Source: Candidatus Hydrogenedentota bacterium (GTDB taxonomy: Bacteria; Hydrogenedentota; Hydrogenedentia; Hydrogenedentales; SLHB01). Taken from it: 64,000 nt of DNA. A program made the position numbers and the translations under genes. The stretch spans positions 50,170 to 114,169 of the forward strand of contig BTWA01000018.1 of NCBI GenBank assembly GCA_045863295.1, given 5' to 3'. The notes beneath the pieces are model-generated. The model made no database searches, had not been told where the DNA came from, and worked only from the letters and a program-made list of their open reading frames with translations. Below are positions 1 to 64,000 of this stretch, one piece after another (positions within the stretch are counted from its first letter, which is position 1; the number at the start of each line of letters is the position of its first letter).

Positions 1-2
1 AC

Positions 3-959
3 GACGTCAGCCGTCTGATCGACGGACTCGTGAATTCGCCATATGGCGAAGACATGTCGGAAGCGCTCGGGCGTTTCAAAGGTGCAGATGCCGTGGAAGA
101 GGCCGTGTCTCGAAACCTGGTTAAGACGTTGCAGAAGTTGAACCGGTTGCTGCGAGATGAATGGGGCGAACTGATCTCCACGTTCCTGCATCGATGGGAT
201 CTATTGGCCGTCAAGTCGCTCTTGCGCCTGCGCCACACGGGAATTGATGAACGCGAGGGCGAACTGGCCTTGTGTCCTGGGCCCACTTTGACGCTCGCGC
301 TGATGCATTCCTTTGCACAGCGAGGATCTATGGAGGAACTCGTTGGCGCACTGGTCGCATGGAATCCGGATATCTGCGGCGGTCTCAATACCGGACTTGC
401 GGAGTACCAAAGCACGGGCCACATTCGAGTGCTTGAAGATGCCCTCGACCGGGCTTACTACTCGGGCAAGTACAAGACCTTGTCTTCTAGCGAAGATGAA
501 AACACCCAAATGGTCCGTAAAATGCTCGGCATGGAAATCGATCGCATAAATATTCGCATGATGCTGCATTTAAACGGATCTGGCGGGTCTCCGGAGGATC
601 GTCTGGCGCGATTGCTTCCTGGCGGCACATTGCGCCAACAGGTTCTGCGCGACATGGCATTTGCCAAGACAGCCGAAGGAGTCGTTGAGCAATTAGGTTC
701 GACCATTTACGCGGACCTCGTTCAACGGCTATTCGTGTTCATACAGACCGGGCGTTTCTCGCCGATGGAACGTTTTTTCGAAATTCTAATGATCAACGAA
801 CTGAAGCGCGACACCCGCATACATGTCTTTAGCCTCGCGGTCCTGATGCAGTTCGTCTGGCTCAAAAACAACGAAGTAGTCAATCTTCGGATGATTGCGC
901 GCGGCGAATCCCAGCACTTGCCCAAGGCGCGCGTGCGCGAGGAGGTGCAATATGCCTAA
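3..959 (+). CDS. V/A-type ATP synthase subunit C (5'-truncated by window edge)
   Basis: Frame is open from nt 3. C-subunit-like motifs (WDLLAVKSLLR, EIDRINIRMML, KNNEVVNLRMIARG). Directly upstream of subunits F/A/B/D. Confidence 0.85.
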   Translation, partial: DVSRLIDGLVNSPYGEDMSEALGRFKGADAVEEAVSRNLVKTLQKLNRLLRDEWGELISTFLHRWDLLAVKSLLRLRHTGIDEREGELALCPGPTLTLALMHSFAQRGSMEELVGALVAWNPDICGGLNTGLAEYQSTGHIRVLEDALDRAYYSGKYKTLSSSEDENTQMVRKMLGMEIDRINIRMMLHLNGSGGSPEDRLARLLPGGTLRQQVLRDMAFAKTAEGVVEQLGSTIYADLVQRLFVFIQTGRFSPMERFFEILMINELKRDTRIHVFSLAVLMQFVWLKNNEVVNLRMIARGESQHLPKARVREEVQYA

Positions 960-1272
960 TGTCGTGGCAATTGCGAATGGTCACGTAGCATTGAAGCTGG
1001 GATTGACAGGCATTTTCGTTGAACACGCTTCGGATGTGCATCAGGCTCAGGAGTCACTCGTGAAGAACCTGGAAGGTGACGCGGACGTTTTGGTTATCCA
1101 GGATGAGTTTCGCGATCAGTTTTCCGAATGGCACAAGGAGCAACTCAGACGCCACCGCGGTACGCCTCTGGTTGTGTTTTGTCCTTCGTTTTCCGAGGAG
1201 AATTCCAATGTGGACGCCTATATTTCGGCGGTGCTCAAGCCCGCAATCGGATATGAAATTCGACTGGATTAA
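952..1272 (+). CDS. V/A-type ATP synthase subunit F
   Basis: ATG at 952 after GGAGG. About 106 aa, with LGLTGI near the start and AIGYEI at the C-terminus. Lies between C and A. Confidence 0.8.
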   Translation: MPNVVAIANGHVALKLGLTGIFVEHASDVHQAQESLVKNLEGDADVLVIQDEFRDQFSEWHKEQLRRHRGTPLVVFCPSFSEENSNVDAYISAVLKPAIGYEIRLD

Positions 1273-1311
1273 ACCCCTCGGGCATTAGTGCCCGGTATGG
1301 AGCGGAGACTT

Positions 1312-3111
1312 ATGGCGACAACGGGAACCAATAGCGCTGTCGGGAAACTGACCCGGATTTCCGGCCCGATGATCAGCGCCAACGGAATGCTGGGCGTGTC
1401 GATGGGCGAAATCGTGCGCGTCGGCAAAATGGGACTCATCGGCGAGGTTATACGGATCGACAAGGATACGATCTTTGCCCAGGTGTTCGAAGACACCTCC
1501 GGCATGTATCTTGGCGAGGAAGTGATACCCACAGGAGAGCCCCTCTCCGTGGAGTTGGGACCCGGCCTGCTGGGATCTACCTACGACGGCATTCAACGCC
1601 CCTTGATCACGTTGCAGCAACAATCCGGCGACTTCATCGATCGCGGCTTAACGGCCGTTGCATTGGATCGGTCGAAAAAGTGGGTGTTTAAACCTCTCAA
1701 GCACGTCGGCGATAAGGTTGTCGGGGGTGACGTGATTGGCACCGTGCAAGAAACCGAACACCTCGTGCATAAAATTCTCGTTCCTCCGCGTGTTTCCGGG
1801 ACAATTCAGAGCATTGTTGGCGAAGGTCAATATACCATCGAACAGCCGGTGGCCAAGCTCGATAACGGTCAGGATCTCAAGCTCTACCACACGTGGCCGG
1901 TGAAGCGGCAACGCCCTGTAGCGAAACGGCTTGGTTCGAACGAGCTTTTTGCAACGGGACAGCGAGTCTTGGATTTTCTGTTCCCAATCTCTCTTGGCGG
2001 ATCCGCCATTGTTCCCGGCGGTTTTGGCGCGGGCAAAACGGTCGTGGAGCAGAGTTTATCCAAATTCTGCAATGCCGACATCATCGTCTATGTGGGTTGC
2101 GGTGAGCGTGGTAACGAAATGGCCGACGTGTTGGACGAATTCCCACATCTTGAAGATCCTAAGTTCGGCGGCCCGCTGATGAACCGCACCATTCTGGTGG
2201 TCAACACTTCAAACATGCCCGTGGCCGCGCGCGATGCGTCCGTATACACGGGCATTACTCTGGCCGAATACTACCGCGACCAAGGGTATAATGTCGCGTT
2301 GATGGCGGATAGTACCTCGCGTTGGGCCGAGGCCTTGCGCGAAATTTCCTCGCGGTTGGAAGAAATGCCCGGGGAAGAAGGATATCCCACGTATTTGGCC
2401 GCGCGCATTTCCGAATTCTACGAACGTGCCGGACGCGCCGTAGCCGCTGGATCAGACGCCTCGGGGGACAATGCCCGTGTGGGTTCCGTGACCGTGGTGG
2501 GCGCGGTTTCGCCTCCCGGCGGTGACTTCTCCGAACCCGTCACGCAAACTTCGATGCGCGTGGCAGGCGGCTTGTGGGCGCTCGATTCCGCGCTTGCCTA
2601 TAGCCGTCACTATCCGTCCGTAAACTGGAATCGCAGCTACACGCTTTACAAGAACGAGCTGGACGGCTGGTTTGAAAAGAACGCGCCCAAAGGATGGGCA
2701 GGTTTCCGTCAACGGATTGCCACCTTGCTGCAACGCGACGCCGAGTTGCAGGAGGTCGTTCAGTTGGTCGGACCCGACGCACTCCAGGACCACGAGCGAC
2801 TCATTCTTGACGTGTCCCGAATGATTCGTGAATTCTTCTTGCAGCAGAACGCCTACTCCGCGAACGACGCTTATTGCAGCCTCGAAAAGGCGGCTGGTAT
2901 CGTCGAAGCCATTCTCACGTACTATGACGAAAGCCATCGCATACTGGACTCGGGAATCATGCTGGCCCGCGTTCAAGAACTTCCCGCGCGCGAAGAAGTG
3001 GGCCGCATGCGTGAAGTCAATAGCAACGACTATCCCGCCCACAAAGATAAAGTCATTGCCAACATGAAGTCGATCATGGCGGAACTCGCCGCCGCGACGA
3101 GGGGTAACTAA
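1312..3111 (+). CDS. atpA: V/A-type ATP synthase catalytic subunit A
   Basis: Walker A GGFGAGKT, YVGCGERGNEM, NTSNMPVAAR, DSTSRWAEALREIS, MPGEEGYP. Confidence 0.97.
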   Translation: MATTGTNSAVGKLTRISGPMISANGMLGVSMGEIVRVGKMGLIGEVIRIDKDTIFAQVFEDTSGMYLGEEVIPTGEPLSVELGPGLLGSTYDGIQRPLITLQQQSGDFIDRGLTAVALDRSKKWVFKPLKHVGDKVVGGDVIGTVQETEHLVHKILVPPRVSGTIQSIVGEGQYTIEQPVAKLDNGQDLKLYHTWPVKRQRPVAKRLGSNELFATGQRVLDFLFPISLGGSAIVPGGFGAGKTVVEQSLSKFCNADIIVYVGCGERGNEMADVLDEFPHLEDPKFGGPLMNRTILVVNTSNMPVAARDASVYTGITLAEYYRDQGYNVALMADSTSRWAEALREISSRLEEMPGEEGYPTYLAARISEFYERAGRAVAAGSDASGDNARVGSVTVVGAVSPPGGDFSEPVTQTSMRVAGGLWALDSALAYSRHYPSVNWNRSYTLYKNELDGWFEKNAPKGWAGFRQRIATLLQRDAELQEVVQLVGPDALQDHERLILDVSRMIREFFLQQNAYSANDAYCSLEKAAGIVEAILTYYDESHRILDSGIMLARVQELPAREEVGRMREVNSNDYPAHKDKVIANMKSIMAELAAATRGN

Positions 3112-3113
3112 CC

Positions 3114-4535
3114 ATGAGCCAAGATCTGCTTCAGAAGGAATTCTGGGACGTAACGTATATTTCCGGCCCGCTCATCTTCCTTGGAAGTGGCGGACGTTTT
3201 CCGACTGGCTCCATTCTGAATCTTCAATTGGAAAACGGCGAGACTCGGCAAGGTCAGGTCCTGGAAACTAGCAAGACGCACGCAGTCGTACAAGTGCTCC
3301 AAGGTACTCAGGGATTGGACGTAAAAGGCGTGTCGGTCTCTTTGGCCGACGAAAGCGCGCGTATCGCGCTGTCCAAGGATCTCATCGGACGCCGCTTCAA
3401 CGGCACGGGAACTCCGATTGACGGGTTGCCTCCGGTAGTGGCGGAAAAGGAATTGCCCATTGTGGGTGCCGCCATCAACCCGGTGTCACGCAACAAGCCC
3501 AATGACTTCATCGAGACCGGTGTAAGCGCTATCGACGGATTCAACACACTCGTACGCGGCCAAAAGCTGCCGATTTTCTTTGGTTCCGGTCTGCCCGCCA
3601 ATGAAATTGCGGCGTTCGTGGCGCAAAACGCGTCCACACGCGGCGAAGGCGAAGAATTCGTGGTGGTGTTCGGCGCCATGGGGCTGACGGATCGTGAAGC
3701 ATCTTTTTTCATCCGTTCGTTCGAAGAGGGCGGCCGTGGCTCTCGCGTGGTGGCCTTTATCAACAAGGCAAACGATCCCGCGATCGAGCGTATCTTCACA
3801 CCGCGATGCGTGCTGACCGTTGCGGAATACCTGGCGTTTGAACACGGCTACCACGTGTTGGCGATTCTAACTGATATGACGAGTTATTGTGAGGCCTTGC
3901 GGGAGATATCAAGTGCGCGCGAGGAAATCCCCGGCCGACGCGGGTATCCCGGTTATATGTACACGGACTTGTCGACGATATACGAACGCGCAGGCCGTAT
4001 TCACGGGCGTTCCGGCTCCGTGACGCAGATGCCCATGTTGACGATGCCGGACGACGACATCACGCATCCGATTCCCGACTTGACGGGGTATATCACCGAA
4101 GGTCAGATCGTGCTTGGCCGCTCGCTGCACCGTCAGGGCGTCTTCCCGCCGGTGGATTTGCTGCCGTGTCTATCGCGCCTTATGAACAATGGTATTGGCG
4201 ATGGACGTACACGCAAAGAACACCGCGAATGGGCAAACCAGCTGTACGCGAGTTACGCGCACGGCCGGAATATTCGCAAACTCGTTGCCATCGTGGGCGA
4301 GGATGCACTTGGCGAACTGGACATCAAGTATCTTCGTTTCGCCGAAGCGTTTGAGCGCGAGATGGTGGGGCAGGGCACGGTACGCCGTACGATCGATGAT
4401 ACCATGGAGTTGGGCTGGAAATTGCTCAGCATGTTGCCCCGTTCCGAGCTGACCCGCGTACGAAAAGAATATATCGATCAGTTCTATGCCCCGGCCGGCG
4501 ATCAGGTCAAGGAAGCCGAGAAGGCAAAGGCATAG
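3114..4535 (+). CDS. atpB: V/A-type ATP synthase subunit B
   Basis: TLVRGQKLPIF, ALREISSAREEIPGRRGYPGYMYTDL, DDITHPIPDLTGYITEGQI. Confidence 0.97.
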   Translation: MSQDLLQKEFWDVTYISGPLIFLGSGGRFPTGSILNLQLENGETRQGQVLETSKTHAVVQVLQGTQGLDVKGVSVSLADESARIALSKDLIGRRFNGTGTPIDGLPPVVAEKELPIVGAAINPVSRNKPNDFIETGVSAIDGFNTLVRGQKLPIFFGSGLPANEIAAFVAQNASTRGEGEEFVVVFGAMGLTDREASFFIRSFEEGGRGSRVVAFINKANDPAIERIFTPRCVLTVAEYLAFEHGYHVLAILTDMTSYCEALREISSAREEIPGRRGYPGYMYTDLSTIYERAGRIHGRSGSVTQMPMLTMPDDDITHPIPDLTGYITEGQIVLGRSLHRQGVFPPVDLLPCLSRLMNNGIGDGRTRKEHREWANQLYASYAHGRNIRKLVAIVGEDALGELDIKYLRFAEAFEREMVGQGTVRRTIDDTMELGWKLLSMLPRSELTRVRKEYIDQFYAPAGDQVKEAEKAKA

Positions 4536-4584
4536 ACGGGCGGATTCGCGGGCACACCCGGCCCGCACGCATCGGGAGCACGAG

Positions 4585-5244
4585 ATGACAGGCGAATCCA
4601 TCGCACCAACGCGAATGAACATGCTGGCCCGCAAGGCCCAGATCAAGCTCGCCGCCGACGGCGTTACGCTATTGGAAGGTAAGCGAGAGGCCTTGTTAAA
4701 GGAACTGATCAAACGCGCCAAGGAACTGCGGTCCCTCCGAAACGAGTTGCATTTGCGCGGGCGGATGGCCGTGTCTTCGCTGGCTATCGCGCGGGCTGTG
4801 TGCGGTTCCCGTGAAGTGCGTTCCACAGCGGTCGCAGGGCGTCGTGAACTTCAATTGCGCGTAAAGACTGAAAAGGTGTGGGGACTGCATTTGGGCGATG
4901 TGGACCAGGAAAACGTTGTCCGACATGTACTTGACCGGCCCATCGGTGGATACGACACATCCTCACACGTTGTCGAGGCGGCAGAGTCCTCGGAACGCAT
5001 GCTGGAACAGCTGCTCGTATGCGCACCCAAGGAATTGAACCTTCAGATTATCGGCGAGGAAGTGCGAAAAGTCAGCCGTCGAATAAACGCTTTGAATGAG
5101 TATTTGCTGCCCAAGCTACGGTTCGAAGTGCGGACCATTGCGCGTGTATTGGACGAGCGTGAGCGCGAAGACACGTTTCGCCTGAAACGAATCAAAAAGA
5201 AAAATGCTGAGAAGAAGGCGGCGGCGGCCGCAGCCTTGGGCTGA
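4585..5244 (+). CDS. atpD: V/A-type ATP synthase subunit D
   Basis: PTRMNML...LLEGKREAL at the N-terminus; RRINALNEYLLPKL...LDEREREDTFRLKRIK at the C-terminus. Confidence 0.92.
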   Translation: MTGESIAPTRMNMLARKAQIKLAADGVTLLEGKREALLKELIKRAKELRSLRNELHLRGRMAVSSLAIARAVCGSREVRSTAVAGRRELQLRVKTEKVWGLHLGDVDQENVVRHVLDRPIGGYDTSSHVVEAAESSERMLEQLLVCAPKELNLQIIGEEVRKVSRRINALNEYLLPKLRFEVRTIARVLDEREREDTFRLKRIKKKNAEKKAAAAAALG

Positions 5245-5304
5245 AGCCCACATCCAGATTCAGAACGCGGACGACACACATCGGGCAAGGAGTGGTGCTA
5301 AACA

Positions 5305-5787
5305 ATGTTACTTGGCGAGTTGTTACACGAGGGCGTCATCGTCACGAACCTCAAAGCCAGCAACAAATTCGAAGCCATTGAAGAGCTGCTAGATACCCTC
5401 GTTTCGGCACACGAAATCTCCATGACCACACGTGACGACGTCTACAACTCCATCTGGAAGCGGGAAGATTCCATGACGACGGGGATGGAGCATGGCGTGG
5501 CTGTGCCACACGGAACCACCGACAAGGTGGAGGATGTAGTCGCCGCTTTGGGCATATCTCCAAACGGCATACCGTACGATACCTTAGATGGTCTTCCGGC
5601 ACGGCTCATTCTGTTGCTGGTTCTTCCTCGGCGCAATTTTCATGGGCACGTCCGTACAATGGCCGGTATTGCCCATCTTTTGGCCAATGCAACGCTAAGG
5701 GACCAATTAAAGAAGGCTTCCACTGCGGATCATGTGATCAAGCTGATCGAGACCGAAGAAGACAAATCGGGCCTTCACGGAAAATAG
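5305..5787 (+). CDS. PTS EIIA (Ntr/fructose-type) domain protein
   Basis: RE-x-SMTTGMEHGVAVPHG motif with the phospho-acceptor His; GIPYDTLDG. AGGAG RBS. Confidence 0.88.
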   Translation: MLLGELLHEGVIVTNLKASNKFEAIEELLDTLVSAHEISMTTRDDVYNSIWKREDSMTTGMEHGVAVPHGTTDKVEDVVAALGISPNGIPYDTLDGLPARLILLLVLPRRNFHGHVRTMAGIAHLLANATLRDQLKKASTADHVIKLIETEEDKSGLHGK

Positions 5788-6000
5788 TTACAGCATGCCC
5801 AATCGTCTGCAGGGCGGGCGGACGCGCGGAAATTGGACTCTGCATAAGGGTAGGGGGTTCAATGCGGTGCCTGGGAATTATGCGACGATTGCAGCCTGCC
5901 GAGATAACCAAACAGTCGCAGGTATCCCAGATTGTTTGCGTCGCATCTGGTAGCAGAATTCAACAGCGGATTATGAGTGAATTGAAAGCCGCGGCCCAGT

Positions 6001-6795
6001 TTACCGAAGCCCCAACACATCCTGCATGTCATAGAGTCCAGGCTTCGCCGCCAACGCAAATTGCGCCGCGCGCAAAGCCCCTTTCGCAAACGTGTCCCTG
6101 TTGTGTGCACGGTGCGTAAGTTCTATGCGTTCGCCCTGGCCAATGAAATAAACGGTGTGATCGCCGACTACATCCCCGCCGCGTACCGCATGCATGCCGA
6201 TTTCCACCTGCGGCCGCTCCCCGACAATCCCTTCCCGGCCGTGCTTCACGTGGTCGTTGTAGTTCATCCCCAACGATTCCGCGACACATTCGGCCAGCCT
6301 TTTTGCCGTCCCGCTGGGGCTGTCTTTTTTGAGCCTGTGATGCGTTTCGACTATTTCAACGTTGTAGTCAAGACCCAGTACCCCCGCAACTTCGCTCGCG
6401 AGTTTGAATAGCAGATTCACGCCGACGCTTGTGTTCGGCGCGAAGACCACCGGCACCATATGGGCGCTTGCCGCAATGTCGCTCGCTTGAGCGTCGCTTA
6501 GTCCGGTCGTGCCCACCACGGCTGGTTTTTCCAATTCAGCTGCTGCATGCACGTTGGCCACAGCGGCTGCCGGAGAGCTGAAGTCAATTAAGACATCGGC
6601 TTTCAATAGGGCCTCCAGTGGGTCCGACGAAAGTACAAGCGATACTGCCCGGCCGCTTTCGGCGCCAATAGTAACAGTCGTGCCCGCGAGTTCGCGGCGT
6701 TCAAGCCCCGCCGCGATTTCAAGCCCATCGGCCATTGCCAATTCCATAATGCGCCGGCCCATGCGTCCGCCCGCGCCTGCCATGCATATTCTCAC
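6001..6795 (-). CDS. dapB: 4-hydroxy-tetrahydrodipicolinate reductase
   Basis: GAGGRMG, VVGTTG, ETHHRLKKDSPSGTA, RGGDVVGDH. Confidence 0.97.
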   Translation of the reverse strand: MRICMAGAGGRMGRRIMELAMADGLEIAAGLERRELAGTTVTIGAESGRAVSLVLSSDPLEALLKADVLIDFSSPAAAVANVHAAAELEKPAVVGTTGLSDAQASDIAASAHMVPVVFAPNTSVGVNLLFKLASEVAGVLGLDYNVEIVETHHRLKKDSPSGTAKRLAECVAESLGMNYNDHVKHGREGIVGERPQVEIGMHAVRGGDVVGDHTVYFIGQGERIELTHRAHNRDTFAKGALRAAQFALAAKPGLYDMQDVLGLR

Positions 6796-6796
6796 G

Positions 6797-7666
6797 TTAA
6801 ATCAACCCCAACTGCTTGAGCACGGTTTCCAATTTCTTGAACGGCTCCGGGCGCATCGGCGTTAGCGGAAGCCGCAACACGTTTTCGCACAAGCCCATGG
6901 CCGCGAGCGAAGCCTTGACTGGCATCGGGTTAGTCTCCAAAAACAACGCCTTGAAAAGCGGCAGCATTGCGTAGTGGATCTTCCGCGCCTCGGCGAGGTC
7001 GCCACGATCAAATGCGGCGCACATCTTCGCCATCGGCGCGGGCACTACATTGGCAGCAACTGAAATCACGCCCTTGGCGCCCACCGCCATCATGGGAAGC
7101 GTCAGGGAATCGTCGCCTGAAAGCACCGTAATACCGCATTGCGAGACGATTTGCGACACCTGATCCACACTGCCCGCCGCTTCCTTTACTGCGCTAATGT
7201 TCTTGTACTGGGAGAGCGCCGCAATGGTCTCCGGCGTCATGTTCGTACCCGTACGGCTAGGCACGTTGTAAAGAACAATAGGAATATCTACCTGTTCCGC
7301 GATGAGTCTGTAGTGCGCAATCTGGCCTTCGGGCGTGGGCTTGTTGTAATACGGGGTAATCAACAGCGCGCCGTCCGCGCCAGCGTCTTTGGCGAATTGG
7401 GTAAGCCGCAACGCTTCACGCGTATTGTTCGAACCCGTGCCCGCGATTACGGGTACCCGTCCCGCAATGCGTTCAAGGGCGAAGCGAATACACTGTTCCT
7501 GCTCTTCGTGCGAAAGCGTTGCGGCTTCGCCCGTGCACCCGCAGGGCACGATTCCGTCCGTACCTTGATCCAATTGAAAATCTATCAACCGCGCATAGGC
7601 GTCGAAATCAATATCATAGTTAGACTTGAATGGCGTGGCTATGGCCACAATGGAACCACGAAACAT
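6797..7666 (-). CDS. dapA: 4-hydroxy-tetrahydrodipicolinate synthase
   Basis: GCTGEAATL, PYYNKP, LYNVPSRTG, AVKEA (Schiff-base Lys), NPMPVK. Confidence 0.97.
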   Translation of the reverse strand: MFRGSIVAIATPFKSNYDIDFDAYARLIDFQLDQGTDGIVPCGCTGEAATLSHEEQEQCIRFALERIAGRVPVIAGTGSNNTREALRLTQFAKDAGADGALLITPYYNKPTPEGQIAHYRLIAEQVDIPIVLYNVPSRTGTNMTPETIAALSQYKNISAVKEAAGSVDQVSQIVSQCGITVLSGDDSLTLPMMAVGAKGVISVAANVVPAPMAKMCAAFDRGDLAEARKIHYAMLPLFKALFLETNPMPVKASLAAMGLCENVLRLPLTPMRPEPFKKLETVLKQLGLI

Positions 7667-7837
7667 GAACGTCTCCCGGCTGCGGCAAGGCCGCTCTTAC
7701 ATGGAAGTGAAATAGGGACGCCGGTGCCAACCGCGCCCAAGAATAGCGCGTATTCTAGCACTCCAAAGTGCCCATAACCAACATGCCCGGCATGCATATC
7801 GAACCCCAGTGGGATTGCAAGGTGCTCCTCACCCCGC

Positions 7838-10150
7838 TCAGGGTGTGAACACGTCCGGGCCGGGAGAGAATGGTGAGGACGGACTGGCAACGAACGAAAG
7901 TATGTCACGAAAATTCGGCAGGGCCGGATCACTATACTCAATACGCCAGGGGCCTTCTTTGTTCGTAAAGGTCAGCCATACTTCGCCGCTTTCAGTTCGG
8001 GGGAAAAAGGCCTCCGAATCCGCACGGGCACCGTCCCAGACGGCGATGCCGCTGAACCGGACATAAACCGAGACACGAATTTGCTCGTCTGTGGTCACTT
8101 TGCTGAAGTCCCAGGCGCGGATTTGCCGGTCCATCCGGCAGAAATCGTACTTCTCAAAGAACCACTGGTACGCACGCTTCACATACGCGAACGGCCAAAG
8201 TTGCGGATCCTGGTAGTCTTGAGTATACAGCTCTGTAACCACATCCAGGCGTTCTTCCCGAAAAGCCGATTCCCAATCTTCAATACGTTTCACGATGGTC
8301 TCGGCCTCGCCTTTGAATTCAGCCGGCACCCCATCGTAATTGGGCCACCAAGGAACGTCCACCGGCGGCGCGACCGGCTGGTCCAACGATTGGCTGACTC
8401 CAGCATCCAGCAATTCCGTCAATAAGACTTCTTCCGCAAGGCGGCTTTCCACTACGCTAAAAGCGAGATACTCGCCGTAGTTGACCGTACCCTCGTACAC
8501 TTCCTTTTGACTGGCGAGGCCTGTCGTGATAGCGGATATCGCGTACGAGGCAGGGGTTGTGCCTGTTACGGACGTGTCCACCCACGAGTAACTCTCGGTC
8601 ACCTCCGCTATAGCGACAAACGGCCCTTCCAGACCATTGGCCCTGCGGTAAATGCGAAACGCGACGTCGTCTTCGCGTCGCGTCCAGTCAAGGCGTACTC
8701 CATTTGCCTGGCGCGTCGCCGTCAGCCCGCGAAGAGGTGAAGGCATGTCGGGTATGCGGTAAGTCTGCTCCTCGTAAGCATTTTCGCGCGTATGCATCAC
8801 GAACACGCCTCGAGCTATTCGCGCGGCGAATGCTGTGCCAGAGGCATCTGGAACATAGTGCTGATCCAGTAAAGCAGTCCAATCTGCCGGCGAGACAATC
8901 TCTCCCGGGCGCACCACCCGGGCAAATCCCGCAAGCGAATCAGCTAGCGCATAGGGTGATAAGATGGGCACCCAAAAATGTCTGCCCGAATTCAAAACCA
9001 ACTCAGAAACCTGCCCTGGCCGCTCCATTCCGTACGCGCCATGAATCAGGTGTCCGGCGTCCAGAACGCCGTCCGCATCCGCCAGATTGCTGTGAAATGC
9101 AAGCGCATCGCGGGAATTGCTCATCTGAAAGCCAATTACGCACTTCTTCCGGACAAACTCCTTCGGCGCGACAAGACTTTTCTCCAAGACCTCGCGAAGT
9201 GTGGGGGCAATGGCCGAATCCCAAAAGAGGCGGTGCTGTCCCGACCACAAATCCTTGCCACGGGGAAATGAATATACCGTGGCGCCTCCCATCGCACCGT
9301 TGAGAATCATCGCCCGATAAAAAGACGGAGGCATGGTCGCCGCATTCGAATTGGGGCCAAACACGCCAGGACGCACAAACCGAGCCGATGTATACCAGTT
9401 GGAAGTTGCAGAAACGCCCCAATGCGCTGCGCTCTCCTCGAGCCATAGCCCCATCAACGCCATTTGCCTCGTTGTAGTATGGCCATCGGTATGCGCGTTC
9501 AATGGCAATACGTACCCTTTGCACTCGCGAAGTGTCTGGAACAACGGTGCGCACCAGTTGTTCGACATTACGCGCAGCCAGCCAACCCGATCCAATTCTA
9601 ACGCCGTAAACCTGCCATATGTCCGGGTCAACCGAAGCACCTCGGAAGTCCAGCGCACTACTGGCGGAGTTCCCAAATCCTGTGCCGCTCCAAATGCGTA
9701 GTAGTCTTCAAATACCAATCCCGATACATACCAGCCCTTCAGATTCGTGTAATCGCGCAGCAATTCTTCAACCAGCGGCAGCGGATGAAAAAACGCAGGG
9801 TCGCCATCAGTCAATTGGACGGCTACCGGAATATCCGAGGCACGAACCGTATCCAATATCGCGCGAAGACGCCCGTGGCGGCTCACTACATCAAATGCGC
9901 CAACCCGAACGATCAATGCGCTATACGGCTTCAGGTCATCAGGCAGGGATAGCCACGTGGTTATCACGGCGTTGGCGTATGTCTCTGCGGGAGCTTCGGG
10001 TTCCGCGTCGATTCCAAACAGGAACAGCGGATGTACATCCAGAATCTCCACCGATGGTTGAGGGACCGGATCCTCTGCCCATGCGGTGGCCATGGACAGG
10101 ATCAGAATCTGTAAACAGAGTCTGCTCAATGAGTTAAATCGGCGAAACAT
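7838..10150 (-). CDS. Secreted GH98-like protein with FN3-like and C-terminal SnoaL/NTF2-like regions
   Basis: Signal peptide from the ATG at 10150. LPDDLKPY, GLWL...WG, GGATVYSF and VMHTREN resemble GH98 as recalled. FN3-like LTATRQANGVRLDW...FRIYR...YAISAI. Confidence 0.55.
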   Translation of the reverse strand: MFRRFNSLSRLCLQILILSMATAWAEDPVPQPSVEILDVHPLFLFGIDAEPEAPAETYANAVITTWLSLPDDLKPYSALIVRVGAFDVVSRHGRLRAILDTVRASDIPVAVQLTDGDPAFFHPLPLVEELLRDYTNLKGWYVSGLVFEDYYAFGAAQDLGTPPVVRWTSEVLRLTRTYGRFTALELDRVGWLRVMSNNWCAPLFQTLRECKGYVLPLNAHTDGHTTTRQMALMGLWLEESAAHWGVSATSNWYTSARFVRPGVFGPNSNAATMPPSFYRAMILNGAMGGATVYSFPRGKDLWSGQHRLFWDSAIAPTLREVLEKSLVAPKEFVRKKCVIGFQMSNSRDALAFHSNLADADGVLDAGHLIHGAYGMERPGQVSELVLNSGRHFWVPILSPYALADSLAGFARVVRPGEIVSPADWTALLDQHYVPDASGTAFAARIARGVFVMHTRENAYEEQTYRIPDMPSPLRGLTATRQANGVRLDWTRREDDVAFRIYRRANGLEGPFVAIAEVTESYSWVDTSVTGTTPASYAISAITTGLASQKEVYEGTVNYGEYLAFSVVESRLAEEVLLTELLDAGVSQSLDQPVAPPVDVPWWPNYDGVPAEFKGEAETIVKRIEDWESAFREERLDVVTELYTQDYQDPQLWPFAYVKRAYQWFFEKYDFCRMDRQIRAWDFSKVTTDEQIRVSVYVRFSGIAVWDGARADSEAFFPRTESGEVWLTFTNKEGPWRIEYSDPALPNFRDILSFVASPSSPFSPGPDVFTP

Positions 10151-10376
10151 GGTCGAGAGTCTACCCAACCGAATGTGCGTTGCACAACTACCTTTAACCG
10201 TATGTTTCCGTGTCATCTTCGTAACCATTACAAAGACATGAATACGCAAATTGCCGTGAAAGTTCGATTTACAGCAGATTTATCGCAGGCCCTGGAACAG
10301 GCTTAGCCTGCTTCGCGCGACGCAAAATTTGCGGTGAATGCCTGCCATTTGCTAGAATTCCGCTCTGCCTGACTAC

Positions 10377-10453
10377 GTACCCGTAGCTCAATTGGATAGA
10401 GTGCTTGGCTACGGACCAAGAGGTTGGGGGTTCAAATCCCTCCGGGTACGCCA
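10377..10453 (+). tRNA. tRNA-Arg (anticodon ACG)
   Basis: Acceptor stem GTACCCG/CGGGTAC, D arm GCTC..GAGT, anticodon arm CTTGG-CTACGGA-CCAAG, T loop TTCAAAT, encoded CCA. 77 nt. Confidence 0.97.
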
Positions 10454-10541
10454 TTTTTCCCTATTAACACCCTCACCATGGATTAACTGCGGCATGATTG
10501 CCCGAATTGTTCGCAAAGCGACGTCAGGGAGTCCGGGGACA

Positions 10542-11714
10542 ATGGATTCTCATACGAGGTGCGCAAAAATCCCAGGCGCCATTTTACTGACTTCGGCATT
10601 TTTATTGGCGCTGTGTCCCGTCCGCACATCGGCCCAAACGATCGTGCCGGTGTATGTAAGTCCAATTGGCTCCTACCAGGAAGTACGCATTCCTTCCCTG
10701 GTCTGCACCCAGACCGGCACACTTTTGGCCTTTGCCGAGGGACGAGTGATACCGGGAGACCATGCGCGCAACGACATCCTTCTCCGGCGCAGCATGGACA
10801 ACGGCGCGACATGGGGATCCATCCAATACGTGCATGCAGATCCGGATCGGGTGTTTGTGAATCCCTGCTCTGTCGTGCTTCCGTCGGGCCGCGTGCTGCT
10901 GATGTACCAGTCCTTTCCTCACGGCCTTCACGCGCGAAAAATTGGCGATTCGGTGAAGCTGCTTTCGCCGGGTCTGGAGGGCGATCGCATCAGCCGCACC
11001 TTGTTACAATGGAGTGACGACGATGGCGTTACTTGGTCCACTCCGCGCGATATTACTGCGCAGACCAAGCGGCCCGCACCCATTATTTCCACGGCCAGCG
11101 GTCCGGGCATTGGCATTGTGATCGCACGCGGTCCGCACAAGGGTCGCGTCGTGATCCCCACGAACGAAGGCTGGTGGGAAACGCCCGGCCGCATCTTCAA
11201 TGTCTTTGCCTGCTACAGTGACGACAACGGCGAAATGTGGCAAATCGGTGAAATTGCACCGCGTAGCGAAGGCGTCATGGGGGATGAAGTGCAAATCGTC
11301 GAGTGTTCGGATGGCGCACTGCTGCTCAACTCGCGTGCCAGCTTTGGATCCCACCGGCTGTCGGCGCGAAGCACGGATGGCGGAGAGAACTGGTCGCCTC
11401 TGCGCGTGGAATCTTCCCTGCCGGAACCACGCTGCATGGGGTCCATCTTCCGCTACAGTTGGCCGGAGGATGGAAAGAGCCGAATATTATTCGCCAATCC
11501 CGGGAACGAGATATCGCGCACTAAGGGAACCGTTCGCGTAAGCTACGACGAAGGCAAAACCTGGCCGGTCTCTAAAGTGGTTTTCGAAGGCGATTTCGCG
11601 TATTCCTGTCTTGCCCGCCTGACCGACCACAGCATCGGCCTTCTCTACGAAACGAACGATCACAGCCGCATCGAGTTCATGAGATTCACACTCGAATGGC
11701 TGGAAGGTTCTTGA
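10542..11714 (+). CDS. Secreted exo-alpha-sialidase (GH33/BNR repeat)
   Basis: RIP motif (VRIPSL), AFAEGR, several Asp-boxes (SMDNGATW, SDDDGVTW, SDDNGEMW, STDGGENW, SYDEGKTW), AYSCL, LLYE. Start moved downstream of the tRNA. Confidence 0.88.
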   Translation: MDSHTRCAKIPGAILLTSAFLLALCPVRTSAQTIVPVYVSPIGSYQEVRIPSLVCTQTGTLLAFAEGRVIPGDHARNDILLRRSMDNGATWGSIQYVHADPDRVFVNPCSVVLPSGRVLLMYQSFPHGLHARKIGDSVKLLSPGLEGDRISRTLLQWSDDDGVTWSTPRDITAQTKRPAPIISTASGPGIGIVIARGPHKGRVVIPTNEGWWETPGRIFNVFACYSDDNGEMWQIGEIAPRSEGVMGDEVQIVECSDGALLLNSRASFGSHRLSARSTDGGENWSPLRVESSLPEPRCMGSIFRYSWPEDGKSRILFANPGNEISRTKGTVRVSYDEGKTWPVSKVVFEGDFAYSCLARLTDHSIGLLYETNDHSRIEFMRFTLEWLEGS

Positions 11715-11777
11715 CGGCCGGATTTTCATCCACAATACAATCAGGCTAGGCAGTGCCGATCTTAAGCATTGTGCGCG

Positions 11778-13314
<1,537 letters not shown>

Positions 13315-13318
<4 letters not shown>

Positions 13319-13698
13319 GATTGCACTCCTAGCGTCGTCTGTAAGATCTCGCTAATCTTTTCAGGTGTAAATGGCTTTCGTAGATATGCAATGACTCCCA
13401 GATCCTCAACCTCGTTCATCCGCGAAGCGCTGCCCTCCGTGGACACCACAATCACCGGAATCTCTTTTAACACGGGATCCGACTTCAGTTTGCCTATCAT
13501 GGCTATACCATCCATTTCCGGCATATGAATGTCCGTGATGATGAGATCCACCCATTGCGTAGCCAGCACATCCAGTGCCTCGCGGCCATTTGCCGCATGA
13601 AGCACGCTGCCTATAGCGATTCCCGCGTGTCCCAGCGTACGGGCAATTACCGCCCGCACCGTGGCCGAGTCATCCACGATCAGAATATTGAGAGACAT
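13315..13698 (-). CDS. cheY: CheY-like single-domain response regulator
   Basis: VDDS, TDIHMPEMDG, ST, YLRKPF. Confidence 0.9.
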
Positions 13699-13748
13699 GA
13701 AGCGTAGCTCCTATGAATCCGACCGCATTACAGTTTGCGGCCATCCAA

Positions 13749-14252
13749 CTAAATCTCCGTTTCGTCTTTCGCAACTCGCACAGTCGTAACCCCCGAATCC
13801 ATGTACAGTGTCATGGTTCTGGCCACTGTGCCGCCCACATCCTGGCCGCCGATCAAAACGTTGTTCTTCCACAAGACCTTGTGTAGCACCGTGAAATTGC
13901 GTTCGCCAATCTGAAACATACCCCCGGCATTTAACGGGGCGGCACCTCCGGCGACCTTGGCAACCAACCGCTGTTTGCTGGCCCCCGCATTCAGCACGGC
14001 TTGAATCAGTGCAGCCACACCGGTATCCGTAAACATGTATGGGTTGGATGCTGCTTTGTCCTTGTCGATTCGCGACAACGGCAGCATGGCATGAAGCATG
14101 CCCCCTACCCCCACGGCTGGATCGTACAAGGTTAGACCCACACAAGATCCCAGCGAATACGTGATGAGAATGTCATCCGCACAGTCGGACACAACCATGT
14201 CGGAAATTCCGACCACACGATTGGCTCGCCGGGCCGCTTTAAGCTCAATCAC
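13749..14252 (-). CDS. cheD: Chemoreceptor glutamine deamidase CheD
   Basis: LGSCVGLTLYD, HAMLP, KVAGGA, IGERN, DVGG. Confidence 0.95.
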   Translation of the reverse strand: MIELKAARRANRVVGISDMVVSDCADDILITYSLGSCVGLTLYDPAVGVGGMLHAMLPLSRIDKDKAASNPYMFTDTGVAALIQAVLNAGASKQRLVAKVAGGAAPLNAGGMFQIGERNFTVLHKVLWKNNVLIGGQDVGGTVARTMTLYMDSGVTTVRVAKDETEI

Positions 14253-14257
14253 TTTGT

Positions 14258-15058
14258 TTAATCCTTTACGTACACCGCTGGGCGTACCGACCGTAGTCCG
14301 TGTGACAACCCGGCAAGACTCTCCGCATGCCCCACCATTAAATAGCCTCCTGGGCGCAACAATCGTTCAAACTCACCGATGAGTTTCCCCCTTACTGCAT
14401 TGTCAAAGTAAATCATGACGTTTCGGCAAAAGATTACGTCAAAGGGCCCACGCATGGGATACGGCGGTTGAGCCAGGTTTAAGCGTTTGAACAACACCAT
14501 TCCCTTAACCGCCGGACAAATCTCAAAGTCATCTCCGTCCCGTGCCGGCGGCGCCGAGCAGTATTTGGTGAATCGAGACGGAATCTCTACAATCTTCTTC
14601 GCGGGAAATTTCGCGGATACCGCAAACCGCAAAACCTTCGTAGAGATATCCGTAGCCAGTACGCGCATCTCGGCCGGAGTTCCGATGAGCGTATCCGCCA
14701 TGGTCATCGCTATCGAATAGGGCTCTTCGCCCGTGCTGCTTGCGGCCGACCACACTCTGAATTTTTGTTGGCCCAGACGTACCCACCGCAGCAGCAATTC
14801 CCGCAGCAAGTCAAAATGTTGGGGTTCCCGGAAGAAACTGGTGACGTTCGTCGAAATGGCATCGAGTAGTTCGACCAGTTCGGTGGCGCGCCCTTCGTTT
14901 GAAACGAAGGCCAAATAGGCCTCTTCCGTGGCAATCCCGAGTGCGCGCATCCGCTTGCCGATACGTGAAGAAATAAGCGCGTCCTTATTGTCGCCGAGCT
15001 GGATGCCGCACGACTCATAGATCAGATTCTGAAACCCGCGCATAGTGCTAGATTTCAC
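14258..15058 (-). CDS. cheR: Chemotaxis methyltransferase CheR
   Basis: TNVTSFFRE, WSAASSTGEEPYSIAM, FCRNVMIYFD, GHAESL. Confidence 0.96.
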   Translation of the reverse strand: MKSSTMRGFQNLIYESCGIQLGDNKDALISSRIGKRMRALGIATEEAYLAFVSNEGRATELVELLDAISTNVTSFFREPQHFDLLRELLLRWVRLGQQKFRVWSAASSTGEEPYSIAMTMADTLIGTPAEMRVLATDISTKVLRFAVSAKFPAKKIVEIPSRFTKYCSAPPARDGDDFEICPAVKGMVLFKRLNLAQPPYPMRGPFDVIFCRNVMIYFDNAVRGKLIGEFERLLRPGGYLMVGHAESLAGLSHGLRSVRPAVYVKD

Positions 15059-15079
15059 CGGTCTTATCCTCGTGCTCGA

Positions 15080-15448
15080 CTAGGCCGGCACGCGTTTGAG
15101 CGTCGCGTTGATCTTCTCGATGATGACTTCGGGAGTGAAAGGCTTGATTACATAGTTGTTCGCGCCGGACTTGATAGCCTCAACCACGCGCCCCTTTTCC
15201 GCCTCCGTGGTTACCATGATGATGGGCATGGACTTACCCATACCGCGAATGGCGCGCACGGCGTCAATCCCGCTCATGTTGGGCATGTTCCAATCCATCA
15301 ACACCAAGTCCACCTCCGCGGACTTGCTGCATTCGACGGCCTCCACGCCGTCGCTGGCTTGTACTACTTCCTTGATCCCGGCGCGGTCGAGCGCGCCGAT
15401 AAGCACTTTCCGCATCACTGCGGAATCGTCGACAACCAATACTTTCAT
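15080..15448 (-). CDS. cheY: CheY response regulator
   Basis: VDDS, DWNMPNMSG, MVTTE, YVIKPF. Confidence 0.93.
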   Translation of the reverse strand: MKVLVVDDSAVMRKVLIGALDRAGIKEVVQASDGVEAVECSKSAEVDLVLMDWNMPNMSGIDAVRAIRGMGKSMPIIMVTTEAEKGRVVEAIKSGANNYVIKPFTPEVIIEKINATLKRVPA

Positions 15449-15939
15449 ATCAATGCTCCAGCCGTCTCGCGTTCCATGGCCAAAGTAACGCGAAGACTAA
15501 AGGGCCCCAATTCGCACTCGAAAGGAATCTCCAGCCACGTGGTCTTTCCAGGATAATCCACCTTGAAACTCGCACCGTGAACGACGCTCGGTAATCCCAG
15601 CGATATAGGTTCCATGTCGCCTTCCGAAATAGTCGCCTTCGCTTGACCCGCGATCATGTTGACAAACTCCGCGACTCCGTCGCAGATGGTGGAATCCACT
15701 TCCGTGATCTCCATGCAAAGCCATTTATTGACGATTGCCAACGCCGTGGAAACCGGTAGTTGAAGCGCTACCGTTCCCTTGGCAGCGCCGCTCAACCCGA
15801 TCAGCGCCACCAGATTTTCTGGATCAGGTGGCGTACTCGCGACGGCCACGCCGCGCCGTTTCGGATCCACCTGAATAATCGTGCTGAACACACTATGTAC
15901 CGCGAAAAGGAACGGGTTTATATAACGTACATCCATCAT
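15445..15939 (-). CDS. cheX: CheX phosphatase
   Basis: YINPF, IGLSGAAKG, EFVNMIAG (ExxN), LPSVVHG. Confidence 0.88.
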   Translation of the reverse strand: MMDVRYINPFLFAVHSVFSTIIQVDPKRRGVAVASTPPDPENLVALIGLSGAAKGTVALQLPVSTALAIVNKWLCMEITEVDSTICDGVAEFVNMIAGQAKATISEGDMEPISLGLPSVVHGASFKVDYPGKTTWLEIPFECELGPFSLRVTLAMERETAGALI

Positions 15940-15942
15940 GGT

Positions 15943-18381
15943 CTACTGCTCCATCGAGTGTTGCAATTCCAACGACTCATCCGCGTGCTTCACTTCCTCG
16001 GTTTCCGTAATGCGAATCAAACCCGCAACGTCCAGAATGAGGCCGACCCGACCATCCGGCATTATCGCGCCCCCTGCAATCCCAGGCACGCTTCCCAGGG
16101 CACGGCCCAGTGTTTTCACCACGGTCTGTTGCTGTCCCAGGAGTTCATCCGCCACAAGCCCAATCTGCTTGCCGTTGTCTTCAACCACGAGCACCGTGGA
16201 TTGCGTCAACTCCGGCTCCGGCGCGCGCATGTCCAAAATGCGTTTCAACCGAAACAACGGAATTAAATGTCCCTGAAGAGACAGCATCTCGCCTCTCTGG
16301 TTGAACGTCTGAATATCGCGGCCTTCGGGCCGAATTGCCCGCACAACACTCCCAATCGGAGTGATATAACGCTCATTGCCCGCCATGAGCGCCATGCCGT
16401 CTATGATGGCCAACGTCAAGGGAAGTCGAATAGAAAACGTCGTACCCCTCCCCAGCACCGACTGAATATCCACGCGCCCACGCAGTTGCGCAACGTTGCG
16501 CCGTACCACGTCCATTCCCACGCCCCGGCCGGAGACATCGGTGACCGTCTTGGCCGTCGAAAAACCCGCCTCAAAGATGAGATTCCACACTTCCGGGTCC
16601 GACATATGATCGCCGGCCCACTCAATGCCTCGCTCGTGTGCCTTGGCAAGGATGCGATCGCGATCCAGCCCGCGCCCGTCGTCCCGAATTTCAATCACGA
16701 GGTTGCCGTGACGATGAAACGCGTGAAGTTCAATCGTACCTTTGGCAGGTTTTCCGGCTTCCATCCGCTCGGCCGCAGTGTCCTCCAAGCCGTGGTCTAC
16801 GGCATTTCGGATCATGTGCACCAGGGGATCGCCAATCTGATCTACCATTGACTTGTCGATCTCCGTATCTTCCCCGCTGACCACAAATTCGACTTCTTTG
16901 CCCGTCTTTTGCGCGAGGTCACGCACCAGCCGTGTGATTTTTTGGAAAGTGGAACGAAGCGGAACCATTCTCAAAGACATGCCGGTTTGCTGAAGATCAC
17001 GCGTGATACGGTCGAGTTGGTCAAGATTGCGTAGTGCCATCGCCGAAGCGGATTTGCGAAATCCGTCCGTTTGAGTCACCATCGACTGGACAATGACCAG
17101 CTCGCCAATCATGTCTACCAGCTTGTCGAGACGCTCTGCATCAACTTTGAGCACCTCTTTCACGGAATTGCCGCCCCGCTGGGCCGCCTGTTGCCGGCGC
17201 AATCCCTGAGCTACCTCACCAGGTGACACTTTGCCGCTTTTGATAAGCACCTCGCCAAGCAATGGAGACTGAGGCGGAAGTGCCTGCTTCTGTAGAGCCG
17301 TTTCGATATCGCGTTGCGTTGCCCACTCCTGCTCCACCAGGATTTCCCCAAGCCGCTTGTCGGGCTGTTGCCGCTGCATCTCCAACGCCCGGTCCACGCG
17401 CGATCGAGTAACCACATTTGCGCGCACAAGCAACTCACCCAACTCCGTGGGCGGAAGCAATGCCGCCTGCAACTGAATCGCCTCCGCCACATCGCCATGG
17501 GTGGCTACTCCCATGTCCACAAGGATTTCACCCAGGGGGCGCCCTCGGTCCGTGGACTCGGCCTTGGTGACGACGGCCTTGTGGCAATCAGGATTCTGAA
17601 CGCATTGAATCTGCACGATCAGCTCTGGCAAATCCGGCGGTGGTACCATCAGGCCGCCCTTCAACGCCTCGCTCAAGGACCCAATAAGCCTTCTTAAGAA
17701 ATCTACGGCCCTCAATGCCACGTCCATTACAGAGGCCTGAACAGGGATTTCCCCACGCCGCACTTTGTCCAGCAGGTTTTCCGATTCATGGGCCAACGCC
17801 TGTACGGCATCCACGTGCAGCATGCCGGCGACACCCTTGATCGTATGAAACGCGCGAAAGACCGCGTCCAACGATTCCGCATCATCAGGATTTGTCTCCA
17901 GAGCCAGCAGCGCCACCTCGGCATTTTCGAGGTGTTCCATAGCCTCGGTGACAAACTCCGCCAACAAATCCACATCGCCCGTCATCGGATCGAATGGAGC
18001 CAGCAGTCTATTTTCAGGTGCTGTCACTGCACCCAAGACCGTACCCAGGGCCTCTCCGTCGAGTTGTAACAGCTTCGGAAACACTTTTGGCGAAGCAGGA
18101 GCAAAACCCTTGCTTATCGTCTGGCACTGCGCAATGGTTTGCCTTGCGGCCTCCAGTCCCGCCGCCGGATCCGCACACTCTTCCAATATGAGGGACTCAA
18201 CTAGCTTTGCACTCGCTGCCAGCGCGGACGCAATAACCGTCTCCTTGGCAGAAGCCGCGCTTGCCGAGGTCTCTAGAAAACCCGTGTGCATTTGTGCAAG
18301 GCCCGGCAAGTCAAACAGATCCGCCAGCACCGCTTGCTCGGCCAAGTTCTCCAATTGCGAATTAAAGGTTTCGGTAAACAC
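15943..18381 (-). CDS. cheA: Chemotaxis histidine kinase CheA with MshEN-like repeat insert
   Basis: Hpt FRAFHTIKG, dimerisation LDKLVDMIGELVI, HATPase HMIRNAVDHG/DDGRG/GRGVGMDVV, C-terminal CheW domain. Confidence 0.96.
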   Translation of the reverse strand: MFTETFNSQLENLAEQAVLADLFDLPGLAQMHTGFLETSASAASAKETVIASALAASAKLVESLILEECADPAAGLEAARQTIAQCQTISKGFAPASPKVFPKLLQLDGEALGTVLGAVTAPENRLLAPFDPMTGDVDLLAEFVTEAMEHLENAEVALLALETNPDDAESLDAVFRAFHTIKGVAGMLHVDAVQALAHESENLLDKVRRGEIPVQASVMDVALRAVDFLRRLIGSLSEALKGGLMVPPPDLPELIVQIQCVQNPDCHKAVVTKAESTDRGRPLGEILVDMGVATHGDVAEAIQLQAALLPPTELGELLVRANVVTRSRVDRALEMQRQQPDKRLGEILVEQEWATQRDIETALQKQALPPQSPLLGEVLIKSGKVSPGEVAQGLRRQQAAQRGGNSVKEVLKVDAERLDKLVDMIGELVIVQSMVTQTDGFRKSASAMALRNLDQLDRITRDLQQTGMSLRMVPLRSTFQKITRLVRDLAQKTGKEVEFVVSGEDTEIDKSMVDQIGDPLVHMIRNAVDHGLEDTAAERMEAGKPAKGTIELHAFHRHGNLVIEIRDDGRGLDRDRILAKAHERGIEWAGDHMSDPEVWNLIFEAGFSTAKTVTDVSGRGVGMDVVRRNVAQLRGRVDIQSVLGRGTTFSIRLPLTLAIIDGMALMAGNERYITPIGSVVRAIRPEGRDIQTFNQRGEMLSLQGHLIPLFRLKRILDMRAPEPELTQSTVLVVEDNGKQIGLVADELLGQQQTVVKTLGRALGSVPGIAGGAIMPDGRVGLILDVAGLIRITETEEVKHADESLELQHSMEQ

Positions 18382-18405
18382 GCGGGGCCACCCCTGTCTG
18401 GTTAT

Positions 18406-18431
18406 CCGGCGGGGGCCGAAGCCCCCGCCGG
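18406..18431 (-). terminator. 11-bp GC hairpin with C(UUCG)G loop between MCP and cheA (no U-tract)
   Basis: Minus strand CCGGCGGGGGC-TTCG-GCCCCCGCCGG, a perfect stem. Confidence 0.55.
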
Positions 18432-18475
18432 GTAGCCCGTTCCATCCTCTGCGGCACTAGAGTCCAACTGACGGC

Positions 18476-20629
18476 TTAGAAATCGCCGAAGTCATTGTCA
18501 TCCAGCGGGATTACTTCCTCGGGCCGGCGGCCGTTGGAAGATGCACCCGCGCCGACCAACTCCGGTTCGCGGTGTTTTGAAGGGGACGGGCGCACCGAAC
18601 GCTCGGGCTTGGCCGTCTCGTGGCTATGCGTGGGAACGACTGCGTTGTGCTGCCGTTCCAAGGGTGAATGTGTATGCCGCCGCGCAACCGGCTTCGCTGT
18701 CTTGTGCACCGCGCGTTCGCCCGACTTGCCGCCCACAATAGTGGACAAGTCTTCTACGATGCGCGCCAGCTCTTCGGATTGCGCCGACAGTTCCTCGCTG
18801 GCCGCCGCCGCCTCTTCCGAATTCGCCGCGTTGGCCTGCGTGACCGTGTTCATCTGCGCCACGGCCGAATTGATCTGATCGATTCCGCTCGATTGTTCCT
18901 TCGAAGCAGCCGACACCTCGGCTGCCAATTGCGTCACCCGGTTCACGGACTCACCGATTTGCTCCAGGATCGCGCCCACCTCGGTCGATACGGCCACGCC
19001 GTTTTCCGCACTCGACTGCGCCCCCTCTATCAAGGCTGCTGTATTCTTGGCCGCGTCCGCACTGCGCTGCGCCAGGCTGCGCACTTCTTCCGCAACAACA
19101 GCGAACCCCTTGCCTGCGTCCCCGGCGCGGGCCGCTTCCACTGCCGCGTTCAGGGCGAGCAGATTGGTCTGGAAGGCAATTTCATCGATCGTCTTAATGA
19201 TGTTCGCCGTTTGATCCGACGCCTTCTTGATGTCGACAATCGCCGTCGACATGCGCTGCATCGCTTCCCGCCCTTTCTGCGCCGCATGGCCCGCGTCCGA
19301 CGCCATCGAATTTGCCTGATTGGCATTCTCCGTATTTTGACGCGTCATGGAAGTCAACTCTTCAAGGGACGCCGACGTTTCCTCCAGGCTCGACGCCTGT
19401 TGGCTCACGCCACTTGCCAACGATTGACTTGATTGCGACACTTGGTTTGCCGCTGAGTTCACTTGTTCGGATCCCGAAGTAAGGGATTGAATTACACGAT
19501 TGATGGGCTTCGTAATGCTTCGCGTTACCACGATCCCTATGACAATGCCAAGTACCGCCGCAGTAGCAAGCCCGACTACAAGTATCCATGAGGATCGTGC
19601 AAGAAGGGCCCCGGATGCCTCTGCTATCTTGACAGTCTCGTCCATCCCCTTTTGTGACAGTTCCTGGACTTTCGAAAGCACCAACTCGCCTTTTTGTCCT
19701 CGCTCCACGGCAATGGTGTCCAGCGTTTCCGTTGCCGCGATCAACCGGGTAAGACCGTCCTTGTATTGATTGGCTGCCTCCTCGCACTGATCTATCAATT
19801 CCAAATCTTCTTTTAAGCGCGTAATCTTTCGAAGCGAGTCAAACTTCTCTTTCATGGCGGCGAAATTTTCCATGCCGTCTTTGACGATGGAAACGTCTCG
19901 TAGCGCTTGTCCCTTGAAGTTGGCCAGTCGCGTCGCGTTGCCCAGGTTGATAATCTCATTGACGGTGGATATCTTCTCCAAACGTTCTAATAGCTTTGAC
20001 GAGTCGGTAAATGATTCGTCCGCAAGAGCCGTTGCCGCCCCGGCGGCCACTTGACCGGACGCGTTCACAGGGGATTCTAACGAGGTATTTGCCGCGACAT
20101 TCGTGGTTTCTCCGCGGATTTCGCGGCCAAAAGTAGCATTCTGCCCGGAAAGAAACGCGTAGCACGCATCCATGTAGGCCTTGGCCGAACTGTCCAACTC
20201 GGCTCGTGCCGCGTCCAGTTCGGCTATGTTCTTCTCAGTATCGGTTACCAGCTTGGAGTAATCGGTTACCAGTGTCGAAATGTCGGATACCGAAGACTTC
20301 AATGCAACGAGATGCTCAGATTTCTCCGCAAGATCCTTTGCTTCCGACAGCGCCGTGTCGACTTCCTGAAGTTCTTTGCGCCCGTCTTCTAGAAATCCAA
20401 CCGTCTCCGTTAATCCATAGCCTCGAATGTTGTACATCGTGAGTAGTGCGTGCCGTTCCGTCGCCGTGGCGACCGCGACCTCAGGGATATACTCCAAGTC
20501 AAGCATCGCCGCCGATTGACTAACGGTCAACATGCTGCTCACCGCGATACCCCCGAGTACGACCGCAATGAGAATCAATCCTCCGAAACCAACACCTAGT
20601 TTCGTACTGAGTTTCATATTCTTGAACAT
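18476..20629 (-). CDS. Methyl-accepting chemotaxis protein
   Basis: Two TM segments around a long helical periplasmic domain. [23 protein letters not shown]...[11 protein letters not shown]-terminal pentapeptide DFGDF (NWETF-like tether). Confidence 0.96.
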
Positions 20630-20695
20630 AACAGGTGCCTTTCAGAAACTTGCGCGGTTCGCTGCGAACGTACTGCGATTGCCGCGCCCCCCGTG

Positions 20696-20711
20696 GGCAA
20701 GAAGCTTGCCA
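20696..20711 (-). promoter_or_regulatory. Putative sigma54 (-24/-12) promoter upstream of MCP
   Basis: Minus strand TGGCAAGCTTCTTGCC fits GG-N10-GC, about 66 nt before the MCP ATG. Confidence 0.6.
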
Positions 20712-20769
20712 CGTATCCCCCAAGTACCGGTGGCCGCACACCCCCGTGAACGGCTCCGAAAGCCGCGAC

Positions 20770-21291
20770 CTACGCCGCTTCCACTTTCTCCAACAGACCG
20801 GACACGGTCCCAATGCACAGAATTCTGGACACATCGAGCAACATCACGACCCGCTCCCCGATTTTCCCCATGCCGCGCAGGAGATTTGTCTCAACCCCCG
20901 CGCCCAGGTTGGGCGGTGGCTCAATGGCATCGGCGCCAATGTCCACGACTTCAGATACATCGTCGACCAACAATCCCATCGTGAATATTTCGTCTTCAAG
21001 CAGCAGTTCCGTTACGATGATGCAAGTGCGCGGCGTATCTTCAATGGCTTCCAAGCCAAATCGCTTGGAGAGATCAAGAACCGGAATGACCTTTCCACGC
21101 AAGTTGATTACGCCTCGAATGGACTCCGCCACCTTGGGAACGCGCGTGATGGGCTGTAGACCGATGATCTCCTGTACGCGTAGTATTTCCAGCCCGTACG
21201 TCTCCTTGTCGAGCATGAACGTTAGGTACTTGCCGGCAACCTGCGGAATCCCCTCATCCGTCTGGTTCGCTGTGTACACAGCCATATCCAA
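20770..21291 (-). CDS. cheW: Chemotaxis adaptor CheW
   Basis: GKYLTF, YGLEILRVQEII, GVINLRGKVIPVLDL, GLLVDDVSEV. Confidence 0.96.
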   Translation of the reverse strand: MDMAVYTANQTDEGIPQVAGKYLTFMLDKETYGLEILRVQEIIGLQPITRVPKVAESIRGVINLRGKVIPVLDLSKRFGLEAIEDTPRTCIIVTELLLEDEIFTMGLLVDDVSEVVDIGADAIEPPPNLGAGVETNLLRGMGKIGERVVMLLDVSRILCIGTVSGLLEKVEAA

Positions 21292-21317
21292 TCCCCCTTG
21301 TGTTGTGCGTGTGCCCG

Positions 21318-21797
21318 CTAGTGAGAGTGAACCTCAAAGTGCCCGTGCCGTTCCGTCTCCCACGACAGCAATGCCGTAACCCTCCGGCCACCGGCATCAA
21401 ACTGGAGACTGTCACTCAGCGTGTGTACCAGCCTCAGCCCTCGATGCCAATCTTCGTCGGGCGATGATGGCGCGGACAAATCCAATTCGGAGAAATCAAA
21501 ACCATTCCCTTCATCTTCAACCACAACTTCTATCGCGTTGTCGCCAATACGAGTTACTCGGCAGGCAATCTTCTTCTCCGGGTTGTTTTTGCTGCCATGT
21601 TCCAGTGCATTCGTAAGCAATTCACGCAGCACAATGGGAACCTTCGGCGCATTGGCCGGGTGAAGCGCGGTGGCAAACTCAAGGCACGACAGGCAAACCC
21701 CTGAAAATAGCGCGGGGTCCGCGGTAAATCGCATTGAAACAGAGGCGTTGACCGGAAATTTGCGCCCGGTGCGCGTCAAGATCGGATACGGCTGCAT
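21318..21797 (-). CDS. RsbW-like anti-sigma/HATPase_c protein
   Basis: ELLTNALEHG (N box), EDEGNGFD (G1), RGLRLV (G2-like). No His-kinase dimerisation domain. Confidence 0.8.
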   Translation of the reverse strand: MQPYPILTRTGRKFPVNASVSMRFTADPALFSGVCLSCLEFATALHPANAPKVPIVLRELLTNALEHGSKNNPEKKIACRVTRIGDNAIEVVVEDEGNGFDFSELDLSAPSSPDEDWHRGLRLVHTLSDSLQFDAGGRRVTALLSWETERHGHFEVHSH

Positions 21798-21840
21798 GGA
21801 TGAAGTCCCCGTAGTTCCCCCTCGTGAGACTCATAGGGAG

Positions 21841-21857
21841 CGCATTTGCCATGCCAA
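21841..21857 (-). promoter_or_regulatory. Putative sigma54 promoter of the che operon
   Basis: Minus strand TTGGCATGGCAAATGCG fits GG-N10-GC, about 45 nt before the first ATG. Adjacent to a sigma54 activator gene. Confidence 0.65.
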
Positions 21858-21922
21858 CGGTTGTATAACTGGCAAAGGGCGATGGGAAAAGAGGTTAGCG
21901 AACTACGGCAGAATTTCCGGGG

Positions 21923-21938
21923 TGTGAACAAACTCACA
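21923..21938. promoter_or_regulatory. Palindromic TF site TGTGA-N6-TCACA (CRP-type, also TGT-N10-ACA enhancer-type)
   Basis: TGTGAACAAACTCACA has perfect arms, extendable to GTGTGA/TCACAC. Confidence 0.6.
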
Positions 21939-22008
21939 CATGGCTGTCGCAATCGCTGCTAAGATGAAAGAGTGAAAAGACTTGCGAGCCTGTGCCTATT
22001 GTGGGGAC

Positions 22009-22024
22009 TGTGCAGATTGGCACA
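22009..22024. promoter_or_regulatory. Second palindrome TGTGC-N6-GCACA (enhancer-like site or hairpin after the activator gene)
   Basis: TGTGCAGATTGGCACA, flanked by GGGG/CCCC. Confidence 0.45.
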
Positions 22025-22040
22025 CCCCAGGTAACGCAAG

Positions 22041-23477
22041 TTAAGCCTGACGATCGCTGTTCAGGCGCTTGTTCAACGCCGTACGCGAGATGCCCAGCAG
22101 CCGGGCCGCAATCCCTTGATTGCCTCCCGATCGCCGCATCGCTTCGTCAATCAACTGTTCTTGTACTTCACCCAGCGTGGGCAAGGTAAGGTGATCGCTG
22201 AACAATCCGGCCGGTGTGTTCGTTGCGGCCTCATCCGAAATGGCGGCGTCCCCAATGCGCTCGATATGTTGAATGAACGGTTGGAGCGAAAGCGTATTTC
22301 CGCTTGTACTCGCCACCGCATTGAACACCATATGTTCCAGCTCGCGCACGTTGCCGGGAAACGAATACGTGCGAAGTAGTTGGTACAGCGAATTGGGAAC
22401 CGCCGGCGGCTTGACATTGAGTTCCCCTGCCGCAATTGCCACAAAGTGGCGGACCAGTGGAGCAATGTCGCTCTTGCGATCGCGCAACGGCGGAACATGG
22501 ATGTGATGATTGCTAATCCGATAGTACAAATCCCGCCGGAAGGCGCCCGATTTCTGCATCGCCACGATATCGCGGTTGGTGGCAAAAACAAACCGGGCGG
22601 CCGTACGGTGAACCGTGTCCGATCCCAAATGGCGGTACTCTCGTTCCTGTATCAATCGCAGCAGCTTCAGTTGCGAAGTGGGAGAAAGATCGCCAATCTC
22701 ATCCAAAAAAAGCGTACCGTCGGCCGCGCCGGCAACCAGCCCCATTCGGCCATCCCCTGCGCTCGTATAGGCACCCGACACATGCCCATAGAGCGTGTCC
22801 ATCAGCATGGTGTCGTCATATCCCGAGATCGTCTCGCTGACAAATGGCGAGTCCGGGCAACTTAATCGGTGAATGGCTTTTGCGATCAGCTCTTTTCCAA
22901 CCCCACTCTCGCCGGTAATAAGTACTGGCTTTCGCGAATGCGCTATGATCTCGATATAACGGAAGATCGCCCGAAGGCTGGCGCAATCGCCTACGATGCC
23001 TGAAAAAGCCGCCGGATTCTGAATCTCGTCGAGCACGGAGTTGGTCACAAACTGCCGGTACTCGGCCTGAAGCTCGCCCAGTTCAAGCGCCCGCCGCGCA
23101 CTTGCCATCAATCGCCTGGGCTCAAACGGCTTCAACAGATAGTCCTGTGCCCCAAGGCGCATGCAACGGACCGCCATATCCAGATCATTCTGGCCCGTCA
23201 ACATGAGCACAGCTACCTCGGGCACCCATTCACGCAGCGACGTCAAAAGCTCGTCGCCGTTCATGTGCGGCATGGCGATATCGAGCAAGATCAGGCTGAC
23301 GGCCTGATGTTCCAAAAGGTCGCGCACCTGAAGTGGATCGTTGCACGTAATGGAATTGGTGAGCCCCTCCGTGCGCAACATCAGTTGAACCAGCTTCAAC
23401 ATCTGCGGGTCATCGTCCACAATCAATATCGGACGCGAAGGATACAGAACTCCCGGCTCTACAACCGTTCCTGTCAT
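22041..23477 (-). CDS. Sigma54-dependent NtrC-family response regulator (REC-AAA+-HTH Fis)
   Basis: REC (VDDD, LDIAMP), GESGVGKELIA, LFLDEIGD, FRRDLYYRI, FPGNVREL, GNQGIAARLLGISR. Confidence 0.95.
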   Translation of the reverse strand: MTGTVVEPGVLYPSRPILIVDDDPQMLKLVQLMLRTEGLTNSITCNDPLQVRDLLEHQAVSLILLDIAMPHMNGDELLTSLREWVPEVAVLMLTGQNDLDMAVRCMRLGAQDYLLKPFEPRRLMASARRALELGELQAEYRQFVTNSVLDEIQNPAAFSGIVGDCASLRAIFRYIEIIAHSRKPVLITGESGVGKELIAKAIHRLSCPDSPFVSETISGYDDTMLMDTLYGHVSGAYTSAGDGRMGLVAGAADGTLFLDEIGDLSPTSQLKLLRLIQEREYRHLGSDTVHRTAARFVFATNRDIVAMQKSGAFRRDLYYRISNHHIHVPPLRDRKSDIAPLVRHFVAIAAGELNVKPPAVPNSLYQLLRTYSFPGNVRELEHMVFNAVASTSGNTLSLQPFIQHIERIGDAAISDEAATNTPAGLFSDHLTLPTLGEVQEQLIDEAMRRSGGNQGIAARLLGISRTALNKRLNSDRQA

Positions 23478-23619
23478 AGGCGGCCCCCAGTTCCACGCAT
23501 GTCGCATTCAAATCAGGTCTGCAAGAATGTAACGCATCCCGTCATTGGAAATAAATGCAACGGTGCCGCCAAATGCAGGTCTATAAGGGTAATACGCACG
23601 AACAGCCGGAAAACGAATC

Positions 23620-24396
23620 TTAACCCAGGCCTGTAGTTTCCAGCCATGTCCTTGCCATCAGCGCGTGTCCGGCGACCGACGGATGCACACCGTCCTTGGC
23701 CCAGTATTCCGGTGGTGTTGCTTCGCTCACCGCCGCATCGAACATGGATTGAAAAGGCACCCAGATGGCCCCTACATTGTCCGCCACCCGCTTGGCGGCC
23801 GCACGCCGATCGTCAAACTCCGGAAACCAGGAACTGTCAATCGCGCCGCAACGAAGTACAAACGGCTCGCATACCACCAGAATAACATCCGGAAGGGCCG
23901 CCTTGGTCTGATTCAAGAGTTCGGCATATCCGGACTCGTACTGTTCGACCGTTCCATCGTACTTTCCACTCTTCTTATGCCAAAGATCATTGACTCCAAT
24001 CAGAATGCTCAGTACCGCCGGATTCAGATCAATGGTCTCGGCCTGCCAACGAGCCGCCAAATCGGGTACCTTGTTGCCGCTAATGCCCCGGTTGTAACAC
24101 TGCAGCGTGAGCCTCGCGTGTGCGCCAAGAATCGCGGAGGCGGCCATCATGGCATACCCAAAACCCCAGGCAGATAAATCGTTGGGTCCAAGTTGCTCCT
24201 TGTTGCGGCCCGCGTCCGTGATGGAATCGCCTTGAAACAAAACGACACCATTCTGCTTGAGTGATATGGAAGTCACTTCCGCTCCTTCCGCGGCGTGTGC
24301 TGCGCCGCCGCTAAGTATAGCCGCGCCACCCGCCGCGATAGCTCCCTGCAATACAATACGACGGGGAAACTGAAAATCGTTGCCTTTGCCAGTCAT
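23620..24396 (-). CDS. Tat-exported SGNH/GDSL hydrolase
   Basis: PRRIVL Tat-like signal; FQGDSITD, NRGISG, GVND, DGVHP. Confidence 0.92.
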   Translation of the reverse strand: MTGKGNDFQFPRRIVLQGAIAAGGAAILSGGAAHAAEGAEVTSISLKQNGVVLFQGDSITDAGRNKEQLGPNDLSAWGFGYAMMAASAILGAHARLTLQCYNRGISGNKVPDLAARWQAETIDLNPAVLSILIGVNDLWHKKSGKYDGTVEQYESGYAELLNQTKAALPDVILVVCEPFVLRCGAIDSSWFPEFDDRRAAAKRVADNVGAIWVPFQSMFDAAVSEATPPEYWAKDGVHPSVAGHALMARTWLETTGLG

Positions 24397-24607
24397 ACCG
24401 TGGCTCCTTGCTGGATATGGAATCGGCCCTGTCGGATCGCGGGATGCTCGGCCCGCGCTTCTGGGGATCATCTAAACAGAAAGCCGAAACTGCTTCAAGG
24501 CAACGCCGGTACCTGGATTTGCGCGTCCGCCCGCGCACGGAATTTGAATTCGCAGGCCGAAGCGAATAGCGTTCCCGTATAAATTGCTCGTCCAAGGAGA
24601 ATTCAGG

Positions 24608-26077
24608 ATGTCCACCAAAATAAACCGGAATAATCGACGGCGGCGATTCATTGGCTTGACGGTGGCCGTGATGCTCCTTCCGTGGACAAGTAATGCCGCA
24701 CAGTTGTTTGCAGGCTCCTCAACCGCGTCGATAACGCCCGATGGTCCCGTAGCGCTTTCGGGACAGATGAACACCCGTATTGCTTCTATCGTGGAAAGCG
24801 AAGTGCTCGCAGTAGCGCTCGCCTTGGAGTCGCGCGATGCAGAGGTCGTCGTGGATCAGGCAATTATGGTGGCCTGCGATCTTGTGGCCATTCGGGAAGG
24901 CATTTTGGACAAAGTCCGCGAGCGCATCACCCCCCGGCTTACGGATTTTGACCCCTCCAAGCTCTTGCTTAGCGCAACTCATACGCATACGGCACCGGTC
25001 ACCGAAATCGAGGCATACACGATTCCAAAAGACGATGTGATACAACCGGAAGTGTACGTGGAATTCCTGGCTGACCGTGTCGCAGGGGCGGTCATTGCCG
25101 CATGGGAATCCCGGAAACCCGCCAAAGCGGGATGGGGACTCGGCCACGCGGTCGTGGCACAAAACCGGCGCTCGATCTACGCTGATGGACATGCACAGAT
25201 GTATGGCCCCACGGACAAGCCCGATTTCCGCGCCATCGAAGGAGGAGAGGATCAGGGTGTTGAGGTGTTATTCATTTGGAATGAACGAGAGGAGCTCGTC
25301 GCGACTGCAGTAAATATAGCTTGTCCATCGCAAGAAGTGGAAGGGCGTTCCGCCGTCAACGCGGATTTCTGGCACAACGTCCGTGAAACGCTTCAAGCCA
25401 AGTACGGCCCGAATCTCGCCGTGCTCGGCTGGACCGGCGCGGCCGGCGACCAGTCTCCCCACCTCATGGTGCGAAAGGCGGCCGAAGAACGCATGCGCGA
25501 ACTGCGCGGCATCGATCGCCTGGAGGAGTTGGCCAGAAGGATTGTTGCGGCATGGGAAGAAGCCTACGAGGGAGCAGCAAAAGAGAAGCACTCGGATCTG
25601 AAAATGCAACATACAGTGCGGACGATAGAATTGCCTTTGCGTACAATTACTGAAAAGGAAAGCGCGGAAGCGCGCGCGCATGTGGAATCGCTTTCACACG
25701 ATCCAAACAACCGCCGTCGTGTTGTCTGGCATCAATCCGTAGTCGACCGGTATGAACAGCAACTGGCAGGACAAACACTTCCTTACTTGATGGAGTTGCA
25801 TGCAATTCGATTGGGCGACATCGTAATTGTCACTAACGATTTCGAGTTATTCACCGAATACGGCCTCCAAATGAAAGCACGCAGCAAGGCGCTGCAAACA
25901 TTCGTGATTCAACTCGCCGGGCCCGGAACCTACGTGCCCACGGAACGCGCCGCAAAAGGCGGCGGATACAGCGCGGTCGCCGAAAGCAATGTCGTCGGCT
26001 TCGAGGGGGGCCAAGTGCTAACCGAAAAAACCGTGGAAGCCATTAATGCCTTGTGGCCCGAAGTGGAAGCGAAATAG
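24608..26077 (+). CDS. Secreted neutral/alkaline ceramidase-like hydrolase
   Basis: Signal peptide; ITP, SATHTHTAP, NRR, GAAGDQSP, ELFTEYG, GGYS motifs. Confidence 0.7.
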   Translation: MSTKINRNNRRRRFIGLTVAVMLLPWTSNAAQLFAGSSTASITPDGPVALSGQMNTRIASIVESEVLAVALALESRDAEVVVDQAIMVACDLVAIREGILDKVRERITPRLTDFDPSKLLLSATHTHTAPVTEIEAYTIPKDDVIQPEVYVEFLADRVAGAVIAAWESRKPAKAGWGLGHAVVAQNRRSIYADGHAQMYGPTDKPDFRAIEGGEDQGVEVLFIWNEREELVATAVNIACPSQEVEGRSAVNADFWHNVRETLQAKYGPNLAVLGWTGAAGDQSPHLMVRKAAEERMRELRGIDRLEELARRIVAAWEEAYEGAAKEKHSDLKMQHTVRTIELPLRTITEKESAEARAHVESLSHDPNNRRRVVWHQSVVDRYEQQLAGQTLPYLMELHAIRLGDIVIVTNDFELFTEYGLQMKARSKALQTFVIQLAGPGTYVPTERAAKGGGYSAVAESNVVGFEGGQVLTEKTVEAINALWPEVEAK

Positions 26078-26098
26078 ACAGAGTGGGGGAGACGATAA

Positions 26099-27127
26099 AT
26101 GACGAAGTCCGTGGCCAGCCTCATGGTAATCGCTTTCGTGGCGGTGCTCTCGAGCGCAGAGGAACCTTTCAGGTCGATAGTTGTGCCGGTGCATTCTGGA
26201 AATCCGCGCAACAGCGAGGCCGCGATCATTCCGTTGCGGAACGGCGCGCTGCTGCTCGGTTGGACAGAATTCTACGCGGGTGACGGAGCCGATCACGGAC
26301 CTGCCCGCATTTCCGGGCTGATCTCCACGGACAACGGATACACATGGGAAGGCAAATTTACACTCGTTGAAAATGACGGCGGACGTAACGTCATGGAGGT
26401 GAATTTCCTTCGCCTGAAAGACGGCCGTATCGCATTGTTTTACTGCCAGAAGAACACCGAGTCCACGGACTGCCGGGTGATGATGCGCGTCTCAGGCGAC
26501 GAAGGAAAGACTTGGGGTCCGGCCAAACAACTCAGCCCCGATAACAAGTACACCGGTCTTACAAATGGCCGATCCATTCGCCTCAAATCGGGCCGAATCC
26601 TGCTCGAGGCTTGGGAAAACGGCGATAGCTACTGCTACCTCTCGGACGACGAAGGGGAAACCTGGCGCGAGTCGCAACGCGTCAAGCCCGGAGACGGATC
26701 CTGGGAGCCGGCATGCATCGAATTGAAGGATGGCCGTGTACTAATGCTCATGCGCACTGGACTCGGCGGTCAGTTTAAAAGCATCTCTGCCGACGGTGGA
26801 TCGACATGGAGCGATCCTGTTCCAACACCCCTTACCGGAACTGCCGCGCCTGTCTCCATAAGCCGCGTGCCCGGCACAGACGATTTGCTCGCCATCTGGA
26901 ACAACAATGCCGGAGCGGGGGCGAGACGGCCCTTGACAGCCGCTCTGTCCAACGACGAAGGCGAAACCTGGTCAACGGTGAAAAACATTGAAGACGGTCC
27001 AACGGACCAATGGGCCTACCCGGCTGTCACATGGTTTGCCGATCGCGCGTACCTCACCTATTTCAACTACGAGGGAGGCCACTCCTTAATCTTGAAGATA
27101 CTTCCTTCAGAGTGGTTCTACCAGTAG
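26099..27127 (+). CDS. Secreted sialidase-like BNR-repeat protein
   Basis: Asp-boxes STDNGYTW, SGDEGKTW, SDDEGETW, SADGGSTW, SNDEGETW; RNSE; AYP. Confidence 0.8.
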   Translation: MTKSVASLMVIAFVAVLSSAEEPFRSIVVPVHSGNPRNSEAAIIPLRNGALLLGWTEFYAGDGADHGPARISGLISTDNGYTWEGKFTLVENDGGRNVMEVNFLRLKDGRIALFYCQKNTESTDCRVMMRVSGDEGKTWGPAKQLSPDNKYTGLTNGRSIRLKSGRILLEAWENGDSYCYLSDDEGETWRESQRVKPGDGSWEPACIELKDGRVLMLMRTGLGGQFKSISADGGSTWSDPVPTPLTGTAAPVSISRVPGTDDLLAIWNNNAGAGARRPLTAALSNDEGETWSTVKNIEDGPTDQWAYPAVTWFADRAYLTYFNYEGGHSLILKILPSEWFYQ

Positions 27128-27215
27128 CGCGGATTCACTGACCTTTTATGGGAGTGCTGTGCTCGCAAGTGGCGTGTACATGGGCCAACGGCAGTGAGCA
27201 AACGAGGTAAATTGC

Positions 27216-30200
27216 ATGAAAAGAATTGAACAAGTCGTTCGTGTCGTTTGGACACTGGCCACTCTCTTGCTCGTGATTACCACGCCACCGGTCGCAGGAC
27301 AGGAAGGCGAAGAAAAGATCCTGGGGTGGGATTACTTGTCCGATCAATTGTCCGTCTCCGGCGAATTCGAGACTCCACACACGAAATGGGGAAAGCCTCT
27401 GAATGGCGGTGCCGTGAAAGTCGTCTTCATGGTTCCATGGTCTCAAGGAAGTACGGAAGCCCGCGAAATCGTCGAAATGATGCAGCGATTCGATCTCGAA
27501 GGACACGCCATCTATTTTATGGGCGACCGTATTGTTGGCGACGGCAGGCCCGATTGGTACGGAGGCGATCCTGAAGCCGGAAGCAACCGCGTGAAGCGGT
27601 TGCTGGGCGAAGGCCAAGCCGTCTTTTTTCTCAACCAACTTACATTAGACGCGATTCCCGAATGGTTGAATCTCGAATTAAGAAATGCCGTGGAGCGCGG
27701 CGCGGGACTTGTGCTCGTCGGTGACAAGGCAACCCCATTCGAAGACTCGCTCGACACCGATGAAGCAGCACGATCCTTGCCCCAGGGCAGGTACGCGACA
27801 TTGGGAAAGGGCCGCATCGTTGTGCTCCCGAGCCGCGAGAGGCTGGAATTCCAATTGGGTTGGGAAACGACGTTTGACTATCAAATGCAGGCGCAGGGGC
27901 GAGCCCTGCTCTGGGCTGCCGGCAGAGACTCGCGCGCAGATCTCATGTGGGATACATCAGGCGCGCCTGCCAAGCTTTCGCTGACTTATACGGGTCTTCC
28001 CGAGGGCACTGCCATTGAAGTGACACTTCGTCGTTGGGATGGCGTCTCAATCAAGCTTGCGCCAGTCGCCGCCAAGGAAGCAGAAACCCAACAAATAGCC
28101 CTTCCGCATCTCCGCGAAGGCGACTACCAAGCCCATGCGATTGCTCGGGTCAACAATCTCGTTGAAACATGGAGCTGCACGCCGTTTGCTGTGGCTGCGG
28201 ATCGTGCAATAGTCGCCGTGGAGCTGGAACGCGACTGGGCTGAGCGTGGCGAGTCCGTGACAGGCCGGGTGCGTTTCTCTGGAGTTCCGGTCGAAGGCGA
28301 TACCGTGGAGGCGCGGTTGACAGACACGCGAGGGAGAATCCTCGATAGAAAGCGCCAGAAAGCGGTTGACGGAATGCTCATAGCCTTCGACGTCTCCGAT
28401 TGGGCTCCCATGCTGCTTCGGGTCGAAGCTGTGCTGATGTATGCGGAATCCGAAATTAGCTACGGTTACGCCTACCTGCGTGTTCCAACACGCAATCGCA
28501 ATCAATTCAATTTTGTAATGTGGAATCACGCCACGGGCGATCTTGCGGCATACGGCATCGAAGCCCTGGCCCGATACGGCGTCACGGCCATCCTCCAAGG
28601 TGGACCGCCCCACCTTGCTCTCGCGGCGAACAACGTGGCGTACGTGCCCTACGCCGCCAGTTTCCGTGCCAGCAGCCACACCACCACGGCCATGCTGGAT
28701 CCGGAAACCGGCGCGCTAAAAGGCGGGTGTGTTCACGACCCGGAATCCATGGCCAAATCCGTGCAAGCCGTGGTCGAGGGCGCGGCGGAAGCGCGCAAAC
28801 TCGGTGTGTTTGCCTATTCACTTGGCGACGAGAACGCCGTTCGCGCATCTTGCTTGAGTCCGCATTGCCTCCAGGCGTATCGCAGGTACCTCAATGACAT
28901 ATATGCCGACATTCAATCGCTCAACCGTGAATGGAGCACGAGCTATCCTTCATTCGATGCCATCGAACTCCTGACCGAAGGCGATCTACCCGCAGCCGAC
29001 GCCCCGGAATGGTTTCGCCTCTACTTCGACGAACGGACGCTCCTTCACCGCACCGACAGCGAAGGCGCCAAGGATGATGCCCTGGACAAACAAATAGCCC
29101 ATGGCGATATCAACGATGAGATGCGCGCGCTCCAGGCAGGCAACTTTGCCCGATGGTATGACCGCCAAGCCTTTCAAAACTACTCCTATGTCGAATGGTG
29201 CAAGCAATTCCAGAAAGCTTTTATGGAGACAGATCCGTACGCATTTACAGGCTTCGAGGGTACCGATAGTTTCACCATACGAAAGCTGACCACGCGCAGC
29301 CGCCAGGGCGGCGACATCGATTTATTTGTGCGCGAGATGGATTACTACGGATCGTATGAAGGCCCCGCAAACGAAGTCATGCGCTCCATCGCCCCGCCAG
29401 AATTTCCCATGGGGAGCTGGATCGGCTACACGCCAGATGTGGAAGAATTGCTTTTCAAATACTGGCAACAAGTAACGGATCGAATGAACACCATTCAATG
29501 GTGGCGTTGGGACAACCTCGACGGATACAACGGTTATCTCGCACCCAATATGGCGCCGTTTCCCGCAACCCGCGAAATCCTCGAAGACACCCAGATTGTC
29601 CGCGACGGACTGGGTACGCTGCTGATGCAATGCGAAATACAGGATGACGCCATCGGCATGATGTACTCCATGCCGTCTACCTATATTGCCCACTTTGACA
29701 ATAACGAGACTTTTGGCCTGTACAAGCGGGACCATGAACGCTGGCACGAGTTGATTCACGGAGCGGGCCTGCAGTTCCGGTATTTCACTGATCGCATGTT
29801 GCGCCAAGGCGAAGTCGATTTGAGCCGATTCAAGGCGGTCATACTCCCCTTGACGTTCGCCATGTCCGAGGTGGAAGCAACGGCCTTGCGCGAATATGTA
29901 CACAATGGCGGAACTCTCATCGCCGATGTGCGCCCCGCGCTGTACGACGGGCATTGCAAGCCGCTCGCCGCGGGTCAGCTCAATGACGTTTTTGGAGTGA
30001 GCCAGACCGGAAACCGTCCTGCACGCGAAATTGATCGCATATACATCGACGGCACCCTGAGTGATCGCGCTTTGATCATGCGATGGGGAAACTGGCATGG
30101 CAAAGACATTTATCCGCAGATGAAAGTCGACCCCAATGTCGAGTTGACAACGGCAAAGGGCCTCGGCGAAGCCTATTACATTCACTTCTGGACCGGCCTT

Positions 30201-30854
30201 AAAGCGCCCGTGTGCGTCTTGAATGAGTCTGGGAAGGGCAAGGCCATATTGCTGAACTTTTCGTTGTTCGAGGCTCCGGCGGATTCCTTCGTGCGCGACC
30301 TGCTTGAGGCATCGGGAATAAGTCCTTCCGTTACGGTGAACGCTGCCGCAAATCAGTCGGAACACGATGTCGAAATCACCCGATGGAAAAACGGCAACAT
30401 GCAGATTGTTGCGTTGCTGGGGAGTCAAGAAGGGCCCGTTCATGTCACGGTACCGAACCCCGGCCATGTATTCGACCTGAAAGCACGGCGTTACCTTGGA
30501 GAAACGGACCGCTTTTCCGCTGAACTACGGCCGAATCGCGCCTCCTTCTTTGCCGTGCTCCTTGGACAACCCGGGAAGCCAGAGATTTTGATGCCAGACT
30601 CTGCTAAAAGAGGCGAAACCATACACGTTAGAGTAAAGGTGCCCGGCATTGACAGCTTGCGTCCCGTGCGCCTGAGACTCACAGACCCCGCTGGTACACC
30701 CGCGGATTGGATGCAACGCACTGTCATTACGGGTAATCAGACAGTCGCAACCGATATACGATTCGCATTTAACGATGATTCCGGTGCTTGGACGCTGCAA
30801 GCTGAGGACATCATTACCGGAGAGGTCGTATCGCGAAAGGTAGACGTGCAATAA
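27216..30854 (+). CDS. Large secreted GH42-like/beta-galactosidase trimerisation-domain protein
   Basis: Signal peptide; YSLGDE; YLNDIYADIQSLNREWSTSYPSFDAI (GH42-like); LREYVHNGGTLIAD (trimerisation/GAT-like). Confidence 0.65.
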   Translation: MKRIEQVVRVVWTLATLLLVITTPPVAGQEGEEKILGWDYLSDQLSVSGEFETPHTKWGKPLNGGAVKVVFMVPWSQGSTEAREIVEMMQRFDLEGHAIYFMGDRIVGDGRPDWYGGDPEAGSNRVKRLLGEGQAVFFLNQLTLDAIPEWLNLELRNAVERGAGLVLVGDKATPFEDSLDTDEAARSLPQGRYATLGKGRIVVLPSRERLEFQLGWETTFDYQMQAQGRALLWAAGRDSRADLMWDTSGAPAKLSLTYTGLPEGTAIEVTLRRWDGVSIKLAPVAAKEAETQQIALPHLREGDYQAHAIARVNNLVETWSCTPFAVAADRAIVAVELERDWAERGESVTGRVRFSGVPVEGDTVEARLTDTRGRILDRKRQKAVDGMLIAFDVSDWAPMLLRVEAVLMYAESEISYGYAYLRVPTRNRNQFNFVMWNHATGDLAAYGIEALARYGVTAILQGGPPHLALAANNVAYVPYAASFRASSHTTTAMLDPETGALKGGCVHDPESMAKSVQAVVEGAAEARKLGVFAYSLGDENAVRASCLSPHCLQAYRRYLNDIYADIQSLNREWSTSYPSFDAIELLTEGDLPAADAPEWFRLYFDERTLLHRTDSEGAKDDALDKQIAHGDINDEMRALQAGNFARWYDRQAFQNYSYVEWCKQFQKAFMETDPYAFTGFEGTDSFTIRKLTTRSRQGGDIDLFVREMDYYGSYEGPANEVMRSIAPPEFPMGSWIGYTPDVEELLFKYWQQVTDRMNTIQWWRWDNLDGYNGYLAPNMAPFPATREILEDTQIVRDGLGTLLMQCEIQDDAIGMMYSMPSTYIAHFDNNETFGLYKRDHERWHELIHGAGLQFRYFTDRMLRQGEVDLSRFKAVILPLTFAMSEVEATALREYVHNGGTLIADVRPALYDGHCKPLAAGQLNDVFGVSQTGNRPAREIDRIYIDGTLSDRALIMRWGNWHGKDIYPQMKVDPNVELTTAKGLGEAYYIHFWTGLKAPVCVLNESGKGKAILLNFSLFEAPADSFVRDLLEASGISPSVTVNAAANQSEHDVEITRWKNGNMQIVALLGSQEGPVHVTVPNPGHVFDLKARRYLGETDRFSAELRPNRASFFAVLLGQPGKPEILMPDSAKRGETIHVRVKVPGIDSLRPVRLRLTDPAGTPADWMQRTVITGNQTVATDIRFAFNDDSGAWTLQAEDIITGEVVSRKVDVQ

Positions 30855-30893
30855 CGCCGGTGGATGTAGCCAGAGATCCTGGAGAAAAATCTA

Positions 30894-33257
30894 ATGAAAC
30901 GTGCACTGAAGTGGATGGCAATCGCGACGCTTCTGCTTGTCCTTTGCGTGCTTTCTGTGCCGCTATCCATTTACGGGTACTACCAATACAGGGTCAGCGC
31001 CACCCCCGGTTCCTTGACCCTGGCAGTCGTGCCCACTGCCCGTAATGCAAAAGTTAATGTGTTCTTGGGAACAGGCGGAATTCCCTGGATGTGTGCCCAC
31101 AACACGCCCGGTGCCACGACTCCATTTGGCATGGTCCGTCTGGCGCCGGACACAGCGGGAATCGTGACCAGCGCAAAAGGATACAACCGATCCGGCTATT
31201 TTTATGGCGACAACAAGATCATCGGGTTCAGCCACACCCGGCTCGTAGGAGCCGATGCCCACGAAGGCGGTGTATTCCGCACGTTCCCAAGCCGCGACAG
31301 CAAGATTCACCTCGACCGAAGTGACAATCGCTCGCTCGCCTTTTCCCATAAGTACGAATCGGCAACGCCCGGCCTCTACACACTCTACCTTGCGGAACGA
31401 AGCGTACTGGTCGAACTCGCCGCAACCCCACGCGTGGGCGTGCATCGATATTCTTTCGATCCACGTGAAAGCGATGCCCCTCATCTACTGCTGGATATCG
31501 CAAGCACACTCGGCGGGCGACGCGCCGAAAATGCACGTGTCCGGATACTGCCTGAAACCCGCGAGGTCGAAGGGCAAGTCACGATCCACGGATCGTTCTC
31601 CGGGCGTTACGACGGCCTTACTGCCTATTTCTCAGCCCGGTTTGACCATGATTTTGCCGTCACAGGCACACGCACAGGCGTTGGATATACGCCCCATGCA
31701 TTGGTGGCGTCCGGACAACCGTGCGAGGCCGATCTTGAATTCAACTCCGCCGACAACGGACCCACAGTCATTGAGATGCGTCTCGGAATCTCCTATACCA
31801 GCATAGAGAATGCACGCCAGAATCTCGCTGCCGAAGCTGGACCTGACAAGACGTTTGAATTCCTCGCCGCCGTGGCGCGCGATGCATGGGACGAACGCCT
31901 GGGGCGCATTCAGATTCAAGGCGGAACCGAAACACAGCAGCGGATCTTTCACACGGCTTTATACCGCGCATTTCACATGCCGACAGCCTTCAATGACGTA
32001 AACGGCGAGTACACAGGGTTTGATCGAGCCGTTCACAATGCACTGGGATTCACCTACTACACAGACATGTCGCTCTGGGATACATGCCGCACTGCGCAGC
32101 CGCTCTACTACCTCATCGCGAGAAGCGAAGCCCGCGATATGATGATCTCGCTGGTGGAAATGGCAAAGGCCGGTGGTTGCCTCCCGCGATGGCCGTCCGG
32201 TGCGGGCTACACCAATTGCATGCTGGGTACCCCAGCGGATATCGCGGTGACAGAGGCCTATCTAAAGGGCATTCGCGGATTCGACGCCGAGGCCGCCTAT
32301 CAGTTTATGCGCCAGACTGCGCTCAGCGGCAAGCCAGAGGGTACCCGCTTTGCCGGAAGAGAAGGCCTTGAGCACTACCTGGACTACGGATATTGCCCCA
32401 GTGACAAAATGCGAGAGTCGGTCGCCGCAACCCTTGAGTTCGCATGCGAAGACAACGCCATTGCTCTATTGGCAAAAGCCCTCGGCCACGATGCAGACGC
32501 GGATGTCTTTGCCAACCATGCACAAAATTACCGGAATGTGTGGAACCCACAAAGACAATTCTTCGACGCCAAAGACTCCACGGGTCGCTTCCAGAAGGAA
32601 TTCAATCCGTTGAAACTCACCTACACCGATCGGGGAGGACGCTATACACACGCCTATGTAGAAGGTAGTGCATGGCAGTGGAGATGGTTTGTACCTCATG
32701 ACCCCGAAGGACTCGTTTCTCTGTTCAAGAGCAAAGAGTATTTTGTTGAAGAGCTCAACACATTCTTTGCAAAGTCAAATAGCAATGTTGGCAATTGGAA
32801 TCCAGGGCCCTACTACTGGCACGGTAACGAACCGGACATTCACGCGGTCTATCTCTTTAACGCGGCGGGGAGGCCTGATCTAACGCAAAAATGGGTGCGC
32901 CATATTCTCAACGCCAAATACTCTGACGACTACGTAGGCCTCGACGGTAACGACGACGGCGGCACACTTTCCTCGTGGTACGTATTCAGCGCATTGGGGT
33001 TTTATCCTGTGTGCGGTACCACCCGGTATGAAATTGGATCTCCACTGTTTTCGCGCGCCGTGATCAACATGGGAGACGCGAAGCTGACCGTTTCGGCACC
33101 GCGCAACTCTCCGGAAAACATTTACGTGCAGCACGTTCAACTGAACGGGAATACTTTGGATCGGTGGTGGTTCACGCATGACGAAATTGCGCAAGGCGGC
33201 ACTCTTACGTTTGAAATGGGCCCCCATCCGATAATAAATTCTCCACCCTCCGCTTGA
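30894..33257 (+). CDS. GH92 alpha-mannosidase family
   Basis: PGATTPFGMV, GFSHTRLVG, SLWDTCR, YVEGSAWQW, HGNEPD, GNDDGGTLSSWYVFSALGFYP. Confidence 0.93.
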   Translation: MKRALKWMAIATLLLVLCVLSVPLSIYGYYQYRVSATPGSLTLAVVPTARNAKVNVFLGTGGIPWMCAHNTPGATTPFGMVRLAPDTAGIVTSAKGYNRSGYFYGDNKIIGFSHTRLVGADAHEGGVFRTFPSRDSKIHLDRSDNRSLAFSHKYESATPGLYTLYLAERSVLVELAATPRVGVHRYSFDPRESDAPHLLLDIASTLGGRRAENARVRILPETREVEGQVTIHGSFSGRYDGLTAYFSARFDHDFAVTGTRTGVGYTPHALVASGQPCEADLEFNSADNGPTVIEMRLGISYTSIENARQNLAAEAGPDKTFEFLAAVARDAWDERLGRIQIQGGTETQQRIFHTALYRAFHMPTAFNDVNGEYTGFDRAVHNALGFTYYTDMSLWDTCRTAQPLYYLIARSEARDMMISLVEMAKAGGCLPRWPSGAGYTNCMLGTPADIAVTEAYLKGIRGFDAEAAYQFMRQTALSGKPEGTRFAGREGLEHYLDYGYCPSDKMRESVAATLEFACEDNAIALLAKALGHDADADVFANHAQNYRNVWNPQRQFFDAKDSTGRFQKEFNPLKLTYTDRGGRYTHAYVEGSAWQWRWFVPHDPEGLVSLFKSKEYFVEELNTFFAKSNSNVGNWNPGPYYWHGNEPDIHAVYLFNAAGRPDLTQKWVRHILNAKYSDDYVGLDGNDDGGTLSSWYVFSALGFYPVCGTTRYEIGSPLFSRAVINMGDAKLTVSAPRNSPENIYVQHVQLNGNTLDRWWFTHDEIAQGGTLTFEMGPHPIINSPPSA

Positions 33258-33413
33258 CGCGCCGCCCTACTTGCACGTACAGTAAAAGTGATCCGTGGTG
33301 CAGTGTGGATCACCCCCCGGATGTACCAACCTGCTCCCTTTGTCTGTCCTTGTGCGCCTGTTTGTCGACTTTCCCCTACTTAGGAATTTGTTTGACGTGG
33401 GAGGATCGCAATT

Positions 33414-35042
33414 GTGGATAGACAGTGGTTTTGTCACAGAAATAGTAAAAAATACGGCCCTTTCTCCGAAACGCAGATGCGAATCGCCTGGGAACAAGGC
33501 AAGTTGACCGCGGCCGATCCAGTATGGACAACTGGCATGACCTCTTGGTTGCCCGCAGGCCAAGTAGTTGATCAGTTCATGCCCGAGCCCGCGACTATCG
33601 GCGTGCCCGGATTGGATGTGCAGCATCTCGATCTCGGATTGGACCGCTCCCCCGCGCACGCATACAAGCCAGGGTCGCGCACCACGTCCATGGAACTCCA
33701 TGACCGCATCCTGCGTGCATGTTTCGTTGCGATTGCCGTGGGCGCAGCGTGGGGAATTCGAGGCAGCTTCGGTCACGTGCTCGGCGCGATGTTTCCCGGA
33801 GCAATGCTGGGACTCGCGTTCGTGTATGTGACTGGCCAGGAATCCCTTGTTAAGAGAATGCCGCACATCGCCGCCATTTCCGCAGCCGGCATCGGACTCG
33901 GCGGAGACATCAGCTACGGTCTTCTGCACGGTTATGCTCAAGCAGATACGTTCCGGAATTTCGCCTACGGAATGTTCACACTGCTCTTGTGCGGCGGCGC
34001 GTGGGGGGCCTACGGCGGCGCTATGGTGGGCCTGCTGCTGGAACGAGATCGCTCCGTCGCCGTTGATTGGGTTGGCGGGATTCTAGCGACAATCCTTTCC
34101 GGCGGCCTGGCTTGGGTAATCATCTATAAAGTTATCGGATTCGATGTGAATCCGTTCCGTTCCAATGCGCTGACTGGATTCGCTGGCGGACTGATAGGCA
34201 TGTTTGCGTGGCTCGTCTATAGAAAACGTTTTCGCAGTATCCGCGCAGGACTACTGGGTTTCATGGGGTTTGGGCTTGGAATGTCCCTTGGCCGTCTGCT
34301 CGCCAATATGGTTCGCAACCTGGAACCCGCACTGGAGACAAACCACTGGAACATCATGGAAATCTCCGTGGGTCTTGTGGGCGGCTTTGTCTTTACCTTT
34401 GGCATGTTGGGGATCACGTTCCCCGATCGCTCCAGCAAGGCTAATCTGTCACCTTGGCAGGCGGCCTGTTCCATCTTCGTGCTTGCTTTAATACCCGTCT
34501 TCCATCGCATTACCCGAGTGAACGAGGACCGCATCGCAGACTGGAATAAGAACCTGCTCGAGTATGGAAGCTCATGGACGGCCTCCACCGTGGTCAACGC
34601 GCTGAGCTTCATTGCCGCGTTGGGCGTCGTCTGCTCACTCGTTTGGTTGTACCTGCAATGGTCTGGAAAAGATCGGGCCGCATGGTTCCCAGTGCTTGCA
34701 TTGCTGTTGGTTATGACACTGTTTCAAAATATCTTTGCACTGTATTACTTCTATCCGGGTAAGCCCTCATTCTTCGACACCAATCATTTGTATTGGGTTA
34801 TCTTCCTCGCCATGGCCGGCTATGTGACCTGGCGCGAGATGAACGAAGGGCATTCCGACGATGGCGATCCGGCCGATACCGTGGAACCCACGGCATGGCT
34901 CCCCATTCTCGGCATCGCAGCCGCGGGTCTAGTCATTGCAATTCTTGGCTGTGCGCTGGCAAACGGCAGCGACACCATGAAAAACGCCGAAACACGTTGG
35001 CCCCTATGGTCATGGCGCGACGGCCCTTTTCCCGGATCATAA
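33414..35042 (+). CDS. GYF_2 (DUF4339) domain fused to a multi-pass membrane protein
   Basis: N-terminal WF...YGPFS...GKLTAADPVWTTGMTSWLPAGQV, followed by many hydrophobic Gly-rich helices. Confidence 0.75.
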   Translation: MDRQWFCHRNSKKYGPFSETQMRIAWEQGKLTAADPVWTTGMTSWLPAGQVVDQFMPEPATIGVPGLDVQHLDLGLDRSPAHAYKPGSRTTSMELHDRILRACFVAIAVGAAWGIRGSFGHVLGAMFPGAMLGLAFVYVTGQESLVKRMPHIAAISAAGIGLGGDISYGLLHGYAQADTFRNFAYGMFTLLLCGGAWGAYGGAMVGLLLERDRSVAVDWVGGILATILSGGLAWVIIYKVIGFDVNPFRSNALTGFAGGLIGMFAWLVYRKRFRSIRAGLLGFMGFGLGMSLGRLLANMVRNLEPALETNHWNIMEISVGLVGGFVFTFGMLGITFPDRSSKANLSPWQAACSIFVLALIPVFHRITRVNEDRIADWNKNLLEYGSSWTASTVVNALSFIAALGVVCSLVWLYLQWSGKDRAAWFPVLALLLVMTLFQNIFALYYFYPGKPSFFDTNHLYWVIFLAMAGYVTWREMNEGHSDDGDPADTVEPTAWLPILGIAAAGLVIAILGCALANGSDTMKNAETRWPLWSWRDGPFPGS

Positions 35043-35135
35043 GGTGACCGTCCGTGTGGACAGATAGAATCGATGCAGTTACAATGCGCGAATTCAACGC
35101 AGTGCCGTGAAGGCAAAACGTAATGGAATCTCAAC

Positions 35136-36200
35136 GTGCTCGTATTCGACGCCCACCTTGACCTTGCTTGGAACGCGCAATACTACGCGCGGGATCTGAA
35201 ACGAACCGTTCATGAGATCCGCCAGGCCGAGACCGGTATGCCCGAGCGGGGCCGTGCCGCAGGCACGGTCGCGTTTCCCGAACTGCGAAAAGGCCAGGTG
35301 GGGATGTTCATTGCCACCTTACTTGCCCGTTCCACAGGCACTCCCGTGCGTGATTTGGATTACCCTTCTTGGCCGCAGGCCTACGCCAGCGCGCAGGCGC
35401 AGTGGGCCTACTACATGGCCCTGCAGCAGGAAGGCATAATCACGCTGATTCGCGATCGCGCGGCGCTGAATCGTGCTGCGGCAGCATGGAAGTCGCCCGA
35501 AGCCAAATCGCAGCCGTTTGGCATGGTGCTCTCGATGGAAGGCGCGGACCCGATTCGCTCTCCCGAAACCCTTCAGGAATGGTGGGATCAAGGTCTGCGG
35601 CTATTGGGGCCAGGCCACTACGGACCGGGCCGGTATGCGGGAGGCACCGGGACCAGCCTCGGCTTTTCAGAAATCGGATTCGAATTGCTGAAGGAAATGG
35701 CGAGAATTGGAATCGGACTCGATGTAACCCATCTCACCGACAAGGGTTTTGATGAGGCCCTTGATCGATATGAAGGACCTCTACTCGCAAGCCACAGCAA
35801 TTGCCGCGCCTTAGTGCCGCATGAACGCCAGTTCACCGACGTTCAGTTGAAACGAATCATCGAACGGGGCGGAGTAATCGGTTCCGTTTTCGACATCTGG
35901 ATGCTGCAGCCAGGGTTCCGGAAGTTCGAACAAACCAACGAAGGCATTACGTTGACCCTCGTAGTGGACCAGATCGATCACATTTGCCAACTGGCGGGCA
36001 ACTGCAGGCATGCGGCCATCGGGAGCGACCTTGACGGACTTTTCGGTTTGGAACAAAGCCCGTGCGACATGGACACCATCGCGGACCTTCAGAAACTGCC
36101 GGATATGCTTCGCTCGCGGGGGTACGGAGAAGACGACATCGCCGCCATCATGCACGGCAATTGGCTCGATTTACTCGGCCGAATCTTGCCGGAGCCATAA
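35136..36200 (+). CDS. Membrane dipeptidase (peptidase M19)
   Basis: DAHLD, SMEGAD, DVTH, ASHSNCRAL, IGSDLDG, GNWL. Confidence 0.92.
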   Translation: MLVFDAHLDLAWNAQYYARDLKRTVHEIRQAETGMPERGRAAGTVAFPELRKGQVGMFIATLLARSTGTPVRDLDYPSWPQAYASAQAQWAYYMALQQEGIITLIRDRAALNRAAAAWKSPEAKSQPFGMVLSMEGADPIRSPETLQEWWDQGLRLLGPGHYGPGRYAGGTGTSLGFSEIGFELLKEMARIGIGLDVTHLTDKGFDEALDRYEGPLLASHSNCRALVPHERQFTDVQLKRIIERGGVIGSVFDIWMLQPGFRKFEQTNEGITLTLVVDQIDHICQLAGNCRHAAIGSDLDGLFGLEQSPCDMDTIADLQKLPDMLRSRGYGEDDIAAIMHGNWLDLLGRILPEP

Positions 36201-36207
36201 TCGGAGG

Positions 36208-37629
36208 CTACGCGAGAATCTCTCGAACCACTCGCGCTGGCTCCACTCCCGTGAGACGCGCATCGAGCCCCTGAAACCGGTACGTGAACCGTTCGTGATC
36301 GAATCCAAGTTGGTGCAACAGGGTCGCGTGCAAATCGTGCACATGAACGCGGCCGCTTCCCACATTGAAACCCAAATCGTCGCTTTGGCCGTACGTAATT
36401 CCCGGTTTGAATCCACCCCCCGCAAACCACATGGTAAACGCATTGGGGTGGTGATCGCGCCCATCGTCGCCGTCGCCTTGAACCATCGGAGTACGTCCAA
36501 ATTCGCCGCCCCAAATCACAACGGTCTCTTCAAGCAGGCCACGGGCTTTCAAATCCATCACAAGCGCCGCGCTCGCCTGGTCCGTGTCTTTACAGTTCTT
36601 TTTCAAATCGTTCCGTAAGTTGCCGTGCTGGTCCCATGCTTCGTGAAACAACTGGACGAACCGTACCCCGCGTTCGACCATCCTCCTTGCCAGAATACAG
36701 TTCTTCGCGAACGAAGGCTCGTCCGGCTTCGCACCGTAAAGGTCCAGAATGTGCTGCGGCTCGTTGGAAATGTCCATGAGTTCAGGCGCACTGCTTTGCA
36801 TACGGAACGCCAGTTCAAAAGAGTTGATGCGAGTCGCAATGTCTGGATCGCCCATGACGTCGAGTTGGCGCCCATTCAACTCGCCCAGCACGTCCAATGT
36901 GTCGCGTTGCACCACGTCATCTACACCGGCTGGATTCGAAAGGTACAGCACCGGATCGCCGGTCGTGCGAAACAAGCAACCCTCGTGCACCGTCGGCAGA
37001 AATCCGCTGCTCCACACCGCGGATCCACCGCTCGGACCTTTCTGCCCGGAACTGAAAACAACAAACGCGGGCAGGTCCTTGTTCTCGCTCCCAAGTCCGT
37101 AACTCGTCCACGCTCCAACGCTCGGACGGCCAAACTGTTGCGAGCCCGTGCTCATCAATATCTGGCCGGGAGCGTGGTTGAATGCGTCAGTGACCATGCT
37201 GTTGACGATGGTCACATCGTCCACGATCCGAGTGAAATGAGGGAGAAGTTCGGACACCCACGCGCCGGACTGTCCGTGTTGAGCAAAATTAAATCGAGTC
37301 CCCAGAAGCCGCGAATTGGGATCGATAAACGCCGCCCGATAATTCTTCAACAATTCAGGCGGGGGAAGGGTGCCGTCAAACTTTGTGAGTTCAGGTTTGT
37401 AATCCAGTAACTCAAACTGACTCGGCGCACCTGCCATGAAAAGATAAATGACCTGCTTCGCTTTCGGCGCGAAATGCGGCGGCTTCACCGCCATCGGATC
37501 CATTCGCGCCGCTGAAGCAGTGGATCCCGTAAGCTGCGCCAACGCCGCCGTGCCCAGTCCAACTCCGCACTGCTGCAGAAACCAGCGCCGTGCAATCCGG
37601 GGACCGACTCCGTTTGAAGTGCCATCCAT
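36208..37629 (-). CDS. DUF1501 (Tat-exported sulfatase-like) protein
   Basis: ARRWFL Tat signal, FMAGAPSQ, ERGVRFVQL, WDQH, GEFGRTP, GRDHHP, HVHDLHAT. Confidence 0.92.
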   Translation of the reverse strand: MDGTSNGVGPRIARRWFLQQCGVGLGTAALAQLTGSTASAARMDPMAVKPPHFAPKAKQVIYLFMAGAPSQFELLDYKPELTKFDGTLPPPELLKNYRAAFIDPNSRLLGTRFNFAQHGQSGAWVSELLPHFTRIVDDVTIVNSMVTDAFNHAPGQILMSTGSQQFGRPSVGAWTSYGLGSENKDLPAFVVFSSGQKGPSGGSAVWSSGFLPTVHEGCLFRTTGDPVLYLSNPAGVDDVVQRDTLDVLGELNGRQLDVMGDPDIATRINSFELAFRMQSSAPELMDISNEPQHILDLYGAKPDEPSFAKNCILARRMVERGVRFVQLFHEAWDQHGNLRNDLKKNCKDTDQASAALVMDLKARGLLEETVVIWGGEFGRTPMVQGDGDDGRDHHPNAFTMWFAGGGFKPGITYGQSDDLGFNVGSGRVHVHDLHATLLHQLGFDHERFTYRFQGLDARLTGVEPARVVREILA

Positions 37630-37652
37630 CTGAATTCGCGCTCCTCGCAGGG

Positions 37653-40600
37653 TTACTGCCTCACAATCGTCTCGTCCAGATTCAATAATACACGTGCCGT
37701 GAGCGTCCAAGCGGCCAGTTCAACCATGTCGTCATCTGGGTTCGCCGTTTGCACGATGCTTTCCGCACCCAGTTCACCCGCCGCAATCCGGGCTCGCTGC
37801 TTTTCCAAAAATTGCTCCAGCCTGGCCAATTCCAACTCGTCCGCTGGCCGGCTGACACAACGACGGAAGGCATAGTCCATCCGCGAACGCGTCGTGGCGC
37901 CGCCCTCGGCAATAGTAAGCCGCGCAAGTCCCGCCGCGCATTCGAACATCAGAGGCTCGTTTAACGTCGTAAGCGCCTGAAGCGGGCTGTTGCTGCGCTC
38001 GCGCCGAGTGCACGGCGCATCCCCCGCGGGCGTGTCAAACACCTGCAACGCAGGATACGGCACGCTGCGAAAGCGAAATGTATACAATGCCCTGCGGTAT
38101 CGTTCGGGACCCGTGGCGGTGTTCCACGTCTTTGGACCATAGCTGGCAGGCGGTTGAAACAAGTATTCCGGAGCCGGCGCATACACACTCGGACCCCCAA
38201 CGGTCAGATTGATCAAACCGCTCGCCGACAACGCAATGTCCCGTACCGTCTCGCCCTTTACTCGGAATCGCTCGCCGCGTGCCAGGAGCCGGTTGTAGGG
38301 ATCGAGCTCAAGCAACGCAGGAGTCGTTTGGGACGACTGACGATACGTCGATGACATGACGATAAGACGGTGCAAGTCCTTGATCTTCCAACCGGATTCC
38401 ATAAACTCAACCGCAAGCCAATCGAGTAATTCCGGATGCGTTGGTGTATCGCCCTGCGTGCCAAGATCGGATGCGGTCTGAACAATGCCTTCCGAGAAGT
38501 AGTGTTGCCATACGCGATTTACGAATGTACGTGCCGTGGTTGGCGCCTCCGGAGAAACTAGCCAACGGGCAAGGTCAAGCCTGTCTAGATCCCCTTCGAC
38601 GTCCAGCGCATTCAAGAAAGCGGGCACGCCCGGCCGTACCGGTTCCGCCGGACTCAGGAAATCACCCCGCTCAAGCCGGTGAGTGACGCGTGGCGTCGAC
38701 CGTTCCTGAAGCACGAGTTGCGTTGTACCCGAAGGCAGCGCTTGAAGCAAAGCGGCGATTCGTGCGTTGGCTTCCGCCAACGCGGGCTGCGTGACCCGCC
38801 ATTGTGCGAACAACTGGCCCCACTCTTGCTCACTGCGCTCTTCGGGCGCGAGTTCCAACGCTTGGCGGACCAATCCGGGCAAAACCCGATCCGGCAATGC
38901 GTCCGAATCCGTTACGGAAATGCGGAAGCGTCCTAGATTATTCGTCTGATTGTCATCGCTGTTCCAACCGCCATGCTGCTGCCCGATCCGGAATGCCAAA
39001 ACCTTGCCTGGTTCCACGCTCAGCGGTTCAGCCAGTTTGAATATCGCGCCGTGTTCCTGATTGCGGCGCTCCGGATCAACGTCCGTCGACCAAGCAGTTT
39101 CGGCCTTGCCGTCGATGGCAAATGCAATCCCCCCGGTAATGCGGTTCCGCTCTTGCCGATCGGGAAACTCCGATCCCAGCGTCCGTATCGACGGATTCAC
39201 GCTCGCAATAGCCGATTCAATCGCCACGGGCGTCCACTGATCGTAGTTCGCAATCGCCACGTCGGCCGCCGCAATGCGCATCTCGAACTCCGACAGTGCG
39301 CACGCGCCATACACCGATCGGCCGGGTCCTCCGCGGGGAAGATTTGGATCGGGTATCAACTCGATACGTACTGCCGTTATCCGGTTCAATGCAGTCGTTG
39401 CCGTCATTTTGGGCTGAAATTGCGTCGGAGCATACCCCTGGGCCAAATAGGATCCGTCCCCCTGGGGAATGCACTTCTGACCACCGGCGGAGCTGTCGTC
39501 AAACGCGAGTTCCATTACTTCCCAAACCGGCTCTGGCTGCGCTTTGACCTCCGATTCCCATCCGGCGACGCGGGCGCGCCAATCCGGATAGCGTGCCTTT
39601 ATCTCCGTTTCAATTTGCGAAACCAAACGCAAAATATCTTCCCGCTGCTTCTCTTCACCCGGAGAGTACACCGTGATGCACGCTTCGTGAGCATTGTTCA
39701 AAAACGCGAGAAGGCCGTAATACTCCGTATGGCTGATCGGATCATACTTGTGCGTGTGACACTGGGCACACTGTACCGTCAGTCCCAACAGTGCGCGGCC
39801 AACGATGTCCACTCGGTTGAACTGTGCCTCCATCCGAAACTGCTCGGGATCGATGCCGCCTTCTTCATTGATCATGCTGTTGCGAAGAAAGCCCGTGGCC
39901 ACGCGTTGATCCTGAGATGCATCCGGCAACAAATCACCCGCAATCTGCTCAATCACAAACTGATCGTAAGGCATGTCCTCATTGAAGGCGCGAATCACCC
40001 AGTCACGCCACGCCCAAACCTGCCGAGGCTTGTCTTTCTCAAATCCGTCCGAATCCGCATACTGTGCCGCGTCAAGCCAATCGCGTGCCCAGTGTTCGCC
40101 GTAGTGCGGCGAGGCCAGCAACCGTTCGACCAACTCGCCATACCAAGTTTCGCTCGTGTCCGATTCCGCGCGCTCTATCTCGTCGATCGACGGTGGCAAT
40201 CCCGTCAAATCGATCGACAGACGACGCAACAGCGCAAGGCGACTGGCGTCCGGAGAAGGCTCCAGGCCTTTCTGCTCAAGTCGCGCCCCAATAAAGTGGT
40301 CGATCGCATTGCGCGCCCAAGCTGTCTCTAGAAGGGTTGGAACCGCGGGGCGACTGGGTTTGGTAAATGACCAATGGGTGGAATACCGCGCGCCTTCGGA
40401 GATCCATTGTCGAAGCAGTGCCACCTGTTCGGCGGATAACGCATCACCTGCCTCGGGCGGCGGCATACGTTCATTCGAGTCCGTGCTGATGACTCGCCGG
40501 ATAAGCTCGCTTGCATCAGGATTTCCCGGCACGATGACAGGGGGGCCGCCGCGTTCTGCAAGCGCGTCCTCCGCATCATCCAGCCGAAGTTTGCCCTTGC

Positions 40601-40748
40601 GCGACGTAGGATCGGGACCATGACACTGAAAACAATTGCCGCTCAATATCGGCAGCACTTGATGGCTGAATGAAACCTCTTCGCCCGATGATAGCGGTAA
40701 TACAAGCGAAGTCAATAGTCCGAAAGCCAATACCAGTTTGAATCTCAT
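37653..40748 (-). CDS. Planctomycete cytochrome c / DUF1549 / DUF1553 (PSD1) protein
   Basis: CFQCH and CAQCHTHKYDP heme-type motifs, YGEHWARDWLD, PTHPELLDWLA, PLQAL. Canonical pairing with DUF1501. Confidence 0.93.
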   Translation of the reverse strand: MRFKLVLAFGLLTSLVLPLSSGEEVSFSHQVLPILSGNCFQCHGPDPTSRKGKLRLDDAEDALAERGGPPVIVPGNPDASELIRRVISTDSNERMPPPEAGDALSAEQVALLRQWISEGARYSTHWSFTKPSRPAVPTLLETAWARNAIDHFIGARLEQKGLEPSPDASRLALLRRLSIDLTGLPPSIDEIERAESDTSETWYGELVERLLASPHYGEHWARDWLDAAQYADSDGFEKDKPRQVWAWRDWVIRAFNEDMPYDQFVIEQIAGDLLPDASQDQRVATGFLRNSMINEEGGIDPEQFRMEAQFNRVDIVGRALLGLTVQCAQCHTHKYDPISHTEYYGLLAFLNNAHEACITVYSPGEEKQREDILRLVSQIETEIKARYPDWRARVAGWESEVKAQPEPVWEVMELAFDDSSAGGQKCIPQGDGSYLAQGYAPTQFQPKMTATTALNRITAVRIELIPDPNLPRGGPGRSVYGACALSEFEMRIAAADVAIANYDQWTPVAIESAIASVNPSIRTLGSEFPDRQERNRITGGIAFAIDGKAETAWSTDVDPERRNQEHGAIFKLAEPLSVEPGKVLAFRIGQQHGGWNSDDNQTNNLGRFRISVTDSDALPDRVLPGLVRQALELAPEERSEQEWGQLFAQWRVTQPALAEANARIAALLQALPSGTTQLVLQERSTPRVTHRLERGDFLSPAEPVRPGVPAFLNALDVEGDLDRLDLARWLVSPEAPTTARTFVNRVWQHYFSEGIVQTASDLGTQGDTPTHPELLDWLAVEFMESGWKIKDLHRLIVMSSTYRQSSQTTPALLELDPYNRLLARGERFRVKGETVRDIALSASGLINLTVGGPSVYAPAPEYLFQPPASYGPKTWNTATGPERYRRALYTFRFRSVPYPALQVFDTPAGDAPCTRRERSNSPLQALTTLNEPLMFECAAGLARLTIAEGGATTRSRMDYAFRRCVSRPADELELARLEQFLEKQRARIAAGELGAESIVQTANPDDDMVELAAWTLTARVLLNLDETIVRQ

Positions 40749-41080
40749 GTCACGCGTACACCTCGATCGCCGCTCGCCTTCACACCGCCCTCCACTCTAG
40801 CGCGACGGGGTAAATCCTGCAAACTGCCAAACCGACCGCCAGTAGTGTGGATAAGATGCCCGTTTTCCAGTTCACAGTGGCGGCTCCGGCCGCTCCACCC
40901 GGATGCCCCAGCACTACCCGAATGGACCCGGCTGGGCAAAGTTTGGTATGGTGCAACGGTTCATGCGCGACGCATTATTGCGACAGGCGGGCTCGTGCAG
41001 CAATGAACACATCCGGCACTTCCTGCACCTTTGGAAAAGCGGGATCGTTGGGAATACTCATACTGAAGCGGAGCTGATCT

Positions 41081-43336
41081 GTGGATATACACATCCGGAA
41101 ATCCAAACGCAGCCTTTCGTTGCTGTTGCCCGCCACCTTCCTCGTCGGCGTGGCCATCGGCTTCACGCTGTGCTACGCGCTATACGCGCCATCAAGTGCA
41201 CCCGAGGATGATACGCAAGTGGCCTCGGGTCCGGAAACGGCCCCTGTAGATGCGCCACCCCCCGCCACCGAGACCGCACAAGCCGACATGGCGGAACCCG
41301 TCGCCCCCACGGAACCTGCCCCTGCGGAACCGGCCCAACCCGAAACCACGGCTGCCGAGTACCTCGACGAGAATCAAGCCGTTTGGCCCGCAAGGCATTT
41401 ATTCATCGCGGTCAAAGGATCGCAATTGGATAGGGCCACTCGTGACATGTTGGGTGAACTTAAGCCGGGCGGAGTAGTGTTGACGAAAGACAACATCTCC
41501 AACAAGCCGCAGACCAACCGTCTCGTGACAACGATTAAGGAAGCCGTTGGATTCGGCACAGGCGTCGCCGATCTTCCATTGATAGCCGTCGATCAGGAAG
41601 GCGGCCCCGTGAACCGGCTCAGACTTCGGAATACTACCGGTGCGGCGGAGCTTGGCAAGAAGCGTGACCCCAAACTTGCGCGAGAACTGGGTTCCGAATT
41701 TGCCAACGCCTGCGAGTCGCGCGGTATCGGCATATTGCTCGCGCCCGTGCTGGACGTCGCCGAAAGCGGTACGAACAAGAATTTGACGTTGCGTACGTTT
41801 GGTGACGACAGCAAGACCGTTACCTCGCTCGGACTATCCTTCGCCGCCGGCGTAATGGATGGCAAGGACGGACAGGTGTTGCCGGTAGTGAAACATTTTC
41901 CGGGCCATGGTGCGGTGGCGGAAGATACGCATGCCGCCCTGGCCGTAATGAAACATGAATCCAAGGACTTGCCCGGTGTCTTCTTCCCATTCAGCGAAGC
42001 CGCACGAGCGGGCATCCCCGGAATAATGGTAGGTCACATCGCCGTACCGAGCCTGGATACCGAGAATCCCAATCGCCCCGCTTCCTTGTCCCCCAAGTTG
42101 ATCAAGGAACTCATCCGCGAACGCTGGATGTATGAAGGCGTCGTATTGAGCGACGACCTCGCGATGGGTGCCATCGGAAAGACGATGAATGCCGAAGAAG
42201 CAGCCGTAAAGGCGCTTGTCGCCGGATGCGATGCAGTCATCATGTTGGAAACGAATCCGGAACGCGTGCGCGCCGTGTGCAAGGCCATTGAAGATGCGGT
42301 GGCAGCCGGCACACTGGCAAAGGCTGATCTGGCAAGGAGCAAGCAACGGCTCGATCAATGGCAAATCTGGTTACGCAGCCCGTCGCCATTGAAGGGCGAA
42401 GTGCCGCCACTACCCGAAGTGCAAGTGGCGCAAGTACCGGCGGAACCAACTGAACCCGCGCCGGCAACCGAGGCGCCCACCCAAGCGGCGCAGGAGCCCG
42501 TCGAGACAGCCGGTGAAATCGTCCATGTCGTCAAGAAAGGCGACTTGCTGGGAAAAATCGCCACGCAATACAACGTGTCCGTGAAAGAAATTCAGGAATG
42601 GAACAATAAGAAAGACACCCGCCTGAACATTGGCGACAAGCTTGTAATCCGTATAAAGGCACCCACCGTGCCTGAGCCTGCGGCGCCCGCCCCTGAAACA
42701 CCCCCGGCGCCGGAGGCAACCGTTCCGAACAACACGCCAGAGACTGCAAATGTGGAACCCGTGCAAACGGTAAAAACCAATGACGTGGTGTCCACACCCC
42801 CTGCGCAAAGCGAGCCCGCGCCGGAGACGGCCTCTCCGCCAGCCGAACCTCAACCGGAACCGGTGCCCGCGCCGCAACCAGAGCCCGCGCCAGCAGCACC
42901 CCCGGCGGCCATGAAGAAAGTGCAGCATACGATTGCACCGGGAGAATTTCCCAATAAGATTGCGCAGAAGTATAGCGTCTCGGTCAATGACTTGTTTAAG
43001 TGGAACGGTATTGCCGATGGGAGAATTCGGGCAGGAGACACACTGATCGTCTACGTGCCTATGGATGCCCCGTTCGACGGTGAAGCAGTCACATCCGTTT
43101 CCGACCAGCCCGCGGCATCGGAACCCGCCGCCGAACCCGTTGATCCACCGGAAGAAGCGACAGTCACTCAACCCGCGGATACCGAAGAGTACACGGTTGC
43201 CCCCGGCGATTCGCTGGTGAAGATTGCCGCAAAATTCAATACCACACGCGAAAACCTCGTGGAATTGAACAAGCTGGATAATCCAAATCGGCTCCGCGCG
43301 GGCCAGAAATTGTTTGTCCCGAAAAAGTCCCCGTAA
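41081..43336 (+). CDS. Membrane-anchored GH3 beta-N-acetylglucosaminidase (NagZ-like) with three LysM domains
   Basis: AVDQEGG, APVLD, KHFPGHG...DTH, SDDLAM. LysM units HVVKKGD..., HTIAPGE..., YTVAPGD... separated by Pro/Ala/Glu linkers. Confidence 0.9.
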   Translation: MDIHIRKSKRSLSLLLPATFLVGVAIGFTLCYALYAPSSAPEDDTQVASGPETAPVDAPPPATETAQADMAEPVAPTEPAPAEPAQPETTAAEYLDENQAVWPARHLFIAVKGSQLDRATRDMLGELKPGGVVLTKDNISNKPQTNRLVTTIKEAVGFGTGVADLPLIAVDQEGGPVNRLRLRNTTGAAELGKKRDPKLARELGSEFANACESRGIGILLAPVLDVAESGTNKNLTLRTFGDDSKTVTSLGLSFAAGVMDGKDGQVLPVVKHFPGHGAVAEDTHAALAVMKHESKDLPGVFFPFSEAARAGIPGIMVGHIAVPSLDTENPNRPASLSPKLIKELIRERWMYEGVVLSDDLAMGAIGKTMNAEEAAVKALVAGCDAVIMLETNPERVRAVCKAIEDAVAAGTLAKADLARSKQRLDQWQIWLRSPSPLKGEVPPLPEVQVAQVPAEPTEPAPATEAPTQAAQEPVETAGEIVHVVKKGDLLGKIATQYNVSVKEIQEWNNKKDTRLNIGDKLVIRIKAPTVPEPAAPAPETPPAPEATVPNNTPETANVEPVQTVKTNDVVSTPPAQSEPAPETASPPAEPQPEPVPAPQPEPAPAAPPAAMKKVQHTIAPGEFPNKIAQKYSVSVNDLFKWNGIADGRIRAGDTLIVYVPMDAPFDGEAVTSVSDQPAASEPAAEPVDPPEEATVTQPADTEEYTVAPGDSLVKIAAKFNTTRENLVELNKLDNPNRLRAGQKLFVPKKSP

Positions 43337-43380
43337 TTCAATGTGGATTGTGTGCGGCCCGTGCTGGAGGGGGTGAAACC

Positions 43381-44451
43381 ATGGCGCTCTTCCACGCTTG
43401 CATGGTGTTGGCCGCGGCCTCTCTCGCGCAGCCTACGCAACCGGGCTCGTTCGCGTTCCACGAAGGCAAAATCTTTTTGCCGGTTGCGTTGAACGGCGAG
43501 GGGCCTTTCCAACTGGTATACGACACCACCGCACAACAAGGCATACTGGAACGCGCTATTGGCAAGCCCACTCCATTGCCAGATGCTGTGCCCATCCAGA
43601 ACGCCACCTTGCACGGATTAAAGCTGGGAGGATTCGTATTCACAGCGTCTAGCCTTCGCGCCGGACCAAACGTCGAAGGAATATTGCCGGCGGAATGGTT
43701 GCCGTATGCCGTGACGTTCAATTTCCGTGCAAATCAAGTCTCATTTTCAGGATCAGCACCTCCTGCAGCAACCACGGACGGCTACACCATTCCCCTGCGT
43801 CGTACCAATGACGCCACATGGCGACTCGCAGTATCCATCAATGGAAGCCAACCGTTGGAGTCGGTGTTGGATACGCGGCTGTCCACATCGCTCGCACTGC
43901 CGAGATCCTTGGCTGAACATCAGGGCTGGCTAACAACGGATACGCCACGGTTGGCAATCATCGATGCGTCCACGGATACCGCGCTCGTGGGTCAAACCCA
44001 AATTCGCCTGTCCCAAATTGCCGCGGGCAGAGCCGTATTGAATAACCCAGTCGTCGCGCTTACGGACTCCAATGCCGAACCAAGAATTGGAACAGGGTTT
44101 CTCCGCAGATTTCGCGTGACCATTGACTTGCCCGCCCACTACATCCGGCTGGAGCCGGACGCGTTGTACGCACCAACCGATGGCCCAATCGTCGGCGTCG
44201 GTGTGACACCAGCACAAATCGATGCCGAAGGGTACTGGCTGCTGCACGTCGCCCAAGGCTCGCCCGCGGACATTGCCGGGATCCGCCCGGGAGACCGCCT
44301 GGCGGACATCAATCGCAAGCCCATGAAGGGCGCGGCGCTGGATACCGTGCACGAACTGCTCGCAGTCTCCGAAGGCGATAAGGTCACCCTGGGCATCCTG
44401 CGGAATGGCATGGTTCAGCATGCTCTCATGGCGGCGCGAAAGCTGCTCTGA
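43381..44451 (+). CDS. Secreted tandem retropepsin-like + PDZ protein (degenerate DTG motifs)
   Basis: VALNGEGPFQLVYDTTA and SING...VLDTRL, GIL / IGTGFL...VTID, PDZ GSPADIAGIRPGDRL. Confidence 0.7.
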   Translation: MALFHACMVLAAASLAQPTQPGSFAFHEGKIFLPVALNGEGPFQLVYDTTAQQGILERAIGKPTPLPDAVPIQNATLHGLKLGGFVFTASSLRAGPNVEGILPAEWLPYAVTFNFRANQVSFSGSAPPAATTDGYTIPLRRTNDATWRLAVSINGSQPLESVLDTRLSTSLALPRSLAEHQGWLTTDTPRLAIIDASTDTALVGQTQIRLSQIAAGRAVLNNPVVALTDSNAEPRIGTGFLRRFRVTIDLPAHYIRLEPDALYAPTDGPIVGVGVTPAQIDAEGYWLLHVAQGSPADIAGIRPGDRLADINRKPMKGAALDTVHELLAVSEGDKVTLGILRNGMVQHALMAARKLL

Positions 44452-44529
44452 GCGACCGCAATAGTGTATACTGTCGCGCTCTGGTATGTCCGATAAACCC
44501 ATGCACAAACTCCAGGAGCCGTCTGCATA

Positions 44530-46335
44530 ATGAAGCGCTCGATAGGTGCCTTTCTTGCTGTTCTGACGTTGGCCGGACTGAATCCCGCAATTCGTGCCGA
44601 CGAAATCTCGAACCTGCCGTGGACGCTGCGCGATCACTACACATTCGATGCGCCACGGATTTCCCTCATTTACGCAGTCGATAATGGGGAGTGGTGCCTC
44701 AACCGGGCAGATGGGAAAGTCTTGCTGGATAAGGCACGCGCATCAGTCACTCTTGGCGACGGAAAAGTGATCGATGTAAATGCCATGGGACCCGGCGATG
44801 CATTCCGGAGGAGGGATGTTACCGAACTCGGAGACGGAAGCCGGTACGGCCTCAAACTAACTGGTAGTCAGGGCGTCGCGGTCGAGCACAGCATTACGAG
44901 CCACAAGCAGCATCCGTACTACCTGATTCGGGTGACCGTTACAAATACAAGCGCGGAACCCATCGAAGTCGCCGCCATTTCTCCGGTCGTGGTTCCGCGC
45001 GGATCGATGGCGCAATTGGATCCCGAGGTGGAAGTACAGCGGCGCACAATGGACGTCCTGGGGCCCAACGCGGGATTTAATCCTGCGTCGCCCGCGCACA
45101 TCTTGACGTTTCACAATAAGTCCGTGGGATATATGACTACTCTCGGGGTCTTCCCTCGAGACGTGGCCAGGACGGGCATCAATCTTCAATTCTTTGACGG
45201 CCAGTGGCAAGGAGAAATTACCTCCACGTTCGACCCTCCGGTGCGCCTCGCCCCTGGCCAGTCGCTCGAAGCGGATCCAATCTGGTTGGCGTTCACGTTC
45301 GACACCCCTGAAGCGCTGGATCAGTTCATCAGCTATACACACGCCACCCTGAAGAAGCCAGCGTTTGACACGGATATCGTGGAAGCGTGGTCCACCGCCG
45401 GAGAAGGCGAGCCCCTGTCCGCTGTGGAAGCTGCGGCGAAAGAGTGGTCCGCGGTTGGAGTGAAACATGTATTGATACCCTACGGATGGGAAGGACGGCC
45501 CGGTTCCCTCCAAGGCGCCGATCCGGCATATCCCGGAAATATGGGAGCGGCTGCCCGACAGCTTCAAGCCGCGGGCGTAACGCCGGGCATTACCGTCGAC
45601 ATCCTCGACATCGGAAAAGGTGCGGATCCCTGGGCTATTACCTCGAACGACGGCCATGTTTGGGCGAACCCCGCCGACCCTGCCGGCCGGGATGCCGTCT
45701 TAAAGGCGGCGAAGACGGTTGCGGGGTGGGGCTTCGGTTTTTATGCCGTGCGCCCAACAGCCATGCCCGACGAAGTGCTTAAGACGTTTCAATTGACCCG
45801 CACCCAGGCCGATGCCTTGGCATACGCCATCATGGCTGAAGCGGCGGGCGATGCACCGGTCTACCGCACCGCCTTGGGCCACCTGGGAACCAATGTGGAT
45901 CAATGGCTCCAAGCCGCCATTTGTTCCAGCCGGCTGGACGAATACGACGCGATAGCCGGGCCGGTGCGGTTTGATGGGGGTGGCCAGAATGTAAGTCCTG
46001 AAGTCCTGTTCGGCATGGTCCTGTTCGGCGGGCCCATCGAATTCGCCGGATCGCCCAGTCGCGACCTGGAAAACGGTTTAAAGCAAGTGCTGCCCAAACC
46101 TCGCGTCTGGAGCCGCGCGATCGACGCTTGCGCCGAAACACCCAAGATTTGGGAATTGCATATGCGTTTGAATGATCAACAGCCCACAGAGAAGGCCATC
46201 CTCGTGTTTGGAGGCGCTCAAGCCCCCGCGGGAGACGTGTGGCAGCCGACCGAAGAAAACCTGAAACGGTTGGCAGGCAAATTCGCATTCCTGCGCGCCA
46301 TCCCCAATCGTCCAGCGCCGAAACCCGCGAAGTAA
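44530..46335 (+). CDS. Secreted GH36/GH27-like protein, apparently lacking catalytic motifs
   Basis: Beta-sandwich N-region (LAPGQSLEADP), then AWST, LIPYGWE, YPGNM...GVTPGI, WGFGFYAVR at positions of GH36 motifs. Confidence 0.5.
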   Translation: MKRSIGAFLAVLTLAGLNPAIRADEISNLPWTLRDHYTFDAPRISLIYAVDNGEWCLNRADGKVLLDKARASVTLGDGKVIDVNAMGPGDAFRRRDVTELGDGSRYGLKLTGSQGVAVEHSITSHKQHPYYLIRVTVTNTSAEPIEVAAISPVVVPRGSMAQLDPEVEVQRRTMDVLGPNAGFNPASPAHILTFHNKSVGYMTTLGVFPRDVARTGINLQFFDGQWQGEITSTFDPPVRLAPGQSLEADPIWLAFTFDTPEALDQFISYTHATLKKPAFDTDIVEAWSTAGEGEPLSAVEAAAKEWSAVGVKHVLIPYGWEGRPGSLQGADPAYPGNMGAAARQLQAAGVTPGITVDILDIGKGADPWAITSNDGHVWANPADPAGRDAVLKAAKTVAGWGFGFYAVRPTAMPDEVLKTFQLTRTQADALAYAIMAEAAGDAPVYRTALGHLGTNVDQWLQAAICSSRLDEYDAIAGPVRFDGGGQNVSPEVLFGMVLFGGPIEFAGSPSRDLENGLKQVLPKPRVWSRAIDACAETPKIWELHMRLNDQQPTEKAILVFGGAQAPAGDVWQPTEENLKRLAGKFAFLRAIPNRPAPKPAK

Positions 46336-46374
46336 ACCGGACGCGCCGGAAAATCGCAACGGAGGAATTACCAC

Positions 46375-48048
46375 GTGCCCTATCGTTCGTTGGCCAAGCG
46401 CGTGGGCAATGCGGTGCGCCTGGCGGAATTGGTGCAGATACTCGTCAAGCACGGATTCGCCGACTTGGTTCGTCGATTGGGACTCCACGAAGGTCTGCCC
46501 GCAAAAATGCTGCGGGGACTGCGCATCCTCGACGTTCAGGAAGACATTCCCGAGACGCTGGGCTCGCGGTTGCGCGCGGCCCTGACCCAGATGGGGCCGT
46601 CGTTTATCAAGTTTGGTCAGATTCTCAGCACGCGCCCGGATCTCATCGGCGTAAGCCTGTGTCAGGAACTTACGCTGCTTCAGGATCGTGTCGATCCATA
46701 CCCCCTGGAACGCATGCGGCCGGTTATCGAAGCGTCGTTGGGCGTCGCCATGGAGGATCTCTTCCTGGAATTTGATGCCACACCCATTGCCGCCGCATCA
46801 CTGAGCCAGGTCTATCGTGCGAGGCTCCGCAATCATCAACCCGTCGCCGTCAAAGTGCAGCGGCCGGGAATTCGCGATGTGATCCGATCGGACGTCAGTC
46901 TATTGCGCGCCATTGCTGAATGGATCGTGGAACACGTCGAAGATTTGGCCTGGATGGATCCCGTTGGCACCGTGGACGAGTTTGAGCGCTCCATCTTGCG
47001 CGAATTGGACTACGCCATCGAAGCCCGTACCGTCGATCAATTTAACGAGAATTTCAAGGGAATCGAAACCGTTTTCGTGCCGCGTATCTATCCCGATGCG
47101 TGCAGCATGCAGGTCCTTACAATGGATTGGATCGACGGTGTTCGCGTCGATGCCGTGGACGAATATACCGCCAGAAACAGCACCCCAAAAACCGTCGCGC
47201 TCAACGGGTGCGACATCCTCTGCCGCCAGGTCTTCGAACACCACCTGTTTCACGCGGATCCGCACCCCGGAAACATCATGCTGCTGCAACGGAATCAGAT
47301 AGCCTTTCTCGACTATGGCATGGCGGGATTTCTGGAAAAGCGAGACGTCAACGCACTGGCGGAACTGCTGCTGGCCGTGCTGCAAAAAAACACCCGCCGG
47401 TGCGTCGAAGTTATCGAACTCTTTACCACCTCCGGCGAAGTCGAAGACCCACTCACGCTGGAACACGAAGTGGCCGAATACGTCACATTTGAAGCACAGT
47501 CCATTCTCGGCGGCGGCCAGGTCGGCCGGGCGCTCGAACACGTCACCTACATACTGCGGAGGCATCGGCTGCAACTGTCACCCCGTTTCTCGCTACTGAT
47601 GAAAGCGCTCATGACCATTGAATCCACCGGCCGCGCACTCGATCCCGAGATGGATATGGTGCCCGTCATGCGGCCGTACATTGAACGCATCGTGATGCAA
47701 AAGTACGCCCCCGACAATCTGATGAACGAAGCCCGTCTGAATGCCGAGAACTTCTTGCGTTTGGGAAAAGACTTACCGGACGACCTCCGCCAGCTCATGA
47801 GAAAACTCAAACGCGGCAAGCTGAATGTGCATCTGAATCACGAAGGATTGGAGCGTGTGGCCGCCGTAACTGACCGCGCAAGCAACCGCGTCGCCTTTAG
47901 TGTGGTTACCGGTTCGCTAATCGTGGGCTCCAGCCTTCTCATGTCCACGGAACAAGCCGCCCAAACCTTGGGCTTGTTCGGCTTTACCATCGCCGGCCTG
48001 CTCGGATTCGGTCTGCTGATTTCGATCTTGCGGTCTCGCAACTATTGA
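46375..48048 (+). CDS. AarF/ABC1/UbiB family kinase
   Basis: GPSFIKFGQILSTRPD, AAASLSQV, VAVKVQRP, FHADPHPGN, LDYGM. C-terminal TMs. Confidence 0.95.
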   Translation: MPYRSLAKRVGNAVRLAELVQILVKHGFADLVRRLGLHEGLPAKMLRGLRILDVQEDIPETLGSRLRAALTQMGPSFIKFGQILSTRPDLIGVSLCQELTLLQDRVDPYPLERMRPVIEASLGVAMEDLFLEFDATPIAAASLSQVYRARLRNHQPVAVKVQRPGIRDVIRSDVSLLRAIAEWIVEHVEDLAWMDPVGTVDEFERSILRELDYAIEARTVDQFNENFKGIETVFVPRIYPDACSMQVLTMDWIDGVRVDAVDEYTARNSTPKTVALNGCDILCRQVFEHHLFHADPHPGNIMLLQRNQIAFLDYGMAGFLEKRDVNALAELLLAVLQKNTRRCVEVIELFTTSGEVEDPLTLEHEVAEYVTFEAQSILGGGQVGRALEHVTYILRRHRLQLSPRFSLLMKALMTIESTGRALDPEMDMVPVMRPYIERIVMQKYAPDNLMNEARLNAENFLRLGKDLPDDLRQLMRKLKRGKLNVHLNHEGLERVAAVTDRASNRVAFSVVTGSLIVGSSLLMSTEQAAQTLGLFGFTIAGLLGFGLLISILRSRNY

Positions 48049-48141
48049 GATTTCGCCCCGTGTTCAGGAAGATATCTCCCACTTCACAACACCCCTCTTG
48101 TATGTGATACGATCCAGGTAAGTACGGAGGCATTCCATTTC

Positions 48142-50076
48142 ATGCGTCTCATCCGCATTGGCGTTGCATCGACGTCCGTCAAAGTCGGTGATTTCTCGGG
48201 AAACGCGGCCCGGCTGCGCGAAGTCGTGGCGGCCGCGCGAAACGCGGGGGTGCATCTGCTCGTCACGCCGGAACTCGGGCTTTCAGGGTACAGCTTGGAA
48301 GACCGGATATGGTGGCCGGACATCGCCCGGCGTAGTTGGGTCGCATTGGAGTCGCTTGCCCGCGAATGCAAAGGTATCAGCGTATTCGTAGGCCTGCCCG
48401 TGCGCATGGACGGCCTCGTGTACAATGCGGCTGCCCTGATTCAAGACGGCTCTGTCGCGGGCCTGGTGTTCAAGAAATTCCTGCCCACGTACAGCATCTT
48501 CTACGAAGGACGCAACTGGATGCCGTGGACGTCTGGCCACACCGAAGTGAACGGCGTGCCCGCCGGAGATCTGGTTTTCAAGTTGCCCTACGGAGTCGTG
48601 AGCGCGGAAATCTGTGAAGACCTCTGGGCAGGCCATTCTCCGGCACGGGACCGGGTCATGGCCGGAGCGGAAGTCATCTGCAATCTCAGCGCGTCGCCGT
48701 TCACCCCCTGCAAGAACGAACAGCGCCGAAGGCTCGTGCTGGGCGCTTCGGGGCGCTACGCCTGCATGTATGCCTATGCCAATCTGCTCGGCCTTGACAA
48801 CAGCAGGCTCATTTTTGACGGCGGCGGATTCGTGGCCACTCCCGAGGCAATCGTTGCCGAAGGCGGACTGCTGCAAACCGATTATTGGACGCTCGCCTCG
48901 GCCGTAGTCAATCTGGATGACCTTGCACGGTTCCGCGCGGAAAACTCTACATGGCGGCAGCAGGCGGGGCGGGGGGACAGTCCGGTAAATGTGCGCACGG
49001 TGGATTGCGGTACAGCCCCATTTCAACAGGCCCCTGTCGCCGATTATGTAAAGCAGATGCCCACGAACTTCTTCTTCCCGTCGAACGACGAGGTGAAGAC
49101 GATTGGCAACAGCGCGAATGGCTATCTCGATGAGTTGTATGCGGCCATGGCGCTTGGGCTTCGTGACTATTTCGAGAAATCGGGCGTGTTCCAGAAATTT
49201 CTGGTAGCCCTCTCCGGTGGAAGGGACAGTGCGCTGTGTCTGTTGCTGGCCGTTGAAGCAGCCAAGGCATTAAGGGGCGGCGCCAAAGCCACATCGCTGG
49301 CCGATCGGGTGGCGGCAGTCTATCTGCCAAACCGGGCTTTCAGCAGTTCGGCGACCGAAGACGCCGCCCGGGCAATGGCGACTGAACTGGGCGTGCCCTT
49401 TCAAGTAGTGGCAATCGAAGAGGAAGCCGCCATTGCTTTGACGAAGGCCGAAGAACTCATGGGCGAACCCGGCAGCGTGACGCCGCTTGCAAAGCAAAAC
49501 CTGCAGGCGCGCGTACGCGGCAACATGATGCTGAATTGGGCCAACAGCGCGCAGGGCTTGCTGCTGGTTACGTCCAATTTGAGCGAAGCCGCGGTCGGCT
49601 ACACCACTACGGGCGGTGACAATCAGGGCGGCCTTTCCCCAATTGCCAATGTACCTAAGACACTTGTAAGCCGCTTGCTCGACTACGTGGCTCAGCGGGA
49701 TGGGTTGACCTCCATTGCGAAGATTCTCGCCATCCCGCCCAGCGCGGAACTGGCCGACGATCAGCGCGATGAGGATGACCTGATGCCGTACGTCATCCTG
49801 GACGATCTGCTTTACATATTTGCCCGGCTGCGTATGTCCCTCCCAGACTGCTGGCGAATTCTCGTCCACCGGCATCCGGACCACAACACTGAAACCCTTC
49901 GCGAATGGACCGCGCGGTTCGGAAAGCTCTTTGCCTACAATCAGTGGAAGCGCGAACAGTTGCCGGTCTCCCTGAAGGTCCTCGATCTCGATCTCGATCC
50001 CAAGACCGGTTTCCGCTTTCCCGTTACGCAAAGCATTCAGGCGGAATTGGATGAATTGTCCACTGCAAGCCTGTAA
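48142..50076 (+). CDS. nadE: Glutamine-dependent NAD+ synthetase
   Basis: Nitrilase domain (TPEL, K, EICEDLW) plus SGGRDS, QNLQARVR, PPSAEL. Confidence 0.95.
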   Translation: MRLIRIGVASTSVKVGDFSGNAARLREVVAAARNAGVHLLVTPELGLSGYSLEDRIWWPDIARRSWVALESLARECKGISVFVGLPVRMDGLVYNAAALIQDGSVAGLVFKKFLPTYSIFYEGRNWMPWTSGHTEVNGVPAGDLVFKLPYGVVSAEICEDLWAGHSPARDRVMAGAEVICNLSASPFTPCKNEQRRRLVLGASGRYACMYAYANLLGLDNSRLIFDGGGFVATPEAIVAEGGLLQTDYWTLASAVVNLDDLARFRAENSTWRQQAGRGDSPVNVRTVDCGTAPFQQAPVADYVKQMPTNFFFPSNDEVKTIGNSANGYLDELYAAMALGLRDYFEKSGVFQKFLVALSGGRDSALCLLLAVEAAKALRGGAKATSLADRVAAVYLPNRAFSSSATEDAARAMATELGVPFQVVAIEEEAAIALTKAEELMGEPGSVTPLAKQNLQARVRGNMMLNWANSAQGLLLVTSNLSEAAVGYTTTGGDNQGGLSPIANVPKTLVSRLLDYVAQRDGLTSIAKILAIPPSAELADDQRDEDDLMPYVILDDLLYIFARLRMSLPDCWRILVHRHPDHNTETLREWTARFGKLFAYNQWKREQLPVSLKVLDLDLDPKTGFRFPVTQSIQAELDELSTASL

Positions 50077-50129
50077 TCCTGCCCGTATGCATATTGGAAA
50101 TCATAAGAAAAAGGGCGGGAGGCTGATTC

Positions 50130-50609
50130 ATGAACCAAACGGACATCATTGTGGAACTCGAGAGGTCGGGTGAATCCGTACTGAGGCAATACGACGCCCC
50201 GGAAATCGATCTCGCTAAGTCCTATGGCCCAGGGAAATGGTCCGTGCGCCAGATTCTTGCACACCTTGCCGATGACGAAGTCGTGTCGCTTTGGCGTGTG
50301 TGCAGAGCTGCCGCGGAGCCAGGCAGCCTCGTGCACGGATTCAACGAAAACGCATGGGCTGCGAAGCTGCACTACACGGAAAGGCCAATGCCCACCGCAA
50401 AGGTGTTATTCGCCGCGAACCGCGCGCAGATGATCGAATTCCTGCAACTCCTTTCACCAACCGTATTGGACCACACCATTCACCACTCCGAACGCGGTGA
50501 AATGACGCTGAAATCCTTCCTGGAGTCGGTGGTGTGGCACACGTGGCATCACCTCGAACAAATTGACGCGGCACGATCGGGCCGTATCTGGCCTCCCCAA
50601 GAGCCATGA
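50130..50609 (+). CDS. DinB/YfiT family protein
   Basis: YGPGKWSVRQILAHLAD, HSERG, WHTWHHLEQI. Confidence 0.88.
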   Translation: MNQTDIIVELERSGESVLRQYDAPEIDLAKSYGPGKWSVRQILAHLADDEVVSLWRVCRAAAEPGSLVHGFNENAWAAKLHYTERPMPTAKVLFAANRAQMIEFLQLLSPTVLDHTIHHSERGEMTLKSFLESVVWHTWHHLEQIDAARSGRIWPPQEP

Positions 50610-50625
50610 ATAGAAAGGGCACACC

Positions 50626-51099
50626 ATGACCAAGGCAGAAATCCTCAAGGGATTCGAAGACTCAAGAAAGGCCGTGCTCGATCAGTTCGACGCCCCCGAA
50701 GCCGATTGGAACAAGACCTACGGTGTGGGCAAGTGGACCGTTCGGCAAATACTCGCCCACCTCGCCGATGTCGAAGTCGTGTGCCTGTGGCGGTTTCTTC
50801 GCGGCGCGGCGGAGCCGGGCAGTCCGGTCGAAGCCTTTGACGAAAACAAGTGGGCCGCTTCGCTTGCCTATGAGAGCCGCTCGCTCGCTGTCGCGCGAAG
50901 CACGTTTGAAGCCAACCGGAACCAACTCCTCGAGCTCATTGCCGTCATGCCCGAATCGTCTCTCAACAACACCATACTTCATAGTGAATCCGGTGAACTC
51001 AAGCTGGATTTCTTTCTGGGGAAGATGATTAAACATGCGTTCCATCACGTCGATCAGATCAGAGCCGCCCGCGAAGGTCGCTCCTGGACGCCGGCATAG
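50626..51099 (+). CDS. DinB/YfiT family protein (tandem paralog)
   Basis: YGVGKWTVRQILAHLAD, HSESG, HAFHHVDQI. Confidence 0.88.
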   Translation: MTKAEILKGFEDSRKAVLDQFDAPEADWNKTYGVGKWTVRQILAHLADVEVVCLWRFLRGAAEPGSPVEAFDENKWAASLAYESRSLAVARSTFEANRNQLLELIAVMPESSLNNTILHSESGELKLDFFLGKMIKHAFHHVDQIRAAREGRSWTPA

Positions 51100-51550
51100 G
51101 CGGGCTTGACTCCATTCGGGCAGTCCATAGGTAACGATCCCGTGTCAGGAATGCGCGAAACGCTCACTTAAAGAACGGATTCTAAATGGCGAGCGCTTCG
51201 ATCGTTTCCCCATGCCGCAATTCCTCACTGTAGAGCAGCCTGCATCCGGCATCGAGTGCGGACGCCACAATGAGCGCGTCATGAATGCCATACCGTAGTC
51301 GTGCCTCTGCCCTGCGGCAAATCTCGACGTTGCCTTATGGCTTACCGTATTTAGATATTCCTGAACCCCGCGAAATCGGATACATGCTCCCTAGCCGAAT
51401 TGTGCGTGATCCGTGCCGGATTTCTCCTCGTCAAGCACCTCAAAGAGTTTTTCTTGGGATATCAGTTCAATGAATGCCCTGTTGCATTGAAGATAAGTTC
51501 ACGTGAACCGGCAACTTCCGAGTGCAATGACCCTAAATCCCCGAGGTCCG

Positions 51551-51575
51551 GTGCAACACACTTAACCTAATAAGT
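51551..51575 (+). promoter_or_regulatory. Conserved motif GTGCAACA-N10-AATARGT, copy 1 (upstream of portal)
   Basis: GTGCAACACACTTAACCTAATAAGT, ending 33 nt before the ATG. 20/25 identical to copy 2. Confidence 0.7.
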
Positions 51576-51608
51576 GAAGACATCGGCACTCAACGTGGGG
51601 AGAACACC

Positions 51609-52871
51609 ATGGCCCGCTGGTTCGACTGGAAGAGAAAAGAACGAAAACCCGTTTTCTCGCCCGTCGCGGAAACGTTCACCGAAAGCGAGTCCCGCTCACG
51701 AACCATTTCCTACGCCGAGGACGAGGCTGTCTGGCGCCAAAACATGGCCGGTCTGGTCCCTCTGCCCAATCAGACGCCCTTCTTCATGCTCCCTGTATAC
51801 CGCTTCCTTCGAGACTCTATCCCCGATATCTCGGACGCCGTATGGACATGGAAAAGGCTATGCCAAACCGGGTACGACATCGAAATCCTAAATGCCTCGT
51901 CCGATTTGGCGCACGAAAGGGCCGCGCGCCTGTTGCGCGACTTGGACAAGCGGGTCAACACCGGCGACCGGGGGATGGACGGCCTGTTGGACGTGTTCTA
52001 CACGTCACTGTTTACTTACGGCGCCGCGGCACTGGAGGTCGTGCTGTCGTCCAGCCGCGAGTCAATTCACGACGTGGTGCCTGTAGACGTGTGGACCGTC
52101 CGGTTCAAACGCGAAGAAGGCGTCCTGCAACCGTATCAGGTGCATGAAGGCGTGGAAATCCGTCTGCCCAAGGAACGATTTATCTATATCGGCCTCGATC
52201 GCGACGGCACCAACCCATACGGCCGCTCGATGCTCCGGTGCATTCCGTTCATGGTAAAGATACAACAGCGTTTGATCGAAGACATGGCCAAGGCCACCCG
52301 CAACGCGGGCTGGAGCAAGCTCCATGTGAGCTATACACCGGAAGAGCGCAACCGTGGCGAATCCGCCGAGGCGCATGAGAACCGGATCGCTCACAACTTC
52401 GCGGACCTCCGGGATAGGCTCCGCCGCATCGAGAGCGATCAGAATCTGGTCACCTACGACAACGTGGCGGTCAACCTCATTCGCGGCGATCAACACGCGC
52501 AAGTCTTTTACGACAATCACAAGGCCATCGAGGAACAGGTAATCACGGGCATGCACCTCATGCCCATCCTGCTGGGCAGGAACTACGGCACTACCGAAAC
52601 CTACGGCACCGCGCAATTTGAAATCATTAACCGCCAGGTGGAGGCCGTTAACCGAAGCGTCAAGCGCATCCTTGAGCGACTCTACAACTTCGAACTCGCC
52701 CTCATGTGGGGCGAAGCGGAAGCGCGGGTGAACATGCGCTCCAACCGCACCGTCGACGTGCTCAAGGAAGCGCAAGCACGAGGTCTGGAAATCGATAACG
52801 CCCTTCGACTGCGCGACGAAGGAGTTCTCAATCATGCCGGCGCTGCAAAACTCCTAGGCTTCGAAGTATAG
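51609..52871 (+). CDS. Phage-type portal protein
   Basis: 420 aa. LFTYGAAALEVV, NPYGRS, PILLG...TTETYG..Q pattern typical of portals. First gene of a head module. Confidence 0.8.
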   Translation: MARWFDWKRKERKPVFSPVAETFTESESRSRTISYAEDEAVWRQNMAGLVPLPNQTPFFMLPVYRFLRDSIPDISDAVWTWKRLCQTGYDIEILNASSDLAHERAARLLRDLDKRVNTGDRGMDGLLDVFYTSLFTYGAAALEVVLSSSRESIHDVVPVDVWTVRFKREEGVLQPYQVHEGVEIRLPKERFIYIGLDRDGTNPYGRSMLRCIPFMVKIQQRLIEDMAKATRNAGWSKLHVSYTPEERNRGESAEAHENRIAHNFADLRDRLRRIESDQNLVTYDNVAVNLIRGDQHAQVFYDNHKAIEEQVITGMHLMPILLGRNYGTTETYGTAQFEIINRQVEAVNRSVKRILERLYNFELALMWGEAEARVNMRSNRTVDVLKEAQARGLEIDNALRLRDEGVLNHAGAAKLLGFEV

Positions 52872-52914
52872 GACTCATGGGTCCCGCGGGACCCATCTCA
52901 CGGGAGATACATTC

Positions 52915-53598
52915 ATGGAACTGGCTCCATTCACGTTTCAACACGAAGGCCGTTTGGTCGGATTCCGGGCACAACCGGGAGACGAATCGGCCCTGGCTCA
53001 AGTCAATCGATTCGCGCTGCGCCCTCTGCTGGCCAGCGAAGTGGCCGTATTTACGCTCGACTTGTGCCACAACCAGATAGACCGGCACCACAGCCGGTTT
53101 CCCGAGGAAGAACTCGCGAAAATCAACGCACTCGTCGTGGGCCGGCCGCTTATGGAACGGCACGACCTGCGCGGCTCGTTGCCGCGCGGCACCTTCTTTC
53201 GCTCCGCTTTGAATCAATCCGGTGAACGAATTTCGGTGCGCCCCGATGTATATGTGCTCCGTACCCGGGACAACGAGGATTTCATTCTCAACATTGAAGG
53301 CGGCGTGTATCGGGAAACGTCCATTGGGTTTTCGTTTCGCACCCCCGAATGCTCGATCTGCAAAAAAGATCTTCGCACCTGCGACCACATTCCGGGCAGA
53401 ACCTACGGCGAGGCGGCATGCCACTACGTGATGCGCGACGTTTTGGATGTGATCGAGGGTTCCGTCGTGCCGTCCGGCTCCCAGGGCACGGGATTCGTGG
53501 CACAGGCGCGGTCGTTGCCCGCGGCCTTGAAGACCGCCCGGGAGCAATTCCACAAACCCGTGGAACTTTTCTCGCAACGCCTCTGGGCGGAGGAGTAA
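52915..53598 (+). CDS. Putative prohead maturation protease with Cys/His cluster
   Basis: IDRHHSRF, ERHD (His), ETSIGF (Ser), EGSVV...Q, as in HK97/herpes-fold proteases. Insert CSIC...CDH...C. Located between portal and capsid. Confidence 0.7.
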   Translation: MELAPFTFQHEGRLVGFRAQPGDESALAQVNRFALRPLLASEVAVFTLDLCHNQIDRHHSRFPEEELAKINALVVGRPLMERHDLRGSLPRGTFFRSALNQSGERISVRPDVYVLRTRDNEDFILNIEGGVYRETSIGFSFRTPECSICKKDLRTCDHIPGRTYGEAACHYVMRDVLDVIEGSVVPSGSQGTGFVAQARSLPAALKTAREQFHKPVELFSQRLWAEE

Positions 53599-53602
53599 CG
53601 AC

Positions 53603-53791
53603 ATGGAAGATCGTGAACGCTGCGCCTGTGGCGCCATTTATGACGTGAAAGTGGACAACCTCAAGGATGATCTGCGCGATCTGAAAGATCGAGTGCAACG
53701 CGTGGAAACAACCCTCGCGCGTGGAGTCATGCTGCTGGTGGCCAACCTCACCGGAATGGTGATCTCACTGGCACAGCAAGTGTTCGGCTGA
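53603..53791 (+). CDS. Small coiled-coil protein with C-terminal TM helix
   Basis: GGAGGAG RBS. Heptads VDNLKDDLRDLKDRVQRVE, then hydrophobic GVMLLVANLTGMVISLA. Confidence 0.7.
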   Translation: MEDRERCACGAIYDVKVDNLKDDLRDLKDRVQRVETTLARGVMLLVANLTGMVISLAQQVFG

Positions 53792-53864
53792 TCATTACCC
53801 TTATCGAATCCAACAAGTGCGCCCTATCCATGCCAAGACTCGAATCACAGGAGAACCGAAAACC

Positions 53865-54560
53865 ATGTTCTGGCAACTGACGCTCGATTCCGCCGAATCG
53901 CAAACTCACTCCAGCCCCCCGGACGGCCGCTACGTGCTGCACAGACACTGTGATGATCGCGGTCCCCATCTTGACCTGCGCCTCGAACAAAACGGGTACC
54001 TCACCGGCTGGCGTATCGAAGGAACGAAGTTGGAAGGATCCCCTTGGGCCATCGAGAAGCGCCCCCATCCACTTCGCTGGCTGGAACAGGACGGGAACGC
54101 AGAACGCCTCGATTGCGGCGAGTATGCCTGGCTCGAACAGAGCAACGATCGCCGCGTTGTGGTGATCCGGGGCCGGCATGGCTGTCGCGTAGTCCAGGCC
54201 GATCGCGCGCCCTCACTGCCACTGCACACAGTCCGGGCGGTGGTGGACATCCTCCGCGAATACAACGCTCCCATGGACGATGCCGCAAGGCTGATTCGAG
54301 ACGGCGTCACTGCCCGAAGTCGCGCCATCGCCCGCTTATGCGGGCTCGGACGGGAACTGGAAGGCGACCACTTCGACGAGGCGATATGGCGCAAGGCACT
54401 CAACGGACTGACCTTGGATGAAGTGCACCAGCAATTGCGCAGCTTCGAAAGACGCTTCGACACAGCCTTTCCCCCTACACCGGTTACGCGCCCCGAACGG
54501 CTCGATGCCGAATCCGTGGAACGGGTCGCCGGCGCCATGAGCATCGCAAGAAGCGTCTAG
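53865..54560 (+). CDS. LigD 3'-phosphoesterase-like domain fused to a helical scaffold-like region
   Basis: YVLHRH...HLDLRLE...GW...HPL...LDCGEY mirrors LigD PE FVVQKH...HYDFRLE...SW...HPLDY...WDRGTY. Charged helical C-half. AGGAGA RBS. Confidence 0.65.
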   Translation: MFWQLTLDSAESQTHSSPPDGRYVLHRHCDDRGPHLDLRLEQNGYLTGWRIEGTKLEGSPWAIEKRPHPLRWLEQDGNAERLDCGEYAWLEQSNDRRVVVIRGRHGCRVVQADRAPSLPLHTVRAVVDILREYNAPMDDAARLIRDGVTARSRAIARLCGLGRELEGDHFDEAIWRKALNGLTLDEVHQQLRSFERRFDTAFPPTPVTRPERLDAESVERVAGAMSIARSV

Positions 54561-54657
54561 TCTCGGTTGCCTCGCCAGGAATACGCGCCAAGTACATGTT
54601 CTCACACATCCGTATTCGGGAACTCTCAATCGGTCGGACGATCAGCATTGGCGTGTA

Positions 54658-54682
54658 GTGCAACAAACAGATCCCAATAAGT
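54658..54682 (+). promoter_or_regulatory. Conserved motif GTGCAACA-N10-AATARGT, copy 2 (upstream of decoration/capsid genes)
   Basis: GTGCAACAAACAGATCCCAATAAGT, ending 54 nt before the ATG. Confidence 0.7.
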
Positions 54683-54736
54683 AAGCAATGTCGACTACGC
54701 CACTCGGAAGTGTGGCATGCAAGAGGAGATTCAATC

Positions 54737-55117
54737 ATGGCATTTGGTGATATCGGCGGGGCGGTGACCGAACTGGTCATCACCTGCAAAACGCCGGCAA
54801 GCGGCACGGTAGCCATCGCGAAAGGCGACGCCGTAAAGCTCGACGGCGACTACCTCGTGGACAACGCAACGGACGCGGAAGACGCAGTTTTCGGCCAAGC
54901 CCTGGCCGCCTCGGAACGCAACGCGGAGGCAATTCCCGTGAAAGTGCGGGGCATCTGTGTGTTCGCCTACACGGGAACGGCTCCCACGGCAGACGGCGTG
55001 CAGGGCATCGTCGCGTCCGCTACAGACGGCAAGGTGAAAGCTCCCGCTTCCGGTAACGGACGCGGCATTAACGTGAAGGTGGACGCGGCGCAAACGCTTG
55101 TCCACGTTCTGCTGTAA
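54737..55117 (+). CDS. Putative head decoration/cement protein
   Basis: 126 aa, Gly/Ala/Val/Thr-rich beta-type (IAKGDAVKL, VFGQA, DGKVKA). GAGGAG RBS. Immediately precedes the capsid gene. Confidence 0.65.
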   Translation: MAFGDIGGAVTELVITCKTPASGTVAIAKGDAVKLDGDYLVDNATDAEDAVFGQALAASERNAEAIPVKVRGICVFAYTGTAPTADGVQGIVASATDGKVKAPASGNGRGINVKVDAAQTLVHVLL

Positions 55118-55131
55118 GGAGACAGCCCATC

Positions 55132-56178
55132 ATGACATTTCGAAACGATTGTATGAAAGAACGCGTGGCGTTTCTGAGCCGCGACCCCGAACAACTCCGG
55201 CAATCCCGCGGCCTCGAATTGTATGAGACGCTTGGCGCGCTGGGCCTGTCGCACCAGCAGTACTTCCGCGCGCTCGGCACCAACGCCGAGGATTATTGCG
55301 CGCAAGAGTTCGGCATCGACCTGCAACGCATCACCGTGGACAGGTTTTTCCAATCCGATCCCAACGCGAAGTGGCTCTTTCCGGACATCGTCCGCGAAGC
55401 GGTGCTCACCGGGATGAAGCGCAAGCCCGCCTACCCCGAACTCATCATCCGCGACGAAGCCATCGAAGGTACGGCCTACAACGTGCCGTACGTCGAAGAA
55501 TCCGAGGCGGAAGAGGAACTGCGTGGCGTGGCCGAAGGCGCTGCCATTCCCGAATCCGCCATTACCTATGGCGACCGCATCGTGCGCCTCGACAAGAAAG
55601 GCCGCGGCGTTATCGCGTCCTACGAAGTCATTCGCCGCATGTCCGTGGACATGTTGCGCGTCCATCTGATGCGCATGGGCGAGCGCCTCGGCAGGCACCT
55701 CGACGCGCGCCTGGCCACCGTGCTGGCCTCCGGCGACGGCTCCGGCAGCACCGCGCCAACCGTTCTCAATACGGCCACCGCCGCCACCTGGACCTATGCC
55801 GACATTCTCAAAGGCTTCATGAAGCTGTCGTTGGAAAAGTACTTCACGCCGACGCACATGATCGCCAACGCGGACCTGGCCCAGACCATTCTCAAAATGA
55901 GCGAATTCTCCGAAGCCGCTCTATTCGATTTCGCGAAAACGGGCAATCTGCCCACCCCGTTGGGCGTGAAGCTGGTGCCCATGGCCGATCAACCCGCAAA
56001 CAAACTCACCATTCTCGACGCGGGCCATGCCGTGCAGAAACTGACCGAGCAGGACCTGCTCGTCGAAAGCGACAAACTCATCCATCAGCAATGGGACCGC
56101 ACGTATCTGACGGTCGTGACCGACTTCGCGATCATCTACAACGATGCGCGCATCGTCGTGAACAGCGATTGGTCGTAA
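55132..56178 (+). CDS. Phage-type major capsid protein (HK97-fold-like)
   Basis: 348 aa. LFPDIV, VAEGAAIPES...VRLDKKGR...SYEVIRR (E-loop/P-domain pattern), spine helix LMRMGERLGRHLD. TAAGGAG RBS. Confidence 0.85.
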   Translation: MTFRNDCMKERVAFLSRDPEQLRQSRGLELYETLGALGLSHQQYFRALGTNAEDYCAQEFGIDLQRITVDRFFQSDPNAKWLFPDIVREAVLTGMKRKPAYPELIIRDEAIEGTAYNVPYVEESEAEEELRGVAEGAAIPESAITYGDRIVRLDKKGRGVIASYEVIRRMSVDMLRVHLMRMGERLGRHLDARLATVLASGDGSGSTAPTVLNTATAATWTYADILKGFMKLSLEKYFTPTHMIANADLAQTILKMSEFSEAALFDFAKTGNLPTPLGVKLVPMADQPANKLTILDAGHAVQKLTEQDLLVESDKLIHQQWDRTYLTVVTDFAIIYNDARIVVNSDWS

Positions 56179-56193
56179 ACAACGTTCCGGTTC

Positions 56194-56219
56194 GCGGGGC
56201 AGGCCTTGGCCTGCCCCGC
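56194..56219 (+). terminator. Perfect GC hairpin after capsid gene (no U-tract)
   Basis: GCGGGGCAGGCC-TT-GGCCTGCCCCGC. Confidence 0.55.
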
Positions 56220-56233
56220 TCCAAGGAGGCTCC

Positions 56234-56650
56234 ATGGCCGTATTCACCAACGAGACCGCGGTGCGAGTTAAGTTCCAACTCGCGGACACCACATTGGTAA
56301 CCCCTGCGCTTATCGAACAAAGCATCGAAGACGCCCACGCCGAAGTGCTTCGCTTTCTGGCTCCCGAAGTTGATACCGAGTCCCCGGAAGACGCGCTGGT
56401 CGTAGGCGAGACTCTGCTCGCCGGCGCCCATGTATACCGCTCCCTCGCCGCGCACGACGCCGCGAACCAGAAGCACATAGCGATCGGCGCCAACCGCATC
56501 GAGGCCGGCAAGCGTTTCGAGGCGTTGAATGCCATTGCCGAAGTTGTCGAACGTCAGGCCTGGTACATACTCGAGCCCTACGTGGCCCACATCCCCGCGC
56601 GCTCCGCCATTGCGTTAACGGAATCCACACCCGTGATGGGAGAAGCATGA
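56234..56650 (+). CDS. Putative head-tail adaptor/connector
   Basis: 138 aa helical. FTNETAVR...IEQSIEDAHAEV...ILEPYV pattern. Directly after the capsid gene. AAGGAGG RBS. Confidence 0.6.
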   Translation: MAVFTNETAVRVKFQLADTTLVTPALIEQSIEDAHAEVLRFLAPEVDTESPEDALVVGETLLAGAHVYRSLAAHDAANQKHIAIGANRIEAGKRFEALNAIAEVVERQAWYILEPYVAHIPARSAIALTESTPVMGEA

Positions 56651-56651
56651 C

Positions 56652-57338
56652 ATGGCCATCACGCTCGGCAACGTCACATTCGACCACGCGCATACGGCAG
56701 CCCTCGAATCGCACGACGAAGTCGGAGGCCGCGACGGCCGGCGCATTCGGATCTCGGGTCTCATTCTGGGGCAACCCTCGCTGACCGCCATACACGAACA
56801 ACTGGATGCGATTCTGGATGCCGCCTCCGCCGATGAATACAACGCAGCCCTCTCGCTGCGCCCAGGCCGCCGCATGTGGGTGCGGCGCGAGGAATTCGAA
56901 CGTGCCGTGGCCAACGACGCGCTTGTCGGCTCCTTTCAACTCGTGCTTGAGGCAAAGGACCCACACGAAGAATCGGTGGCCGAAATAGCATTGAACTGGA
57001 CGATTGACGCATCCGGAGACACCTTGAGCGTCACAGCCATGGGCAACGTGTTTTCGGAACCCCGGATAACACTCACCGCCGTGGGCGACCTCGTCAATCC
57101 CGCGCTATCGGACGGTACGCGCCAGATCGCCTATAGCGGCACTGCACTCGCCGGTTCGGTATTGGTCTTCGACGGACCAGCCAAGTCCGTTCGCCTGAAC
57201 GGCGACGACGTCACACCCTATGCCACAGGCGAATTCCCCACAATCGCTCCCGAAGGCACCGTATTGACATTTTTCGACGACACTGCAAGCGCGCACCAAG
57301 CCCAGGCCGTAGTCGCCTTCCGGGACCGGTGGTGGTGA
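56652..57338 (+). CDS. Distal-tail (Dit)-like protein
   Basis: FQLVLEAKDPH, GNVFSEPRITL, GSVLVFDG...VRLNG...GEFPTIAP, and a terminal FRDRWW, typical of siphophage Dit proteins. Confidence 0.65.
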   Translation: MAITLGNVTFDHAHTAALESHDEVGGRDGRRIRISGLILGQPSLTAIHEQLDAILDAASADEYNAALSLRPGRRMWVRREEFERAVANDALVGSFQLVLEAKDPHEESVAEIALNWTIDASGDTLSVTAMGNVFSEPRITLTAVGDLVNPALSDGTRQIAYSGTALAGSVLVFDGPAKSVRLNGDDVTPYATGEFPTIAPEGTVLTFFDDTASAHQAQAVVAFRDRWW

Positions 57339-57340
57339 CC

Positions 57341-59080
57341 ATGCAATACCGAATCGAAATTTGGGATATCTGGAATCGCCGTATCGCTTCCCTCGAAGAC
57401 GTACCGCTTGTAGAAGCCACCCGAACGCTGCCCGGCAAGGCCGACACAATCCGCGGCGTGCTCCCCGATTCCCTGACGCAACTGGGGCACGGATACCGCG
57501 TGAAAGTCATTGTGGACGGCCAGCTCTTCTGCGAAGGTGTTGTGGACTCGGTGGAGCCGGGCTGGGGCGACACACGAAAACTCATCCTCGATCAATACGT
57601 GCCCTTTCACAAGGTCATCGCATTCGAGGCAAAGTCCGAACCCCGCCCGGGCAACTCCCGCATTGCGATGGCATTTGAAAACCGCCCTGTTCACGAAATG
57701 GTGAGGGCCATAGTCAACGCCGCGCCCGGAGCGATTCACTACACCGTGGCTCATCAGGCCTATCCCGATGGCGCGGTCCGCGAATTCGCGAAATTCGAAT
57801 CGCGCAAATCACCGGAAAACGAATTGGGCGTCGGCTCAATCGACACCGGCCAATGGGTAGGTTCAGGCCGAATGGACCTGTCGGCTGCATTCGCCAAAGA
57901 CGGCGACACGATCGCAGGCATTGTCGTCGACGGCGCTCCATGGCCCGATCTCCGGTTGATGCTGATCGATTGCGAAGAAACAAGCCTGAACAGCCATGCC
58001 GTAAGCAGACACCCCGAAACCGAATTCTGGACATCCGGCGAGTACAACGCGAGCGGATACAAATACAAAGCCGACGCCGCAAAGGCAGCCCTGCAGGACC
58101 TCATCAACACGAACGGAATCGACTATATCGAACTGAATCCACATCGCGACACCGAGGGAAATTTCGACGATCGCATCGACGCATTCGGACGCTACATCGG
58201 CCTTGTATACGGCGGCGGACAATGCCTGAATGCGGCTATGGTCGAGCTGGGCCATGCCGACGTGTACCTCTACCAGGATGGCAAGTTTCACGTGCCCGAA
58301 ATGGCGCTCAAGGATTTCTACTCCTACGCCGCACCGGCTCAAGACTCCGTGGAGGAAACCTCCGCCTCCCTCGTAAGCTACGACATCGCAGCCGGTGCAT
58401 TGGAAGCATTGACGGCGCTGGCCTACGCCGCCGGCGGATACATCTGGTCCGTGGGGCTGGACCTGGCCGTAACCTTCCGGAAGGCAACCGTCGCGGATAC
58501 CGTGGTTCACTTTGACCCCGTAGAGATGAGCGTAACGCTCGGCTCCGGCGATAGCGGCGTTGTAAACGCCGTCTTCTTCGAAGGAAATCCCGTGAATGCC
58601 CCGCTCGCAAAAACCTACGTGCGCAGCGCCAGCGTAAACGCGCTGGGATTCCGAAGCCGCTCACTGGAGTACGGCGCACTGCGCGTCGAAGCAGACGCCG
58701 ACCAACTCGTCTCCGGCATATTGGACGACACCGCATACCCGGTCGTAACCGGCGAAGTCTCGTTCCATCACGGCCATCCCGGTATCCACGCCGGCGATCT
58801 GATGGCCTTTCGCGGCGAACCGTTTCGCAGGCTGAGCCCCGCTCTCGACCACGAATGGAACAACGCATTCCCCGGCACATTAATCGCCCGCGCCGCGGAA
58901 GTCCGCCACAGGTTCTCCGGCCGCGTCGTAAACACGCGCGTGTTCCTGACATCCCCGTTGCGCTCCGTGAACGCGCCCATTGAATTCATGGTCCGCACGC
59001 AACCGCCGCTCGCCACCTTTTTTGAATTCCGTCTCGACAACGCCGTGGTCGGCCTGGACATGGGCTACCACCTGGACTGA
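57341..59080 (+). CDS. Baseplate hub/Tal-like protein
   Basis: Follows Dit. N-terminal IEIWD...RIASL, LFCEGVV; ALEALTALA...WSV; VVNAVFFEG; IHAGDLM, as in hub folds. Confidence 0.55.
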   Translation: MQYRIEIWDIWNRRIASLEDVPLVEATRTLPGKADTIRGVLPDSLTQLGHGYRVKVIVDGQLFCEGVVDSVEPGWGDTRKLILDQYVPFHKVIAFEAKSEPRPGNSRIAMAFENRPVHEMVRAIVNAAPGAIHYTVAHQAYPDGAVREFAKFESRKSPENELGVGSIDTGQWVGSGRMDLSAAFAKDGDTIAGIVVDGAPWPDLRLMLIDCEETSLNSHAVSRHPETEFWTSGEYNASGYKYKADAAKAALQDLINTNGIDYIELNPHRDTEGNFDDRIDAFGRYIGLVYGGGQCLNAAMVELGHADVYLYQDGKFHVPEMALKDFYSYAAPAQDSVEETSASLVSYDIAAGALEALTALAYAAGGYIWSVGLDLAVTFRKATVADTVVHFDPVEMSVTLGSGDSGVVNAVFFEGNPVNAPLAKTYVRSASVNALGFRSRSLEYGALRVEADADQLVSGILDDTAYPVVTGEVSFHHGHPGIHAGDLMAFRGEPFRRLSPALDHEWNNAFPGTLIARAAEVRHRFSGRVVNTRVFLTSPLRSVNAPIEFMVRTQPPLATFFEFRLDNAVVGLDMGYHLD

Positions 59081-59088
59081 GGAAAATC

Positions 59089-59610
59089 ATGGCTATCAAA
59101 GGACAGGGATACGTAAAAACCACATGGGCCTTCGAAGAACGCCCCGTGGCGTCTTCCAAACTGAACACATGGGACGACCGAATCGAAGCCGCCCTGGAAC
59201 TCGCATTCCATCTGTTGAATCACGCATGGGGCGGAGATTCCGGCGTGCTGCGCAACGCAACAGCGGACGACCTGCGAGTCCACGCGACCACCCCGGAAAG
59301 CGTCCGCGTGCGAGTAGAACCCGGATACGCCTTCATTTCGAAATGCCCATTCCGGATGACCGGACCCGCCGAAACCGGCGATCTCGCCCCGCCCGCGGCC
59401 CAACCCCGGATCGATCTCGTTCAAGCGAGGCTCGACACCTGGTCCGTCCAAGTGCTCACCGGCGTCGAATCCGCCACCCCGTCTCCGCCTGTCGCGGGCA
59501 CGGACTGCATCGCACTCGCGCAAATCTACCTGCGCCCCGGAATGACCACCATCAAAGACGCCGACGACAGCGTCAACGGATACATCACCGATGTCAGAAC
59601 ATTCTTATAA
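59089..59610 (+). CDS. Baseplate/fibre-associated minor structural protein
   Basis: LRVHAT...VRVEPGYAFI, PRIDLVQARLD, IALAQIY, ITDVR pattern of phage minor tail proteins. Confidence 0.55.
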   Translation: MAIKGQGYVKTTWAFEERPVASSKLNTWDDRIEAALELAFHLLNHAWGGDSGVLRNATADDLRVHATTPESVRVRVEPGYAFISKCPFRMTGPAETGDLAPPAAQPRIDLVQARLDTWSVQVLTGVESATPSPPVAGTDCIALAQIYLRPGMTTIKDADDSVNGYITDVRTFL

Positions 59611-60058
59611 CGGACGAAACGACCTCCGCCTCGTCGCCGAGGTCGACGGCGAAAAACTCACCCACTTCCGGTTGAAAGAATTCGAAAACCGCCAAGGCCT
59701 CGCCATGGTCCATCGCACCGCTTTGGAATCCCTCGAAAGGGTCCGCCGTGAACTGCGCGCCATGGCCGGCGAAGACGTATGGATCATCGTCACCGACGCC
59801 GTCCGCACCCCCGAAGACCTGGACCGCCTCGCCGAGCGGCTCGGCTGGGCCGATCAAGGCGGGCTCGTCTCCCGCCGCTCCAAACACCTCGCCGAATTCG
59901 GCGGCATCGCCGTCGATATCGTCGCCGTGATCGCAAGCAACCGCGCCCGAGTCCCCCAGAAGACCCTCGGAAACGTGTGCCGATCCCATTTCGATTTCGT
60001 GAAAGACGACTACAAAGACGGTCACGTACACGCGGACAACCGCGAACGCGGCCGATGA
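59591..60058 (+). CDS. Peptidase M15-like endolysin
   Basis: HFRLKEF, LERVR, VTDAVRT, SKH...GIAVDI, HVHAD give the M15/LAS zinc ligands H-x-D...HxH. Confidence 0.75.
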   Translation: MSEHSYNGRNDLRLVAEVDGEKLTHFRLKEFENRQGLAMVHRTALESLERVRRELRAMAGEDVWIIVTDAVRTPEDLDRLAERLGWADQGGLVSRRSKHLAEFGGIAVDIVAVIASNRARVPQKTLGNVCRSHFDFVKDDYKDGHVHADNRERGR

Positions 60059-60082
60059 ACAATACCCAAAGGGAGTGAAAAT

Positions 60083-60442
60083 ATGGACTGGATAAACAAC
60101 GAAGCAGGCCTCGTCATGCTCAGCACCATCATCAGCGGACTATGGGCCTTCTTCAAATCGCAGGAATGGCTCCGGCTCGCAAAAGAACACAAGGGAGAAA
60201 AGGCGCTCCTGGCACTCGAAGCCGGCGTGCACCACGCCTACGAAGAATACGTGCGCGCCATCAAAGCCGCAAGAACCGACGGCAAACTCACCCCCGAAGA
60301 ACGCCGCCGCGCACGCGATCTCGCCGTGCATGCCGCCGTCGAATTCGGCCGAAATGAAGGCGTCGATGTCATGACAGAACTCGGCGTCTCCTACATCGAC
60401 GCCTGGCTTAAACGCCTCCTCCAACAAATAAAAACACACTGA
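60083..60442 (+). CDS. Putative holin-like membrane protein
   Basis: Single N-terminal TM, then AGVHHAYEEYV...GKLTPEE...IDAWL (LL-H-holin-like layout). Adjacent to the endolysin. GGGAG RBS. Confidence 0.55.
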   Translation: MDWINNEAGLVMLSTIISGLWAFFKSQEWLRLAKEHKGEKALLALEAGVHHAYEEYVRAIKAARTDGKLTPEERRRARDLAVHAAVEFGRNEGVDVMTELGVSYIDAWLKRLLQQIKTH

Positions 60443-60443
60443 G

Positions 60444-60512
60444 CGCGGGGAAAGCGGCGACGGACCTGAGTCGAGTTGAAACGACGAGACAACGGCCGTC
60501 GCCCTCCCCGCG
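60444..60512. repeat. Long interrupted inverted repeat between convergent genes
   Basis: CGCGGGGA(60444-51)/TCCCCGCG(60505-12) and GGCGACGG(60456-63)/CCGTCGCC(60496-503). Confidence 0.55.
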
Positions 60513-60603
60513 ACATCACGCGCGCAAAATCCGCACAGAAAAGAAAACCCGCATCAACTTCAAGGCCGAAACCGCTCACTGCCTGAATCACCAAACTCCG
60601 TGG

Positions 60604-61746
60604 CTAGCGGGACACCGTAAACGAACGAATCGCACGGACCACCCGGCCCTGGTCTGTCCGCTCCATGTCGTTGTAAAACGGAAGCCGGATCAACCGGTCC
60701 GAAATATCCTCCGTCACCGGGCATTGCCCCGCCTTGCCGCCAAACGAACGGCCCATCGGCGACAAATGCAACGGAAGATAGTGAAACACCGACAAAATCC
60801 CCTTCGACTTCAAATACTCGATCAACGCGTCCCGGCTCTCCGGTGTCGGCATGATCATGTAAAACATGTGATAGGCCTGGCTGCAATGGGCAGGCACATG
60901 CGGCAACTTCACCCCCTGGCCGCCTGCCCACTCGCCCAAATTCTTGAAATAGTAATCCCAAATCGCCTTCCGGTTCCGGCAAATCGTCTTGTGCGCCTCC
61001 AACTGCGCATACAAAAACGCCGCCAGCACGTCCGAAGGCAAGAAGCTCGACCCCACATCCACCCAGTTATATTTGTCCACCATCCCCCTGAAAAACTGCG
61101 ATCGGTTTGTCCCCTTCTCCCGGATAATCTCCGCACGCTCAATGTACCGGGGATCGTTGATCAGCAGCGCGCCCCCCTCGCCGCACGTGAAATTCTTCGT
61201 CTCGTGAAAACTCAACGTCGCCATGCACCCCAGCGTGCCCAGCTTCCGCCCCTTGTACCTCCCGAACAGTCCGTGCGCATTGTCCTCGATCACGGCCACC
61301 CCGTGCGCCGAAGCGGTCTTAAGAATACTGTCCATCTCGCACGCAACGCCCGCGTAATGCACCGCCACTATCGCCTTCGTCTTCCCCGTGATCGCCGCCC
61401 TAAGCTTGCGCTCGTCCAGGTTCAACGTGTCCCGCCGGATATCCACAAACACCGGCTTCACGCCGCGCAATACATACGCGTTCACCGAAGAAACGAACGT
61501 GAACGAGGGCACAATCACCTCGTCCCCCGGTTTCAAATCCAGCAAAAGCGCCGTCATCTCCAGCGCGTCCGTGCACGACGTCGTCAACAACGCCCGGCGA
61601 ACCCCAAGCCTCTCCTGAAAAAAATCCTGGCAACGGTGCGTAAACACCGCATCACCGGAAATCTTCCCCGAACTCAAGGCCTCCGCGATGTACACCAACT
61701 CCTTGCCAGCAAAACAAGGACGATTGAATGGAACGTGATATTTCAT
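60604..61746 (-). CDS. wecE: dTDP-4-amino-4,6-dideoxygalactose transaminase (DegT family)
   Basis: LLTTSCTDALEM, VHYAGVACEMD, EDNAH, SFHETKN..CGEGG, EKGTNR, VDKYNWVDVGSS, FHYLPLH. Confidence 0.93.
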   Translation of the reverse strand: MKYHVPFNRPCFAGKELVYIAEALSSGKISGDAVFTHRCQDFFQERLGVRRALLTTSCTDALEMTALLLDLKPGDEVIVPSFTFVSSVNAYVLRGVKPVFVDIRRDTLNLDERKLRAAITGKTKAIVAVHYAGVACEMDSILKTASAHGVAVIEDNAHGLFGRYKGRKLGTLGCMATLSFHETKNFTCGEGGALLINDPRYIERAEIIREKGTNRSQFFRGMVDKYNWVDVGSSFLPSDVLAAFLYAQLEAHKTICRNRKAIWDYYFKNLGEWAGGQGVKLPHVPAHCSQAYHMFYMIMPTPESRDALIEYLKSKGILSVFHYLPLHLSPMGRSFGGKAGQCPVTEDISDRLIRLPFYNDMERTDQGRVVRAIRSFTVSR

Positions 61747-62537
61747 TTCTTTTTAAACACAAAGAGCTTCTGTGTTCCGTAGTCGCCATACGCTGGCAGC
61801 ATGGAGAAGAATCGGTTCCACTCCATATTGGGATTCGCTACATTCGACGTATCGCCAAGAAACTGTGCAAGCAGGGGTTTGAGCACTCTGGTTCCAATGA
61901 AGTAGGTACTGGCGAAGTTCACAACATCCACAAATTCAAGGTCTGGACACGCCGTCTTGACGGCCTCTTCGTCAAGATAGTGATTGAACTGCGGCATGGG
62001 TATTGCCGGCAATCCCCACTCGGCGCGAAACGCATTCATCTTGTTCCAGCCCTGCAATGTTGCTTCCGAAAACATTACGATTCCACCCGGTTTTACAACC
62101 CTCGCGCATTCGCGAATCCCTTTGACTTGGTTGTCCCAGGTTTCAAGATTAATTAGCACTCGGATGGCGATTGCGACGTCAAACTGTGACGATTCGCATT
62201 GCAGTGATGTTATATCACCCACATCGAACCGAACATTGCCGAGAAGGTTTCCATCCATGCGTTTGAGGCGTTCCTTGGCGGCATCGATCATTTGAGGGAT
62301 GTAGTCGAGTCCGAGTATGTCCACAGACCTGGATGCCGCGAACTGGACTGTGGAGAAACCATTCGCGCAGCCTACATCAAGCACCTTGTCTCCGTCTTTG
62401 ATGCGCGAAATGATCTCGCGAATCTCCAGGTCCATAACAGGCGTATCAGACCATGATGCTACCGGCGATTCGCCATGCTCCAGCGCTTGCTGTTCCCAAA
62501 ACTGCTTGATTTGTGCCAACGTGTACTTTGTTGTCAT
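61743..62537 (-). CDS. Class I SAM-dependent methyltransferase
   Basis: VLDVGCANG, GLD, FDVGDI, RVVKPGG. Confidence 0.88.
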   Translation of the reverse strand: MTTKYTLAQIKQFWEQQALEHGESPVASWSDTPVMDLEIREIISRIKDGDKVLDVGCANGFSTVQFAASRSVDILGLDYIPQMIDAAKERLKRMDGNLLGNVRFDVGDITSLQCESSQFDVAIAIRVLINLETWDNQVKGIRECARVVKPGGIVMFSEATLQGWNKMNAFRAEWGLPAIPMPQFNHYLDEEAVKTACPDLEFVDVVNFASTYFIGTRVLKPLLAQFLGDTSNVANPNMEWNRFFSMLPAYGDYGTQKLFVFKKK

Positions 62538-62572
62538 TTCATTCGTTCCCAATTCAGTGGCGATTTCGCCGC

Positions 62573-63517
62573 TCAGTTTTGTGCCTGGTTTTCGATATCG
62601 TTGCGTAAAGTCACTTTTACGACATATGAAGGCTTGTCCATGAGGCGAAAGTGCATTCGGGCAAGGTACTGACCCATGATGCCAAGCGTAAAAAGCTGTG
62701 TACCCGAGAATATGGCAACTATGGACGCCAGGAATGGAAAACCTGGTATTGGCGTGCCCTGAAGTGTAAAGCGTATAAGGACATAGACCAGAACAAGAAC
62801 CCCAAAAATGGTGAAGCCGAATCCGAGTAAGGATGCAAATTCAAGCGGCATCGTACTGAAACCTGTGATCATATTGACCGCATGTATGACCAACTTTCTA
62901 AACGTGTAGTTTGAGACGCCAATGTGGCGAGGTTCGTGCCTGACTTTTATTGCCTTAAACTTGGTCGTCGCCCAAGTCAGAAGTATGTCAATCGAAATGA
63001 AGGGGCTTTGGTAAGTCACAAATGCATCGCGCAAATGGGTTCGAAATGCTCTAAATGCACATACATTTCTCGCTACCTCTGTACCCATGGCGCTCCCAAG
63101 TGCAAACTTGGTTATTTGAGACGCTAGATCGCGTAAGAATCCATGTTGCTCGTTTTGTGGAGTGCCATAGACAACGTCTACGTCAACGGTCAAGGCAGCC
63201 AGTAAAGTTGGAATCTCTTCCGGTGGGTGTTGGAGGTCGTCGTCGATTGTCACGACAGTGTCAAATCTTGCGTGGCGAATTCCGCACAAGAGAGCATTGT
63301 GTTGTCCATAGTTTCTCATCAGTGAAATTCCGCAAACCCACGGATGTTCACCGCAAATTTCGCCAATGATTCCCCAACTATTGTCTCGGCTTGAATCGTT
63401 TACCAGGATTAGCTCGTACTCTTGGTGGCATCCCTCAAGGACCGGGTGTAGTCTTTCGACCAAAGGCTTCAATGAGCCTTCGCTGTTGTATACAGGGATG
63501 ACAACAGATATCCCCAT
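62573..63517 (-). CDS. GT2 polyprenyl-phosphate glycosyltransferase (ArnC/GtrB-like)
   Basis: ISVVIPVYN, VNDSSRD, RNYGQHNA, IDDDLQHPPEEI, two C-terminal TMs. Confidence 0.92.
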   Translation of the reverse strand: MGISVVIPVYNSEGSLKPLVERLHPVLEGCHQEYELILVNDSSRDNSWGIIGEICGEHPWVCGISLMRNYGQHNALLCGIRHARFDTVVTIDDDLQHPPEEIPTLLAALTVDVDVVYGTPQNEQHGFLRDLASQITKFALGSAMGTEVARNVCAFRAFRTHLRDAFVTYQSPFISIDILLTWATTKFKAIKVRHEPRHIGVSNYTFRKLVIHAVNMITGFSTMPLEFASLLGFGFTIFGVLVLVYVLIRFTLQGTPIPGFPFLASIVAIFSGTQLFTLGIMGQYLARMHFRLMDKPSYVVKVTLRNDIENQAQN

Positions 63518-63832
63518 GCATTGCTCCTTATCCAGCGTGGCGTGTGCAGCACACGCCACGGCACCCGTGATCTGATAAGTAATGAATCCTTCCCAAGTGT
63601 TTGTGTTATAGCAAATTACAGGACATTTATCCAAGCAACTCGACCCAAATCCAAGGGTAAGTTTCAGAAGATTGGGCCGACCCACTGCGGCCCATGGTGC
63701 CTTGCTGCGGAGCGTGAAGTTCAGACGTACTATTCGCAAGCTGCAAATATGCAATCGGCCGTATGTTCCAGTGCAACGACAATGCAACCGCCTGTCGTGC
63801 CTTGCAGGAAACTCCTAGGGTTGCCGGGGAAA

Positions 63833-63857
63833 GTGCAACAACTTTGCCTAAATAGGT
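63833..63857 (+). promoter_or_regulatory. Conserved motif GTGCAACA-N10-AATARGT, copy 3 (upstream of host ORF at 63904)
   Basis: GTGCAACAACTTTGCCTAAATAGGT, ending 46 nt before the ATG. Confidence 0.6.
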
Positions 63858-63903
63858 AGTAGGAACGATCTAAATCATGGCCTGTCTCGTGAGGTGCACT
63901 TTC

Positions 63904-64000
63904 ATGCGAAGAAATTGGGTTTATCTGTTCGTAATTCTGTTAATTGCACTCCTTGGTTTGGGTGTAGCGCCCCGTTACCTGGAGAATCTCAAGGTGGGGG
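63904..64000 (+). CDS. Start of an exported/membrane protein (3'-truncated by window edge)
   Basis: GAGGTG RBS. MRRNWVYLFVILLIALLGLGVAPRY... signal-anchor-like, open to the window end. Confidence 0.6.
   Translation, partial: MRRNWVYLFVILLIALLGLGVAPRYLENLKVG

Follow-up and report, generated by a model that had tools for sequence, protein, structure and literature searches.

A domesticated phage gene cluster of Hydrogenedentota that may encode capsids docked directly on a siphophage tail tip

What kind of particle can be built from a siphophage gene set that has two holes in it, one before the portal gene and one between the genes for the head-tail adaptor and the distal tail protein (Dit)? 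The question is raised by a locus in the window, i.e., the whole stretch of 64,000 nucleotides analysed here. It comes from a draft genome (G000; 96% complete, 88 contigs) of Hydrogenedentota, a phylum without a cultured isolate as of the account in PMC11406978. The first-pass annotation had proposed either that the missing genes sit elsewhere, as in a split gene transfer agent (GTA), or that a tube-less head is docked directly on a baseplate.

A phage gene cluster fixed in the host chromosome

The following features were identified in the window.

51551..51575, + strand: promoter-like motif, copy 1, before the portal operon (motif search)
51609..52871, + strand: portal protein, 420 aa (PHROG3753, E 7e-49; Portal_Mu, E 5e-8)
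52915..53598, + strand: prohead protease-like protein with a Cys/His cluster, 227 aa (PHROG16951)
53603..53791, + strand: 62-aa protein with a hydrophobic C-terminal stretch (hydropathy 1.75, residues 38-56), conserved in the cluster
53865..54560, + strand: LigD-type 3'-phosphoesterase fused to a scaffold-like C terminus, 231 aa (PDB 3p43, E 1.5e-8)
54658..54682, + strand: motif, copy 2, before the decoration and capsid genes (motif search)
54737..55117, + strand: head decoration protein, 126 aa (PHROG4588, E 5e-10)
55132..56178, + strand: major capsid protein (MCP), 348 aa (PHROG3922, E 4e-51; PF25209)
56234..56650, + strand: head-tail adaptor, gp6 type, 138 aa (structure model and fold search)
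56652..57338, + strand: Dit, SPP1 gp19.1 type, 228 aa (Pfam SPP1_Dit, E 8.5e-6; PHROG33, E 6e-9)
57341..59080, + strand: baseplate hub (gp27/gp44/Tal fold), 579 aa (model pLDDT 90.5; Foldseek hubs, E 1e-11)
59089..59610, + strand: virion structural protein, 173 aa (weak PHROG structural matches)
59591..60058, + strand: endolysin-like peptidase, 155 aa (PHROG894, E 0.0016; 24/50 loci)
60083..60442, + strand: holin-like protein, 119 aa, conserved last gene (hydrophobic N terminus, hydropathy 1.42)
63833..63857, + strand: motif, copy 3, before the accessory fibre gene (motif search)
63904..64000, + strand: first part of an accessory fibre-like gene, truncated by the contig end and opening with a signal-like leader (family profile, E 1.6e-11)

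Among the head proteins, the protease-like profile matches the head maturation protease of phage fHoEfm07 (E 3e-15), and residues H83, S136 and E181, which we take to be the catalytic triad, are invariant in 51/51 sequences. The phosphoesterase domain contains the His/His/Asp set and the conserved Arg and His of LigD (H28 and H35 in 55/56 sequences; D37, R39 and H68 in all 56), with a match below the Pfam and NCBIfam cut-offs; we presume that the former are metal ligands. The C terminus of this protein weakly resembles the protease-scaffold tail of phage CUBc25 (E 0.005, probability 7%). The 62-aa protein is possibly a lysis accessory.

The adaptor model (pLDDT 85.7) resembles the gp6-type neck adaptors of Mu and HK97 with a Z score of 9.7 (rmsd 2.8, 93 aligned residues), which is moderate by itself for a helical bundle, and the top rows of the search were phage neck or tail entries in 13/13 cases. 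Dit matched PDB 2x8k, 'protein 19.1' (E 1.8e-6). In the hub, a staphylococcal-nuclease (SNase) domain is inserted at about residues 180-335 (Foldseek SNase, E 6e-7), and both the fold and the Asp/Arg/Glu set, presumably the catalytic set of staphylococcal nuclease, are present: D187, T190, R205, D210, D280 and R284 in 42/42 sequences, D189 in 39 and E213 in 40. When the hub was compared by fold with viral models, the matches were generic hubs. The 173-aa protein, which has phage proteins as its Atlas neighbours (TM 0.7-0.75) and a homologue in a prophage on contig C15, is probably a fibre anchor. The 119-aa protein matched no family and is called holin-like from its position and hydrophobic N terminus. 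In 15 loci, the accessory fibre family belongs to the cluster or adjoins it.

The MCP gene was found in 54 of 61 related genomes, at a single locus and with 58-80% identity. The cluster is present phylum-wide as a single copy per genome, and its gene order is fixed across Hydrogenedentota amid variable host genes (68 loci); no conserved replication or integration family recurs in these surroundings. The dN/dS values of 11 genes in 9 locus pairs, 0.02-0.33 and mostly below 0.3, indicate purifying selection, the sole value outside that range being 0.61 for one decoration pair. Five scans of viral contigs yielded no relatives, and metagenome contigs yielded none for P0146. By its distribution, fixed gene order and selection, the cluster is a phage gene set domesticated in the Hydrogenedentota chromosome. 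As in a GTA, head and packaging genes derived from a Caudoviricete are fixed in the host chromosome, and the cluster has no replication or integration module of its own. The titles and abstract openings covered in the literature contain no description of such an element.

The cluster is not equally complete everywhere. Two genomes have lost the hub and retained adaptor and Dit together, and families f13 and f4 have neither adaptor, Dit nor hub (three genomes tested), so some lineages can do without the tip.

The gap before the portal and a detached terminase

Between the stop codon of a DinB-family gene (51099) and the portal start (51609) lie 509 nt, in which none of the six frames holds a stop-free stretch longer than 81 aa. 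This segment had no match to a profile made from the large terminase (TerL) of the element itself, and a small-terminase-like profile gave nothing meaningful (best E 0.19, 0.6 bits). These searches bear out the first-pass observation that no terminase-sized ORF or remnant precedes the portal.

An intact TerL gene is present on another contig (G000:C2:99473-101134), as expected of a GTA. Pfam terminase searches missed it, and homologous prophage TerL proteins led to it. Near-full-length orthologues with 62-71% identity occur in 47/61 genomes, and the Walker A/B-type, coupling and nuclease motifs are conserved in at least 95% of 30 sequences. A conserved small-terminase-like (TerS-like) gene of ~160 aa precedes TerL in 22/30 loci; in G000 only its C-terminal piece is left, in frame with TerL. 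In three genomes TerL shares the strand of the cluster at a distance of 1.1-2 kb, and in a fourth it is 8 kb off; one genome (G015) has only a fragment, and no TerL was found in f4 (0/2 genomes). MCP and TerL distances correlate weakly in 19 genomes (rho 0.22, Mantel p 0.10), and the two trees have four well-supported pairs in common. The terminase on contig C15 was rejected as the cognate motor because its prophage, which is unrelated, has its own portal and capsid.

The portal-side gap is therefore a split, the terminase having moved to a separate locus. The earlier suggestion of protein or non-terminase-packaged cargo is argued against by the intact, co-conserved TerL with its TerS-like gene, f4 perhaps excepted.

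The first-pass annotation had also pointed to the motif GTGCAACA-N10-AATARGT as a possible mark of dispersed genes. Three copies occur in the window against 0.10 expected. TGCAAC was found upstream of the portal in 20/45 loci, compared with a background of 0.075 per window, and at the position of the second copy in 15/61 loci. The motif also stands directly upstream of TerL. Its occurrence is real and its position conserved, yet it is not confined to the element. HGGxSTG-domain paralogues carry the motif as well and in some genomes are fused to or beside TerL paralogues; they were not retained as core genes because they are present in only 17/61 genomes.

The adaptor-Dit junction and the missing tail tube

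The second gap is of another kind. The adaptor TGA ends at 56650 and is followed by one C and the Dit ATG at 56652, the 1-nt spacing noted previously. The two genes adjoin in all 51 loci that have both, with a median gap of about 3 nt and a maximum of 444 nt, and the two largest gaps contain no gene-like plus-strand ORF. There is hence no room for stopper, terminator, tube or tape-measure genes between them in any of the 51 loci, and in the cultured siphophages nearest to the element stopper, tube and tape measure occupy exactly this position.

These genes might instead lie elsewhere, too divergent for profiles, in a GTA of ordinary build spread over several loci. TerL and a fibre gene did leave the cluster, Pfam missed TerL, and the genome is an incomplete draft. 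However, searches of G000 with nine families (phrog_476, PF10145, phrog_21417, phrog_793, phrog_19754, PF06199, PF05521, PF11367 and PF04630) returned no match; such profile searches are able to miss divergent genes, and two of the PHROG searches had no working control. Six of the nine families, searched in five genomes of which two are single-contig, gave one marginal match (E 0.048). From the two nearest phages, 12 proteins of neck and tail found nothing by phmmer, but neither did the Dit of these phages, which served as a control; the top 60 motif sites, checked by eye, had no tail-like ORF behind them. Two sets of matches were set aside: those to phrog_476 in 14/61 genomes, none in G000, covered only profile positions 223-295 of 296, and tape-measure matches above the Pfam cut-off were patchy (14/61 genomes), several of them about 20-25 kb from prophage terminases.

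The same point can be examined in a sister element that belongs to a different lineage. In one locus (L201), a single cluster comprises portal, decoration, MCP, adaptor, Dit, protease, fibre anchor, fibre, lysin, hub, a small HTH gene and TerL, with the adaptor 2 nt before Dit; the adjacency recurs in a second locus (L199). Even with terminase and lysis genes inside it, the L201 cluster has no recognisable tube or tape-measure gene and no ORF of tape-measure size. It includes ORFs without assignment, one of them of tube size (235 aa), which had no match in PHROG, NCBIfam, the Atlas or the phosphoesterase alignment. A multi-locus GTA with a conventional tail appears unlikely.

Within their sensitivity, the genome-wide profile searches detected no gene for a tube, tape measure, stopper or terminator that is conserved along with the cluster, and the tube-less reading stands. 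The adaptor-Dit gap looks like a true loss of the tube module. The two explanations offered at the outset are accordingly not rival alternatives: the split fits the terminase and the tube-less model the tail.

Could Dit itself replace the tube, stacking in several rings from adaptor to hub to form a short tail of loosely controlled length? As described in PMC7296036, stopper, terminator, tube and Dit of the agent RcGTA have one common fold, so Dit has a tube fold, and no other tube gene was found. Nevertheless, its sequence fits Dit families with a C-terminal domain rather than tube families, and a length ruler is absent, making this arrangement quite improbable. A predicted complex of four adaptor chains and two Dit N-domains scored 0.02 and was given no weight.

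Proposed particle and relation to known systems

We lean, by a modest degree, towards a GTA-like, siphophage-derived particle that has lost its tube module and carries Dit directly on the adaptor. Portal, capsid, decoration protein, protease and the scaffold-phosphoesterase fusion would form a procapsid, into which the separately encoded TerS/TerL would pack DNA, probably that of the host because no replication or integration genes travel with the element. An adaptor ring would sit on the portal, with a Dit hexamer in place of the stopper, whose fold it shares; a hub trimer would cap the Dit ring and retain the DNA, with fibres attached. The holin-like and endolysin-like genes would let the particles out. 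The outcome would be a stubby particle that looks like a podovirus and is made of siphophage tip parts. As a guess, the phosphoesterase may heal 3'-phosphate ends, and the hub nuclease would most likely clear extracellular DNA near target cells. Against this model, a particle without a tape measure has no obvious conduit through the cell envelope, and DNA delivery would sit awkwardly with an active nuclease at its exit.

Packaging might also serve another end than transfer, with a nuclease-tipped or decoy capsid acting in biofilm remodelling, antagonism, phage decoy or DNA storage. The conserved catalytic-type residues of the SNase domain, the lack of a tape measure and the persistence of head-only lineages, one without detectable TerL, would suit such a role. 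However, TerL is intact in most genomes, and the sister hub has no nuclease domain, which makes the nuclease an add-on and not the core purpose. We consider a non-transfer particle unlikely as well.

Compared with the GTA-like reading that we favour, RcGTA-type agents of Alphaproteobacteria, as described in PMC7296036 and PMC9662315, likewise have a host-fixed structural cluster under purifying selection and more than one locus; both systems encode portal, HK97-type capsid, adaptor, Dit and hub and have no replication genes in the cluster. By the same accounts, RcGTA has a stopper, a terminator, a tube of five rings and a tape measure, whereas no such gene was found for the element. The element differs further in its terminase outside the main cluster and its hub with a nuclease domain. 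Its head genes, unlike those of RcGTA, are closest to Bacillus and Enterococcus siphophages: CUBc25 and fHoEfm07 have a homologous portal (27-30%), protease and MCP, CUBc25 has a decoration homologue too, and the fHoEfm07 TerL belongs to phrog_2, as does the detached TerL. Both phages, unlike the element, have TerL before the portal, a block from stopper to tape measure, and replication or lysogeny genes. For the GTA of Bartonella (one species), tail-less or short-tailed particles are reported in PMC9662315, which also records a dispute over their morphology.

The capsid-forming PICIs (cf-PICIs), as presented in 10.1101/2025.02.11.637232, resemble the element's gene set in making DNA-filled heads without a tail tube of their own. 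In the same manner, tail-less heads might be released here and borrow neck and tube parts from co-resident phages. The tape-measure genes near prophage terminases and the head-only lineages would accommodate such borrowing. Yet cf-PICIs are described there by the reverse gene content: they are mobile, with integrase and replication modules and both an adaptor and a connector, but without lysis genes or a tail tip, whereas the element is chromosome-fixed, has its own Dit and hub and lysis-type genes, and has no connector and, in the cluster, no integrase or replication module. It therefore falls outside the cf-PICIs, and tail borrowing is very improbable.

Tailed phages and GTAs have three tail types. 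More tentatively, and a little short of an even chance, a capsid docked on a siphophage tip (portal, adaptor, Dit and hub) without stopper, tube or tape measure may represent a fourth tailed-virion architecture. It would have been domesticated by two or more uncultured lineages, and in Hydrogenedentota it would also bear a nuclease at its tip and, inside, an enzyme that heals DNA ends. Since about 14 genes are within reach of expression in a laboratory host, this architecture is testable even though the phylum is uncultured. The nested losses of hub, then adaptor and Dit, then terminase amount to a series of natural deletions from which the parts needed by the host can be read. If true, such a direct joint between neck and siphophage tip would depart from the three tail types, it would test stopper, tube and Dit as interchangeable rings of one ancestral fold, and it would provide a phylum-wide GTA candidate beyond the few known lineages.

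Organization and distribution of the particle gene cluster

The window corresponds to positions 50170-114169 of contig C18 in the source genome (G000). The cluster consists of 12 genes in one orientation, from 51609 to 60442, flanked by two DinB-family genes on one side and by an ORF in the opposite orientation on the other. The portal, decoration, major capsid (MCP) and distal tail (Dit) proteins were identified with PHROG, Pfam and PDB profiles, and the adaptor by a predicted model that matches neck proteins of Mu and HK97. The 579-aa protein is a baseplate hub of the gp27/gp44 type.

Window 50130-51099: pair of DinB_2-family paralogues in tandem, immediately upstream of the element

This DinB_2 pair is not a conserved neighbor among relatives of the element.

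The first-pass annotation had claimed that a terminase is missing before the portal and that tail tube genes are cleanly absent between adaptor and Dit. Both gaps are real. In the 509 nt that precede the portal, the longest stop-free stretch does not exceed 81 aa and no terminase signal appears, and the adaptor stop codon ends at 56650, with the Dit start at 56652. In the nearest cultured phages, which are siphophages of ~25 to 30% identity, the terminase precedes the portal and a stopper-to-tape-measure block separates adaptor and Dit, whereas the element lacks both at these places.

Of 61 genomes from the same order, 54 have the capsid gene, each at a single locus, with 58 to 80% identity. 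A scan of species genomes yielded 68 loci, the majority titled Ca. Hydrogenedentota, with a fixed gene order and variable host genes as flanks. Pairwise dN/dS for nine locus pairs ranged from 0.02 to 0.33, with a single value of 0.61, and a search of viral contigs for relatives found none. The element is domesticated, not a decaying prophage. One locus (L067) has a 370-aa ORF, transposase-like as judged by eye, inserted between MCP and adaptor (11044-12592), and a second decoration copy after the portal.

A terminase encoded apart from the cluster

The first gap is a split, one of the possibilities raised initially: the terminase is encoded at a separate locus. Prophage terminases of relatives revealed two lone large terminase (TerL) genes in the source genome (G000), on contigs C2 and C23. 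The C2 protein matches phrog_2 (E 9e-24) and has near-full-length orthologues, 62 to 71% identical, in 47/61 genomes; matches are partial or weaker in nine others and absent in five. At least 95% of the 30 sequences compared retain its ATPase and nuclease motifs. In 22 of 30 loci a conserved ~160-aa gene stands ahead of TerL, a position that suggests TerS; G000 retains just the C-terminal part of this gene, in frame with TerL. TerL lies before the portal by 1.4 kb in G017 and by 2 kb in G047, 1.1 kb after the holin-like gene in G057, and 8 kb away in G034. Across 19 genomes, the distances for MCP and for TerL show a weak correlation (rho 0.22, p 0.10), and the two trees have four supported pairs in common.

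G000:C23:22329-23816: the other solitary TerL gene, a paralogue sharing 61% identity with the one on C2; it has a motif copy of its own and host genes as neighbors
G000:C15:94000-125000: prophage distinct from the element, encoding a TerL, portal and capsid of its own

The only Pfam terminase match in G000, on C15, was rejected as cognate, as it belongs to this prophage. The prophage and the element both encode homologues of a 173-aa protein and of a fibre with a signal leader.

The promoter-like motif noted earlier in the window also stands directly upstream of the C2 TerL. Of 27 loci, 11 carry RTGCAACR upstream of terS/terL on the coding strand and 1 does so on the reverse strand, and TGCAAC precedes the portal in 20/45 loci and the decoration gene in 15/61 (background 0.075). 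Since many unrelated host genes are also preceded by the motif, it probably serves as a promoter element shared across a wider regulon.

G000:C1:48733-49740, C10:102464-103450, C20:94165-95175, C23:16712-18289 and C26:498-1439: HGGxSTG-domain genes, present in multiple copies, several of them immediately downstream of the motif
Window 63833-64000: third motif and, from 63904, the start of one G000 copy of an accessory fibre-like gene, truncated where the contig ends

The HGGxSTG family occurs in 17/61 genomes. In G011 (L195) a TerL paralogue carries it as a fusion, and in G005 (L194) it precedes such a paralogue; the family may represent an alternative small terminase. In 15 loci a member of the accessory fibre family is found within or next to the cluster, and further homologues lie near 148000 on C2 and in the C15 prophage. 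The signal-peptide-like leader of this family is odd for a virion fibre.

The adaptor-Dit junction

The second gap looks like a loss of stopper, terminator, tube and tape measure. Adaptor and Dit are adjacent in all 51 loci that hold both, and the widest intervals inspected contain no gene-like ORF. As for the proposed search for tube and tape-measure genes elsewhere, nine family profiles for these four functions gave no match in G000. The sensitivity of these negatives is limited, because Pfam also missed the real TerL; three profiles were run on 41 to 61 genomes and six on five genomes (two of these single contigs), and seven of the nine matched a control genome, whereas two did not. A divergent tail locus hidden from such profiles is thus conceivable, and we consider it unlikely. 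Tape-measure matches in relatives are patchy (14/61 genomes over the cut-off), and several lie inside prophages. Borrowing of a tail, as in cf-PICIs, appears very improbable.

Stronger support for loss than these searches comes from a sister element. The hub profile found a family of ~365-aa hubs without the nuclease insert, whose loci show the same design. In locus L201, a single cluster among host genes encodes portal, a 235-aa ORF, decoration, MCP, adaptor, Dit, protease, fibre anchor, fibre, a 104-aa protein, lysin, two small ORFs, hub, a small HTH gene and TerL (phrog_38, E 4e-67). The terminase is thus inside the cluster, and 2 nt separate the adaptor stop from Dit. None of the ORFs in the cluster reaches tape-measure size; the 235-aa ORF is unassigned and tube-sized, so a hidden tube is conceivable. 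L199 repeats the adaptor-Dit adjacency, and in L198 hub is followed by TerL. NCBI labels the sister capsid proteins 'Ca. Omnitrophica bacterium'; at least 80 of the 120 clusters listed are 52 to 99% identical, some on contigs of up to 1.8 Mb. P0146 (612 aa, E 8e-70), a distantly related, full-length hub that does have the insert, may mark a third lineage.

Losses within Hydrogenedentota are nested. Among 50 informative loci, 40 have adaptor, Dit and hub, three have Dit without hub, one has the adaptor only and six have no neck or tip gene. Whole-genome searches found adaptor and Dit without hub in G046 and G054, and none of the three in G048, G055 and G039. The partner with which Dit travels therefore appears to be the adaptor and not the hub, which would fit a role of Dit as the stopper. 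TerL was undetectable in G039 and G050. In the 95% complete genome G039, locus L225 (C76, family f4) is head-only, running from portal to MCP and then to lysin and a holin-like gene, with adaptor, Dit, hub and TerL not found; f4 is the sole lineage in which a capsid without a terminase is still conceivable. Elsewhere, a second adaptor homologue adjoins a divergent TerL paralogue (L132, G058:C66, 8203-10917), away from the complete main cluster of G058.

Added enzymes and a model of the particle

Staphylococcal nucleases leave 3'-phosphates, which LigD-type phosphoesterases remove. The hub carries a staphylococcal nuclease domain inserted at about residues 180 to 335, with six positions of catalytic type, whose roles we presume, invariant in 42 sequences and two more nearly so. 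The 231-aa gene encodes a LigD-type phosphoesterase domain (PDB 3p43, E 1.5e-8) with conserved His/His/Asp/Arg/His; its C terminus shows weak similarity to the scaffold tail of the CUBc25 protease. The two enzymes are not strictly coupled, because the phosphoesterase persists in hub-less lineages.

The most likely reading, favored somewhat beyond even chances, is a GTA-like particle: TerS/TerL would package DNA, a Dit ring would take the stopper's place on the adaptor ring, and the hub would cap the Dit ring. The substitution is structurally plausible by analogy because, in RcGTA, stopper, terminator, tube and Dit have a common fold and adaptor loops bind the stopper ring (PMC7296036). Stacking of Dit as a short tube seems quite improbable. 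Counting against the GTA-like model, a particle without a tape measure offers DNA no obvious way across the recipient envelope. A particle with a role other than transfer is, in our estimate, unlikely.

A literature search with incomplete coverage of papers found no description of the element, and the main text of a phylum-wide genomic study does not contain the words phage, capsid or virus (PMC11406978). This analysis adds the sister element, the series of nested losses and both enzyme domains. The element is best placed among domesticated GTA-like elements, and there is a real chance that its virion architecture is new.

Follow-up and report, generated by a model that had tools for sequence, protein, structure and literature searches.

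A recurrent upstream motif as the likely dedicated promoter of a dispersed, domesticated phage-like particle gene set in Hydrogenedentota

Results

The window (the whole stretch of DNA that was analysed, 64,000 nt) comes from a 6.3-Mb source genome, coded G000, and carries a cassette of phage-like particle genes on the + strand. The cassette opens with a portal gene (51609..52871; PF06074, phrog_3753), present in 38 of 40 relatives. It is followed by a conserved, syntenic gene of the function-less family phrog_16951 (52915..53598), by its position only a probable prohead protease, by a small conserved protein (53603..53791; phrog search, synteny), and by a protein with a LigD 3'-phosphoesterase-like N-terminal domain (53865..54560; profile match to 3p43 with E 3e-8, weak TIGR02777). 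A head decoration-like protein (54737..55117; phrog_4588, phrog_122) and the major capsid protein (55132..56178; PF25209, phrog_3922) come next, and then a conserved, syntenic gene with no family match that is, from position only, a possible head-tail adaptor (56234..56650). The remainder comprises a Dit-like tail-tip protein (56652..57338; PF22768, phrog_33), a protein taken as Tal/hub-like from its position (57329..59080; phrog_452, with a weak SNase-like segment matching PF00565 below the cut-off), a baseplate/virion structural protein (59089..59610; phrog search), an endolysin-like protein (59591..60058; weak phrog_894), and a holin-like protein (60083..60442) proposed from an N-terminal hydrophobic segment, position and synteny. 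Genes for a tail tube or a tape measure were not recognised in the cassette, and a search of five chosen genomes, run with no positive control, found no Tal-like gene.

The last gene of the window (63904..64000, +) is fibre/spike-like and codes for a hydrophobic N-terminus; only its 5' end is present, as the contig stops there. Its product is identical at 30 of 32 aa to that of G000:C2:147131-148051, homologues of which sit inside the cassette in about 16 relatives. The segment 63389..64000 (+) is 85% identical to this fibre-gene locus on contig C2, motif included, and is probably continued by the start of contig C13. The gene had been read in a preliminary description of the window as a host exported-protein ORF; it is a detached particle-cassette gene. 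The same description had proposed that the particle genes are domesticated, and this is supported by the capsid gene, found in 96 of 108 phylum relatives and essentially single copy. Phage structural and packaging genes are kept vertically at separate loci, as judged from presence, copy number and synteny. A low-sensitivity search of viral contigs found neither a close relative of the capsid protein nor a strict match to the motif.

The exact motif pattern matches the window three times, at 51551, 54658 and 63833, always on the + strand, compared with a mean of 0.00 in 100 shuffles; with two mismatches allowed the same three matches are returned and no others, against 0.11 expected. The copies end 33, 54 and 46 nt before the ATGs at 51609, 54737 and 63904, and copies 1 and 2 agree at 20 of 25 positions, so that the count, strand, spacing and similarity first described all hold. 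Within the genome the exact pattern is confined to this window, but seven further sites differ from it at one position and 19 at two, and the pattern is therefore one flavour of a wider motif. Since the three copies themselves served to define it after the fact, the shuffle test by itself overstates the case, and the weight rests on independent tests in relatives.

All matrix tests used a portal-trained matrix built from relatives only, because a matrix trained on the source genome itself drifted toward a class of dispersed repeats and was dropped; a loose pattern run on five genomes was near background and hence not used. With this matrix, copy 1 (51551..51579, +) scores 18.2 bits (genome-wide rank 24) and corresponds by orthology to the site conserved upstream of the portal operon. 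Copy 3 (63833..63861, +), before the detached fibre-like gene, scores 17.1 bits. Copy 2 (54658..54686, +), the internal site before the decoration and capsid genes, scores 6.0 bits and is weak against the phylum matrix. A site precedes the decoration gene in roughly 10 of 74-77 loci (7 of 74 within 170 nt, with four more about 250-280 nt upstream), and copy 2 is a lineage-level extra.

Unseeded Gibbs sampling on the portal upstream regions of 29 relatives, the source genome excluded, recovered the motif de novo, and 25 of the 29 sites end 22-52 nt before the portal start in sense orientation. The exact core lies at most 130 nt from the portal start in 14 of 29 relatives, compared with 110 of 2219 ordinary genes. 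In a partly circular test, a portal site was found in 39 of 55 loci in sense and 2 of 55 in antisense; a strong site is missing in 16 of 55. No site was found before the genes for Dit (0/59), Tal (0/56), lysin (0/34) or holin (0/48). In the source genome, matches of at least 12 bits within 60 nt of a start number 21 in sense and 3 in antisense, a bias that is gone beyond 60 nt (21 and 29). Both positional bias upstream of genes and conservation in orthologues, as anticipated at the outset, are borne out, and together these comparisons support a promoter-like element with positional and strand bias.

The portal-trained matrix also marks unlinked terminase genes of the source genome: four HGGxSTG genes rank 1, 2, 3 and 6 of 37 and two large terminases rank 11 and 13. 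The unlinked operon of small plus large terminase has a site in 14 of 30 loci in sense and 1 of 30 in antisense, a strong site being missing at 16 of 30; the count directly before TerL itself (3/30) is misleading, because the operon starts one gene earlier. HGGxSTG paralogues occur in 9 of 40 relatives, and the prophage TerL on contig C15 has no site within 300 nt. The fibre-like gene has a site in 12 of 15 cases outside the cassette and in 0 of 9 inside it (Fisher p 3e-4, with kin that are not independent), which leaves three detached fibre genes that lack one. In one relative (G035), a detached homologue of the baseplate gene at 59089..59610 also has the motif upstream. Gain of a site by a gene that has left the cassette is shown, as are conservation, position and strand. 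The suggestion that the motif could serve as a handle for unlinked components proved sound, the terminases and the fibre-like gene having been found blind.

Positions are numbered from 0, the G before the TGCAAC core; the set of 70 strong sites was selected on the core and the 29-site Gibbs set was not. Beyond the core, only avoidance of C and a purine run are shared. A C-free block at the motif spacing gave 43 intergenic matches in place of the 3-8 obtained with 11 control hexamers. The whole 28-mer is genome-specific: outside the core, portal and terminase sites are 53% alike within a genome and 38% between genomes (15 genomes, p 1e-4), and some genomes have a GG variant of the core. Motif variants occur, for example, in G002, G003 and G023. 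Within-genome similarity runs across the supposed spacer, which counts against a plain sigma promoter, as such a promoter does not predict it.

Copy number ranges from 0 to 43 per genome, and some genomes have almost no copies except at particle genes. Among 42 sampled copies in G009 and G011, most have no recognisable gene behind them, and in both genomes the copies show a sharp left edge; those of G009 share downstream sequence from position -1. Copies often lie among short tandem-repeat tracts. The replichore split of 26 and 38 is not convincing as a bias. In the source genome, 31 of 55 non-repeat matches face a gene (60% expected), and a 24-copy dispersed repeat, with tandem arrays of 203-bp period, has a conserved part that ends at the core. 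An Rfam search of the repeat arrays and two motif loci gave no match.

Discussion

A domesticated, GTA-like set of particle genes is scattered over Hydrogenedentota chromosomes, and the motif is likely its dedicated promoter. The marking of fibre and terminase genes, together with the identity of the gene behind copy 3 as a detached cassette gene, makes a particle-specific promoter likely; a regulon shared with host genes is not supported. Where blocks are placed apart (the portal operon, the small-plus-large terminase operon, detached fibre and baseplate genes, and split decoration-capsid halves), the motif stands in sense upstream of the leading gene, a short and fixed distance away, and it is mostly missing before operon-internal genes. 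The recognition element may be the TGCAAC core plus one purine and the melted region the C-free, A/T-rich stretch 16-28 nt downstream, with transcription predicted to start near the purine run at about 24-28. One factor, either a non-autoregulated host sigma or a phage-derived activator, would induce all blocks together, and patchy phage-like genes (the solo HGGxSTG small-terminase-like genes and the second large terminase) may use the same site for co-induction. New sites likely arise as copies of one that the genome already has, and such copying would explain both the genome-specific flavour and the orphan copies.

An unlikely extension gives the motif two uses, as an element of an undescribed class: it would be the late promoter of the domesticated particle found across the phylum and, at the same time, the packaging start of its terminase. 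Up to about 40 host-encoded starts, spread over the chromosome by the lineage, would then co-evolve with a fast-changing small terminase, and the solo HGGxSTG genes would exploit the site as minimal parasites of the particle. A related and unlikely reading takes the motif as a pac-like packaging-initiation site read by a fast-evolving TerS, either alone or also as a promoter, with dispersed copies seeding packaging and solo HGGxSTG genes as hitchhikers. The genome-specific 28-mer, the variable copy number and the sharp left edge in G009 and G011 are in keeping with it, as is the divergence of the small-terminase candidates (about 36% identical, compared with about 62-71% for TerL). Pac sites of headful phages such as P22 and SPP1 lie upstream of the small-terminase gene and are lineage-specific. 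The motif is like them in both respects and in being paired with a fast-evolving TerS candidate, TerS being described as fixing packaging specificity through pac sites (PMC7947584), but it stands at many operon starts and not once. A pac site is needless at every operon start, yet the motif tracks operon starts and detached genes. Moreover, the model of the TerS candidate consists of plain helices with no obvious helix-turn-helix (pLDDT 84.6), the candidate matches P27-type TerS only non-significantly, the main TerL of the source genome has no separate TerS gene (a weak remnant lies at its N-terminus), and the repeat family of that genome is conserved upstream of the core, the opposite polarity.

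That the motif is an ordinary ECF-type host promoter, with AAC in the -35 element, a -10 about 16 nt later and a regulon that includes host genes, is improbable. The AAC-containing core resembles the TGAAAC -35 of Bacillus subtilis ECF promoters, and a small, strand-specific regulon is likewise a feature of those read by sigmaW, V, X and M, for which PMC5758882 also reports that spacer sequence can matter. Eight ECF factors are common to G000 and the distant relatives G036 and G028, and one ECF fusion gene (1327 aa) is preceded, at 121 nt, by a site of 17.6 bits. Of the ECF anatomy first assigned to the motif, the AAC-containing -35-like element stands and the -10 does not: of 70 strong sites, none matches the proposed right half and 8 have its G, and there is no conserved CGT-type -10. 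Unlike ECF promoters, which would be expected before their own genes, no autoregulatory site precedes the eight shared ECF genes (at most 8.6 bits upstream), and no frame of the fusion's length is found among the 12 sigma matches of G036. With an ECF start near 31-35, the purine run at 24-28 would stay outside the transcript in 14 short-leader genes whose ATG lies at 34-43. A search for a sigma factor missing only in G028, which lacks the cassette, found none. The source genome also encodes an RpoS-like sigma (G000:C7:24505).

No conserved host target emerged from the two phage-like candidates tested for conservation, and the proposed regulon shared with host genes was not upheld. Among the 37 listed source-genome genes under the motif, 27 are ordinary; the conservation check covered the two phage-like candidates. 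Each was considered as the reader of the motif and rejected as not conserved: a solo replication-initiator-like gene (C9:130781) occurs in 4 of 41 genomes and a DUF1353 gene in 1 of 41.

The sigma54 consensus has an invariant GG at -24 and GC at -12 at fixed spacing. A non-canonical promoter of this type, read by the single RpoN with a special activator, is very improbable here. The core plus one purine, six bases and GC reproduces the -24/-12 spacing, C stands at position 15 in 50 of 70 sites, the GG core variant occurs in some genomes, and RpoN is present in 37 of 40 relatives. The invariant GG is nevertheless replaced in most sites, where GC is found instead; the RpoN box of the source genome is canonical, with a separate set of canonical sites (30 sense, 5 antisense), the core with GC at the -12 spacing is not enriched there (11 vs 8), a second RpoN was not found in that genome, and the portal regions have no shared upstream enhancer above shuffles.

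A minus-strand sigma54 promoter was rejected as a general reading: GG-N10-GC is present in copy 3, copies 1 and 2 miss this spacing by one base, and matches have no bias toward minus-strand genes. A sigma70 frame was also rejected, with a -10-like hexamer in 1 of 70 sites (either frame tested) and TTG absent from the commonest -35 triplets; housekeeping promoters of the source genome, by contrast, are canonical. Promoters of the single-subunit RNA polymerases of T7, T3 and SP6 have a whole-length, lineage-specific consensus with an A/T-rich stretch and a purine run at the end. The motif is like them in all these traits, although it is the longer element. No T7-like or YonO-like polymerase was found in the source genome, in a search in which no control genome passed the cut-off. 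No reader was found among sigma factors, RpoN, phage-type polymerases and genes under the motif, and on sequence comparison the motif fits none of the promoter classes tested.

Finally, the motif could have no regulatory role and mark where a small copy-and-paste element, prone to land before these genes, ends or crosses over. This would suit the G000 repeat ending at the core and its arrays, the shared downstream sequence in G009 and the tandem-repeat surroundings, but is extremely improbable, as it leaves unexplained why the motif is retained across the phylum at a constant distance and on one strand upstream of two unlinked operons, the fibre contrast and the genomes with copies almost solely at particle genes, and as the flanks of paired cassette sites are alike no more than by chance.

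For the promoter reading, the closest parallel is the gene transfer agent of Caulobacter crescentus (CcGTA), described in PMC11150451 as activated by GafY and IHF and as having a GafZ element. Both systems have a domesticated phage-derived cluster with dispersed units, and CcGTA has about 18 accessory promoters bound by one dedicated activator (PMC11150451). Promoters of CcGTA are of the sigma70 type, with a GafY site far upstream and, between -35 and -10, a palindromic GafZ element (PMC11150451), whereas in Hydrogenedentota the motif has neither a sigma70 -10/-35 frame nor a palindrome and has multiplied into orphan copies, and even the terminase is detached. In Rhodobacter capsulatus (RcGTA), one factor, GafA, links separated structural and lysis genes via promoters (PMC6363796), as would the postulated Hydrogenedentota factor. 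The GafA site is not mapped at nucleotide resolution according to PMC11150451; in Hydrogenedentota, a different phylum with no tail tube or tape-measure gene recognised, the cis-element is readable. Separately kept loci and a shared cis-element, traits of a GTA-type dispersed regulon, were both found. A literature search that covered few subscription journals turned up no publication on the motif or on such a particle in Hydrogenedentota; a matching entry could still exist in a catalogue of ECF motifs.

Through its sequence, the motif gives access to a phage-derived particle of uncultured bacteria that is undescribed and phylum-wide. Independently of homology, it links the capsid cassette with the terminase and fibre genes that lie detached from it, and it predicts which further genes belong to the particle set. 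Induction becomes testable, and the regulator could be named without culturing the host. The genome-specific drift and the dozens of copies suggest either an undescribed reader or an additional function in packaging DNA, and the latter, if true, would matter for the question of how GTAs select the DNA that they package.

Results

Exactly three sense-strand copies of the motif occur in the window (0.00 expected), at 51551 before the portal gene, at 54658 before the decoration and capsid genes and at 63833 before a fibre-like open reading frame. Their places, their distances to the ATGs (33, 54 and 46 nt) and the 20/25 identity of copies 1 and 2 are as given in the preliminary description, which had noticed no other full copy; none further was found in the window even with two mismatches allowed. 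Across the whole genome (G000, 6.3 Mb), the exact pattern is restricted to the window, and 26 additional sites were found at one or two mismatches. Partial extra cores lie just 5' of copy 3 (63770-63790) and copy 1 (51522-51528), and the minus strand of copy 3 has sigma54-type spacing, directed toward a glycosyltransferase operon.

Conservation in orthologous upstream regions was borne out by unseeded Gibbs sampling of the portal upstream regions of 29 relatives, G000 being excluded, which recovered the motif de novo: of six runs, the best two converged on it and others reached it in a shifted register, with the site ending 22-52 nt upstream of the portal start in 25 of the 29 regions. The features in common are a TGCAAC core, a purine, a G/C-rich stretch, then ~12 nt nearly free of C and a purine run at the end. 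A matrix built from 25 of the 29 sites, the four weakest left out, scores copies 1, 2 and 3 at 18.2, 6.0 and 17.1 bits. Of 70 strong sites, picked at ≥14 bits and on the core and almost all of them taken from relatives, none has the right half originally proposed (AATARGT) and 8 have its G; this half is a flavour of G000. With gene starts taken from our own gene calls, the expected positional bias upstream of genes was found in G000 within 60 nt of the start (21 sense and 3 antisense matches at 12 bits) and was lost farther out, where there was no strand bias (21 and 29).

The phage-derived cassette comprises the genes at 51609-60442, namely portal, probable protease, two further genes, decoration, major capsid, Dit-like and other tail-tip, and lysis-like genes, among which we recognised neither a terminase nor a gene for a tail tube or a tape measure. 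Gene order is fixed across the loci compared; the portal was found in 38/40 relatives and the capsid gene in 35/40 (96/108 across the phylum, nearly always single and 58-81% identical). The product of 53865-54560 has an N-terminal domain that resembles the LigD 3'-phosphoesterase (E 3e-8 to 3p43) and in which columns of His/Asp/Arg are conserved; it is possibly a DNA end-healing enzyme within the capsid operon. In the Tal-position protein (57329-59080), the segment of residues 204-315 is weakly SNase/endonuclease-like. Two DinB-family paralogues lie in tandem immediately upstream of the cassette (50130-51099). Nine loci (L131-L133, L138-L140, L143, L144 and L151) are without adaptor, Dit, Tal and baseplate genes and have the lysis-like genes directly after the capsid gene. 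In relatives G028 (97% complete) and G013 (93%), TerL is present and portal and capsid were not found; the G028 TerL has no motif upstream.

The reading frame after copy 3 had been taken for a host gene, the basis for assigning the particle to a host regulon. Its product is identical at 30 of 32 aa to a fibre-like gene on contig C2, and it lies in a duplicated segment 85% identical to the C2 locus, motif included; the gene is a detached cassette homologue, and that argument falls. In ~16 of 80 loci a homologue lies within the cassette, flanked by the protease and small genes, and placement inside or outside the cassette is a natural experiment. After removal of one duplicate, two loci not located and one without upstream DNA from 28, 24 were scored: the site precedes the gene in 12/15 loci outside the cassette and in 0/9 inside (Fisher p 3e-4, the kin not being independent). 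In G035, the site likewise precedes a baseplate-like gene that is detached. At the portal, the site was found in 39/55 loci against 2 in antisense, a count that is partly circular, the set containing some of the training genomes. Inner cassette genes seldom have the site (protease, 6/61; decoration, 7/74; capsid, 9/77, mostly matches within the decoration gene), and it was found before no Dit, Tal, lysin or holin gene in the cassette loci scored. From this rarity and the outside/inside contrast, the element follows the transcription-unit starts of particle genes, as a promoter does.

The proposed use of the motif as a handle for unlinked components proved sound, as the relatives-trained matrix picks out terminases and the fibre-like gene in G000. 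Of 37 genes with a site of at least 11 bits within 150 nt, HGGxSTG-domain paralogues with weak small-terminase matches take ranks 1, 2, 3 and 6, and large terminases take ranks 11 and 13; the list also includes a fibre/spike-like gene and two phage-like singletons that lack conservation, and the remaining 27 are ordinary genes, many of whose sites are probably due to chance. A fifth HGGxSTG gene, absent from the gene calls, has a 27-bit site. The family is patchy (9/40 relatives), with a site at 17/28 loci in sense and 1/28 in antisense, the 28 including four G000 loci and one duplicate. The solitary G000 members lie at C1:48733, C10:102464, C20:94165, C26:495 and C23 near 18300, a second TerL lies at C23:22332, and in G011 (contig C5) a single 967-aa frame holds both HGGxSTG and TerL matches.

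The main TerL was matched in 35/40 relatives, partly by incomplete matches. A gene of 110-250 aa usually precedes it, with the motif ahead of that gene; at 12 bits, the terminase operon has a sense site in 14/30 loci and an antisense site in 1/30, the latter being a divergent portal site. The G000 main TerL (C2:99515-101134, L069) is without this separate partner, and its first 50 aa weakly resemble the C-terminal part of the partner, which suggests a truncated fusion. At L185/L047 (G021:C183), terminase and portal operons are divergent, each after a near-identical site, the near-identity running ~8 nt beyond the motif. At L268 (G015:C6:55600-65000), the motif precedes a gene resembling ParB/DNA methylases, followed by another phage-like gene, and is also found, 5 kb off, before a truncated duplicate of this gene start; with the genes named from sequence resemblance, L268 has the look of a mobile module that uses the site.

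Outside the core, portal and terminase sites are 53% alike within a genome and 38% between genomes (15 genomes, p 1e-4), against 33% and 26% for the upstream control; for pairs within a cassette the likeness is 44%, against 37% (16 pairs, p 0.001), the flanks being no different. A strict pattern, which overlooks variants having C within the A/T stretch, was counted 43 times in G009, 39 in G011 and 22 in G000 (reversed-pattern controls, 0-3) and not at all in 17/41 genomes. In 20 sampled regions each from G009 (22/43 sites) and G011 (20/39), no gene could be recognised behind most copies, which have a sharp left edge in common; one fibre gene and two fragments of particle-related genes were seen. 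In G000, 31/55 non-repeat matches face a gene (60% expected), and 24 copies form a dispersed repeat whose conserved part stops at the motif core. This repeat (C29:1500-2800, L383; C24:90800-91900, L384; about 20 other sites) has a core of ~60 nt, occurs in tandem arrays with a 203-bp period and gave no Rfam match; other copies of the motif have a piece of it 18-72 nt upstream.

Discussion

The motif is a genuine cis-element, phylum-wide in reach, and it labels the dispersed units of a domesticated phage-like particle; most likely, with fair probability on the sequence comparisons, it is a dedicated promoter of those units. Same-genome likeness outside the core and the many copies without a gene behind them are beyond what a plain promoter explains. 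The main rival is recognition of the motif by a fast-evolving small terminase; the TerS candidate shows ~36% identity, its helical fold model has no obvious DNA-binding head and its P27-type TerS matches are non-significant; fold and matches neither confirm its identity nor support specific binding. Within-genome copying of sites would be the simplest account of both the flavour and the lineage-specific amplification.

For the promoter reading, no reader was found among the sigma factors and polymerases examined in G000. The motif has a spacing reminiscent of the sigma54 consensus; the sigma54 GG is replaced in most sites, the motif core in sigma54 geometry is not enriched in G000, and the single, canonical RpoN has its own canonical sites (30 sense, 5 antisense). 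The ECF-type anatomy first suggested did not hold, the conserved ECF -10 being absent. None of the eight ECFs common to G000, G036 and G028 has an upstream site, nor do the RpoS-like and FliA sigma genes. In 14 short-leader genes, counted from the G before the core, the purine run begins at 24-28 while the ATG ranges from 34 to 43, a pattern that favours a putative start around 24-28 and not, as for an ECF-type promoter, around 31-35. A search with weak controls found no T7-like or YonO-like polymerase. The motif does not fit the sigma70 frame, though G000 housekeeping promoters are canonical.

No paper on the motif was found in the literature search, and a low-sensitivity search of viral contigs found no close relatives. 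GafY and IHF of CcGTA act at the main promoter and ~18 accessory promoters, and the GafZ element is located between -35 and -10 (PMC11150451); GafA plays a comparable role in RcGTA (PMC6363796). Set against these regulons, the Hydrogenedentota system is alike in regulon logic, whereas its promoter anatomy excludes membership. RcGTA is described in PMC7947584 as having no discrete packaging starts and a TerS that lacks a domain for specific DNA binding, and for this reason a pac role of the motif, if it has one, would be a real departure from RcGTA.

Follow-up and report, generated by a model that had tools for sequence, protein, structure and literature searches.

The window analyzed here, a stretch of 64,000 nucleotides from contig BTWA01000018.1 of a Candidatus Hydrogenedentota bacterium (assembly GCA_045863295.1), carries a cluster of phage-like head genes. 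One of them, called here the PE-scaffold gene, encodes a phosphoesterase (PE) domain of the LigD type joined to a helical half (the C-half) that probably is a capsid scaffold. The features of the cluster are the following:

51609..52871, + strand: portal protein (PHROG 3753, E 7e-49; Pfam Portal_Mu)
52915..53598, + strand: prohead protease without a scaffold tail (phrog_16951, an unnamed family, E 1.9e-36)
53603..53791, + strand: conserved 62-amino-acid ORF with a coiled coil and a hydrophobic helix, lost along with the PE in fused forms
53849..53853, + strand: Shine-Dalgarno-like AGGAG ahead of ATG 53865
53865..54560, + strand: PE-scaffold gene, a real gene encoding 231 amino acids
53922..54215, + strand: LigD-type PE barrel (residues 20-117)
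54216..54557, + strand: helical scaffold-like C-half (residues 118-231)
54737..55117, + strand: head decoration-like protein (phrog_4588, E 5e-10; phrog_122, E 0.007)
55132..56178, + strand: major capsid protein (phrog_3922, E 4e-51; Pfam Phage_capsid_4)
56234..56650, + strand: probable head-tail adaptor, conserved and assigned by position only; no family match
56652..57338, + strand: distal-tail (Dit)-like protein (SPP1_Dit, E 8.5e-6; phrog_33)
57338..59080, + strand: baseplate-hub-like protein with a staphylococcal-nuclease-like insert (SNase, E 6e-4; GpP-like, E 0.12)
59089..59610, + strand: small virion structural protein of 173 amino acids (several PHROG structural families, E 2e-5 to 4e-3)
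59591..60058, + strand: endolysin-like protein (phrog_894, weak, E 0.0016)
60083..60442, + strand: holin-like membrane protein, the conserved last gene, assigned by position and a hydrophobic N-terminus; no significant family match

Upstream of the cluster lie host genes for NAD synthase and two DinB-family genes. Translation of the PE-scaffold gene starts at ATG 53865, 11 nucleotides behind the AGGAG; 43 of the 45 orthologs in which that start was located have a Shine-Dalgarno-like motif ahead of the corresponding ATG, and 116 of 120 homologs retain Met1. An alternative start at GTG 53817 was rejected in favor of this ATG, and a promoter scan found no promoter. The motifs quoted in the initial annotation (YVLHRH, HLDLRLE, GW, HPLRW and LDCGEY) are all present in the protein. 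Its two spaced histidines are real but are separated by six residues rather than five, and AFPPTPVTRP, given as the end of the helical region, is present but followed by 21 further residues of the protein. The gene occupies the slot assigned to it, between the protease and the decoration and capsid genes, with the 62-amino-acid ORF also intervening after the protease. The gene order is fixed: of 69 loci, 64 have the protease upstream and 63 the decoration gene downstream, and among metagenome loci the counts are 30/30 and 54/58 testable. The protease is short, as had been noted (227 amino acids); it has a tblastn match annotated 'major head and protease protein', and we take as its catalytic dyad a His and a Ser that do not vary in alignment A2. 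An ordinary HK97-like phage (L086) has a protease 65% identical to this product, and its tail, portal and capsid are unrelated.

Structural modeling confirms the predicted LigD 3'-phosphoesterase fold of residues 20-117, in agreement with the domain claim of the initial annotation. Pfam LigD_N matches the single protein weakly, below the cut-off (E 0.01); a family profile built from 120 homologs matches the archaeal PE structures PDB 3p43 (E 1.7e-7) and 3p4h (E 7.4e-6). When the AlphaFold model (pLDDT 93.8) was compared by Foldseek, a check that had been proposed, PE structures took all of the first seven places. VIA superposes the model on 3p4h with a Z score of 12.1 (rmsd 2.0 Å over 97 residues) and on 3n9b with 10.3, the next match scoring 6.7. 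A Foldseek search of viral structures returned nothing at E 0.001 or better.

The metal triad of the LigD PE superfamily (His42, His48 and Asp50) is present as H28, H35 and D37, and its phosphate ligands (Arg52 and His84) as R39 and H68. In the profile alignment these five residues correspond to His9, His15, Asp17, Arg19 and His51 of CkoPE, each described as essential (PMC3082917). H28, D37, R39 and H68 occur in 120/120 homologs and H35 in 119/120. Within a taxonomically spread sample of 73 genomes, the PE is intact in 65, degenerate in two, cut by a contig end in one and lost from five; the five essential residues, said earlier to appear kept, are intact in 65 of the 67 sampled genomes holding the domain. 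Pooled over 15 sister pairs, including one (G128/G130) with a shifted domain boundary and two that are saturated, dN/dS is 0.18 for the PE core, 0.22 for the C-half and 0.10 for the capsid protein. By these values, both halves of the gene are under purifying selection.

The rim of the active site has changed. W72 replaces the active-site Tyr (Tyr88) in 120/120 homologs, and the alignment of these homologs contains no conserved N-terminal peptide (N-peptide); both differences had been pointed out from the single sequence. E41, G48, R50 and K65 are invariant, and the fixed changes at the rim comprise Trp for Tyr, Gly for Ser, and the invariant R50 and K65. The proteins PaePE (3n9b), CkoPE (3p4h) and MbaPE (3p43) share the barrel, the metal triad and the phosphate Arg/His with the Hydrogenedentota PE, which differs from LigD PEs in its Trp for Tyr, its lack of a Glu82 equivalent and its invariant R50 and K65, as well as in its fusion to a scaffold, its place in a head module and a host mostly devoid of Ku and ATP-dependent ligase. 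A sizeable set of small PE-fold proteins that stand alone (P0178-P0267) carries Met where the essential Arg52 would be, a hint of a further altered PE subfamily.

Removal of a 3'-phosphate by PE requires the N-peptide and shows a stronger dependence on the Tyr (PMC3082917), and Glu82 is also required (PMC8656161). The minimal archaeal PEs, like the Hydrogenedentota PE, have no N-peptide; they mostly leave the 3'-phosphate product, as does CkoPE in particular (PMC3082917). All three determinants are missing from the PE-scaffold family, position 66 (the Glu82 equivalent) being variable and not Glu among the residues listed. Because the N-peptide and the Glu82 and Tyr88 equivalents are missing, the expected activity is that of a 3'-phosphodiesterase, or else a changed chemistry. 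Classical 3'-phosphatase activity of the PE is improbable unless R50, K65 and W72, all invariant, stand in for the lost determinants, and the 'end-healing' role worded in the initial annotation is doubtful. Terminases normally leave 3'-OH ends, for which healing is unnecessary. The 'NHEJ' label does not hold either: no Ku, LigD or ATP-dependent ligase was found in the source genome (96% complete), and of 135 Hydrogenedentota genomes, 4 have Ku and 11 an ATP-dependent ligase. Membership in bacterial NHEJ (Ku plus LigD) was rejected, neither Ku nor ATP-dependent ligase having been found in the protein's own genome.

The C-half is wholly helical in the model, with a C-terminal helix (residues 215-229) loosely tethered, and is as conserved as the enzyme half in both the homolog alignment and dN/dS. 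The proposal of a scaffold-like tail is supported by natural fusions of the protease to the C-half and by a weak, specific alignment to phage protease tails. In five genomes (G003-G006 and G076) the PE and the 62-amino-acid gene are deleted, and the protease and C-half form one ORF of about 350 amino acids. The database contains nine protease-C-half fusion proteins, the fused forms measuring 327-358 amino acids. On a tree of four head proteins covering 70 of the 73 genomes (G008, G032 and G094 were dropped for gaps), fused forms occupy two separate positions, each beside unfused relatives; the fusion is thus derived and arose at least twice. No longer protein containing the C-half was found among 1190 candidates of 406-2000 amino acids, a range above that of the fusions. 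The single-sequence fold of a fused protein has a pLDDT of 35.6.

Phage lambda (C/Nu3) and phage Mu (I/Z) have a protease-scaffold layout, and tailed phages sharing the protease and capsid families of this cluster bear a tail on the protease. The proposed comparison of the C-half with the C-terminus of protease-scaffold homologs did give an alignment, to the tails of Bacillus-phage proteases, but a weak one (pairwise E 1.7e-4 over 68 columns, HH probability 49.5%). Against the same tails, E was 0.76 for the reversed profile, 0.61 for the N-half and 0.15-0.72 for eight unrelated profiles. Tails of a gut family gave E 0.017, which a broader profile brought to 0.001; of three single tails compared with shuffled sequences, one (MT835508) did not outscore them. 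Reverse HMM searches over 832 ORFs were not significant, with the PE-scaffold family still providing six of the nine best matches. These phage tails are presumably scaffolds themselves. Nested scaffolds have an in-frame ATG start behind a purine-rich tract, and such an ATG opens five of the seven phage tails inspected. In the ESM Atlas the nearest named family to the C-half is Mu-like_Pro, a lead only at 0.87, under the 0.9 bar; a PDB structure search returned generic helical bundles only, and complex prediction for the capsid protein with the C-half scored 0.01, which carries no weight either way.

The protease-scaffold of Bacillus phage CUBc25 (XRA41832; phrog_16951) stands in the same order, followed by decoration and capsid genes, and its protease and capsid are homologous to those of Hydrogenedentota, the C-half aligning with its tail. 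Unlike in the phage, the probable scaffold of Hydrogenedentota has a gene apart from the protease, with an enzyme at its head, and the protease fusion reappears only in derived lineages. The C-half (residues 118-231) is, on these comparisons, probably a capsid scaffold, through which the PE would be loaded into the procapsid.

The PE-scaffold family is present in 118/135 Hydrogenedentota genomes (79/86 of those of high quality), with no stops reported. It is essentially single-copy, three extra weak matches being PE-like stretches elsewhere. Named homologs are mostly from Candidatus Hydrogenedentota, and a search of IMG/VR found one locus. The major capsid protein occurs in 114/135 genomes and the nuclease-bearing hub in 90/135. 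Cluster flanks vary between loci and, as judged by ORF clustering only, share no mobility gene; no replication or integration genes were seen in the cluster. In the head-gene tree, families f2, f3, f7, f8 and f13 are each monophyletic, unlike f1, f10 and f11; the host tree in this comparison of vertical inheritance consisted of family labels only. Vertically inherited, selected head genes without replication or integration genes are what is expected of a GTA. By comparative genomics the cluster is a domesticated, GTA-like, phylum-wide element and not an ordinary mobile prophage; this domestication had been missed in the initial annotation.

A large-terminase-like gene unlinked to the cluster (C2:99473-101131; phrog_2, E 9e-24) has matches in 122/135 genomes and lies within about 13 kb on the cluster's contig in five (G034, G063, G083, G096 and G118). 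Thus, the system is not terminase-less at the genome level. No small terminase was identified. Solitary among host genes, the C2 gene lies beside that for RNase HII, and a second such copy (C23:22329-23816) has a weak small-terminase match in an ORF nearby. No tail tube or tape measure gene was found in the cluster, and the two families searched in the source genome, PF10145 and PF06199, were not found there. The hub varies by family, having been found in 0/10 genomes of f8, 0/2 of f13 and 4/23 of f3. In the f8, f13 and most f3 loci read, the capsid or adaptor gene runs almost straight into the lysis genes.

Like GTAs of the RcGTA type and FpGTA, the cluster is chromosomal, near-ubiquitous in its clade and split over loci. 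The FpGTA of Faecalibacterium forms particles without a visible tail; its capsid, according to the supplement, is of the N4-gp56 family and its protease of the Prp type (PMC12946183). As these belong to other families, FpGTA is an analog only, and homology to it was rejected. No PE cargo is seen in the passages of PMC12946183, whereas the Hydrogenedentota cluster encodes a PE. Several gut contigs filed as phage, L082 (MT835508), L083 (MT835952), L089, L095 and L098, carry a homologous terminase-portal-protease/scaffold-capsid cluster, flanked in L082 and L083 by ORFs that, read by eye, are host-like (electron-transport, RNA polymerase and ribosomal-protein-like). Gut Firmicutes may thus have a further GTA-like cluster, distinct from FpGTA.

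Outside the family, Lys and Trp occur together in 9/99 PE domains, all from multi-domain or tandem-PE proteins, and these nine group with the Hydrogenedentota PE domains (SH-aLRT 79-88, 118 columns). Relatives of these proteins were found on 52 IMG/VR contigs; a ligase-like (ATP-ligase) domain is present in 47/52 of the loci and a capsid gene within 8 kb downstream in 20/38 testable ones, the capsid and ligase profiles having been partly trained on the loci that they scored. PE, ligase and an XkdF prohead protease form one chain in 2 of 12 loci scanned. In the head modules of these uncultured viruses (L301-L352), an ATP-ligase is accompanied by two or three Trp-type PE domains; in many copies, Gln or Glu takes the position of His84. 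These modules share the K-x-x-x-P-x-x-W signature with the Hydrogenedentota PE, which, in contrast, is single, without a ligase, host-owned and has kept the His84 equivalent. With modest support from the sequences, viral head-module PEs appear to be its nearest relatives. The likely history is that of a viral head-module ligase-plus-PE kit from which the host retained one PE on its scaffold.

The most plausible reading, somewhat more likely than not, is that a true scaffold brings an active PE into the procapsid. The gene would be the capsid scaffold of a domesticated GTA-like particle, with a passenger enzyme at its N-terminus. The scaffold of the phage ancestor would have been the tail of the protease gene; the protease would later have split off, and a PE domain of the viral Trp-type subfamily would have taken its place. 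Comparison shows the PE fold, the intact metal and phosphate site and selection on both halves, and very likely the C-half co-assembles inside the procapsid. The neighboring protease might then cut the scaffold, leaving the compact PE barrel in the head with the DNA, a step given slightly less than an even chance. More tentatively, the PE could be an Mn-type 3'-phosphodiesterase that trims the ends of host DNA packaged by the unlinked terminase, either in the head or after delivery. The PE is dispensable in some lineages, having been deleted in 5/73 genomes and being degenerate in 2/73. A bolder form of this proposal, unlikely as it stands, is that the phylum keeps a tube-less domesticated particle in which the scaffold serves as an enzyme loading tag; the Trp-type PE would be viral capsid cargo with its own chemistry (R50/K65/W72), delivered with packaged host DNA, whose ends it would prepare in the recipient with no help from ligase or Ku.

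Scaffolds normally exit the mature head, and this usual expulsion favors the main rival, which overlaps the preferred reading as far as the procapsid step: the scaffold would be true, but the PE would leave at maturation and act in the producer, or at the procapsid during packaging, and never be delivered. The PE is intact in 7/8, 2/2 and 11/11 sampled genomes of f8, f13 and f3, whose clusters lack or mostly lack the tail-tip hub, so those particles may not inject anything. A cytoplasmic role, however, would not require the fusion that is maintained phylum-wide, and the related viral PEs too lie in or beside head genes. The chance of confinement to the producer is clearly below even.

A lower probability attaches to a capsid-borne counter-defense or nucleotide-processing enzyme acting on something other than DNA ends, for example cyclic-phosphate RNA ends or nucleotide signals. 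The fixed changes at the active-site rim fit such a role, as does the absence of the repair partners Ku and ligase from most genomes, and effector enzymes of other families are known to be packaged in heads (PMC5512222). In the fusions described there, as here, an enzyme is joined to or lies beside head-assembly proteins; the term 'LigD' is absent from the text of PMC5512222. Slow, conserved evolution is unlike an arms race, and the ligase domains adjoining most viral relatives (47/52 loci) point to polynucleotide ends, which makes this alternative unlikely.

It is improbable that the barrel is non-catalytic, binding nucleic acid or metal, or that the whole cluster is a decaying prophage: the domain is lost or decayed in 7/73 genomes, but the five essential residues persist in 65/67 domains, dN/dS is about 0.2, and one intact copy is present in 118/135 genomes. 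Staphylococcal-type nucleases leave 3'-phosphate ends, and both a PE and a nuclease-like domain are encoded in this cluster, but a cut-and-heal pair in which the PE, as a true 3'-phosphatase, heals the ends left by the hub insert is very improbable and was rejected, since the monoesterase determinants are missing and the domains are uncoupled both ways, with the PE intact where no hub was found and the hub present in all five PE-less genomes.

The fusion of a PE-fold enzyme with a probable scaffold, within a GTA-like cluster found across the phylum, is real and well supported by these comparisons, its function being predicted. A literature search covering titles and abstract openings, with most subscription papers outside its reach, found no description of the PE-scaffold protein, of the Hydrogenedentota cluster or of viral head modules with Trp-type PE and ligase. 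If the preferred reading, scaffold-borne loading of an active PE, is true, a GTA-like particle brings its own nucleic-acid-end enzyme, and the scaffold offers a natural route for loading enzymes into a capsid. The protein is also small and well folded, and suited to probing the roles of PEs outside NHEJ; the role of stand-alone PEs was left as an open question in PMC3082917. The Trp-type subfamily connects a host-owned particle system with many uncultured viruses bearing ligase and PE head modules.

Between the protease and the 62-amino-acid gene there is often an inserted fibre-like ORF, variable and with a hydrophobic helix at its N-terminus (L001:7732-9420 and 14 other loci). The source genome has relatives of this ORF elsewhere (G000:C2:147134-148057 and C13:336-617). 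A different prophage-like region of the same genome (G000:C15:93800-108000), with a capsid of phrog_267, contains relatives of both the 173-amino-acid structural gene and the fibre-like ORF.
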